Shown here: one piece after another, positions 1 through 27,732 of the stretch
Numbering within the stretch: the stretch's first letter is position 1
How the letters are laid out: each line of letters begins with the position of its first letter
Source of the DNA: an uncultured virus (IMG/VR IMGVR_UViG_3300037067_026584)
Lineage: Duplodnaviria; Heunggongvirae; Uroviricota; Caudoviricetes
Direction: 5' to 3' (one strand)
IMG/VR virus record: IMGVR_UViG_3300037067_026584
Span: 62,001 to 89,732 of that record
DNA length: 27,732 bases
Program-made: the position numbers and the translations under genes
The notes under the pieces: generated by a model
Seen by the model: the letters and a program-made list of their open reading frames with translations, nothing else
Told to the model about the DNA's origin: nothing
Database searches by the model: none

Positions 1-339
1 CTTGAGATCGCGCATTGCCTTGGCAATTTCAAAGCCGGACCGAAGGAATAGCGGTTGGACCTCTTGAACGAACCGTAGAAGTTCCTCGGTCTCCCGAAGG
101 TTGTAGTCGCCGATACCCTGATCGAGAGTCATGAACTTTTTAAATGCGGATTTCATGGTGATGATAACCCGGCTGGGGTATTTTTTGTTTGGACGTTCCA
201 GCAGAATGGAACGGATATCCTCGGCAATAAACCCGGCTCCGTCTTCTCGTCCCCAGCCGGCAGCGATCTTTGCGTGAATGCTTGCTTTGAGGGCCTTGAT
301 TTGACGGGTCTGTTCGCTGGTGTAGACGTACTTGGTCAT
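1..339 (-). CDS. hypothetical protein, 3'-truncated by window edge (MTKYVYTSEQTRQIKALK...)
   Basis: ATG at 339 overlaps the TGA of the upstream gene (ATGA coupling). The frame stays open to base 1. Absent from the ORF track. Confidence 0.75.
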   Translation of the reverse strand, partial: MTKYVYTSEQTRQIKALKASIHAKIAAGWGREDGAGFIAEDIRSILLERPNKKYPSRVIITMKSAFKKFMTLDQGIGDYNLRETEELLRFVQEVQPLFLRSGFEIAKAMRDLK

Positions 340-716
340 AGGTTTTTCTCCTTTACGTTAACGTCCCAGCAGTTTCCATCGAGGTTGTTGAGAATTTTGC
401 CGATGCCGTCGGGGTCTTTTCTGATGTCAACCACCCCGTGATCAATCCATACGGCTTTTGCTTCCGTCTTGACGGTGTACAGAGTCACCAGCTTTTCCGT
501 TGCGCTTGTCTCGACAACCAGCATTGCCAAGCTTGGCATACCGCAGGTCTCAATTCGTTTTACCAAATCGTCGCCATCGTCAAGATATTCTGTACCTCCG
601 ATATCTTTGCCTGCGTCGCAGTAGCATGTCTTGTCATCGTCTCCACCGTGAGAAAGGCAATTACAGTTCTGGCAGCGGACCGGTACGATTTGCGTTTCTT
701 CTGTTTCGGGTTCCAT
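336..716 (-). CDS. hypothetical protein with Cys-rich N-terminus (possible metal binding)
   Basis: 126-aa ORF with CQNCNC...CYC...C and a GAGGTGA SD upstream. Confidence 0.75.
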   Translation of the reverse strand: MEPETEETQIVPVRCQNCNCLSHGGDDDKTCYCDAGKDIGGTEYLDDGDDLVKRIETCGMPSLAMLVVETSATEKLVTLYTVKTEAKAVWIDHGVVDIRKDPDGIGKILNNLDGNCWDVNVKEKNL

Positions 717-731
717 GTTACTTTGTCACCT

Positions 732-1616
732 CTACACTCGTTTTCCAAGATCCCGGACGACTTTGCGGATATCGTCCAGAGTCAGGTTCGCGTCTAAAAA
801 GACGGTTTCAACAATCTGGTTGATGTACGCTTCTTTCCTTCGGGGAGTATTGCATTGAAGTTGTTCCATTTGTCCGTAATGAGGGGCAGATGCTGATGGT
901 TTGCGAGGCCCTTCCCGATACTGTTGCAGCAGCCAGTCATACCTTTGCTGGACAACCTGCTTGTATTCTCCAGCCAGCCAGGGGCACCGGAGGGCGAATT
1001 CGTGATCGAAATCAACAAAGTCCTTGACATCGGGCATCCCGTGCCCGGAGCCGCATCTGGCATCAATGTACGACTCCCCAACAGGGTATCCCGACCAGAA
1101 CGGCCCGGCTACATCAGCCAGCCGGAACCACTTCTCAATAAGGGTTTTTTCTTCTGGGCTGCCCTCAACAACCGGGACGATGGCCTCTTTGGTCTGTTCG
1201 TCGCAAAACTCTTTGAAAACCTGCTTTGCAAGAGCGGTCTCGTCGGTGCCGCCATCAGGAGATTGCTGATCAAGACTGTCTTCGAAGCGATTCTGGAGCT
1301 CCGTATACAGGGCACTGCATTTTTCCCATACGTCGTTTGCGTAACTGTACGTGGCCTGTATAATGACGGCTTGAGAAGGTTCCTGCCTCTCCCAGAGGCC
1401 ATAGTCGGTTTCCTGATTCTGGCACTCTTCGAGGATGGCGGCTGCATCCATCAGGGTGTACGACCTGTCAATAATGTCATCATGCCATTCCTGATCGAGG
1501 TTGTCCATGTCGTTGTAATCGAAGTCCCCGTTATTGACAAGGGCGTCAACGATCATGTCCTCGTGGTCTGCGATAAACGATCTTGCATCGTTTTCAACGT
1601 CTTTTTGATAATCCAT
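732..1616 (-). CDS. acidic Ocr-like (DNA-mimic-like) domain fused to an unknown conserved C-terminal domain, paralog A
   Basis: Very D/E-rich N-half containing ETDYGLW...IQATYSYANDVWE, resembling T7 Ocr (from memory). Shares GxPVGxSYIDxRCGSG and VDFDHEF..R.PWLAG with 1666..2502. GAGG SD. Confidence 0.6.
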   Translation of the reverse strand: MDYQKDVENDARSFIADHEDMIVDALVNNGDFDYNDMDNLDQEWHDDIIDRSYTLMDAAAILEECQNQETDYGLWERQEPSQAVIIQATYSYANDVWEKCSALYTELQNRFEDSLDQQSPDGGTDETALAKQVFKEFCDEQTKEAIVPVVEGSPEEKTLIEKWFRLADVAGPFWSGYPVGESYIDARCGSGHGMPDVKDFVDFDHEFALRCPWLAGEYKQVVQQRYDWLLQQYREGPRKPSASAPHYGQMEQLQCNTPRRKEAYINQIVETVFLDANLTLDDIRKVVRDLGKRV

Positions 1617-1665
1617 GATTTTTCCTCGTGTCAGTGGTTTAATTCCTTGTCGAGAATGACGATCT

Positions 1666-2502
1666 TCATTCGTGCCACCCCGCTTTGCGGTTTAATTCCG
1701 ATGCAATTTCTCGTAAATCCCCGGGAGTTAGGGACAAATCGACAAGGAGCATGCGGATGATGGCACCGACGGACTTGTCATTGAGGTCCGGGAGCTCGTG
1801 ATTATCAACTCTCCTTAAGAGTTTGGCCCTGTTTAGCTGGACAAGGGTGTCAAACCTCTTGATAACGTCAGCCTTGCGTTTCCCGGCCAGCCATGGAACT
1901 CTCTTGGAAAATTCATGATCAAAATCGACATAATCGCTGATTTCGATCATGCTGTACCCAGAGCCACACCGGGAATCGATATACGACCCTCCAACCGGGA
2001 ACCCTCCCCAAGTTCCTGCCCGATCATTCTGTCGGATCCAACTGCGGACAAGGAAAAGCTCCTCTTCACTTCCTTCCTCGACCAGATTAGGATCCGGAGA
2101 AGCGTTCTCTTTGATAATCTCGTCAAATGCCTGATCAGCAGTTTTGGCTTCGGTGTCTTCATGATCCCCGAAGGTTTCGGTCATACGGGCATGCATGCGA
2201 CAATACAGGTCTTTGCATTGAGCCCATACGTCTTGACGGTACGCATCAATCGCTGCAACGATCAATGCATTTTCGGGGTCTTCATCTCCGTAGCTGTCTC
2301 CCACGTGTTCGGTTTCCCGCAGGACAATTACAGCGTCCTCCAAGCAAAACGAAGGATCTACATTCTCATTGAACGACTGCAAGCATCTGATATCGTTTGG
2401 ACCAAATTCGGCATCGTTCGAAAGAGCATTAACAAATTCCTCCTTGTGTTCTCGTAGGAGAGAAATTACTTCCTTTGCAATGTCTTCTTTTACTGTTGAC
2501 AT
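1666..2502 (-). CDS. paralog B of 732..1616 (Ocr-like acidic domain plus unknown C-terminal domain)
   Basis: Collinear similarity to 732..1616 over its length. Near-identical upstream SD context CACGAGGAAAA(A)TCATG. Confidence 0.6.
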   Translation of the reverse strand: MSTVKEDIAKEVISLLREHKEEFVNALSNDAEFGPNDIRCLQSFNENVDPSFCLEDAVIVLRETEHVGDSYGDEDPENALIVAAIDAYRQDVWAQCKDLYCRMHARMTETFGDHEDTEAKTADQAFDEIIKENASPDPNLVEEGSEEELFLVRSWIRQNDRAGTWGGFPVGGSYIDSRCGSGYSMIEISDYVDFDHEFSKRVPWLAGKRKADVIKRFDTLVQLNRAKLLRRVDNHELPDLNDKSVGAIIRMLLVDLSLTPGDLREIASELNRKAGWHE

Positions 2503-2536
2503 GATTTTCCTCGTGCCCTGTTATATGGGGGCACAG

Positions 2537-2707
2537 TGCTGTCGAACGGATTCGAACCGTTGTTTTCGCCGTTGGCGTAAGGGGGTAATATGGGTATAAC
2601 AGGATGACATCGAGGACTTTATAATCCCGGCAAATGCAGAAAACCGAGAGTATTTTATTTAGTGTGCAATCGCACGGCGATGATTTTCCAGTCTAATCTA
2701 CGACAGC
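2537..2707 (-). tRNA. tRNA or tRNA-like gene with 98-nt insertion in the anticodon loop; isotype uncertain (Arg-GCG if intron at 37/38)
   Basis: Minus strand: acceptor GCTGTCG/CGACAGC-A73, U8A9, D-arm GATT-AGACTGGAA-AATC, anticodon stem TCGCC/GGCGA, variable AAAC, T-arm AACGG-TTCGAAT-CCGTT. 105 nt lie between the anticodon-stem strands. No encoded CCA. Confidence 0.8.
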
Positions 2708-2724
2708 AAAAATGGTTTTTGTTT

Positions 2725-3069
2725 TTACATAACGACAAACGAAAAATTTTCAGTCCGATCTACAGATGTAATCCAGTTCCGGACGTTTGCAATCCGGCGC
2801 TGTAATTCGGCATTAACTTTTTCTGACGGGTCATTCAGAAGATTAAGCGCCTGAACGATGAACTCCTGAGTGGTGTCCCCGTACGCAACCATAATGGTGG
2901 TTGTATTTTCGTCGAAGATTCCATTGCCGCGTTCTCCTGTTGTACCGGTAAGCTGCCTAGACAAAAAGTGCATGTCGTGACTGTCAACGTTCTTACCATC
3001 GCAGAAAATTCTGAAAAACGGGCACCCTTGAGAAATTCCTCTTTCAATCCTAATTGTGTGATACATCAT
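2725..3069 (-). CDS. hypothetical protein
   Basis: Part of ORF 2725..3258. Start moved to MMYHTIRIERG (GGAG SD) to avoid a long overlap with the zinc-ribbon gene. Confidence 0.65.
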   Translation of the reverse strand: MMYHTIRIERGISQGCPFFRIFCDGKNVDSHDMHFLSRQLTGTTGERGNGIFDENTTTIMVAYGDTTQEFIVQALNLLNDPSEKVNAELQRRIANVRNWITSVDRTENFSFVVM

Positions 3070-3313
3070 TTCGTGACTCCGAGGGCTTTGCTCCAGCGAC
3101 GATCTGGATGCCCCAAATATCGTAATAATACCTCCATACTGCTCCGCAAGAGGCGCACGAACAGATTTCATAAAGAACTTCCCCGAGTCCTCCCTCGTAT
3201 TCATCTGCCGCCACCTCGTTAGAGTGACATACTGGGCATTCCGAGATTGGTATATCACTGCATCCCTCTCGAAGGAGTTTTAATCCTTCGGCAATTTTCT
3301 TCTCATCTGACAT
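3050..3313 (-). CDS. zinc-ribbon protein
   Basis: CPVC...CASC motif. AAGGTGA SD before ATG at 3313. Confidence 0.75.
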   Translation of the reverse strand: MSDEKKIAEGLKLLREGCSDIPISECPVCHSNEVAADEYEGGLGEVLYEICSCASCGAVWRYYYDIWGIQIVAGAKPSESRNDVSHN

Positions 3314-3325
3314 TGAATTCACCTT

Positions 3326-3853
3326 TTAATTGCCACCTTCAAAGTCCTGCCAAGAGATCACGTCGTAATCCCAGTTCCGTAAGAATTGAGATACCTTTTC
3401 GGCAGTCTCTTTGTCGTTCAGGCCGTTCGTTCTCGCATCTTCGAATTTGACTCTGATATTGGCAGCCAAAATGTCAGATATGGGCTGGCCCCGAACGAGG
3501 ATCTGAATCCCCGAGAGAGACCGCACCATGGTGTAAACACCGGGAATTTTTCCGCGCTCATGGCCAGTCCTGGCTTCGATACTATCGACCATGTACAGAT
3601 CGGCTTCGAACAGTTCATACCACTCTTGAAGAAAAGCCCGAATATTCTCCACGTCATACCCCCTGCTCCTCGCCTTTTTCCATGCCGATGGAAAGTTCTT
3701 GATAACGTATTCCATGTTGGCAAAGATGATCTGAAAATAGAGCTTCGGCTGCATGTTGGGAGTCAGATCAACAGCACCTACAACCTCGGCATCTTGAACG
3801 TTGGGTGGAATGACACTCGAAGTTCCTTTGCTTCTTTCAGTGTTTTTGGTCAT
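3326..3853 (-). CDS. hypothetical protein
   Basis: Start moved to ATG 3853 (GGAGGCG SD). The upstream part of the 232-aa track ORF overlaps a better small gene. Confidence 0.7.
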   Translation of the reverse strand: MTKNTERSKGTSSVIPPNVQDAEVVGAVDLTPNMQPKLYFQIIFANMEYVIKNFPSAWKKARSRGYDVENIRAFLQEWYELFEADLYMVDSIEARTGHERGKIPGVYTMVRSLSGIQILVRGQPISDILAANIRVKFEDARTNGLNDKETAEKVSQFLRNWDYDVISWQDFEGGN

Positions 3854-3854
3854 C

Positions 3855-4031
3855 TTAAAACGCCTCCATGTCGTCTTCGTTGGCTTCTTCACTGGCATCG
3901 GCATTTTCCGACTGGTACGAGAAGTCAATGGAGTTATCCATTCCGCACGTCCCTTGAGAGTAGCAGCCGATACAATTGGGCCCGGGCGCCGATCCGCAAC
4001 GGGTTTTGACTGCCGGACGGTCATAGTTCAT
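3855..4031 (-). CDS. 58-aa 4-Cys microprotein with acidic tail (MNYDRPAVKTRCGSAPGPNCIGCYSQGTCGMDNSIDFSYQSENADASEEANEDDMEAF)
   Basis: Translated by hand. ATGA overlap with the upstream stop, and its own stop lies 1 nt before the next ATG. C-x7-CxxC-x5-C. Confidence 0.65.
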   Translation of the reverse strand: MNYDRPAVKTRCGSAPGPNCIGCYSQGTCGMDNSIDFSYQSENADASEEANEDDMEAF

Positions 4032-4255
4032 ATGCTCACTTCCGTCATGGGGACAGCCTTGCCATCTACGATTTCGACCGCTTTGCTTTCGCTCGAAATC
4101 TCAACAGCGTATTCCTTCGGAGCTCCCCCATGCTTGATGTTCGCTGTAACCGGGAATGCTTGTTTGAAAGCATCCACCGGGTTACTGTCGCGGACGATCA
4201 CCGGGCCGTTCTGATTCACTGGTGTCGTCCACCAGCACACGTAAAGCTTTGTCAT
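4028..4255 (-). CDS. hypothetical protein
   Basis: 75-aa ORF that fits the operon packing. Confidence 0.7.
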   Translation of the reverse strand: MTKLYVCWWTTPVNQNGPVIVRDSNPVDAFKQAFPVTANIKHGGAPKEYAVEISSESKAVEIVDGKAVPMTEVSI

Positions 4256-4271
4256 GGGTAATCATTCCCGT

Positions 4272-5423
4272 TTAATCGACATCCCCGCGGATAGTCCACG
4301 AGTCTGCTGCGGTATTTGCATAAACCCGGTACCAGCAGGTTCCAAGATCCAGAGGCCCGTGTGCCCGTCCGGTATGCTTTACAAGACCAGACGCATACAC
4401 AGTCCCGTCGGCATCTTTCACGAATTTCTCAACCGTGTGAGTTGTACCTCCCCTTCTGGTAAGCACCCCGGAAGTCACACGGCTTTCCCGGTATTTGTTC
4501 AGAACGTCCCGGTATCGAATCGCGGCTTCTTGGAACTCTCTTTTTTCTGGGGTGTCAAGAGGCTCGTCTTTTCCGAATGGTGCATGAGCGTCGCACATGA
4601 ATGTGTATTCAGGGTTTTTGTCATCTGACAGGAGACCAAACCCGTATCTGGATGGAGGATACTTTAAAAAATGCCTCTCTTCATCGGTGATCGGTGTCGA
4701 GACCGGGCACTCCCTTGAATGAATGACAAAATAATATTCTCCCTGCCGTTTAATCACACGCAACTGACGCTTCGCAATCCGAACCTCGTCCGGAATGAGC
4801 ATGTCATACGCCTGCCTGATAGACTTGGCCGGGCGGGGGAGTTTCGTAACAAACGGGTTGAAGATCCGATGCTCCCGTAACTCCTGCCGGTCTATATCGT
4901 ACAGGAAAACCTCTTTGTCGATGGCAAAAAGGCAAGCCCCGGAGAAATGGCGAGTTATCGGAACTGGTTTGTCTCCCTCATAACGCGGGTTTGACAGGAC
5001 ATCCAATTGTTCCGGCTTCGGTTTGACTACCCATGAAAAATCCCGGACATCGGCCCCTTCAACCTCATCGAAGATGGTGAACGGTAAGGGAATGGCACCT
5101 GCACCTGTCAGCCACCGCTGCACCTCGTTCTCCTCTTCCCATCCATATATCGCATACCCCCACGCTACCTTTCGGCCGGCCAGCTTGAGCTTGTTGGCAT
5201 TTGACAGCACGGAACCGTCTGGGAGGCGGTACGCAACCCGCTCTACCGTTTTGATGGTCTCCTCTACGAACTGGTTGTTACGCCAGTGCCCTCTCGTTTT
5301 TTCCGAAGTGAACTGAAGGACATCCATGTTGCCCCAGTTCATAATCGACCATCCACCCTGAACGGTCTTTTTTCCTAACGTCCCATGGACGTAATTCTCG
5401 ATGAATTCTCTTACTGTTGACAT
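4272..5423 (-). CDS. conserved viral hypothetical protein (RQGE motif, His-rich C-terminus)
   Basis: 383-aa ORF with GAGGAGG SD. RQGEYYF and H..E...VKH...HGPLDLG..WYRV resemble a recurrent phage family (recall only). Confidence 0.8.
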   Translation of the reverse strand: MSTVREFIENYVHGTLGKKTVQGGWSIMNWGNMDVLQFTSEKTRGHWRNNQFVEETIKTVERVAYRLPDGSVLSNANKLKLAGRKVAWGYAIYGWEEENEVQRWLTGAGAIPLPFTIFDEVEGADVRDFSWVVKPKPEQLDVLSNPRYEGDKPVPITRHFSGACLFAIDKEVFLYDIDRQELREHRIFNPFVTKLPRPAKSIRQAYDMLIPDEVRIAKRQLRVIKRQGEYYFVIHSRECPVSTPITDEERHFLKYPPSRYGFGLLSDDKNPEYTFMCDAHAPFGKDEPLDTPEKREFQEAAIRYRDVLNKYRESRVTSGVLTRRGGTTHTVEKFVKDADGTVYASGLVKHTGRAHGPLDLGTCWYRVYANTAADSWTIRGDVD

Positions 5424-5557
5424 TTTACTGTCGCCTCCTCGCGCATTTCATGTTCTCCTGCTGTACCAACGCTTGAAAACCGCACGTTGCACGCGAAACA
5501 CCCCGCCGGGGGACACGAGCACGGGCGGCCGGTTACCGGGCAGCTACCACCGGGCAC
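5411..5557 (-). CDS. 48-aa Cys-rich microprotein (MPGGSCPVTGRPCSCPPAGCFACNVRF...)
   Basis: GTG start after a GGAGTGA SD. Fills an otherwise empty gap. 6 Cys. Confidence 0.55.
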   Translation of the reverse strand: MPGGSCPVTGRPCSCPPAGCFACNVRFSSVGTAGEHEMREEATVKCQQ

Positions 5558-5562
5558 GTCTC

Positions 5563-5985
5563 TCACTCCAGATTTAAGCTCTCGGAGATGGCATACAGGT
5601 CATCTTTAGACAACCCGATAGTTTTCATCTTTTCGAACGTCTCTTGACACTGCTGCCATATTCTCTCTGCTCTTCGGGAGTCCTCGTCATACCCCATTTC
5701 ACCGCAGAACTCATCAAACGGCACTGCCCCGCTTAAAGCATCGTCTACGATACACCAAAAAGCGTTTTTCAGGTCGTCATCGTCAAGGGTTTTCTTCCCA
5801 GCGCCATGGTCGTAAGCAGACGCGAAATAGGCAAAGGTTTCCGAACCTCCCTTGGATGCAAGGGCGATATCGTACGCATAATGCAAGCTCTCATCGTTCT
5901 GGCAATTGGGGAATCCCTTTACTTCTCCATGGAATTTCCACGCGATTCCAATGTCGATGCCGTTCTTCTCTACAACGTATCTCAT
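5563..5985 (-). CDS. conserved viral hypothetical protein (FDEFCGEMGYDEDSRRAERIW motif)
   Basis: 140-aa acidic ORF, AAGGTG SD. Confidence 0.8.
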   Translation of the reverse strand: MRYVVEKNGIDIGIAWKFHGEVKGFPNCQNDESLHYAYDIALASKGGSETFAYFASAYDHGAGKKTLDDDDLKNAFWCIVDDALSGAVPFDEFCGEMGYDEDSRRAERIWQQCQETFEKMKTIGLSKDDLYAISESLNLE

Positions 5986-5988
5986 TGG

Positions 5989-6261
5989 TCACACCTTCTT
6001 CCATGTCCAGAGATGTTTTTTAACACTCTGCCCGAGAGCCAGAGCTGGAATGTGAGCTTTGACGTGCGACAAGATTTCCCTTGCCATTTTATCCCCGAGG
6101 GACCCGGCACGTTCTGGAATATCCAGCAAACGGATGTAGGTTGGCTCCCCAACCCTTGTATTTTCGACTTCGATACCATACCCAGATTTGGGCTCGTCCG
6201 GATCGTCTTCGAAGACCAACCGAACCGTCAGGACTTCTCTCGTGTGCTGCATTTCAATCAC
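5989..6261 (-). CDS. hypothetical protein
   Basis: 90-aa ORF abutting its neighbours. Confidence 0.7.
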   Translation of the reverse strand: MIEMQHTREVLTVRLVFEDDPDEPKSGYGIEVENTRVGEPTYIRLLDIPERAGSLGDKMAREILSHVKAHIPALALGQSVKKHLWTWKKV

Positions 6262-7065
6262 TTACGAGCTTTTCTCTTCGTTGTCAGGGTCATTTTCACC
6301 GGGAGGGTGAATGATGATCCCGTCATCAACAATGGGATATTTGAGATTGAGAAGATTCAACGAGGACGCTGTAATGTATATTTCGCCCTCGATTGATCCG
6401 TGGTCTTTTCTAATTTTTTCACGGAACTCGTCCCCCGATAGAAGTGTTTCGACTACAACAGGATGCGGATCCCGGCTCCGTAGGAATGACTGGTACGCCT
6501 CGCGGGTATCCTTACTGTCTTCAAGAAGGGCATTGACATGCCAACGGATAGTTTCATCAATGAGTTTCCGGTCTTCTTCGGTTGATTCTGGTATTAGTTT
6601 CCCCAGTTGGAAACGGAGTTCGTACACCGCGAATGATAATTTTTCGAATGCTTTTGTCGCCGCCGGATTCCGCTTTTTAAGAACTTCGAAGTTATCCGGT
6701 TTCGTGACATCGGATAGGTCGATCAGAGAATCAACAAATTCTTGTATTGTTGCATCATCGTTCTCTACATCCCATGGAGTAGGACACCCGCCTCCCATGA
6801 GATTGACGGTATTGCCAGCGTCCAAACCCGGAATCGGGAAATCCGTTACAATTTCCATGATCCTGTTGACCACTACACCCTTTTCAACAGTCTGGACAAA
6901 ATCAAATTCGTTTTCCCGGTGATCGGGATTTTCTTCTTCCCGTATTCCATAGACGTGCTGAGAGCGGCGTTCTGTATCGGTTGCCCATCGGTCGTTAAGG
7001 AATGTAATGTGTCCCTGTTTTACGGTAAGAGGGGTGTTAAAAATTGAATTTTCATCGGAGTTCAT
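6262..7065 (-). CDS. acidic protein with LPD28-like N-terminal domain
   Basis: VYGIRE...QTVEKGVVVNRIMEIVTDFPI resembles the LPD28 consensus (Y.IR...TIE..V.VN....IIT..PI) from memory. Confidence 0.5.
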   Translation of the reverse strand: MNSDENSIFNTPLTVKQGHITFLNDRWATDTERRSQHVYGIREEENPDHRENEFDFVQTVEKGVVVNRIMEIVTDFPIPGLDAGNTVNLMGGGCPTPWDVENDDATIQEFVDSLIDLSDVTKPDNFEVLKKRNPAATKAFEKLSFAVYELRFQLGKLIPESTEEDRKLIDETIRWHVNALLEDSKDTREAYQSFLRSRDPHPVVVETLLSGDEFREKIRKDHGSIEGEIYITASSLNLLNLKYPIVDDGIIIHPPGENDPDNEEKSS

Positions 7066-7068
7066 GAT

Positions 7069-7485
7069 TCAAAGTCCCCCCTCTTCACAGTCGCATAGAT
7101 CGGACATACACACCGGATGGAAAAGAGACCCAAGAACGGTATCTTCCCAGTTCCCACCATCCTTGTTAATGACTTTACGGCCATTCCAACGAGAAATGAT
7201 AACCGCTTGAGGGCAGATTTCAAGAACGGCATCAAAGAAGTGCCCGTAAACGTGCCAACAGGCAGCTCGTAAGTAGTGCCCAAGGTGATCAGGAGAAGAT
7301 AATCCCCTGCGATGACCGGGGCCACGACTGTCGTGCACGGTAAGGGTTATTGTAGAACGCCAGCCGGCGCGTGTGATCCGGTTCTCTTCTTTCTTGAAAC
7401 ACACGTTGCCGTTGTACCGTTCCCGATTGATTTTTTCAAGAGCTGCCCGTATATCCCGGGGGTTTGCATTTCGAATTTCCACCAT
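7069..7485 (-). CDS. conserved viral hypothetical protein (AACWHVYGHFFDA; C-terminal Cys cluster)
   Basis: 138-aa ORF, GGGAGT SD. Confidence 0.75.
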   Translation of the reverse strand: MVEIRNANPRDIRAALEKINRERYNGNVCFKKEENRITRAGWRSTITLTVHDSRGPGHRRGLSSPDHLGHYLRAACWHVYGHFFDAVLEICPQAVIISRWNGRKVINKDGGNWEDTVLGSLFHPVCMSDLCDCEEGGL

Positions 7486-7527
7486 AGTAATACTCCCAAA
7501 ACGATGTTTTCCTCTGTTTTACTCCTT

Positions 7528-7734
7528 TCAATTTATCCACTGATTGATAACGTCCCGATTATCAGGACGGCTTAAGAAATTGTTCACTGCACGAACCGCC
7601 TGATCCCGGTTTGGATAGGAATCAGTCTCGTGCAGGGTGCGATTTATCCCGCAAGAAAACCCGGACGGCTGGGTTTTAACAATTCCCTTGTAACCATCAG
7701 AATCAAATCGAATGGACGATGTTGTGTGTCGCAT
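7528..7734 (-). CDS. hypothetical protein
   Basis: Start placed at ATG 7734 after an AGAGGTG SD. Confidence 0.6.
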   Translation of the reverse strand: MRHTTSSIRFDSDGYKGIVKTQPSGFSCGINRTLHETDSYPNRDQAVRAVNNFLSRPDNRDVINQWIN

Positions 7735-7750
7735 GCCTGAAACACCTCTT

Positions 7751-7945
7751 TCAACAGAATTCGGCCGATGTTGAAAAGTTATCTTCAATATCAGGGAAAT
7801 TCTGAAAAGCGAAACCTATCCAGTCCTGATACATTCCTTTCCACGCATCAGTACCACGCATGGGGACGGTATACCCGTGCTGGTCCCGGGCCCATGCTTC
7901 TGCATGCCCGGCAAGGGTATCTAACCTCTTTGATTTGGAAGACAT
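7751..7945 (-). CDS. hypothetical protein
   Basis: 64 aa, TGATG coupling, GAGGTGA SD. Confidence 0.7.
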   Translation of the reverse strand: MSSKSKRLDTLAGHAEAWARDQHGYTVPMRGTDAWKGMYQDWIGFAFQNFPDIEDNFSTSAEFC

Positions 7946-8133
7946 CAGATCACCTCATATTTCCCAACCAGATTGCCATTTGCATCTCGTATAACATGCG
8001 GCGCTTTGTAAAATATGCCGTCGTACTGTACTCGTTCTGATACATCGGCAAGGGCGCGAGCAATGTGATCATCGTTGCACATGGCTTCATTCCCAAGGTC
8101 GATTTCTAACAGGAACTTTTTATACGGTGCCAT
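7945..8133 (-). CDS. hypothetical protein (IRDANGNLVG beta-hairpin motif)
   Basis: 62 aa, GGAGG SD. Confidence 0.75.
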   Translation of the reverse strand: MAPYKKFLLEIDLGNEAMCNDDHIARALADVSERVQYDGIFYKAPHVIRDANGNLVGKYEVI

Positions 8134-8135
8134 AA

Positions 8136-8294
8136 TCAGTCCTCCACCACCGAAGGAACAGAATTCTTCCTTCGCTCGTATTCATCGGCCCCGGGCGTAC
8201 CGGTGCCATATGCGCATTCATCAAGCGGACAGTCTGGGCACGGATCGGTGTAGCCCGGGATATTACAGGGTAAAGCAGAATCGACTGGCATCAT
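8136..8294 (-). CDS. 52-aa 4-Cys microprotein (MMPVDSALPCNIPGYTDPCPDCPLDECAYGTG...)
   Basis: Translated by hand. ATGA overlap with the upstream stop, and it ends 2 nt before the next ATG. C-x8-CxxC-x4-C. Confidence 0.65.
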   Translation of the reverse strand: MMPVDSALPCNIPGYTDPCPDCPLDECAYGTGTPGADEYERRKNSVPSVVED

Positions 8295-8509
8295 GTCACT
8301 TCCCGCGAATTGAAATCTTCAACGGCATCAGAAAAATTGGAAAAATATCGCCCGCCATAGAAGGACGTTTCCCCTTCTTCATGGGTGGAAAACTCGGTTG
8401 CTTCACCTGTCCCACTTTCGGGGAGCCCGGGACGCACTATTGCCAAAAGAACAATGCGAAAAGGAGGGTTGCCAGTCCACGGTTTACTTGCAATGATGAG
8501 CTTAAACAT
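8291..8509 (-). CDS. conserved viral hypothetical protein (FYGGRYF....AVEDF)
   Basis: 72 aa, GAAGGT SD. Confidence 0.7.
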   Translation of the reverse strand: MFKLIIASKPWTGNPPFRIVLLAIVRPGLPESGTGEATEFSTHEEGETSFYGGRYFSNFSDAVEDFNSREVT

Positions 8510-8521
8510 GGTCGTTGACCT

Positions 8522-8968
8522 TCACTTCATTTTTACTTCGATATAGCCGCCCTTGAGGATTTCAGAAATGTCCTCGTAGAAGTCATATTCCCGAAGATAA
8601 CAGGCCGTCAGCTTGCCAGCGATACGTTTCATCTGCATTGTGGTGAGACTCATGATCTTCGAAATGACCTCATCGGGATCAGAAATCAACTCTCTGTTGT
8701 TTTCGACAGCCCGTATAAGTCCCGATTTGGTTACCCCGAGAACGGAGAATTCCACATCAAGCCCCGGGACCGGGGTTGCAGAAAAATCGATTTCCCCGCT
8801 ATCATCATCGACAGCCAAAACGTCCCCAATCTCGGCGCTCCCACGGCCGAGCGGCACGCTGTACACCTTTCCGTTGTCCAACAGAAAGTAATTATTACGC
8901 ACAACGGGACGATCACAGTCTCCTTCGAACCTCCACGTCCCCGTGACTTTACGATATTGGTAGCTCAT
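8522..8968 (-). CDS. hypothetical protein
   Basis: Start at ATG 8968 after a GAGGTG SD. Confidence 0.7.
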   Translation of the reverse strand: MSYQYRKVTGTWRFEGDCDRPVVRNNYFLLDNGKVYSVPLGRGSAEIGDVLAVDDDSGEIDFSATPVPGLDVEFSVLGVTKSGLIRAVENNRELISDPDEVISKIMSLTTMQMKRIAGKLTACYLREYDFYEDISEILKGGYIEVKMK

Positions 8969-8976
8969 GTGGCACC

Positions 8977-9624
8977 TCAAAACTCCGACTTGACAACCGC
9001 ACCTTTGAACGCCGCATCGATCTGGTCGTCAGGGAATCCCATGCTTTGCAGTTCTTTCCGCAAAGATTCCTTTTCATCGGAGATGATATCGTTAATTTCG
9101 ACATCCCCACTGTCGGATTCAATACCCCACAGTCCTCCAGACTGAACGACAATGGAATTGAGACAACGCCCGGCTACGCTGATCGATACGGTAGCATCCA
9201 CTTCGATACCGATATAGTACCAATCCCCACGGGTGAGACCTTCAAACCGGTTGTAGTCTTCAAGAGCATACGCATAGTCAGCTTTTTTCAGACTACCGAA
9301 CTTCTCCCGTACAGCCTTTTTATCGGCACGGGAAACGTGCTTCCAGTTATCCGGGTTGTGCGGAATGTGGTTGGCCGGCCGGAATCCCACGTATTCGTTT
9401 GAATACAAGGGAATGTCAGGCTCCTCTTTGCCAATGAACCGTCCGTTGGAATCCCGCTCCATTTCCGTTGGGATACGCTCATAGAACTCGTCATATTTTC
9501 GAATGACGACCCCGGGCCCGATATCATCGGTATACCTTCCCAAGTACGACGTATCGGGGTCGTTGTCTATCATTCGCTTTATACGCACCTGTTCAATTGC
9601 AAGAACGACATTTTGAGTTATCAT
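8977..9624 (-). CDS. conserved viral hypothetical protein (DWYYIGI...GGLWGIESDSG)
   Basis: Start at ATG 9624 after GAGGAG/GAGG SD. Track ORF 8977..9654. Confidence 0.75.
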   Translation of the reverse strand: MITQNVVLAIEQVRIKRMIDNDPDTSYLGRYTDDIGPGVVIRKYDEFYERIPTEMERDSNGRFIGKEEPDIPLYSNEYVGFRPANHIPHNPDNWKHVSRADKKAVREKFGSLKKADYAYALEDYNRFEGLTRGDWYYIGIEVDATVSISVAGRCLNSIVVQSGGLWGIESDSGDVEINDIISDEKESLRKELQSMGFPDDQIDAAFKGAVVKSEF

Positions 9625-9637
9625 TGCCCTCGTCTCC

Positions 9638-10006
9638 TCACGATTTCTTTGCATTACGGGGAATGCTCCCGCCGCGATTCAAAATTTTATTTTCTAGTTC
9701 CTTATGCGGATACAGGGAATGCAAAATTCCGGTTCTTTTTGCGGATCCTGCTTTGCACATACCCCACTCTACAAAATGGGTTTTGGGATCTATCTCGTAC
9801 ACTATTTCCTGTATCGCGTGGTGAAGATTCGAATCCCCACCTTCGCACTGCTCGGAGTACGCGTACTTCCTGCAAATACTTTCAGATTCAAACGGGCCGA
9901 GTAAAAAGCTTGTTTTTCTCCCGTCTCTGATGGTAACATAAAATGCTGGACTCGTATCCGGGGCGCACAATTCAATCCGTTCAACTACCGCAGAAGTCAA
10001 TTCCAT
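9638..10006 (-). CDS. hypothetical protein (FYVTIRDG...LLGPF)
   Basis: 122 aa, AGGAG SD. Confidence 0.7.
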   Translation of the reverse strand: MELTSAVVERIELCAPDTSPAFYVTIRDGRKTSFLLGPFESESICRKYAYSEQCEGGDSNLHHAIQEIVYEIDPKTHFVEWGMCKAGSAKRTGILHSLYPHKELENKILNRGGSIPRNAKKS

Positions 10007-10018
10007 GATTTCGTCTCC

Positions 10019-10309
10019 TTACATGATCCGTACGACTGCTTCACCGGGGGAATTAGAACCGGCTGGACGGCGGTAGATCATGTGTTCCCTGAGATCAACA
10101 ACAAATTCGCGTATTTCCGTATCCTCATCATCATTGGGGACGGTTTGAAAAACAAGCCTGTTCACATTGGCATCAATTATCCTATGCCTCCCTCCGGTAA
10201 ATGTCCATAGACCCGGAGGCTCATCCATACGTCCCCTCTCGTCAGGAACCGGGGCTATAAGGAACGTAAAAGAGAATTCGCTGATCAATTCACGATCCAT
10301 GGTCTTCAC
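10019..10309 (-). CDS. hypothetical protein
   Basis: 96 aa, GAGGTGA SD (start may be ATG 10300). Confidence 0.7.
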   Translation of the reverse strand: MKTMDRELISEFSFTFLIAPVPDERGRMDEPPGLWTFTGGRHRIIDANVNRLVFQTVPNDDEDTEIREFVVDLREHMIYRRPAGSNSPGEAVVRIM

Positions 10310-10310
10310 C

Positions 10311-10580
10311 TCACGATCTTACTGCGAGCTCGTACTTCTCAAGCATCGCGTCCAGCTTGCGCTCAAAATCGTCCGCTTTCAAACGAGCATTCGTATTCCC
10401 GCCATCGATACTATTAAGATGCTTCCCTGTCGTTGCACCCCAGTAGTTTTCGGAAACAACCTTCCCATAGCCCGGGCTGTAAAACGCTACGCACGTTTTA
10501 TAGGAGAACCAGAGGACAAGCTTCCCGATGGTAACCCTGCTCAAATTATGTACAGAAATGTCTATTTCAACTGTCTGCAT
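10311..10580 (-). CDS. conserved viral hypothetical protein (FSYKT.VA...YWGATTGKHLN); first gene of the early operon
   Basis: 89 aa. The SY.T.(I/V)A...TT.KH motif recurs in phage small proteins (recall). Confidence 0.8.
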   Translation of the reverse strand: MQTVEIDISVHNLSRVTIGKLVLWFSYKTCVAFYSPGYGKVVSENYWGATTGKHLNSIDGGNTNARLKADDFERKLDAMLEKYELAVRS

Positions 10581-10595
10581 TGTTATACCGTCCTT

Positions 10596-11157
10596 CCCTC
10601 ACGCTGAGGGTATACCTTACCCCGGATTTGACCCGGTGACAGCAATAACGAAGATAGTTCCCGCTATCCTATCGGGTAAGGCAATTCAGAATTCTCAACC
10701 AGTGCGCAAAGCCCCGGCACTGTATCGGGGGGAGTTGATCCGGCAGGATGAGTTGCAGCAGTTTTCTCTCTTCACGTGCTCGTACCGCGTCCCGTGACAT
10801 TACTACATCAGATATGGATCGTCTCTTTATCGTCATGTGGCTAAAGTGCCGTGTGCTTGACGCTTGGAGCTCTCATCTCCCATATCATCCGGTTGTGTCC
10901 CGGGGATACGCTCACGATCAATTCATGAGGTTGCCGCTACTCCTGTACGACAGGAATAGCATTCTCGACAACGTTCCTGATCCGTGCTTTTCCGCTCAGT
11001 CGTACAAGGGAAGGGAGTTGTGAATCCATGCAAAGCAACATGGTACCCTTTTGTTCCATCATCCCGCAAAGGCGGGAACCTGTACCCATTAAGCCGCTAT
11101 CTTATTTCCCGGATCCCCCGGTTTTTTCTCGGTCTACTGGTTTGCACCTTCTGATGA
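10596..11157 (-). ncRNA. candidate ~550-nt structured non-coding RNA or long 5' leader
   Basis: No minus-strand ORF >=60 aa. Lies directly downstream of a BRE-TATA promoter. Contains several hairpins, an H-type pseudoknot and a tRNA-like fold. Confidence 0.5.
10613..10683 (-). ncRNA. 71-nt tRNA-like element lacking an anticodon arm
   Basis: Acceptor-like TGCCTTACC/GGTAAGGTA, D-like AGGATAG-CGGGAA-CTATCTT, T-like CCGG-GTCAAAT-CCGG. Confidence 0.55.
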
Positions 11158-11178
11158 TCCTTATGTAGGATCCCTGAG

Positions 11179-11209
11179 ATAATAAAGATTTCGCTTAATG
11201 AATATTAAG
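11179..11209 (-). promoter_or_regulatory. archaeal BRE-TATA promoter with an upstream palindrome
   Basis: Minus strand GCGAAAT-CTTTATTAT. Palindrome CTTAAT-N4-ATTAAG at 11194-11209. A second palindrome GATCCT-N5-AGGATC at 11156-11172 covers the expected TSS. Confidence 0.65.
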
Positions 11210-11259
11210 GGAACCCTACGCAGAAATCTATGCGGACATACAATTTAACGTTTTTTCAG

Positions 11260-11400
11260 TCGATTGCCACGGAAAGGGCCCCGGCAGCCCGCCGGGAGGC
11301 ACGATCCGGGAGACCGGCAACCCGGAAATATACCCGGAGTGCCCCGGGGAGCGCACATTAAAAGAGCATTCCAGAAAACCGGACGGGATCCGGCAATCGA
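11260..11400. repeat. CCGG-rich segment bounded by a 9-bp inverted repeat
   Basis: TCGATTGCC (11260-11268) and GGCAATCGA (11392-11400) flank a stretch with nine CCGG tetramers. Confidence 0.5.
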
Positions 11401-11530
11401 TCACGGATCCTGACCATATCAGTACGAAACTGCATTTTTACAAAGGCCCAAAACAGGGGTTCTTTCACTTTCCAAGTATAAACATACGATCAGGTACGAG
11501 ATCTGGGCTAGAAACCAGCCTGGCATCGAT

Positions 11531-11740
11531 CTATCGCATAATATCGACACCAAGAACCCATAGAACAATGTAAACCACCAGGATTCCCGCTGCCAAAAGC
11601 CACATCGTTCTGCTGGCCCTCTCAAGAAACAATACTGGGGTCCTGGGGGATACCGCTACGATCGCGTACCGGATCCCTACGAAAACACATCCAATAAAAA
11701 ATAGTCCAAAAATTATAGCTATGATCAAATTGTAGAACAT
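11531..11740 (-). CDS. small two-TM membrane protein
   Basis: 69 aa with two hydrophobic segments. Follows 11750..12145 closely. Confidence 0.65.
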   Translation of the reverse strand: MFYNLIIAIIFGLFFIGCVFVGIRYAIVAVSPRTPVLFLERASRTMWLLAAGILVVYIVLWVLGVDIMR

Positions 11741-11749
11741 AGAACCAGG

Positions 11750-12145
11750 TCACTCTCTTCGGGCCCGGTCCCTGCTCTGCTTTCTCTCTTCCATCCTCTT
11801 GACAAGCCTGTCTTCAAGATCATCCTGATATTTTTCAAGCTCGTCAATCATGCGGTTTACCGTTTCAGACTCTGAAATGGCCTTTTGAGCCACAGTCCGC
11901 ATATCTTCGATCGCTTCGCGGACCCTGGTTATTTCAGCATCGATCTCGTTCGCCACATCTGCGGCCCGATCGTCATCCTCTTCGGTCCGAATGGAATCGA
12001 GCCGATTAGAAAGATCCACCAGGATGTACGACTTGACATCGGTTGCTTTGTTCTTCAGGTCTTCAAACACCTTTGACAGATCTTCCAGACGATCTTCGAT
12101 TACTTTTCCGACTATTTTTGAAACAATCGACATTCTTTTCACCAT
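11750..12145 (-). CDS. coiled-coil protein
   Basis: 131 aa, charged helical heptad-like pattern. Confidence 0.75.
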   Translation of the reverse strand: MVKRMSIVSKIVGKVIEDRLEDLSKVFEDLKNKATDVKSYILVDLSNRLDSIRTEEDDDRAADVANEIDAEITRVREAIEDMRTVAQKAISESETVNRMIDELEKYQDDLEDRLVKRMEERKQSRDRARRE

Positions 12146-12708
12146 CCTTCATAATCTTCGCAACAATTTTCAAGAGAATCCACGTCATCGGGAGTCTGCC
12201 CCTGTGAAGTTTGCTCCAGAGAGCTCGCAGTTACATTCCCCTGGCGAGGCGGCTGCTGCGAAACCACGGTTGCTACCCGCCTCGAAGACACACCTGCATT
12301 CAGCACGTACATCGGAGTTTTCTTGGCCGGCTGCAAAACCAGCTTCTTTGAAACCCCAGATATCGGGGATAGAGACTCGTGAGTACCTCCCAGCACAGGA
12401 GATCCAAGCGTCTTCTGCGGAGTGGTAGAAACTGGAGACAACGATTCCAGTGCACCTCCCCATTGCGGAGGAGCCAGCGAATTCCCCTGTTTTGGCGGCA
12501 GGCCAGGACCGGTCTCAATGCCAACTATCTTCGGTGGCAGCCCCGGGCCGGTCTCAATGCCAACCACATCAGGTGACTGCCCCGAAATGGTTTTTCTTTC
12601 TTCAATACCACCGGGTGCTAACCCACGCCCAGGGGCGGGATTGGCAATTACATCAGACGGGCTTCCCGTAAACAGCCCGCCACTCTTTAAAGACTCTTCG
12701 GTTGCCAT
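12139..12708 (-). CDS. Pro/Gly/Ser-rich, probably disordered protein with internal repeats
   Basis: VVGIETGPGLPPK/IVGIETGPGLPPK tandem, plus GGALESLSPVS/GGTHESLSPIS. Confidence 0.7.
   Translation of the reverse strand: MATEESLKSGGLFTGSPSDVIANPAPGRGLAPGGIEERKTISGQSPDVVGIETGPGLPPKIVGIETGPGLPPKQGNSLAPPQWGGALESLSPVSTTPQKTLGSPVLGGTHESLSPISGVSKKLVLQPAKKTPMYVLNAGVSSRRVATVVSQQPPRQGNVTASSLEQTSQGQTPDDVDSLENCCEDYEGW
12491..12568. repeat. 39-bp imperfect in-frame tandem repeat, 2 copies
   Basis: CCGGTCTCAATGCCAAC recurs at 39-bp spacing. Confidence 0.8.
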
Positions 12709-12714
12709 TTCCTT

Positions 12715-13245
12715 TCACGCCCTTTTTATCTCCACCCGGTAATCGATCATTTCGAATTGTTTCCCTCCCCAGTACTCCCGTTCGATATCCACGTAATCGG
12801 GGAGAACGCCCTCCTCTCGCAGTACGCTCACCGGCCATTCTGTGCCTTCGAAAATAACCGTTGCATCCGGCCGGACCTCCATGAACCAGTCTACAAAATC
12901 GTTCGACTCTACCGGACCTACTCCAGCCAGGTCCCCAAGTTCTCGGCCCATCATTGTCGAGTATAGTCCCCAGTCACCCCAATCCGGGTGCGTCCCGAAA
13001 TAATATCCCTTGGGAGCCACTTTTTCGTTCAGCCAAGCCTCTGCATCGTCGGCTTCGTCTTGAATCCACTCCCAGTCTCGCATATTGGCAAGACTTCCAA
13101 CTCTTTCTTTTTCCGCATAAAAGTCATCGGAAGGAGTGTACCCCAACGAAATTGCCTTTTCAACGATCATCAGTGCAATGTTGATTCCATTTGCAGAATC
13201 AATCCAAGGTCCTGCGTCTTTCTTTGTAACCGAATTCGTGTTCAT
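12715..13245 (-). CDS. conserved viral hypothetical protein (WLNEKVAPKGYYFGTHPDWGDWGLY)
   Basis: Start moved to ATG 13245 (ATGA overlap with the upstream stop). Acidic. Confidence 0.75.
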   Translation of the reverse strand: MNTNSVTKKDAGPWIDSANGINIALMIVEKAISLGYTPSDDFYAEKERVGSLANMRDWEWIQDEADDAEAWLNEKVAPKGYYFGTHPDWGDWGLYSTMMGRELGDLAGVGPVESNDFVDWFMEVRPDATVIFEGTEWPVSVLREEGVLPDYVDIEREYWGGKQFEMIDYRVEIKRA

Positions 13246-13562
13246 GATAACACCATCATAAGTCTTCCCGTAGTAGTTTTTGCATACGCATCTACCATGA
13301 GAGTAAGCACAGCATTCAAGTTTCTTTCCACTTCCGCCGGGGTAAGCGCCCCGTGAATCCACGTTGGATAAATTCGAACAGCTGGTTCCCCCTCCGGCCC
13401 GGTGCCAACCCCTGCAATCGGAGCATTAAGAAACGTACCAAGATTTCTGCCTGAAGACGAATAAATCGATCCTCCGTCTTCCAGCAACGGAGAGTCGAAA
13501 TATATGTCCACAGTTTTCCCGGCTTTCAACCGGTCTACTACCTGCCGGGTCGTGAGTATCAT
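13242..13562 (-). CDS. hypothetical protein
   Basis: Start moved to ATG 13562 (MILTTRQVV). An AT-rich TATA-like stretch ~25 nt upstream suggests a leaderless mRNA. Confidence 0.6.
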   Translation of the reverse strand: MILTTRQVVDRLKAGKTVDIYFDSPLLEDGGSIYSSSGRNLGTFLNAPIAGVGTGPEGEPAVRIYPTWIHGALTPAEVERNLNAVLTLMVDAYAKTTTGRLMMVLS

Positions 13563-13587
13563 ACAGAAAAATGATGGAAGATAGTAT

Positions 13588-13992
13588 TTAAATATAATCC
13601 CCTGCAATTTGACAGATCGTCCTTCCGATTTGAGCAACAACCCGTCCTGCCAGGTTCTCATCTTTTTTTGGCCCGATCACGGACTCTTCAAAGGCATTAC
13701 ACAGGTTCTGAAATTCCATCTGAGCCCCCTTCAAATTTTCCGGATGCACCAAAACAACAAAAGCTCGAAGTTTTAATTCTGTATTACGTATCAAAAGAGC
13801 AACGGGCTCATTAGCAGGATACGCAGGATACGGGCTTTTTCCAAGCGCAAGAACTTCTTCCAAATCGTCCATAACACTGGCGGCCTTGACAAGAGCAAGT
13901 TGCATTCGAGACATGTTCTTATCAATCGCCTCCTGATACATCACTTTCGCTTCCGAGCAAGAAACCGTTTTACCGATTATATTCTCTTCCAT
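13588..13992 (-). CDS. hypothetical helical protein
   Basis: 134 aa, AGGT SD. Confidence 0.7.
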   Translation of the reverse strand: MEENIIGKTVSCSEAKVMYQEAIDKNMSRMQLALVKAASVMDDLEEVLALGKSPYPAYPANEPVALLIRNTELKLRAFVVLVHPENLKGAQMEFQNLCNAFEESVIGPKKDENLAGRVVAQIGRTICQIAGDYI

Positions 13993-14016
13993 AATAACTA
14001 CCTGCCAAAATATTAT

Positions 14017-14478
14017 TTAAAATCTCTTCTTCACGATCCAGACCGGAATTTTCTTTATTCCCATCTGATAAAGGGCAGTGGAACGATGTCTCCCCTCCTG
14101 AAAATCCAGCAGATCCCCATTCTTGTCAACTTCAACAACCAGTGCATCGAAAACTGCACCACTTTTCATCACGTCAATGAGTTTCTTCACGTTCTCCTGG
14201 GAAACCGTCCTTCTCCAGTAATCGATGTAATCCATGACATGCGGGTCCCTTGAAAACTTCGAGTAGATCCGGTATTGTAATTCGAAAAATTCCTCCAGAT
14301 CCATCCATTCGAATTTAGCATCGTAATGTCGATGAGAATTATTAAAATCAAAAATCGATGAATCGGCAAATGCCAATCCGGTCTGCCCCAGGTTCCACGT
14401 GACATCTCCGTCGTGAACAATTTGCGGATCTCCCCCGAGAGCTGGCATTACCTCATACGCTGGACTACTGCTTTCCAT
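14017..14478 (-). CDS. ParB/Sulfiredoxin N-terminal-like domain protein
   Basis: ENVKKLIDVMKSG...LVVE...DFQEGRHRSTALYQMG.KKIPVWIV matches the ParB-N (D/E)G.HR..A....G...IPV signature. Confidence 0.7.
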   Translation of the reverse strand: MESSSPAYEVMPALGGDPQIVHDGDVTWNLGQTGLAFADSSIFDFNNSHRHYDAKFEWMDLEEFFELQYRIYSKFSRDPHVMDYIDYWRRTVSQENVKKLIDVMKSGAVFDALVVEVDKNGDLLDFQEGRHRSTALYQMGIKKIPVWIVKKRF

Positions 14479-14481
14479 ACT

Positions 14482-14811
14482 TCACCCGATCAGAGTTTTA
14501 TTTCGCATAAAATTAAAGTATTCTTCCGTGAGCACGTAATAATTGGCTGGGGCCGGTCCTTCACCTTCCACCTGCCGGGAGATCTCAACTACCCCTTTAT
14601 CCCTTAACGACCACATCTCCCTCTGAAAAGAACGTCTTTTCCCCGGGGCCTTGGAAATTTTCACGCACACCTTCACCCAGCCCTCATATAATTCCCCGAC
14701 CCCAGCCTCTCCTTCGAGCCGGTTCCCATTCCCCTTCTGATACAGGTGCTGTAACACGTAGCCCTTCTTTGTAAACCGGTCCAACCGGTCGGTATTAATA
14801 ACAATTTCCAT
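14482..14811 (-). CDS. winged-helix DNA-binding protein (PadR/MarR-like wing)
   Basis: SFQREMWSLRDKGVVEISRQVEGEGPAPANYYVLTE fits L...G.V...YY.LT. Confidence 0.55.
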   Translation of the reverse strand: MEIVINTDRLDRFTKKGYVLQHLYQKGNGNRLEGEAGVGELYEGWVKVCVKISKAPGKRRSFQREMWSLRDKGVVEISRQVEGEGPAPANYYVLTEEYFNFMRNKTLIG

Positions 14812-14813
14812 CC

Positions 14814-15713
14814 TCAAATCACCCCGTTTTTGATCATGTAATGGTTATTCACCAGTGCTTCTTTCACGATCGGAGCAAAGCGTGTCCAGTCAGTGTACAC
14901 GTCACTCATCGATGTATCCGTATGCCCCAGCACAGCGCGAATCGTTATATCGGGCACGTTCAGCAATCGCATTTCAGTCTGAAAGGTCCTCCGGGCGGTT
15001 CTCGATGTGACTGCAACTCCCGAAATTACTCGAGCTTTTCCAACTTGAATCTTGAGATTTTTGGTAAGCCACCCGCCCGGATACGGCAGCCCCGCATCCC
15101 CCTTCTCGCGCACGAATTCATACCACGTCTTCATGTATGGGTCAATGACCGGACTCCATGCCAAGTATCGTTCAACCAGCGTCTTCTCAGTGAGAATGAG
15201 CATTTCACGCTTCTGCAAAGACACCTTGGCAGTTGCCAGATATTTCGATATCTCGCCCGGCCGGGCCCCGAAGTAGAAAAGAACTACAAACCCCGAAATC
15301 AGCTCGTCAGTCGCCCCGCTATCCCTCAGCATTTTGAAAAACTTTGAAAGATCGGCAGAGGTCAAAGCAATTTTCGTGAGATACTTTCGCTTTCGTTTCG
15401 GCCGAATCAACGCCAGCTGATTGTATCGCTGCATCTCGTCATTCACCCTGGGATCCCCAACTGGTAAAGATGTGTACCTGTACTTAAAATATTCACGAAT
15501 CGCCGAAAGAACTGTGCTTTGCGACTCGATTGTTGATATGTACTCATCCACGATGCTGGTTGTTGCCTCCCGTATCGTAATGTGTTTCTTATCCCGAAGC
15601 CACCGCTGAAACGATATCAACAAAAAACCGTACGTCTCGGCTGCCTGCACTTTCCCGGTCAATTTCAAGTGCTCGATAAAATCGTCAGTAGGTAATTCAA
15701 ATCCTTCTACCAT
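14814..15713 (-). CDS. tyrosine recombinase / integrase (XerA/Int family)
   Basis: GARPGEI (catalytic R), TEKT (K), SRTARRTF (RxxR in place of HxxR), LGH, DVY (Y). N-terminal core-binding-like domain. 299 aa. Confidence 0.9.
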   Translation of the reverse strand: MVEGFELPTDDFIEHLKLTGKVQAAETYGFLLISFQRWLRDKKHITIREATTSIVDEYISTIESQSTVLSAIREYFKYRYTSLPVGDPRVNDEMQRYNQLALIRPKRKRKYLTKIALTSADLSKFFKMLRDSGATDELISGFVVLFYFGARPGEISKYLATAKVSLQKREMLILTEKTLVERYLAWSPVIDPYMKTWYEFVREKGDAGLPYPGGWLTKNLKIQVGKARVISGVAVTSRTARRTFQTEMRLLNVPDITIRAVLGHTDTSMSDVYTDWTRFAPIVKEALVNNHYMIKNGVI

Positions 15714-15756
15714 GTCACTTTTCTATGAAGTGTCACAGCAATAAAAGTTTTCTTTT
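15713..15756 (-). promoter_or_regulatory. probably leaderless promoter of the recombinase, with an operator-like inverted repeat
   Basis: Minus strand AGAAAA-CTTTTATT ~27 nt upstream of the ATG. TGTCACTT-N7-AAGTGTCA (15713-15735) overlaps the expected TSS. Confidence 0.55.
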
Positions 15757-15920
15757 CTGCATAATTAAGAGAAATTTCTTGCAAAAAGAAAGATCGTGCA
15801 CCCGGGGAAAAGAGCCGTCTTTCTATCCCTGGGGCACTCGGGGAAATCCATTTGGCTATGGGATTGGTTGGACGATTTTTAGAACAACTGAATCATTCCG
15901 TCTTACGTGTCTTCTGAACC

Positions 15921-15947
15921 GTGTTGTGTGCGGATCTCACACAACAC
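15921..15947. other. perfect 10-7-10 inverted repeat; candidate recombinase core site
   Basis: GTGTTGTGTG-CGGATCT-CACACAACAC, ~200 bp upstream of the recombinase gene. Confidence 0.45.
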
Positions 15948-15992
15948 ATCTTAATTGTCAATTATAAAAATAAAGTTTCCCATTGCGGAAAA

Positions 15993-16319
15993 TCAGCTTC
16001 CGTAAATTTCATTCAAATAGTCTTCAATTCTATTGGCATTTCGGATCGCAGCTTTGTTACGAGTAACCTCTTCCCAGCGGTCCCCAGCCCAGTACACCGA
16101 GATCTGGCCGTTGGTATTGAACTCAACGTGCGGGCCTCCCGTACCGGTCACCAGAGTATAAAGTTTCGTTACCCACTTCCCGTCGGTTAAATACTGCTCC
16201 CTGGTGATCTCCAGCACATTGTCGTCGATAAAATCAACAACGTCCGTCATCTGCGCAAGTCTCGTTTCTATGCCGTCCCAGATGCGTAACAATTCTGCCC
16301 TTTCTTCATCTCTTGACAT
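15993..16319 (-). CDS. conserved viral hypothetical protein (LVTGTGGPHVEF)
   Basis: 108 aa, GGGTGA SD. Confidence 0.8.
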   Translation of the reverse strand: MSRDEERAELLRIWDGIETRLAQMTDVVDFIDDNVLEITREQYLTDGKWVTKLYTLVTGTGGPHVEFNTNGQISVYWAGDRWEEVTRNKAAIRNANRIEDYLNEIYGS

Positions 16320-16348
16320 TCTTTTTCACCCATTGTTTTTATTTTACA

Positions 16349-16654
16349 TCAAATTAAATTAAATTCCGTCCCACGAGGAATCTCTGGCAAGCACCGGTCG
16401 TGCCGATCTGAAGGTAATCGAATAACTTCGAATCCCCGCTGATAGCACATTTGCAAGAATATCTGCCAATCGTACATGTACGGCCCAGTCTCTTTATTTT
16501 TATGATACTGACGACTCATTTCAGCAAACCGCGGGTACGCTTCGTCCCAAATATCCAGCAATGTGTCTTCAGTCAAATTCTCACCAATTATAACTGCAAG
16601 AACCCGATGATCAGAGAATTGTCCCTGTGAAAGAAAAAATGCATTTCGAACCAT
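16349..16654 (-). CDS. hypothetical protein
   Basis: 101 aa, GGAGTTGA SD-like sequence. Confidence 0.7.
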   Translation of the reverse strand: MVRNAFFLSQGQFSDHRVLAVIIGENLTEDTLLDIWDEAYPRFAEMSRQYHKNKETGPYMYDWQIFLQMCYQRGFEVIRLPSDRHDRCLPEIPRGTEFNLI

Positions 16655-16671
16655 CTCGCATCAACTCCAAA

Positions 16672-17007
16672 TTACTTGATCAACTCTTTTGTTTTCACGA
16701 CGTTTCCCGCGTTTTCGGGGCTCTGCTCGACAAGCTTCTTGGCTATTGGGAACCCATCGGGATGACCATCGTAAATATATGCACGGTTGCCCGACGTAAT
16801 CAACCACGCAAAAGAATTAAGTTCTCTTAAAACGCCAAGAGATTTCGTATCAGAACGACTCGGATCTTTCGGATTAGTCTTTCGTAAATCCGCCTTTACC
16901 AGCTGTCGCACTTCTTCGGTGGTTCTTTCATCTTCCACCTCAATACTGACATACCCCTCCCCCTTGATAAAAAGTATTACGTCATCCCCCTGTGCAACTT
17001 TCATCAC
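16672..17007 (-). CDS. hypothetical protein
   Basis: 111 aa, GAGGT SD. TATA-like GTTTTATT at ~17030-17037. Confidence 0.7.
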   Translation of the reverse strand: MMKVAQGDDVILFIKGEGYVSIEVEDERTTEEVRQLVKADLRKTNPKDPSRSDTKSLGVLRELNSFAWLITSGNRAYIYDGHPDGFPIAKKLVEQSPENAGNVVKTKELIK

Positions 17008-17048
17008 ATCTTACCTCTGAACCGCGGTGAATAAAACTTTGTATTCCC

Positions 17049-17588
17049 TTAAAAAACATCTTCCACGTACATCCTTATAGCCTTATCTGCCGCTTCATGA
17101 CGAGCCGACTTCTTGTCCTTGCGAATCCGGAAGAATTCTATCATGTATTCAGGAAAGTCTTCCTCATCGTTCCGGTTAAACGGTCCGTAAATCACATTCC
17201 GCATACCGGGATCCTCGAATTTCCCCCACTCATCAATCACATGGCCGTACTCGTGCAGGATGCTGTCAAGAAACACGTCCTCTACTGTCACACTCTGCGG
17301 AAGGACCGCTGCATCAATAATACCTGGCGTCTTGGTGTTTACGTAAAAAACCGGGTTTCCCTTGAACTGAGACTCCCGCACATACATCGCCAGCCAGCAC
17401 TCCCGGTCCCCTTTGAGGTCCTTCAGGCTTGCATCGATGCGATCGTTAATTCCATACCCCTTCAACAGCCCCATGGCCGTGTCCAGGGCCATGTGAAACG
17501 CCCGTGGCATCTTCTTCAGGTCCATCTCGGGATCCGGAACCAGCGGGCAAGACGTAATGTAATCCGTATTGTGATCTCTCGAACTCAT
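17049..17588 (-). CDS. zincin-like metallopeptidase (HExxH)
   Basis: DSILHEYGHVIDE followed by EEDFPE (candidate third ligand). TATA-like TTTTATA ~22 nt upstream. Confidence 0.7.
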   Translation of the reverse strand: MSSRDHNTDYITSCPLVPDPEMDLKKMPRAFHMALDTAMGLLKGYGINDRIDASLKDLKGDRECWLAMYVRESQFKGNPVFYVNTKTPGIIDAAVLPQSVTVEDVFLDSILHEYGHVIDEWGKFEDPGMRNVIYGPFNRNDEEDFPEYMIEFFRIRKDKKSARHEAADKAIRMYVEDVF

Positions 17589-17636
17589 AGAACAGAATTC
17601 TCTGGCAATCTATAAAAAAAGATAAGTTTTTTGGGA

Positions 17637-18317
17637 TTAGTACAGCTTGTCGTATTCGGGGAATCTCCCGGTCTTGCGAATTGCCGTAAGGCATGCATCG
17701 CTGATCGGTTTCCACGAAACGGCAGACACGCCGAACCATCCACGGAAGAAGTAATGCTTTGCACCAGTCAGTTCTCCACCTTCGATAAGGAAAATCCATG
17801 CACCGGATTCAATAGCATACTGGTATGTGCCGGCACCGTTGTTTGCCATCTCCGCGGAGTCCACAGCTGCGAGCGTAGGGGCCTGTAACTGGTTCGGAAG
17901 ATCGAAGACCAGGTACTTGCGACTCTCAGCATCCATCTTGCGGATGCCAGCTGCGAGCTTACTTGCCGCGTCCTTGATAGGATAAATGATAGTCTTGGAC
18001 GCAACGCGGGATGCCAGCGGGACAACGATCTTCTGCACGACATACAGGATACCGAAATAAACTGCAATGTACTGTGCCCATAACGGACTGAAGATCGTCT
18101 GCCAGTTTAAGACGGTATCTGGAGTAATCAGGCCGGTCATCGTTGCGACGATTCCAATGACAATGGAATACACGACGGTCGCAAGAAGCTTTGCAAGGTC
18201 AAAAGACTCTCCATCCTTCACTTTTGCAGCGAACAGACCGAGCACCCCATACGCGAGGGCCAGCAGAACCGCGGCAAAAATCATGAGAAGGAAATTTGCA
18301 TCAAATACGAATGCCAT
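17637..18317 (-). CDS. membrane protein (about 3 N-terminal TMs plus a soluble C-terminal domain)
   Basis: 226 aa, hydrophobic N-half, AGGAG SD. Confidence 0.8.
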   Translation of the reverse strand: MAFVFDANFLLMIFAAVLLALAYGVLGLFAAKVKDGESFDLAKLLATVVYSIVIGIVATMTGLITPDTVLNWQTIFSPLWAQYIAVYFGILYVVQKIVVPLASRVASKTIIYPIKDAASKLAAGIRKMDAESRKYLVFDLPNQLQAPTLAAVDSAEMANNGAGTYQYAIESGAWIFLIEGGELTGAKHYFFRGWFGVSAVSWKPISDACLTAIRKTGRFPEYDKLY

Positions 18318-18432
18318 TTATTCTCTCTCCTTTAAAGATCGATCTTTTCGGAGCCCCTCTCACAGGCTACAAACAACCTTTGAACAACAAAGTATTTGAA
18401 GACAACGTTTTAAACTACGCGAAAAAAAGAAT

Positions 18433-18873
18433 TTATCCCCACCGATTTAGCAATTCCGTTAAGAGGGTTATCGCCAGCACAGCCGCCCCGTAGCCGATCA
18501 GCGCGGCGTTTGCTTCCCGCGGGACCCCTTTGATGTATCCGTACCGCGACGCGAGCCCGATCCCGAGCGCGGCTGCCCCGGTCGCAACGTTGACTGCAAC
18601 GCCACTGTTTCCTTTTAATGCGTGCCCTACAAGGTAAGGCTGAATGACACCTGCAATCACACCGACAACGACGTACGGAGTGTCCTTACTGCTGAAAATG
18701 GTCCCTACTACCACATCGGTGTCAGCCTCGGCCTGGGGAATCATCTCCGCTGAAGGCGCGAGAATCTCGGCCGGCACTCCAGAAGACTCCGGAGCACTGG
18801 ACCCAAAAACGTTCATGCTTCGTATTTCGCCCGGGCCACACAACCTCCGGCACGAAGACTGACTCAGCACCAT
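18433..18873 (-). CDS. membrane protein (Ala/Gly-rich TM segments)
   Basis: ATG 18873 lies 1 nt after the upstream TAA. Three hydrophobic segments in the C-half. Confidence 0.7.
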   Translation of the reverse strand: MVLSQSSCRRLCGPGEIRSMNVFGSSAPESSGVPAEILAPSAEMIPQAEADTDVVVGTIFSSKDTPYVVVGVIAGVIQPYLVGHALKGNSGVAVNVATGAAALGIGLASRYGYIKGVPREANAALIGYGAAVLAITLLTELLNRWG

Positions 18874-18874
18874 C

Positions 18875-19102
18875 TTATCGAAACCTGCCAACGCTCCCGG
18901 TTATAGAGCCGGCCGGGTACGAAGATGCCGCATAAACCGTCCGCGGAACCCGCTGGGGCTGGAATGTCATGTTCTGTATAGCACTCTGGCGATTGGCTGC
19001 CCCCTGCTGCTTCGCAAGCATCTCCTGTCGTGCAAGTCGTTTCTGCTCACATACAGAGCACTCTTCGAACCTTCCGGTTGCCGAATTGAATACGCGCACC
19101 AT
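18875..19102 (-). CDS. small protein with CxxC and a Q/R-rich helix
   Basis: 75 aa, CSVC motif. Confidence 0.65.
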   Translation of the reverse strand: MVRVFNSATGRFEECSVCEQKRLARQEMLAKQQGAANRQSAIQNMTFQPQRVPRTVYAASSYPAGSITGSVGRFR

Positions 19103-19153
19103 GATAAATAATCCCCATTTCGTATATAAAAAAGAATCGACTATTTCTCTGCA

Positions 19154-19669
19154 TCACTGCAAATACAAGTGCCCGCCAATGAAGAAGTCTATCGTGGCTC
19201 CGTTTGTTGCATTCCAGCAAGAGGCCCAAAGCTTGGTCCCTACTGGCAATCTCACCATGGAAACTTCAACCGGTCTCGAATACTTGTTTGTCGCATCGGC
19301 CTCGTATACGAAGTCCGTATAACTCAATGCTGCCAGGGCATCCTCGGGAGTGGTACTTCCATACAAAAACCTTACGCGGAACGGACTTGTCACGCTTGCG
19401 TCCACCAGCATCAGCCGCCTGAAATCATAGTACTTGTATCCCGGTATCGTAGGAGTGTCGTTGATGTCCAAGAGCTGCACGTACGCCCCCCACGTATTAT
19501 CCCCAGAAACAATAACAAACGGACTCATCCCCTGTTCAGCAGTGTGCCCCCCCGCGGGAGATGCCAGCTTAGACAGCCAGCGTTCCCGCACATGAATGTG
19601 ATGCTCAGTTATCCACGCCTCGTCTGCCGCCTGCTTGTCAGAAGGGACTCCATTCACAATGACCATCAT
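19154..19669 (-). CDS. hypothetical beta-rich protein, possibly structural
   Basis: GAGGTG SD. Last gene of the structural cluster. Confidence 0.7.
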   Translation of the reverse strand: MMVIVNGVPSDKQAADEAWITEHHIHVRERWLSKLASPAGGHTAEQGMSPFVIVSGDNTWGAYVQLLDINDTPTIPGYKYYDFRRLMLVDASVTSPFRVRFLYGSTTPEDALAALSYTDFVYEADATNKYSRPVEVSMVRLPVGTKLWASCWNATNGATIDFFIGGHLYLQ

Positions 19670-19676
19670 CAACACC

Positions 19677-21059
19677 TCACGCCGGAGTTACGATCGCCCG
19701 CACCCCAAAGGTTTTGCCATCGGTATTCGTATACGCCACAGTTACAGTGTCACCACTCCTGCACAAGAGCGGGACCGCGGTCTGGAAAACCAGATCTGTA
19801 ACCGACCCAGACGATAGATCCGACTTGTACAACACCGTGGAGTAAGCTGCCCCCTCGGTCGGATTGAGAGTGATAACCAAGTATTCCGAGGTTGTCGGAG
19901 CCGAGTTCAGGTGCAGTGTTACCCCTTGCAAGTAAAAGTCGTATGCAGGATTGACCGTAAGTGCAATTGCTCCGGTACCGGTCGCACTGAACGGCCCGGG
20001 CGGGGTCTTCGGGGCCACCTTAAGATTGCCCGATGCATCGGCCTGGGCATCTATCACGACACCCGACTTGTTAAGAGCAATAACTGCACTCCCGGCCGGC
20101 ACTGCATCGCCCGGAATTCCAATATAACTGGCAATCAGCGTATTCAATGCATCCAGATCTGTAGTGAGCCTTCGCAGCTTTGCAGAAAGCGTCCCGGTTG
20201 CCCCGGCATCAACCACGGCATCCGCGACGGCCCCGACAGTTTCCAGATCTCCATCGGCAGAGATGACATCAAACTTCCCTGCGGTCGTAGGAGCAGTCCC
20301 GAGGATGTTTACAATATCCGCTTTCACACCCGCCCCCGCGACTTTCCCGAGAGCATCCAGTTCACCAATGTCAGCTGCAATTCTCCGCAGCTTTGCAGAC
20401 AATGTACCAGCAGCCCCAGCAGCTACAACCGCATCTGCGATCGTGCCAACGGTGGCCAAATCTCCGTCCTCGGAAATGACATCGAGCTTGCCCGCGGTCG
20501 TAGGAGCAGTGCCCAGTATATTCACAATATCTGCCTTTATGCCATCGCCAGCAACTTTACCAAGGGCATCCAGTTCCCCAATATCGGCTGTAATCCTACG
20601 GAGTTTTGCAGATACCGTCCCGGCCGCCCCGGCAGCGACCGCCGCATCTGCAACAGCTCCCACAGTGACATGAGAACCGTCGTCCAAGGCCACATGCAGA
20701 CGACCCGACAGGTCGTACCAAGCATCGACAATCTGGTTCTCTGCGACCGCGGCCGGTGCGGCTGCGTTTGCATGTCCCCCATTCTTAACTGGCAAGACCC
20801 GGTGCCCCGGGGTAAGCGGATCTACATCGGCATTCCCAGTCTCGACTGCCCCCTGAATGTTATCCGGAAAATCCCCGGTTACATCCACATGCAGCGGAAC
20901 CCCGCCTGGCGCACCGAGCTCGGTACCATCCGCAGCCCGCAGGTTCACCTGTCCAGACTTCGTTGCCCCCGTCGTTATTACCGTGTCATACAGGGCCTTT
21001 AAATAAGCGAGAAATTCCTTTACCCTTGGAAGTCCTCCCCCTCCAATACCCGCCGTCAT
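19677..21059 (-). CDS. Ala/Gly-rich fibre-like virion protein with ~2.5 copies of a 71-aa repeat
   Basis: TAATG coupling at 21059. Repeat VGAVADA.V.AGA.GT.SAKLRR... Confidence 0.7.
   Translation of the reverse strand: MTAGIGGGGLPRVKEFLAYLKALYDTVITTGATKSGQVNLRAADGTELGAPGGVPLHVDVTGDFPDNIQGAVETGNADVDPLTPGHRVLPVKNGGHANAAAPAAVAENQIVDAWYDLSGRLHVALDDGSHVTVGAVADAAVAAGAAGTVSAKLRRITADIGELDALGKVAGDGIKADIVNILGTAPTTAGKLDVISEDGDLATVGTIADAVVAAGAAGTLSAKLRRIAADIGELDALGKVAGAGVKADIVNILGTAPTTAGKFDVISADGDLETVGAVADAVVDAGATGTLSAKLRRLTTDLDALNTLIASYIGIPGDAVPAGSAVIALNKSGVVIDAQADASGNLKVAPKTPPGPFSATGTGAIALTVNPAYDFYLQGVTLHLNSAPTTSEYLVITLNPTEGAAYSTVLYKSDLSSGSVTDLVFQTAVPLLCRSGDTVTVAYTNTDGKTFGVRAIVTPA
20145..20663. repeat. 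213-bp in-frame repeat, ~2.5 copies
   Basis: GCGGTCGTAGGAGCAGT occurs at 20281 and 20494, 213 bp apart. Confidence 0.85.
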
Positions 21060-21478
21060 TATGCAATCACCATCCAACGCACTTTTTCATTCAAAACTTC
21101 CGACACCGCACTCAGCAGATTGACATTTGAAATATTCAACGTGATCGACTCGCTTGGTTCCAGCTCATACCCCGTGAGATTCGAAACCGCGGCTCCTCCG
21201 ATGTAAATGATCCCGGTGTTGTCTCGGGACGCTTTTAACAGCACCGTATTACACGCTTGGTCCGGAAACGAAGTTATCGCCACGTTAGAAACCGCTACGG
21301 CCCCATGCGCCAGCGTAGTCAGCGGGGCAGACGGACGCGGAACCAATGGGGCTTTTACCCAGGTGGCTGTTGTCGAGTCGTACAAATACGGCTTTATCTG
21401 CCCTTCACGAATCAATTCGAGTCTTTCCAGGAAGTTTACAACCTCCATGGCTGCAACGGATGAACCTTGATTTGACAT
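21059..21478 (-). CDS. small beta-sandwich-like putative virion protein (NTGIIYIGGAAVS..TGYELEPSES)
   Basis: 139 aa. The N.G.(I/V)Y(I/V)G....GY.L.P motif is common in phage tail-associated proteins (recall). GAGG SD. Confidence 0.65.
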   Translation of the reverse strand: MSNQGSSVAAMEVVNFLERLELIREGQIKPYLYDSTTATWVKAPLVPRPSAPLTTLAHGAVAVSNVAITSFPDQACNTVLLKASRDNTGIIYIGGAAVSNLTGYELEPSESITLNISNVNLLSAVSEVLNEKVRWMVIA

Positions 21479-21490
21479 TTTTATCGCGCC

Positions 21491-22738
21491 TCACATTTTG
21501 TACCGATGAACGTTCCATAAATAGAAATCGATCGGAAGATTTGAACTTAGATCGACAGATTTCTTCACTTCGCTGATCACGAAACCACTCACATTCACCT
21601 GAATCAGGACAGACTCTCCAACCGGAGGAGTGGAGAAATAATAATATCCGGATCCATTGGTTACCGCGGACTGAGAAACCCCAGTACCTAGATCGGTGGC
21701 CGTCACGGTGACCCCTACCATTGGGACCGGGGTATTGTCGCTGTCCGCGGCCGACGCATCATAAACATAACCGCGTATCCGCTGGCAACTCGTGTAATCG
21801 GGCCCCCACTGGTGAAATAACGGGGCCGCATCAACATGATTTGCAGAAATAACCTCTAGGTTGTCAAAAATCCCATCGTCATTTGCGTCTACTCCCACAT
21901 GAGTGCTGTAATAATTCCCGAGCATGCCCAGTCTCGGAATATTTTTCCAGCAATAGATCTGAGGGGAAGGAGTGCTCAGCATCGAATGCACCGTAGTCTC
22001 CGAATAATGCATGTTTGCAACCAGGTTATCAACAAAATTGTTCCGGTATGCCAATATGGTTGCTGTATTCGTCCCAGCCCCCTCATTGCACTCTACCGCA
22101 AGACCAATTTGATCGATCGTATCAAAAACGTTGTCAGTCACAACGTATTTCCCCACGACTCCTACGGCATCCAAGGGATTAAAACCAATGCCATACTGCA
22201 TGTCTTTAAACGTGCAGTTCATTACCGTCACATCGTTCTGCGTCGCCCCCTGGTCATCAATCCCGATCCCTTCGCTTAGTCCAGTGAAGGTAATATCATG
22301 CAGGTTGCATCCACTGAATACAAGCCGCTGACACGTGACCGGCCCCGCGGCCGGCTTTAAAACTGCCCCCGATTTCAATTCGGTCATTTCGGTATTCTGT
22401 ACAACGATGTCAGCAGATCCAATAATCGTGACTCCGTAGTTCGTCTCTCCGGGATCGGCAACCAAGTTCTTCAGGACAATGTTGCTCACAGTAATAAACG
22501 ACGACCGGTCCAGAATGAGAGCCGAGCAATCATACCCCGGGTGCGTATTCGATGCAGGAGAGATTATTGGCAACCCCCCTCCGGCATTCACCCCAACCAA
22601 AGTGATGTGATCCATGGCACTTACCAGAATGCTCTCCGGGTAAGTTCCACTCTTGATCTGTATTTCGTCCTCGGGAGATGCAGCAGCCAATGCAAGCGTC
22701 ACCGTTGCATAGTCATCGGGTACAACGAGAATCGTCAC
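21491..22738 (-). CDS. right-handed beta-helix (NosD/pectin-lyase-like) adhesin with a C-terminal CarboxypepD_reg-like domain
   Basis: VPDDYAT...D.IQIKSGTYPE cap, parallel beta-helix repeats, GNYYS....DANDDGIFD...DAAPL, then GVTVTA...AVTNGSGYYYF. Confidence 0.8.
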   Translation of the reverse strand: MTILVVPDDYATVTLALAAASPEDEIQIKSGTYPESILVSAMDHITLVGVNAGGGLPIISPASNTHPGYDCSALILDRSSFITVSNIVLKNLVADPGETNYGVTIIGSADIVVQNTEMTELKSGAVLKPAAGPVTCQRLVFSGCNLHDITFTGLSEGIGIDDQGATQNDVTVMNCTFKDMQYGIGFNPLDAVGVVGKYVVTDNVFDTIDQIGLAVECNEGAGTNTATILAYRNNFVDNLVANMHYSETTVHSMLSTPSPQIYCWKNIPRLGMLGNYYSTHVGVDANDDGIFDNLEVISANHVDAAPLFHQWGPDYTSCQRIRGYVYDASAADSDNTPVPMVGVTVTATDLGTGVSQSAVTNGSGYYYFSTPPVGESVLIQVNVSGFVISEVKKSVDLSSNLPIDFYLWNVHRYKM

Positions 22739-22797
22739 TTTTTAAAATCCCCCACCTATTTTATCTATTCTGATGCAAGCATTAAAAAAGTATTGCG

Positions 22798-25428
22798 TTA
22801 CGGCCCGGCAGAAGAACCAAATAAGCGGACTTTTGTCATTCCAATATCAAATCCGGTTACAGCATCAACTCCCGAGAATGAAACCTGACGGGTTTCATTT
22901 ACATACCCAAGAGCCTCAAAATCAACCTCGTATAGCACGTCCCTTTGAATCGCAGCTGTCAAGTTGTAAATCCCGTTTGCATCGGTAACCGCACTGTAAT
23001 CCCCGAGCGTTACCACAGCCCCCGGGATTGGAACCTTCTCCCCAGTCGCGTTAAACCGGGCCCGGTCATATGCCATGCCAGACAGCACCTGAGCTATAAT
23101 CGGAATATCGAGATTGTATCCCGCCTGCGTCTCGATATAATAAACCGACGACTTCGCATAGTTCCCTTTCCGGGCCCGGACCGTCCATTTTCCCTTCGGG
23201 ACGAATATCTCGTAATATCCGTCAACGAACAAGGACCGGGTGCCAGTGACATCCGACTTTATCTGGGCCGCAAACAAATCCAGCTCGTCCTCCGGGATCC
23301 ACCCAGGGTATGCTTCCACAAGGACCCCCGCAAGACTCACTCCATTTGATGCATTGGTTACTTCTCCCCATATCCTGCCATCTGCGGTACCAAGCAGGTA
23401 CATCGGGGGAAGAATAATTCTCGCATCGAGGAATTGACTCTGCCCGGACACGTTGAAAGACTGCGCTTCGAGGATCTGCCAAGCCCGTTTATCGACAATA
23501 TCCTTATCGTACACCTGGACATTGGCACTTGTCGAATAGAACCCAAGAAGCGGGGCCGAAACAGTAACCCGATACTCGAGTTCCGATTCTAGATTCGAAA
23601 TTGACCATAACCCCTGCGCATTCGATGTCGTTGATCCTACGATCACGCCATTCCGGACTGCCACGAGATGCACAGTTGCCCCCGCGATGGGGTTCCCCGC
23701 CTCATCCAGAGCTACGCCATGCATACTTAGCGTCGGAGGTGTTCCAAAGTCTTCGTCGGCCTGCACTACATCGACCAGGTTCAATTGATCGATGTATGCA
23801 GACCCGCGACGAATCCGTACCTGCATGTCCTCCTCGAATATAGACTGCCCTTCTACAAAGGAAATGGGGAATGTTGGATCCCACGCTGGAGGGACATATT
23901 CAGGAGCCAAGCCCCCGCTCCCGCCGCCTCCGCCGCCCCCTCCCGAGCCGCTCGCCCCTCCCCCGCTGCCTCCAGTCTTGCCACTGCCAGTCTTGCCACT
24001 CCCGAATGATCCCGCACGGCCCGAACCAACTCTTCCGGACCCTGTTGAACCGTACCCGTATGGCATGGGAATCTTAACACCGGTCGCAATTGACAAATTT
24101 AAAATACCAACGGTATTCGGAGGGAATCTCATCCGGAATGCAAACCCGTCGAACTCCCGAGGACTCACTCTTCCAACCCACGTTATCCGCGTGTGGTTAT
24201 CATTCTCGTAGACCTGCTCCCCCTGTACCTTATCAAAGAACCCTTGCCTGCCCAAATCGGGCATTTCCATCAGATACAGCTCTCCCGGGTTAATACTGGT
24301 ATCAAGCTCTAAATATCCGCTGGAATCGATAGGAGTTGCATTCCCCTGGTTGCCCTCCCCGTACAGATCTCCAAATACCAATATCCCGTCCACCACACGG
24401 TTTCCATCAAGCGGATCAACAAAATTTGAAACATGATACATCTTGAACGAATGGCCGTACACATTATAAATTCTCTCAACGTAATTCCACGCCTGAATCG
24501 GAGCCAGAAACAGATCTGCGCTCACCGTGTCCGTATTGACATCGATCTTCTTCCACCCAAACGTATACCCTTTCTTGATGGACACCAAAACATAAACCCC
24601 GAGACTCAGTCCCCTGATTACAAACGAGCCATTCTCCCCAGCGATCGTGTAATTGTCCGGAAGATTTCCATTCGGAAGGAATGTCGGGACCGGCTCTTCC
24701 CCAGTAGGTATGCTCCCACCATCCACAATCTCGTCTGATACCGGGACCCCCCCGCGAGTTAAAATCAATTCAACGTCATCGAGACACGGAACAAACTCGA
24801 CCAAAATCGGGTGAGAATACCGTTTAAATACGTTTACAAACACTCCGGGAGACGGATGCTGACTCGACAGGTAAAACTGCGTGCCAGAAATCATCCTTTG
24901 CGTATCCGGGGTAAATTTGGTAACGGCAACCGCATCGTACGCCTTTATCGCGTCTGAAAACAGCTCCACGTTGTAATTTGCATCCACCACCGAAACAGAA
25001 TCGTCCATTTCAATAAGGAATTTTACATTTGATGGAGTCACCTCGTCCGAAATCGACACCGGATCGTCAATGTAATCATTACTGGCTACCCCATCAAAAG
25101 TTGCAAGATCTTTTACAACTATCGTCTCGTCTGTTATATCCCAAATGTACGTCTTGGCAATTCCAAATTTTATTTCGTTTTCGGAAACAATTGCATCGTT
25201 TATTGTCCGAGATCCTTCAGAAAATATTGCAAAAATTCTCTGAAAAACTTCTTCTCCAGTAACAGCTTTTGCAACACGTTTTATTTCGTTTGAACTCACA
25301 AGAGAATTTATTTCAGAATTATCTCCATTACTTAAAATCGACTCTACAGTAGATTTTGTTATCGTCTGATTCGCAAGCAGCGTTGTACGCTTTATTTCAA
25401 GCGTAACTGAAATAAAAACATCTGCCAT
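22798..25428 (-). CDS. large putative virion/adhesin protein with several CarboxypepD_reg (transthyretin-like) domains and a Gly/Ser linker
   Basis: Repeated G.V.D..G.PI.GA.V...T...G.Y motifs (e.g. GNPIAGATV, PIPGAVV...TDANGIY). GSGKTGGSGGG linker at ~23915-24050. Confidence 0.8.
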   Translation of the reverse strand: MADVFISVTLEIKRTTLLANQTITKSTVESILSNGDNSEINSLVSSNEIKRVAKAVTGEEVFQRIFAIFSEGSRTINDAIVSENEIKFGIAKTYIWDITDETIVVKDLATFDGVASNDYIDDPVSISDEVTPSNVKFLIEMDDSVSVVDANYNVELFSDAIKAYDAVAVTKFTPDTQRMISGTQFYLSSQHPSPGVFVNVFKRYSHPILVEFVPCLDDVELILTRGGVPVSDEIVDGGSIPTGEEPVPTFLPNGNLPDNYTIAGENGSFVIRGLSLGVYVLVSIKKGYTFGWKKIDVNTDTVSADLFLAPIQAWNYVERIYNVYGHSFKMYHVSNFVDPLDGNRVVDGILVFGDLYGEGNQGNATPIDSSGYLELDTSINPGELYLMEMPDLGRQGFFDKVQGEQVYENDNHTRITWVGRVSPREFDGFAFRMRFPPNTVGILNLSIATGVKIPMPYGYGSTGSGRVGSGRAGSFGSGKTGSGKTGGSGGGASGSGGGGGGGGSGGLAPEYVPPAWDPTFPISFVEGQSIFEEDMQVRIRRGSAYIDQLNLVDVVQADEDFGTPPTLSMHGVALDEAGNPIAGATVHLVAVRNGVIVGSTTSNAQGLWSISNLESELEYRVTVSAPLLGFYSTSANVQVYDKDIVDKRAWQILEAQSFNVSGQSQFLDARIILPPMYLLGTADGRIWGEVTNASNGVSLAGVLVEAYPGWIPEDELDLFAAQIKSDVTGTRSLFVDGYYEIFVPKGKWTVRARKGNYAKSSVYYIETQAGYNLDIPIIAQVLSGMAYDRARFNATGEKVPIPGAVVTLGDYSAVTDANGIYNLTAAIQRDVLYEVDFEALGYVNETRQVSFSGVDAVTGFDIGMTKVRLFGSSAGP

Positions 25429-25432
25429 TAGT

Positions 25433-25987
25433 TTAAACCGTCACCTGTATTACCACATCAATTGCTATCCCATCGAGCGCCGGAACAACCTGACCTTCAA
25501 ATGCATCCCGTAAAAATTCAACATCGTACCCCCCCGTATTGCTCACTAAATCGAGCTCCCTCAGCGTAATATCAGTAGATCCCCCGTTTATAAATATCCT
25601 TTTTATGTGAAGAGATATGATATTTCCAACAACATCGGGATCCGGTATTGAAACACCACCATATGCTAGCAGTCCATCCCCCATCCCATGTGGAATAATT
25701 CCCCCAAGGTTGTAATCAGACGGAGCCGATGCCGTTCCATCAGTTCCCACTCGTATCCCATACGTAGAAATTCCCGCTGCTGCAAGTGCATTTAATACCC
25801 CTGCGTACGAAATTGCCCTCGACACGTTCCCCGTATCAATCACATTTTCGACAACTGCACCCTTAAACGATTCCCCCAAGTACCGCATAAAATTATAATT
25901 GAACGAATCACAGGATCTCCGAAATACAGACTGCATTCTGCCGAGGCGATCAAAATGTGAAATTTCAAAGTGCATTTTCACTACCAT
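25433..25987 (-). CDS. tail/baseplate-like structural paralog 4
   Basis: SF..NF, GIRVGTD.TA....DYNL, R.F.N....I..RE..L, RD motifs shared with the three upstream ORFs. Confidence 0.7.
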   Translation of the reverse strand: MVVKMHFEISHFDRLGRMQSVFRRSCDSFNYNFMRYLGESFKGAVVENVIDTGNVSRAISYAGVLNALAAAGISTYGIRVGTDGTASAPSDYNLGGIIPHGMGDGLLAYGGVSIPDPDVVGNIISLHIKRIFINGGSTDITLRELDLVSNTGGYDVEFLRDAFEGQVVPALDGIAIDVVIQVTV

Positions 25988-25988
25988 T

Positions 25989-26549
25989 TCAAATCGCCGT
26001 CCTGAACAAATATGTCACCTGCATCGTCTGATTCGGAAGCACCTGTACAGTAGTAGCTAAAATATCCCTCAAAATCAAAATGGAAAAACTACTCGATAAG
26101 ACGCAAATTCCAACCTCCTTCACATCGATCTCTCCAGAAGTGTGATTATTAAATGTTCTTTCACACATCTTACTTTCGATGTAACCGTCATTTATCGCAG
26201 GGGCTGTAGGTTGCGCCGTCAATAAAGGGACGTACTCCAACTCTGTTATCTGACTGCCCAATTTATAATCGGTAGGAGAAACAGGAGTGTTATCAGATCC
26301 TACCACAATATTTACATCTTTCAAATCGTAACTTGCAGCCGCCCCGGAAAATCCAAGACAAGAACGTGTGGTATTTCCAGTGTCCTGAATCGAAACAGCA
26401 GTTCCTTTCATCCCTGCCTGGAGTAGCAACAGGAAATTCTTCAAAAACGAATCACTTTCTTTTTCGAAAGTGTTCACTACAACTCCGTCAGAATCACGTA
26501 TCTCAACCCTTAATATCGCCGTTACATGATCCTTATCGTGATTTGCCAT
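25989..26549 (-). CDS. tail/baseplate-like structural paralog 3
   Basis: SFLKNF, IVVGSDNTPVSPTDYKL, RTFNNHTSGEIDVKEVGI, LRDI. Confidence 0.7.
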   Translation of the reverse strand: MANHDKDHVTAILRVEIRDSDGVVVNTFEKESDSFLKNFLLLLQAGMKGTAVSIQDTGNTTRSCLGFSGAAASYDLKDVNIVVGSDNTPVSPTDYKLGSQITELEYVPLLTAQPTAPAINDGYIESKMCERTFNNHTSGEIDVKEVGICVLSSSFSILILRDILATTVQVLPNQTMQVTYLFRTAI

Positions 26550-27157
26550 TACTCCACCACAGTCTTAAATAGATACTGAACATTCAACACTTGACCATTT
26601 GCCACTACTGTATCATCAACAACATCACGAGCATACAGCACCGACGCATAGTGGCTATACCAACCATCATAAACAGGATAGCCAATTAACCCAATTTCAC
26701 GTACGATAATAGAAGATCCAGAATTATTTGCCATATCCCTAGATAATATTAGAAAAATATCCGGATCAATAAACGACGGCTCATCCGGATTATTCATCGC
26801 GGCGTATGAAAATTGCCCCGTTCCCGTTCCATGCGATATTAAAGATTGTATATTATACTGAGATATATCGAATTCTAAATTTGATCCTCCAACCACAATG
26901 CCTGCGGTCGTAATTCCCGCAGACCCAACACAACTGATCCCAGCACAGCCGCGCGTTGTCACACAGGCTGGCCGCGCCACGTCAGAAGTGTCTCTATATG
27001 CAGCATTTGCCGTTGCCAACGATCCATAATACAGCATCTGCATAAAATTTCTTACAAATGAATGGGATTTTCTTTCCAAATCGCTAATCACCGCACCCGT
27101 CTTTTCATCTCTCAACTGTATTCTTAAATTACATACAATCCCTTTCATTTTATTCAC
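26549..27157 (-). CDS. tail/baseplate-like structural paralog 2
   Basis: SFVRNF, GIVVG, ISHGTGTGQFSY, NNSGSSIIVREIGL, ARDV. Confidence 0.7.
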   Translation of the reverse strand: MNKMKGIVCNLRIQLRDEKTGAVISDLERKSHSFVRNFMQMLYYGSLATANAAYRDTSDVARPACVTTRGCAGISCVGSAGITTAGIVVGGSNLEFDISQYNIQSLISHGTGTGQFSYAAMNNPDEPSFIDPDIFLILSRDMANNSGSSIIVREIGLIGYPVYDGWYSHYASVLYARDVVDDTVVANGQVLNVQYLFKTVVE

Positions 27158-27732
27158 CCATTCATAATTATTTTGTATACAATTAATGCCGATTCCGCAG
27201 GTTGTATCGTTACCGAAGGAGATATTACATCCCGCAAAAACATAACCGTAATCAACCCGAGCCCATATAATGCAATTTCAGAAAATGTAATTGCATCCAA
27301 CGTATTATTCGAAATGATACGAGAAATCGGAAGCGTCATTACATTTCCAACTTCTGTAAATGCAGCAACCGTGGTTCCGTCATATAAAAACTGTCCAGGA
27401 TCGGTACCGTGATTTATAATAGATCCGATTTTATAATCATCCTCTGTCACCGCAGTTGCATCGGTTCCAACAATGATCCCCTTTGTTAAAACTCCTGCGA
27501 GACCATCGAGTCTAAAAGAACCATAATTATTATAACCGGTGTCTATCCACAGCCCTCCCGAAGAAACCACATTTCCAGACAGATCTCTAAAACTCGTATA
27601 ATTGCGACTATGATGACCATTGTTTAAACACCAATGCCTCACCATCCTCAAAAAATTCATGACAAAACATTTGGCATCCGCTTTGACCACCTGCTTGACC
27701 TTGCCGTCCTTGTCAAACACCGTAATCTCGTA
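27154..27732 (-). CDS. tail/baseplate-like structural paralog 1, 5'-truncated by window edge
   Basis: Frame open to the window end (YEITVFDKDGKV...). CFVMNF, GIIVGTDATAVTEDDYKI, INHGTDPGQFLY, SEIAL, LRDV. Confidence 0.7.
   Translation of the reverse strand, partial: YEITVFDKDGKVKQVVKADAKCFVMNFLRMVRHWCLNNGHHSRNYTSFRDLSGNVVSSGGLWIDTGYNNYGSFRLDGLAGVLTKGIIVGTDATAVTEDDYKIGSIINHGTDPGQFLYDGTTVAAFTEVGNVMTLPISRIISNNTLDAITFSEIALYGLGLITVMFLRDVISPSVTIQPAESALIVYKIIMNG

Follow-up and report, generated by a model that had tools for sequence, protein, structure and literature searches.

The DNA analyzed here, which we call the window, is a stretch of 27,732 nucleotides that corresponds to positions 62001-89732, the final 27.7 kb, of a complete 89,732-bp virus record. 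On its minus strand lies a tRNA-shaped gene that is read from 2707 to 2537, so that RNA position p corresponds to window position 2708-p. The element begins 17 nt after the stop codon of ORF-A and ends 34 nt before the start of ORF-B, and nearly all neighbouring genes are on the same strand. The features of the locus are listed below together with what supports them; L163 is a homologous locus from a metagenome.

2537..2707, minus strand: whole tRNA-shaped RNA gene, 171 nt, no CCA (21 of 21 pairs; ARAGORN -i call; homologue at L163:324-524)
2701..2707, minus strand: acceptor stem 5' strand GCUGUCG, pairs with 2538-2544 (CGACAGC); the U-A of pair 3-70 is replaced by C-G in L163
2682..2698, minus strand: D arm with stem GAUU/AAUC and loop AGACUGGAA, which contains A14 and G18G19 (script); the A-U of pair 11-24 is replaced by U-A in L163
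2676..2680, minus strand: anticodon-stem 5' strand UCGCC, pairs with 2566-2570; L163 has UCGUU/GACGA
2571..2675, minus strand: 105-nt insert that replaces the 7-nt anticodon loop, no bulge-helix-bulge motif (BHB); the L163 counterpart has 134 nt
2621..2653, minus strand: insert hairpin AUA-C-UCUCGGU / GCCGGGA-U-UAU with loop UUUCUGCAUUU at 2632-2642 (minimum-energy fold; kept by RNAalifold)
2566..2570, minus strand: anticodon-stem 3' strand GGCGA (script check of the cloverleaf)
2545..2561, minus strand: T arm AACGG-UUCGAAU-CCGUU (script; identical in L163)
2537..2544, minus strand: acceptor 3' strand CGACAGC and discriminator A (script check of the cloverleaf)
2503..2536, minus strand: trailer of 34 nt with the hairpin GUGCCC (2529-2534)/GGGCAC (2513-2518), followed by GAGG and the AUG of ORF-B (sequence; L163)
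2708..2732, minus strand: upstream flank with a T5 run at 2708-2712 and the TATA-like UUAUGUAAAA at 2723-2732 (sequence; partly aligned in L163)
2725..3258, minus strand: ORF-A, 177 aa, no family (homologue at L163:1-303)
1666..2502, minus strand: ORF-B, 278 aa, unnamed all-helical family (79 family representatives; AF2 model)

A complete cloverleaf with an interrupted anticodon arm

A first-pass annotation of this DNA had described an intact tRNA scaffold with four perfectly paired stems at 2537..2707. These coordinates hold, the strand is the minus strand, and a script check of the cloverleaf found 21 of 21 Watson-Crick pairs in the four stems. U8, A14, G18G19, a C as the last base of the variable loop and the T-loop sequence UUCGAAU, which had also been reported, are all present, as is the discriminator A73; CCA is not encoded. 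Between the two strands of the anticodon stem lie 105 nt, 98 nt more than a 7-nt loop, in agreement with the earlier count. The G32/C38 combination that had been called atypical is there as well. Together with U33-A37, the G32-C38 pair lengthens the anticodon stem of the window copy to 7 bp (UCGCCGU/ACGGCGA), so that a loop left by splicing would be inclined to close up into a triloop. Without constraints, the minimum-energy fold of the window copy has -42.2 kcal/mol and lacks the D and anticodon stems; the fold constrained to the cloverleaf has -39.4 kcal/mol.

A run of five to six T adjoins the 5' end of the element in both viruses. Sense-strand ORFs contain half as many T5 as A5 runs, and 27 of 123 ORFs have a T5 within 40 nt after the stop codon, a distribution that would fit a role of these runs as terminators. 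The TATA-like stretch is located about 20-25 nt upstream of the element and overlaps the stop codon of ORF-A. A TTTAT stretch aligns there in L163, and the element might act as a promoter. On the other side of the element the stem of the trailer hairpin, the GAGG and the spacing to the ATG are conserved in L163.

ORF-B belongs to a family with 79 representatives at E<=0.001, in which D56, A57, G171, Y174, D176, R178, C179 and G180 are invariant. Its AF2 model (pLDDT 88.8) is all-helical. ORF-B matched nothing in Pfam or PHROG, and Foldseek detected no similar fold in the PDB at E<=0.001. The next gene, ORF-C (294 aa; window 732-1616, minus strand), contains DRSYTLMDAAAILEEC, which resembles the consensus of the ORF-B family, and ORF-C may be a paralogue of ORF-B.

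The virus and its probable host

The virus genome ends in a 127-bp direct terminal repeat, and a simple ORF call on the whole virus gives 133 ORFs that cover 94% of the genome. The viral proteins are mostly without a Pfam family. Those with an assignment include a family-B DNA polymerase (PolB), an XPD-type helicase, an MCM-like AAA ATPase, a PrimPol, a thymidylate synthase, two DNA methylases and an integrase-like protein. The cellular PolB encoded in many Methanoregula and Methanomicrobiales genomes shares 65-67% identity with the viral enzyme, and hence the host is probably a Methanomicrobiales methanogen. The archaeal host assumed in the first-pass annotation gains support from this identity and from the presence of the splicing endonuclease EndA in the Methanoregula genome G003. 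Sequencing runs that contain DNA of the virus are landfill, groundwater and wastewater metagenomes.

The identity of viral PolB (G000:C1:32228-34648; L003:12228-14648) to the chromosomal PolB of Methanoregula extends over 99% of the length. Such closeness is unusual for a virus-host pair and suggests a fairly recent gene exchange. The region G000:C1:17052-18554 (L002) of the virus encodes a 168-aa PAS-domain protein and a protein of 150 aa whose similarity is limited to the C-terminal glycyl-radical end of NrdD, the anaerobic ribonucleotide reductase, plus a zinc ribbon.

The integrase-like protein is encoded at window 14814-15713 and matches PF00589 with E 1.9e-5, which is below the curated cut-off. 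Excerpts of two publications state that archaeal viruses often integrate into tRNA genes (PMC4090602; PMC8651126). The element might thus be an attP or att remnant, a copy of a host tRNA gene targeted by a viral tyrosine integrase. We regard this as very improbable, because neither of two genome searches turned up anything similar: the best BLAST match among 228 Methanoregulaceae genomes had E 0.006, and the 3'-end pattern, with one mismatch allowed, was missing from all 401 genomes of the order that were searched. An exact 25-mer of the element had no match in genome_contigs, and no tRNA of G003 resembles either half of the element. The integrase gene is 12 kb away, and an att site leaves compensatory changes in a complete cloverleaf (see below) unexplained.

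Detection by tRNA and RNA finders

Default ARAGORN reports no gene in the window. Rfam gave no match at the gathering score and none at E<=10 in the region 2400-2850, and RF00005 matched nowhere in the whole 89.7-kb virus genome; as a control, the same model found 45 tRNAs in G003. ARAGORN had been proposed as a check in the first-pass annotation, and when introns are allowed (-i) it does report, at genome c[64536,64707], a tRNA-Trp(CCA) whose intron measures 98 nt. For L163 it reports Gly(CCC), which disagrees with the Trp call in the window copy. The intron placement by ARAGORN is heuristic: one host tRNA came out as Asn(GTT), with an intron of 21 nt and a strange additional arm, which by our reading is a wrong placement. 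A further ARAGORN -i call, a 'tRNA-Asp(ATC)' at G000:C1:56409-56781 with an intron of 275 nt, is gone at an intron limit of 200 nt and is probably false.

Two known types of RNA were considered and rejected. The tmRNA contains a tRNA-Ala-like domain with G3.U70 and a tag reading frame. ARAGORN found no tmRNA, and G3.U70 is missing (3-70 is U-A here and C-G in L163). In bacterial-type group I introns of tRNA anticodon loops, the part that splices itself measures some 200 nt or longer; the insert has 98-105 nt and no Rfam match at E<=10, and the host is archaeal.

A syntenic homologue with a conserved tRNA body

An alignment of 25 ORF-B family members retrieved 60 metagenome loci, one of which is the virus's own contig. 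Among the 38 ORF-B loci with enough upstream DNA the element is present in two, the own contig and L163; at the other loci examined the gap upstream of ORF-B is mostly below 100 nt. In L163 the element occupies 324-524 (201 nt, with an insert of 134 nt), the gene order ORF-A, element, ORF-B is the same as in the window, and the T loop is found at -55 from the ORF-B start in both copies. The flanking proteins have diverged: the ORF-A homologue in L163:1-303 has 43% identity over 97 aa (E 3e-21) and the ORF-B homologue 38% identity.

Between the two copies the tRNA scaffold is identical at 57 of 66 aligned positions (86%), compared with 493 of 780 (63%) for ORF-B DNA and 188 of 303 (62%) for the 320 nt upstream. 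The T arm is the same in both. The cloverleaf of L163 has 20 Watson-Crick pairs and one G.U, and all seven stem substitutions between the copies keep pairing. They comprise three compensatory double changes from the window to L163 (U3-A70 to C-G, A11-U24 to U-A and C30-G40 to U-A) and a single change of C-G to U.G at 31-39. In a simulation, seven random stem substitutions left 21 of 21 pairs canonical with P=1.25e-4. Covariation among homologues, a further check named in the first-pass annotation, is hence seen as three compensatory doubles in one pairwise comparison of two homologues. Since the scaffold is much better conserved than the flanks and all stem changes preserve pairing, the tRNA body is, to judge by the sequence comparison, under purifying selection. 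The element is also more than a chance arrangement, because ARAGORN -i calls it and because a syntenic homologue with compensatory changes exists.

These data bear on the idea that the element is a dead relic, a captured tRNA gene that was broken by an insertion and is kept by chance or recency without any function. Such a relic would be rejected by standard tRNA detectors and would share no usable anticodon with its homologue, as is the case here, and the poor conservation and unexceptional structure of the insert as well as the occurrence in only two of 38 ORF-B loci would fit. At the divergence seen in the flanking DNA and proteins, however, the stems of a relic would have been lost, while here the body, the spacing and the trailer are conserved. 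Decay in relatives, an outcome that the first-pass annotation had held against its own proposal, was not observed in L163, where compensatory changes have kept the cloverleaf. Because of these changes we consider a dead relic improbable.

Further copies were sought in several ways. Exact and degenerate patterns of the element had no match in viral_contigs, and BLAST and motif scans of all collected loci gave no homologue other than L163. ORF-A and ORF-B as single queries found no relatives in viral_contigs, and neither did the ORF-B alignment; for ORF-A there was no near-length homologue besides itself. The element is absent from the viral records G001 and G002 (PolB 59% identical). In run X6 a variant of the locus differs by 10 substitutions and two indels, all of them in the flanks; the lack of changes in the element is not significant (about 1.8 expected). 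In a second X6 contig of 327 nt, 30 of 36 bases match window 2650-2685 (D-stem, anticodon-stem and insert start) next to different flanks; a match of this kind is at about the chance level that we estimate for a run of that size. One of the loose ends of this contig contains GAAAATTTTTC, an 11-mer that is also found at window 2741-2751, 44 nt upstream of the element, and that occurs only twice in the virus.

Splice motif and anticodon

Archaeal BHB introns are cut by EndA and the exons are joined by RtcB. The conserved flanks and variable insert of the element also have the look of exons and intron, and therefore a spliced tRNA is the main rival explanation: a genuine intron-containing tRNA used in viral translation, from which host EndA, recognising a relaxed or induced structure, or else a different nuclease together with a ligase, would remove the 98-nt insert. 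The product would be a tRNA-Trp(CCA) from an intron at 33/34 or a tRNA-Arg(GCG) from one at 37/38.

Our BHB script considers all helix-bulge-helix-bulge-helix arrangements with a 4-bp central helix, requires 3-nt bulges and allows G.U. It found no hBHBh' and no relaxed HBh'/hBH motif that would remove the insert in the window copy or in L163, and no one-step or two-step solution (nested or abutting introns) in either copy. In the controls the canonical motif was ranked first in two of three pre-tRNAs: the script recovered a host tRNA-Met with a 39-nt intron and a tRNA-Met of a related virus with a 22-nt intron and missed a 106-nt host tRNA. Hand inspection of L163 revealed a bulge(4)-helix(4)-bulge(4-5) arrangement that has no counterpart in the window copy. 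The first-pass annotation had seen no canonical BHB at 37/38 and had named a standard BHB as the finding that would contradict it. At 37/38, GUGC and CGCC do pair at only one of four positions, and a standard motif is found in neither copy. The relaxed GCG/CGC helix with a 2-nt bulge that it had allowed for is possible and would sit atop the 7-bp extended stem.

It is also true, as had been pointed out, that the anticodon of the window copy depends on the splice site; the possible loops give CCA, GCA or GCG. The eight registers of a 7-nt loop in L163 give GAU, UAU, UUU or UUC, none of which is shared with the window copy. U33 is found in none of the eight L163 loops, and U33 together with A37 in six of eight registers of the window copy. 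With no common anticodon and no U33 in L163, the two orthologues cannot mature to the same tRNA. L163 is, as its sequence reads, unable to make a normal anticodon loop, although L163 rather than the window copy could be the degenerate one.

In G003 a single 372-aa frame with two PF01974 domains represents an alpha2-type EndA, and the virus itself encodes no splicing endonuclease. In an excerpt of PMC4090602 the alpha4 and alpha2 forms of EndA are described as strict for a BHB at the canonical position. A tRNA-Trp is absent from the 45 RF00005 matches in G003 and was not detected by pattern searches of that genome; the host tRNA-Trp gene is probably interrupted by a long intron. The comparison of the element with the G003 tRNAs yielded no close match that would indicate its isotype. 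In the distantly related virus G001 (112.5-kb record; PolB 59% identical), the region L013 (G001:C1 ~105552-109196) contains clustered tRNAs for Pro, Gln, Lys and Ile(UAU), as well as a tRNA-Met with a 22-nt intron that the BHB script places in a canonical BHB at 37/38.

The search for RNA data sets containing this DNA listed none. One run, X10, comes from a library labelled as RNA-Seq cDNA but is rated by the search tool as probably DNA. It contains a 262-nt contig that is identical to window 2500-2759 and is unspliced. The contig comprises the element plus 37 and 52 nt of flank; X10 contains no other part of the 1.3-kb stretch around the element or of the 1.8-kb stretch with which the runs were located. 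By our estimate the chance that a random fragment spans the whole element is ~0.09, and the contig therefore carries no weight for or against splicing.

A spliced tRNA would be in keeping with an archaeal host that has EndA, with the occurrence of intron-bearing viral tRNAs in the group such as the tRNA-Met of G001, with the Trp(CCA) call and the U33 and A37 in most registers of the window copy. The G1-C72 pair and A73 of the element presumably fit the identity of archaeal tRNA-Trp. However, the script that finds canonical host and viral introns sees no one- or two-step BHB in either homologue, the ARAGORN call rests on a heuristic intron placement, L163 offers no U33 and no anticodon common to both copies, and the pairing of G32/C38 and U33/A37 would close the loop. 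The Methanoregula EndA is moreover of the type that the cited excerpt describes as strict. Taken as a whole, we judge a spliced tRNA to be unlikely, with a minor but real chance of being correct.

The insert

The insert differs in length between the two copies (105 and 134 nt) and its sequence is mostly different. Aligned globally, the inserts reach z=1.6 relative to 500 shuffles, a score without significance, and 24 of 1000 shuffles equalled their best local match (10/10). The window insert by itself folds with an energy no better than that of shuffled sequence (z=+0.43). A hairpin recurs, with the loop UUUCUGCAUUU here and UUUCUUGCAUUU in L163 (consensus UUUCU(U)GCAUUU); its stems have 7+3 bp here and 12 bp of different sequence in L163, and RNAalifold keeps it. 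Of the two insert hairpins named in the first-pass annotation, GUGC-GAUU-GCAC is part of the minimum-energy fold. The other, CGGGAU/AUCCUG, did not stand: it competes with UCUCGGU/GCCGGGA, which is preferred both by the fold and by L163. The label 'cargo' that was used for the insert may overstate its nature, because the overall conservation of the insert sequence is not significant. When the insert was compared with its own genome as a repeat or an antisense sequence, there was no match of at least 14 nt, one 13-mer, and counts of 12-mers and 11-mers near chance.

The long euryarchaeal tRNA-Trp intron contains a box C/D guide; box C has the motif RUGAUGA and box D the motif CUGA. In the sense strand of the window region 2400-2850 no C/D family matched at E<=10, and the sense insert contains neither UGAUGA nor CUGA; when set against the long euryarchaeal tRNA-Trp introns, this is a further point against a spliced tRNA. 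The functional product might instead be encoded on the opposite strand, as a box C/D guide RNA antisense to the insert. Eight archaeal C/D-box families match the antisense strand of L163 weakly at 427-481, a stretch that contains GAUGAUGA and two CUGA. The best score there is 15.7 bits (E 0.39), compared with a gathering score of 50, and the matches are confined to L163: the window copy has none at E<=10 on either strand. No terminal stem was seen flanking the boxes, and all neighbouring genes are on the tRNA strand. An antisense guide RNA is accordingly hardly to be expected.

Discussion

We have described a viral gene that has the body of a tRNA and carries a long insert in the place of the anticodon loop. 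The sequence findings fit a tRNA-scaffolded or tRNA-like non-coding RNA, which is a functional class and not a curated family: the body is conserved, the anticodon region is replaced and the copies have no anticodon in common. The explanation that we prefer is that the element is a selected, non-decoding, tRNA-shaped scaffold RNA with a variable insert, and we put the chances of this being right at about even. According to the first-pass annotation, the element was either a viral tRNA with non-canonical splicing or a tRNA chassis that stays unspliced and carries a cargo RNA; an anticodon-nuclease decoy or a mark for RNase P/Z processing, the functions it had suggested for the chassis, are possible roles. 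The unspliced chassis is favoured here by a body under selection, the lack of a BHB and the lack of a common anticodon; non-canonical splicing is the alternative that we have called unlikely above.

In the case of a scaffold RNA, a freely evolving 105-nt insert would stand in place of the anticodon loop and would not be removed by the BHB endonuclease of the host. The element would be transcribed from the TATA-like element over the stop codon of ORF-A, or by read-through. RNase P, tRNase Z and the CCA-adding enzyme of the host might then recognise the tRNA body, and tRNA end-processing would cut out a stable RNA of about 171 nt. The same processing would leave an ORF-B message that has the conserved 5' hairpin and a ribosome-binding site. 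The tRNA fold would thus provide processing and stability, and the insert would be displayed at the anticodon position, where its best-conserved part, the hairpin with the loop UUUCU(U)GCAUUU, is a candidate contact site for a partner. The element may act as a decoy, as a guide or as punctuation of the transcript.

The element shares several features with archaeal intron-containing pre-tRNAs. These are the archaeal setting, the complete cloverleaf with an interruption of about 100 nt in the anticodon loop, the lack of an encoded CCA, a host genus with EndA and a related virus that has a tRNA with a canonical intron. In contrast to BHB pre-tRNAs, it has no BHB for removal in one or two steps and no anticodon conserved between homologues, and its G32/C38 and U33/A37 are complementary. 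It also differs from the euryarchaeal tRNA-Trp intron in that no box C/D is present in the sense strand.

In its architecture the element matches a man-made RNA. An excerpt of PMC3753655 describes the engineered tRNA scaffold of Ponchon and Dardel, which serves the expression of recombinant RNA and takes up the foreign RNA in the insertion region of the anticodon stem-loop. Because it retains the acceptor stem and the T and D arms, the cell handles such a construct like a tRNA (PMC3753655). The engineered scaffold was made for E. coli, whereas the element is natural, viral and archaeal, and its processing and stability are what we infer.

In nature, parts of the tRNA fold are used in tmRNA, in the modules of bacterial YrlA/Y RNA, in the stable RNAs species 1 and 2 of phage T4 and in the tRNA-miRNA chimeras of gammaherpesviruses. 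As in these RNAs, where part of the tRNA fold is borrowed for processing or protein binding and another domain is carried along, the element combines a tRNA fold with an additional domain, and the phage and herpesvirus examples are likewise encoded by viruses. The extra domain of these RNAs is, however, not known to be located inside an otherwise complete four-arm cloverleaf, as it is in the element. Unlike tmRNA and YrlA, the element also has no match to Rfam, which contains models of both. Full-text literature searches, which amount to a partial survey, returned no description of such a gene.

What the element means for the virus and its host depends on whether it is spliced. In the spliced case an alpha2 endonuclease regarded as 'strict' would, in a euryarchaeal host, remove an intron lacking the canonical motif, and ideas about the substrate limits of this enzyme would have to be revised. 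If it is unspliced, the element would belong to a conserved class of tRNA-derived genes that are overlooked by tRNA finders and by Rfam. A wider reading, which we propose tentatively and with somewhat less than even confidence, is that natural tRNA-scaffold RNAs are a product of methanogen viruses in general and perhaps of other archaeal viruses too. In such RNAs a complete tRNA body, cut out, provided with CCA and stabilised by the tRNA-maturation enzymes of the host, would display an exchangeable domain of 100-135 nt that acts on a host or viral partner. This domain might for instance serve as a decoy that draws off tRNA-binding proteins or the defence nucleases that attack tRNAs, or as a loop-loop antisense regulator. 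To our knowledge, viral non-coding RNAs in archaea are almost unknown. An unspliced element would be a natural version of the engineered tRNA scaffold and would represent a new class of virus-encoded tRNA-like RNA in archaea.

Follow-up and report, generated by a model that had tools for sequence, protein, structure and literature searches.

This locus raises the question of what is specified by a long stretch of viral DNA that lies directly behind a predicted promoter and in which no gene is apparent. The window, which refers to the whole stretch of 27,732 nucleotides that was analysed, is the final 27.7 kb of an 89,732-bp (89.7 kb) virus record that carries 127-bp direct terminal repeats at its ends. 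Positions are those of the window unless stated otherwise.

The virus and its largest gene-free gap

The genes of the window are nearly all located on the minus strand. The replication proteins encoded by the virus are a family B DNA polymerase (PolB), PrimPol, XPD-like and superfamily-2 helicases, an MCM-like ATPase, and a topoisomerase. Two DNA methylases, a tape-measure protein, a tyrosine integrase, and a ParB-like protein are also encoded, and most of the remaining proteins of the genome have no family match. No tRNA gene was found by ARAGORN in the whole genome. Near-identical DNA is carried by landfill and groundwater metagenome runs, and the runs listed for this stretch include no RNA run. 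We infer an archaeal host from the promoter architecture described below, from this landfill and groundwater habitat, and from a structural lead of PolB that points to a mostly archaeal cluster (Methanobacteriota).

The gap between positions 10581 and 11530 (950 nt) is the largest stretch without a credible gene in the 89,732-bp genome. The next-largest gaps in the ORF map are 387, 347, and 297 nt. The gap is wider than the segment described in the initial annotation of this DNA (10596 to 11157), and it is bordered by the following two reading frames.

11531 to 11740, minus strand: hydrophobic 69-aa ORF that closes the upstream gene block, with a hexamer score of 0.13 and no family match; upper bound of the gap
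10311 to 10580, minus strand: FSYKT gene (89 aa), first of its operon, with a hexamer score of 0.36 and its ATG at 10580

The FSYKT protein carries the label PF26096, as precomputed by the database, and matches phrog_5643 (PHROG match, E 3.7e-9). Seven homologues that align from residue 1 were identified at 48-66% identity, the one at 66% (P0002) being located on a 17-kb contig.

Each of the six frames of the region has 10-15 stops, and because different stop types occur together in every frame, recoding does not explain them. The hexamer model was trained on 92 genes of the same genome, for which the training mean is 0.36. All ORFs in the gap score 0.11 or less, compared with 0.36 for FSYKT and 0.52 for the upstream 131-aa gene. 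None of the 12 ORFs in and around the gap has a Pfam or PHROG match better than E 0.026. The region is non-coding, and the initial claim that it lacks a convincing coding sequence holds on the stops in six frames, the hexamer scores, and the missing family matches.

Promoter, predicted transcript and RNA elements

The initial annotation had placed the region directly behind the clearest promoter. This is borne out by a motif that belongs to a pattern recurring in the genome and that is the sole TATA-like motif on either strand within 10300-11700. The motif and the features derived from it are as follows.

11179 to 11194, minus strand: BRE/TATA-type promoter motif, GCGAAA followed by TCTTTATTAT (motif match; activity predicted)
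11154 to 11157, minus strand: predicted transcription start, placed by a 32-nt spacing and not mapped
10581 to 11157, minus strand: putative untranslated leader of about 575 nt, with no credible ORF, no run of four or more T, and a fold z-score of -2.72

The sequence at 11194-11179 has the archaeal BRE/TATA layout, which consists of a purine-rich BRE and an 8-nt T/A box. The same spot (11179-11194) is also marked by a scan for bacterial-type sigma-70 promoters, with 9 of 12 matches. A loose BRE/TATA expression matches the genome at 27 places, many of them inside genes. An ORF of at least 45 codons begins 15-60 nt downstream at 13 of the 27 matches. At three of those 13, which precede the integrase, a 235-aa gene, and a 99-aa ORF, the ATG is located exactly 32 nt past the first T of TTTA, and this spacing is the layout that would be expected of leaderless archaeal mRNAs. 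No start codon is present at the 32-nt distance from the promoter at 11179-11194. The next ORF of at least 60 codons is FSYKT at 606 nt from the promoter, which is the longest such distance among the 27 matches. A second promoter without an ORF start is located at 15974.

The predicted start at about 11154 was obtained by counting the 32-nt spacing of the three other promoters from position 11186. No run of four or more T is present on the minus strand from 11300 to 10500, and thus no oligo-T terminator lies between the promoter and the gene. The lack of such a run is compatible with read-through from the promoter into the FSYKT gene. A weak GTATAC motif, recognised by eye about 34 nt ahead of the ATG, could serve as a second, proximal promoter, which would count against a long leader.

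All of the sequence elements named in the initial annotation were located, but on the minus strand. These elements and the others that were predicted in the region are listed from the predicted 5' end to the start codon.

11086-11082 and 11046-11042, minus strand: GGTAC ... GTACC, flanking the TCCCGC-CTTT-GCGGGA hairpin
11062 to 11077, minus strand: hairpin UCCCGC-CUUU-GCGGGA (six bp, mean pair probability 0.95)
11022 to 11048, minus strand: hairpin GGGU.CCAUGU-UGCUUU-GCAUGG.AUUC (pair probabilities 0.84-0.95)
10999 to 11008, minus strand: alternative partner CTTGTACGAC / CUUGUACGAC, complementary to the loop and 3' arm of the 10960-10936 hairpin
10960 to 10936, minus strand: hairpin GCTATTCCTG-TCGTA-CAGGAGTAGC
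10866 to 10972, minus strand: four hairpins that abut without linkers, including GCUAUUCCUGU/ACAGGAGUAGC (MFE -44.7 kcal/mol; 0 of 200 shuffles as good)
10613 to 10683, minus strand: Y-shaped module, in which a 10-bp closing stem surrounds a long and a short hairpin (pair probabilities 0.93-0.98)
10610 to 10596 (entry 10592 to 10610), minus strand: hairpin CCCUCA-GCG-UGAGGG, 16 nt ahead of the ATG at 10580

The pairing of 11008-10999 with the 10960-10936 hairpin corresponds to an inverted repeat (I4; 15 nt, 80%). The CCCUCA-GCG-UGAGGG hairpin overlaps the purine tract AGGGAAGG that precedes the start codon. In the MFE structure, this tract pairs with CCUUCCCU at 11014-11007. The long-range helix that is formed between 11014-10995 and 10608-10592 has 16 bp, is interrupted, and has a probability of about 0.7 in single-sequence prediction. 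The local hairpin at 10610-10596 and the long-range helix are thus both predicted, from a single sequence, over the tract ahead of the start codon. No tandem repeats are present in the region.

Two of the elements in the initial description were not confirmed as such. An H-type pseudoknot had been reported without coordinates, and the only candidate that was found is the complementarity between the loop at 11037-11032 (in the 11022-11048 hairpin) and AAAGCA at 10990-10985, which is 6 nt long and of chance size. A tRNA-like fold had also been reported, and what is present is the Y-shaped module. The module folds with an MFE of -31.6 kcal/mol (10608-10688), and none of 200 shuffles is as good. 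Its closing stem includes CCUUACC paired with GGUAAGG, its short hairpin is CCGG-GUCAAAU-CCGG, and GGUAAGG abuts the 3' side of that hairpin. The closing stem stacked on the hairpin with the T-loop-like GUCAAAU resembles tRNA-like structures and the tRNA domain of tmRNA, but the module has no D arm, no anticodon arm, and no CCA end. The stem of the hairpin has 4 bp and the first position of the loop is G; the T-loop consensus has U at the first loop position. ARAGORN did not call a tRNA or tmRNA on the module at default, -ps, or mildly lowered thresholds. Only at the 70% threshold, which gave 9 calls in 1.1 kb, was 10613-10687 included, and the acceptor stem assigned to it is mismatched. The Rfam tRNA models gave no match at E up to 10 in 10300-11500.

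We tentatively read the minus strand of 10581-11157 as a long untranslated 5' leader of the FSYKT operon, a reading held with somewhat less than even confidence and in which both the transcript and its start site are predicted. Transcription would begin at about 11154-11157 from the archaeal-type BRE/TATA promoter at 11179-11194, and the transcript would reach the gene at 10580 with no terminator on the way. The leader would bear two stable and strand-specific modules, which are the four stacked hairpins (10972-10866) and the Y-shaped module (10683-10613). At its 3' end, the purine tract AGGGAAGG could be sequestered by the local hairpin (10610-10596) or by the long-range helix with 11014-10995, and 11008-10999 could alternatively engage the 10960-10936 hairpin through its loop and 3' arm. 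By switching among these mutually exclusive pairings, the leader may set the translation level of the first gene or the stability of the transcript. Competing pairings of this kind, which are predicted here from one sequence, are what a translational or stability switch would use.

The nearest comparison for such a leader is with the long 5' UTRs of methanogens (Methanolobus psychrophilus and Methanosarcina mazei), which likewise have an archaeal BRE/TATA promoter followed by a long untranslated leader. In M. psychrophilus, stem-loops that mask the ribosome-binding site have been predicted in long 5' UTRs (PMC5378194), and the predicted masking of the ribosome-binding site is a further likeness. 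The mapped 5' UTRs of M. psychrophilus have a median of 55 nt and a maximum of 497 nt (PMC5378194). The predicted viral leader of about 575 nt would exceed this maximum, which counts against the leader. The viral leader would differ from the methanogen 5' UTRs in this length and in that the other recognisable promoters of the virus look leaderless.

Fold stability and search for relatives

On the minus strand, the 600-nt fold has a z-score of -2.72, which was reached by none of 100 shuffles; the z-score for the plus strand is -1.65. The base-pair probabilities exhibit a set of well-defined local elements and not a single large architecture. The fold units are listed below with z-scores that are inflated for the modules, since the module boundaries were picked after the fold was seen.

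10864-10974: four abutting hairpins, z -4.17 on the minus strand and -1.26 on the plus strand; the MFE structure makes up 43% of the ensemble
10608-10688: Y-shaped module, z -3.59 on the minus strand and -1.17 on the plus strand
11020-11090 (71 nt): block with the TCCCGC-CTTT-GCGGGA hairpin, z -1.67 on the minus strand and -0.81 on the plus strand
10702-10851 (150 nt): middle of the region, z +0.71 on the minus strand and +0.79 on the plus strand, no better than shuffles

The scores were therefore calibrated against the whole genome. The 448 minus-strand windows of 200 nt have a mean z of -0.47 (sd 1.21). The three such windows of the region rank 252, 19, and 34, and taken jointly they rank 24 of 446. 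The 200-nt window at 10601-10800 has a z-score of -0.18. In a composition-adjusted scan of both genome strands with 110-nt windows, the four-hairpin block takes rank 13 among the non-overlapping windows, and the 12 windows elsewhere that score equal or better are mostly coding. The region is within the more structured 1-5% of the genome, yet it is not unique. The label of a single ornate RNA of about 550 nt is not justified. The structure is patchy, being well defined in two modules and a few hairpins but not in the middle 150 nt (z +0.71).

The initial annotation had recognised no known RNA family in the region and had proposed a check against the Rfam covariance models. Rfam 15 (4,227 models) was searched with the whole genome at gathering thresholds and with the region 10300-11500 at E up to 10. 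No family was matched at gathering scores, either in the window or in the other 62.5 kb of the genome. The sole match at E of 10 or less is sR12 at 10779-10831 on the minus strand, which scores 18.9 bits against a gathering threshold of 38 (E 0.26 in the 1.2-kb search). This match to an archaeal C/D box sRNA, in which no clear terminal D box was seen by eye, was treated as chance.

Relatives of the locus were searched through the gap and through the proteins around it. The 950-nt gap had no match by blastn among 50,697 phage records, and the FSYKT protein had no relative among the viral contigs. An alignment of three FSYKT sequences matched three loci in metagenome contigs, which are one 99.96% copy and two non-syntenic phages. 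It matched nothing in species genomes and four non-syntenic loci (GC 25-58%) in viral contigs. The FSYKT-anchored loci L060, L061, and L063-L066 are not syntenic with the region. The 225-aa neighbour gene was found at 42 loci at 45% identity or less. These loci share that gene alone, except for one (L012) that also has a weak match to a second window gene. The gap matched nothing in the 42 loci by blastn and nhmmer. PolB has two related records at 59% identity that share just 2-3 of the proteins of the genome, and neither the gap nor FSYKT was found when both records were searched whole. A 466-aa protein of the structural region has no relative in the viral contigs or in the phage records. The virus is an orphan within the collections searched.

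The RNA elements were also searched directly. The 25-nt hairpin pattern has no exact match in the viral contigs, and single-sequence covariance models of the two modules (R1 and R2) gave self-matches only in 715 kb. The near-identical copy (L059, 99.96%) differs at three positions in 8,267 nt, none of them in the region, and it is uninformative on constraint because the differences are so few overall. Strain variants are present in the landfill runs. One variant contig (four DNA runs) differs at 62 places over 9600-12150; among the 40 of 68 rows listed, none lies between 10175 and 11686, where others may fall. Exact matches between the region and the rest of the genome are 13 nt or shorter. 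A repeat or antisense target elsewhere in the genome was rejected, as no match is longer than 13 nt.

Alternative explanations

The explanation that survives best beside the leader, possible but doubtful in our judgement, is that the gap is mainly a spacer or control region at the DNA level, made up of the end of the upstream gene block, protein-binding sites, and the promoter, and that the RNA hairpins are incidental and without function. The main candidate for such binding sites is the following array.

11281 to 11393, no strand: nine CCGG sites in a GC-rich array, located upstream of the promoter at a spacing of 8-14 bp with one gap of 35

No other CCGG cluster in the genome is as dense as this array, which has 9 sites in 150 nt compared with 7 for the next-best cluster and a genome mean of 1.1. 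Five of the 51 GGATCC sites of the genome are also located within 11111-11671, and the promoter is flanked by inverted repeats (pairs I5, I7, and I10). The ParB-like protein and the integrase are encoded 2.5-4 kb upstream, and coding regions elsewhere equal the structure scores of the region. However, the CCGG and GGATCC clusters are mostly upstream of the promoter and outside 10596-11157, and they leave about 575 nt of gene-free downstream sequence unexplained in a gene-packed genome. The stability of the two RNA modules also clearly favours the minus strand, a bias that DNA sites do not need.

It is unlikely that the region specifies a stable non-coding RNA of about 0.5 kb and of a new class, either free-standing or processed, that would be released from the operon transcript by, for example, cleavage at the Y-shaped tRNA-like module. 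This reading agrees with a promoter that has no ORF behind it, of which another example lies at 15974, and with the well-defined four-hairpin block, whose MFE structure accounts for 43% of the ensemble. The Y-shaped module would suit such a release through its closing stem of 7-10 bp stacked on a short hairpin with the T-loop-like GUCAAAU. On the other side, no T-run terminator precedes the gene, no tRNA-like element is detected by default ARAGORN or by Rfam, the middle of the RNA is unstructured, and neither a family match nor a homologue was obtained. GOLLD and ROOL, large ornate RNAs that frequently occur in phages and prophages and are families present in Rfam, are comparable in that the region is also a large non-coding viral stretch with multiple hairpins. 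Both are named alongside phages in the literature. They differ in that the viral region matches none of the 4,227 Rfam models, this genome has no tRNA genes, and the structure signal is modest and patchy. The initial annotation had proposed either a non-coding RNA or a regulatory leader transcribed from the promoter. The leader stands as the best reading by sequence; a new ornate class of non-coding RNA is possible but unsupported, and we assign it a low probability.

It is improbable that an RNA of about 0.5 kb, driven by the promoter at 11187, is cut free at the Y-shaped module by the host RNase P or RNase Z. If this were true, the products would be a stable and modular non-coding RNA, whose class is not known from archaeal viruses, and an FSYKT mRNA that has a short leader. 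Such processing would resemble the maturation of some eukaryotic long RNAs.

It is quite improbable that the gap hides one or more small, fast-evolving protein genes that the gene models missed. The candidates are a 91-aa ORF on the plus strand (10748-11023) and ORFs of 50-55 aa on the minus strand. ORFs of 46-91 codons are indeed present on both strands, and several of the 33 small ORFs (60-119 aa) in the greedy ORF map likewise have near-zero hexamer scores. The candidates themselves only score -0.19 to -0.05, have no family match, and lack a convincing Shine-Dalgarno motif or promoter ahead of them. A search of 5.8 billion clusters gave no homologue for the 55-aa and 50-aa minus-strand ORFs, which are also absent from the recorded predicted proteins. 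The 91-aa ORF is missing from the library of 1.84 billion representatives and has just two weak, multi-stretch matches there (E 6e-5 and 1e-4). Conservation of the small internal ORFs, which the initial annotation had named as a ground for rejecting its proposal, was not found, as these ORFs have no credible homologues and no family match.

The weakest explanation, which is most unlikely, takes the Y-shaped module for what is left of a tRNA gene (such as the attP site of the integrase) or the gap for a replication origin. In its favour, the virus does encode a tyrosine integrase, the closing stem of the module is acceptor-like and its short hairpin T-arm-like, and a moderately AT-rich patch at 11121-11240 is flanked by inverted repeats. 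The tRNA-derived attachment site is unsupported since no exact copy of the 22-nt T-arm/acceptor pattern was found in 185,579 species genomes, no Rfam tRNA match was obtained at E up to 10, and a separate non-coding region that contains a perfect palindrome belongs to the integrase, 4.5 kb away. An origin is unlikely as the turning points of the cumulative GC skew, near 20.5 kb and 62 kb, do not coincide with the gap at 72.6-73.5 kb (genome positions), and the gap is not notably AT-rich, its AT-richest 80-nt window having 64% AT compared with up to 80% elsewhere.

The untranslated leader of the FSYKT operon remains our tentative reading. The region is a real and unusual non-coding region; as it stands, it offers a good target for mapping transcripts but falls short of a discovery. 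To our knowledge, the regulatory RNAs of archaeal viruses have been little studied. The 575-nt gene-free head of the predicted transcript stands out against the other recognisable promoters of this virus, which are set directly before start codons. It marks a candidate site at which an operon might be controlled through RNA, or at which a viral non-coding RNA might be sought, in methanogen-rich habitats.

Motif clusters around the promoter of the predicted leader

The BRE/TATA-type promoter that precedes the predicted leader lies at window positions 11179-11194 on the minus strand, and its flanks carry partly inverted repeats. Two clusters of short DNA motifs are located mostly upstream of this promoter:
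11281-11393, where CCGG sites are packed more densely than anywhere else in the genome (nine sites, mostly 8-14 bp apart)
11111-11671, a local GGATCC cluster that holds five of the 51 GGATCC sites of the genome
Both clusters, together with the flanking repeats, may be binding sites for a regulator or for the ParB-like protein that the virus encodes.

Other gene-free regions

Further regions of the window without genes include:
2503-2724, minus strand, a gap of 222 nt
13363-13587, a gene-free gap
15714-15992, a non-coding region on the integrase side
The first gap exhibits the hairpin AACGG-TTCGAAT-CCGTT at about 2545-2561, which contains a perfect T-loop-like sequence, and no tRNA was called in this gap by ARAGORN or Rfam. 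The window differs at just three positions from L059, a metagenome contig that is 99.96% identical to it, and all three lie within 37 nt (13458-13494) of the second gap. On the plus strand, the third region scores as one of the genome's most structured 110-nt stretches (adjusted z of -3.72). A second BRE/TATA-like motif is found there at position 15974 on the minus strand, where no ORF start lies behind it; a perfect 11-bp hairpin and a T-rich stretch near 15785 are located downstream of this motif. A separate motif is found at position 15745, with the ATG of the integrase 32 nt further on. The integrase-side region may represent a small RNA or an attachment-site region.

Diverged allele and PolB relatives

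The contig of one landfill run, which is a strain variant of this virus, exhibits 38 differences in the 544 nt of window positions 9631-10174 (7%) and about 24 differences in the following 1,975 nt. Third codon positions account for 23 of the 35 differences that fall inside the two genes of the 544-nt interval. This interval has the look of a more diverged, recombined allele that covers two small genes just downstream of FSYKT, the first gene of the operon.

The PolB of two viral contigs (L048 and L049) is 59% identical to that of this virus, and almost nothing else is shared with them. Their PolB copy would appear to carry an insertion, for example an intein, because the match stretches 798 query residues over 3,360 nt.

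GC skew along the genome

The cumulative GC skew reaches its minimum near genome position 20.5 kb and its maximum near 62 kb (about window position 1). The minimum adjoins the PrimPol gene and a divergent promoter region, as well as several windows that rank among the highest in AT content. The skew profile suggests that replication of this genome would originate near 20.5 kb and terminate near 62 kb.

Follow-up and report, generated by a model that had tools for sequence, protein, structure and literature searches.

The window, by which we mean the whole stretch of 27,732 nt that was analysed, comes from a virus record of 89,732 bp that has direct terminal repeats of 127 bp. It takes up the final 27.7 kb of this record, and landfill and groundwater DNA runs contain it. 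All supported genes in the window lie on the minus strand. Judged by the kinship of its PolB, by its TATA-like boxes and ribosome-binding motifs and by an intron-bearing tRNA gene, the virus is of an archaeal type: the nearest cultured viruses to its family-B DNA polymerase are haloarchaeal tailed viruses (31-34% identity), and TATA-like boxes along with GGAGG, GAGGA or GGUGA ribosome-binding motifs stand 5' of many window genes. The locus studied here is a 71-nt tRNA-derived element, which ends 32 nt 5' of the ATG (10580) of a DUF8033 gene. Its parts and surroundings are listed below in the order of transcription.

10581..11530, minus strand: gap of 950 nt without a supported gene in the ORF list; the 71-nt element is its final domain
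10613..10683, minus strand: tRNA-derived element of 71 nt (from sequence and fold), made of a closing stem, a long hairpin and a T-like hairpin
10675..10683, minus strand: 5' strand of the closing stem, acceptor-like, positions -1, 1-7 and 8 in tRNA numbering; pairs with 10613-10621 with one G.U, probability 1.00
10664..10673, minus strand: tandem 5-nt duplication GAUAG-GAUAG in the former D region (from sequence)
10638..10673, minus strand: irregular 15-bp hairpin with five G.U pairs and apical loop AACU, in the place of the D and anticodon arms (in both the MFE and the centroid structure)
10622..10641, minus strand: block UGUCACCGG-G-UCAAAUCCGG over the variable loop and T arm; the T arm is that of a genuine tRNA, with G for U at position 54
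10613..10621, minus strand: 3' strand of the closing stem, with A10613 in the place of the discriminator (from sequence, fold and pair probability)
10596..10610, minus strand: 6-bp hairpin CCCUCA-GCG-UGAGGG, beginning 2 nt past the 3' end of the element (from sequence)
10591..10595, minus strand: Shine-Dalgarno-like AAGGA, with the ATG 10 nt further on (from sequence)
10311..10580, minus strand: downstream gene of 89 aa, DUF8033 (PF26096) / phrog_5643 by family matches

The 950-nt gap lies in an otherwise compact genome. It has several repeats centred on GGATCC, and TATA-like boxes stand near 11210-11175. Pfam and PHROG support was found for none of its nine small ORFs. A 55-aa ORF at 10669-10836 (minus strand), overlapping the 5' part of the element, was considered and is unlikely to be a gene; no protein family supports it, and its TAG stop reads CAG in a strain variant of the virus found in run X7, so the change at 10671 argues against it. 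No Rfam family was detected in the gap, where only weak matches at chance level were returned (sR12, E 0.3; aceE-II, E 1.4). Scans of the gap for bacterial-type promoters and terminators gave results at chance level, the repeat search of the gap was uninformative, and the phage and E. coli collections held no match to the region. Folded as a whole the gap has a z of -3.28. The X7 variant is 98% identical (42 of 2001 positions differ), and of its changes that fall in predicted pairs of the gap fold six keep the pair and four break it, hence the global fold is unsupported. One part of the gap, 11279-11349 on the minus strand, has 75% G+C and the third most stable 71-nt fold genome-wide (-39.6 kcal/mol), and 37 nt of it are matched by one contig of another organism in run X9. 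A long leader, a non-coding RNA of a new kind and a decayed region are all conceivable readings of the gap.

The element itself folds well on the strand of the genes. The minus-strand sequence reaches an MFE of -30.8 kcal/mol (z -4.11), and none of 200 shuffles was as stable, while the plus strand reaches only -21.4 kcal/mol (z -2.38); this difference fits a structure at the RNA level on the coding strand. It should be noted that 238 of the 59,774 overlapping 71-nt windows of the genome reach -30.8 kcal/mol or lower, so that the fold is stable and not unique. When the whole 950-nt gap was folded, the element remained a separate domain.

The original prediction described a 9-bp closing stem with one G.U pair, contiguous with a 4-bp stem carrying the loop GUCAAAU, and these pairs are indeed present on the minus strand. 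The 4-bp stem is CCGG/CCGG, formed by 10636-10633 with 10625-10622. The same drawing placed a 7-bp D-like stem at 10670-10664 with 10657-10651, with the loop CGGGAA and 14 nt left unpaired. Such a stem can be drawn, but the ensemble gives its pairs a probability of 0.000, and the fold as drawn reaches -21.9 kcal/mol against -30.8 for the MFE. The favoured fold consists of a 10-bp closing stem, the 15-bp irregular hairpin (10673-10638) and the T-like hairpin. Its pair probabilities are 1.00 for the closing stem, 0.98 for the T-like stem and 0.89-0.98 for the long hairpin. In the 9/4 drawing the T stem has C48-G62 as its fourth pair, with a probability of 0.31; the rival C10-G62, which is the tenth pair of the closing stem, has 0.69. 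As the favoured fold has no D loop, no elbow between a D loop and a T loop is predicted from it. A three-way junction of the hammerhead or purine-riboswitch type was also considered and rejected; the junction strands measure 0, 2 and 0 nt and no such Rfam family matched.

The X7 variant bears on the choice between the two drawings. It differs from the window at two of the 71 positions of the element, 10671 and 10651, and both changes are U to C on the RNA strand, each of them replacing a G.U pair in the long hairpin by G-C. With these substitutions the fold of the element shifts from -30.8 to -35.7 kcal/mol, while the fold with the D-like stem weakens to -21.1 kcal/mol. We estimate the chance probability of both changes being G.U to G-C at roughly 0.01-0.1, depending on the null. 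The substitutions are thus modest evidence for the long hairpin over the D-like stem. They do not demonstrate purifying selection on the element, since its two changes in 71 nt are in proportion no fewer than the 42 in 2001 around it.

The 9/4 arrangement had further been likened to tRNA-Sec. A 9-bp plus 4-bp stack can be drawn on the element as on tRNA-Sec, but the element lacks the anticodon arm, the UCA anticodon and the long variable arm, and the tRNA-Sec model RF01852 does not match it; the sole genome match of that model (13.4 bits) lies at genome position 46900-46980. The bare 9/4 geometry is in addition common by chance, with nine sites in the genome where 20 dinucleotide shuffles average 4.55. 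When the loop is required to read N-U-Y-R-A-N-N, one site is left in the genome, the element, against a shuffle mean of 0.15. The comparison with tRNA-Sec is supported neither by the model search nor by the bare geometry. In tRNA numbering the 9 bp are an ordinary 7-bp acceptor stem plus a pair between -1 and 73 and a pair between 8 and 65. The last is possible because the element has G at position 65, where the tRNA genes matching its T-arm block have T.

On sequence grounds the element is derived from a tRNA, because, apart from position 54, its 20-nt block of variable loop and T arm is identical to the T arms of real tRNAs. The pattern UGUCACCGG-N-UCAAAUCCGG, with N at position 54, was searched in one genome each of 185,579 species (genome_contigs) and gave 69 matches, where by our arithmetic about 4 matches to the block, with its 19 specified bases, are expected by chance. 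As many as 56 of the 69 lie within tRNA genes called by ARAGORN (Met 33, Phe 18, five others), four of these 56 in archaeal genomes. The letter at N is T in 62 of the 69 matches; all seven matches with another letter fall outside called tRNAs, and these include the only two with G. The loci L168, L172, L175 and L196 (Plectonema and Hassallia contigs) hold tRNA-Phe 3' halves without a 5' half, several of them at contig ends. These cyanobacterial pieces resemble att-site or repeat copies of part of a tRNA.

Alignment to viral tRNAs points in the same direction as the block. Against the tRNA at G001:109123-109195 of a related virus the element scores 47 (z 3.4), a value reached by 4 of 500 shuffles; on this scale pairs of real tRNAs lie at 30-58. 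This tRNA is the best of six distinct tRNA sequences aligned, and z is between -1.4 and 0.9 for the other five. Real tRNA genes number six and one, respectively, in two viruses whose PolB is 59% identical. In the G001 virus (L142 / G001:C1:105553-109195) five tRNA genes stand within 3.7 kb near one contig end, and one of these genes, 95 nt long, carries an insertion.

The acceptor stem of the element is fully paired over 7 bp, GCCUUAC with GUAAGGU (G1.U72), followed by A. The variable loop is normal, and the T stem has four of five pairs. The T arm carries G54 and an A.G mismatch at 49-65. G at position 54 breaks the U54-A58 pair of the standard T loop and should weaken that loop. Between the remnant of the D region and the variable loop there are about 10 nt, against the 18 nt needed for position 26 and the anticodon arm, and an anticodon arm with a 5-bp stem and a 7-nt loop is absent from every predicted fold of the element. 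Having lost this arm the element cannot decode. The original description of a tRNA-shaped top half without an anticodon arm thus holds, and the block matches inside called tRNA genes give its T arm a real tRNA descent. The Rfam tRNA model RF00005 (gathering score 29 bits) had no match at E 10 or better in the whole genome, in 10400-11800 or in 10600-10700. ARAGORN with default settings called 0 tRNA genes, and it called the element only at the 80% threshold, among 73 noise hits.

The second tRNA body of the window, which had been taken together with the element as a hint of a tRNA-mimic system, proved to be a tRNA gene.

2536..2707, minus strand: tRNA gene with a 98-nt intron and the canonical T arm ACGG-UUCGAAU-CCGU (ARAGORN with introns allowed, and sequence)
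2513..2534, minus strand: 6-bp hairpin GUGCCC...GGGCAC, beginning 2 nt past the tRNA discriminator, with GAGGA directly after it and then the ATG at 2502 (from sequence)

By ARAGORN this gene is Trp(CCA), its intron lying ahead of the anticodon; with an intron at the canonical 37/38 site it would be Arg(GCG). The anticodon stem is intact. The gene escapes both ARAGORN at default settings and the tRNA model of Rfam, and no clean bulge-helix-bulge motif was found in the folds of the intron. An intron-bearing tRNA is ordinary for archaea, and this one is no part of a mimic system. Nor is there a second copy of the element to make up such a system: a covariance model of the element found no other copy in the genome, in two relatives or in 78 further loci.

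The tRNA gene is informative in another way, as the element and the tRNA share their downstream layout: in both, a 6-bp hairpin begins exactly 2 nt past the discriminator A, and a Shine-Dalgarno-like motif and then the ATG come after it. In the flanks of two tRNAs of the relative G001 a hairpin likewise follows 2-4 nt past the 3' end. The shared layout is only suggestive, since hairpins of at least 6 bp occur within 45 nt 5' of the start at 15 of 127 ORFs. Still, the placement of the element would make sense for a processing signal, a real tRNA having the same layout downstream. Upstream the two differ. An A/T-rich TATA-like stretch stands 5' of the tRNA at 2536-2707 and none stands 5' of the element. 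As it has no TATA-like box of its own, unlike the real tRNA, the element is probably transcribed within a longer RNA.

Homologues for assessing covariation of the stems were sought in viral contigs, in the two relatives and at the loci of the DUF8033 and neighbour proteins, and none were found. A search of viral contigs with an exact 24-mer gave 0 matches. The DUF8033 gene has 256 relatives among viral contigs, many of them with a longer N-terminus that holds a YGNYSSxNYGAH-like motif, which the short form at 10311-10580 does not have. As a single query the DUF8033 protein gave no close relative. A metagenome scan with its relative P0002 (66% identity) gave three loci at 53-56% identity, and P0002's own 17-kb contig was not among the matches. 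The regions 5' of DUF8033 relatives at 80 loci held no similar RNA; short blastn matches at DUF8033 loci fall within the longer N-termini of the homologues. Among the neighbours, the 131-aa protein has no relative and the 225-aa protein has relatives at 38% identity or less. Neither of the two viruses with 59% PolB identity has the DUF8033 gene or the gap, and the window proteins had no match in the sampled parts of these viruses.

Starting from the descent from a tRNA, the stable stems and the placement of the element, we tentatively suggest that it is a truncated viral tRNA which still serves as a processing site in the manner of t-elements, and give this reading a probability of about 0.4. 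A viral tRNA gene would have lost about 8 nt of its anticodon arm, with the paired acceptor stem and the T arm kept, and the 5-nt duplication would have merged the D region and the remnant of the anticodon arm into one long hairpin. The element would be transcribed as part of the long DUF8033 leader. RNase P and tRNase Z of the host may then recognise the stack of acceptor stem and T arm as they do in t-elements, and tRNase Z would cut after A10613 and free the upstream RNA. The remaining mRNA would begin with a protective hairpin 2 nt from its 5' end, followed by the ribosome-binding site. Against this reading stand G54, the lack of an Rfam tRNA or tRNA-Sec match at E 10, the missing D loop and a conservation no better than that of the surroundings.

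Several known systems bear on this suggestion. Catalogued tRNA mimics, among them mascRNA/menRNA and YrlA, gave no Rfam family match to the element at E 10. In the TMERs of murine gammaherpesvirus 68 (vtRNA-hairpin units) a tRNA-like part is processed by RNase P and/or tRNase Z and hairpins come after it. MascRNA of MALAT1 is a tRNA-like module that RNase P and/or tRNase Z processing separates from its neighbouring RNA, according to an excerpt of the source (PMC8457004). Both of these systems are eukaryotic, unlike the viral element, for which processing is putative. The t-elements themselves are described in an excerpted report as substrates of RNase P and tRNase Z, with the t-element 5' of the Haloferax volcanii 5S rRNA being cut by tRNase Z (PMC4326828), and those of plant mitochondria, in the excerpt available, stand directly 5' of mature mRNA 5' ends (PMC1920247). 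As far as these descriptions go, the viral element resembles them in being a non-decoding tRNA-like fold with an acceptor stem and a T arm, in a longer transcript and directly 5' of a functional RNA, and its 3' end would likewise set the 5' end of the downstream RNA. It differs from them by its place in a virus, by G54 and by the long rod-like hairpin that stands where a tRNA has its D and anticodon arms, and cleavage is putative here. With the tRNA genes of archaeal tailed viruses, that at 2536-2707 included, the element shares the acceptor stem, the variable loop, the T-arm sequence, the operon slot and the succession of 2 nt, hairpin and ribosome-binding site; unlike them it has no anticodon arm and no match to a tRNA covariance model. 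Within the incomplete and partly excerpted literature surveyed on tRNA-like elements in archaeal viruses, we found the attP of halovirus HF2 and ordinary viral tRNAs, and no use like that of a t-element.

Nearly as likely as the processing site is an inert relic, that is, a recently inactivated viral tRNA pseudogene decaying in a long non-coding stretch, where any processing would be a leftover and not selected; taken by itself this is possible, though we consider it somewhat doubtful. The evidence for tRNA descent serves a relic equally well. One deletion, one duplication and two substitutions suffice to lead from a tRNA to the element, so that a young pseudogene, too, should still have its acceptor stem intact. 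The defects are those that kill a tRNA (the lost anticodon arm, G54 and the A.G mismatch at 49-65), the density of substitutions is not reduced (2 in 71 versus 42 in 2001), the location is a 950-nt gap without a supported gene, and the element is a singleton without homologues. Three points speak against decay and none of them is strong: both natural substitutions strengthen the new hairpin and not random pairs, the closing stem is perfectly paired over 9-10 bp, and the downstream layout is the same as that of a functional tRNA. A structure of the leader or 5'-UTR that works without tRNA enzymes, for instance as a stabiliser or translational switch for the DUF8033 gene, would make the tRNA descent irrelevant. 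The position 32 nt 5' of the ATG and the independent domain in the fold of the whole gap are consistent with it, and by its sequence the 5' strand CCUUACCC could pair alternatively with GGGAAGG at the ribosome-binding site. We find such a structure unlikely nevertheless, as nothing similar stands 5' of the DUF8033 relatives at the 80 loci, the covariance model built on the element gave no hit in the 78 loci, and no riboswitch or leader family of Rfam matched.

Other uses of a tRNA piece by a virus fit the locus less well. According to an excerpt of PMC8707807, a low-scoring tRNA-like gene beside the integrase of halovirus HF2 (HrrHF2_450) is read as attP, and host tRNAs match its last 57 nt; following that proposal, the tRNA-like piece here would be an attachment site at which a tyrosine integrase recombines with a host tRNA gene. 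The virus does have a tyrosine recombinase gene at 14814-15713 on the minus strand, with a weak XerA-like match (31 bits), and like the HF2 sequence, in the part of the source available, the element is a low-scoring and unconventionally folding tRNA-like sequence in an archaeal tailed virus with an integrase (PMC8707807). The HF2 sequence as excerpted there adjoins its integrase and matches host tRNAs exactly over the last 57 nt, whereas the viral element lies 4.1 kb from the integrase gene with at least eight ORFs between and has no genome match. Its T arm plus 3' acceptor strand, CCGGNTCAAATCCGGGGTAAGG, gave 0 exact matches in one genome each of 185,579 species, a sample outside which the host may lie, and a host tRNA rebuilt from the 3' part of the element would carry G54 and the 49-65 mismatch. 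The 280-nt gap that adjoins the integrase gene was searched for a tRNA fragment and held none. We hold an attP to be quite improbable. The same gap (15714-15992) contains an inverted repeat GTGTTGTGTG...CACACAACAC and a TATA-like box.

A last alternative, also put forward in the original prediction, is a decoy of tRNA-targeting defences, in which the released RNA would occupy host proteins that bind tRNA, for instance anticodon nucleases, modification enzymes or defence sensors. The one point in its favour is the shape, that of the top half of a tRNA in which there is no anticodon to be cut. The genome neighbourhood gave it no footing: a PADLOC scan of 22 neighbouring proteins recognised no defence or anti-defence gene, 21 being without a match and one giving a weak match to a ZorA-like coiled coil. 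The element has no promoter of its own. The elbow is the feature read by most tRNA-binding proteins, and G54 weakens it. We regard a decoy as very improbable, the least probable of the readings considered.

Further, we speculate, on a footing that we consider improbable as a whole, that archaeal viruses may repeatedly turn their own tRNA genes into non-decoding top-half RNAs that are excised by RNase P and tRNase Z and CCA-tailed. The released RNA of about 70 nt would then have a separate function, such as occupying defence or modification proteins that bind tRNA, its excision would punctuate the viral mRNA, and the element would be one independent instance.

If the element is a relic only, it would be a dated snapshot of the decay of a viral tRNA gene and mainly a warning to annotators, as tRNA finders miss both the element and the intron-bearing tRNA 8 kb away. 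If, on the other hand, host tRNA enzymes cut the element at the putative processing site, archaeal viruses would use tRNA punctuation of their messages, which is so far documented for organelles and one Haloferax rRNA operon, and a dead tRNA gene could be kept for its shape alone.
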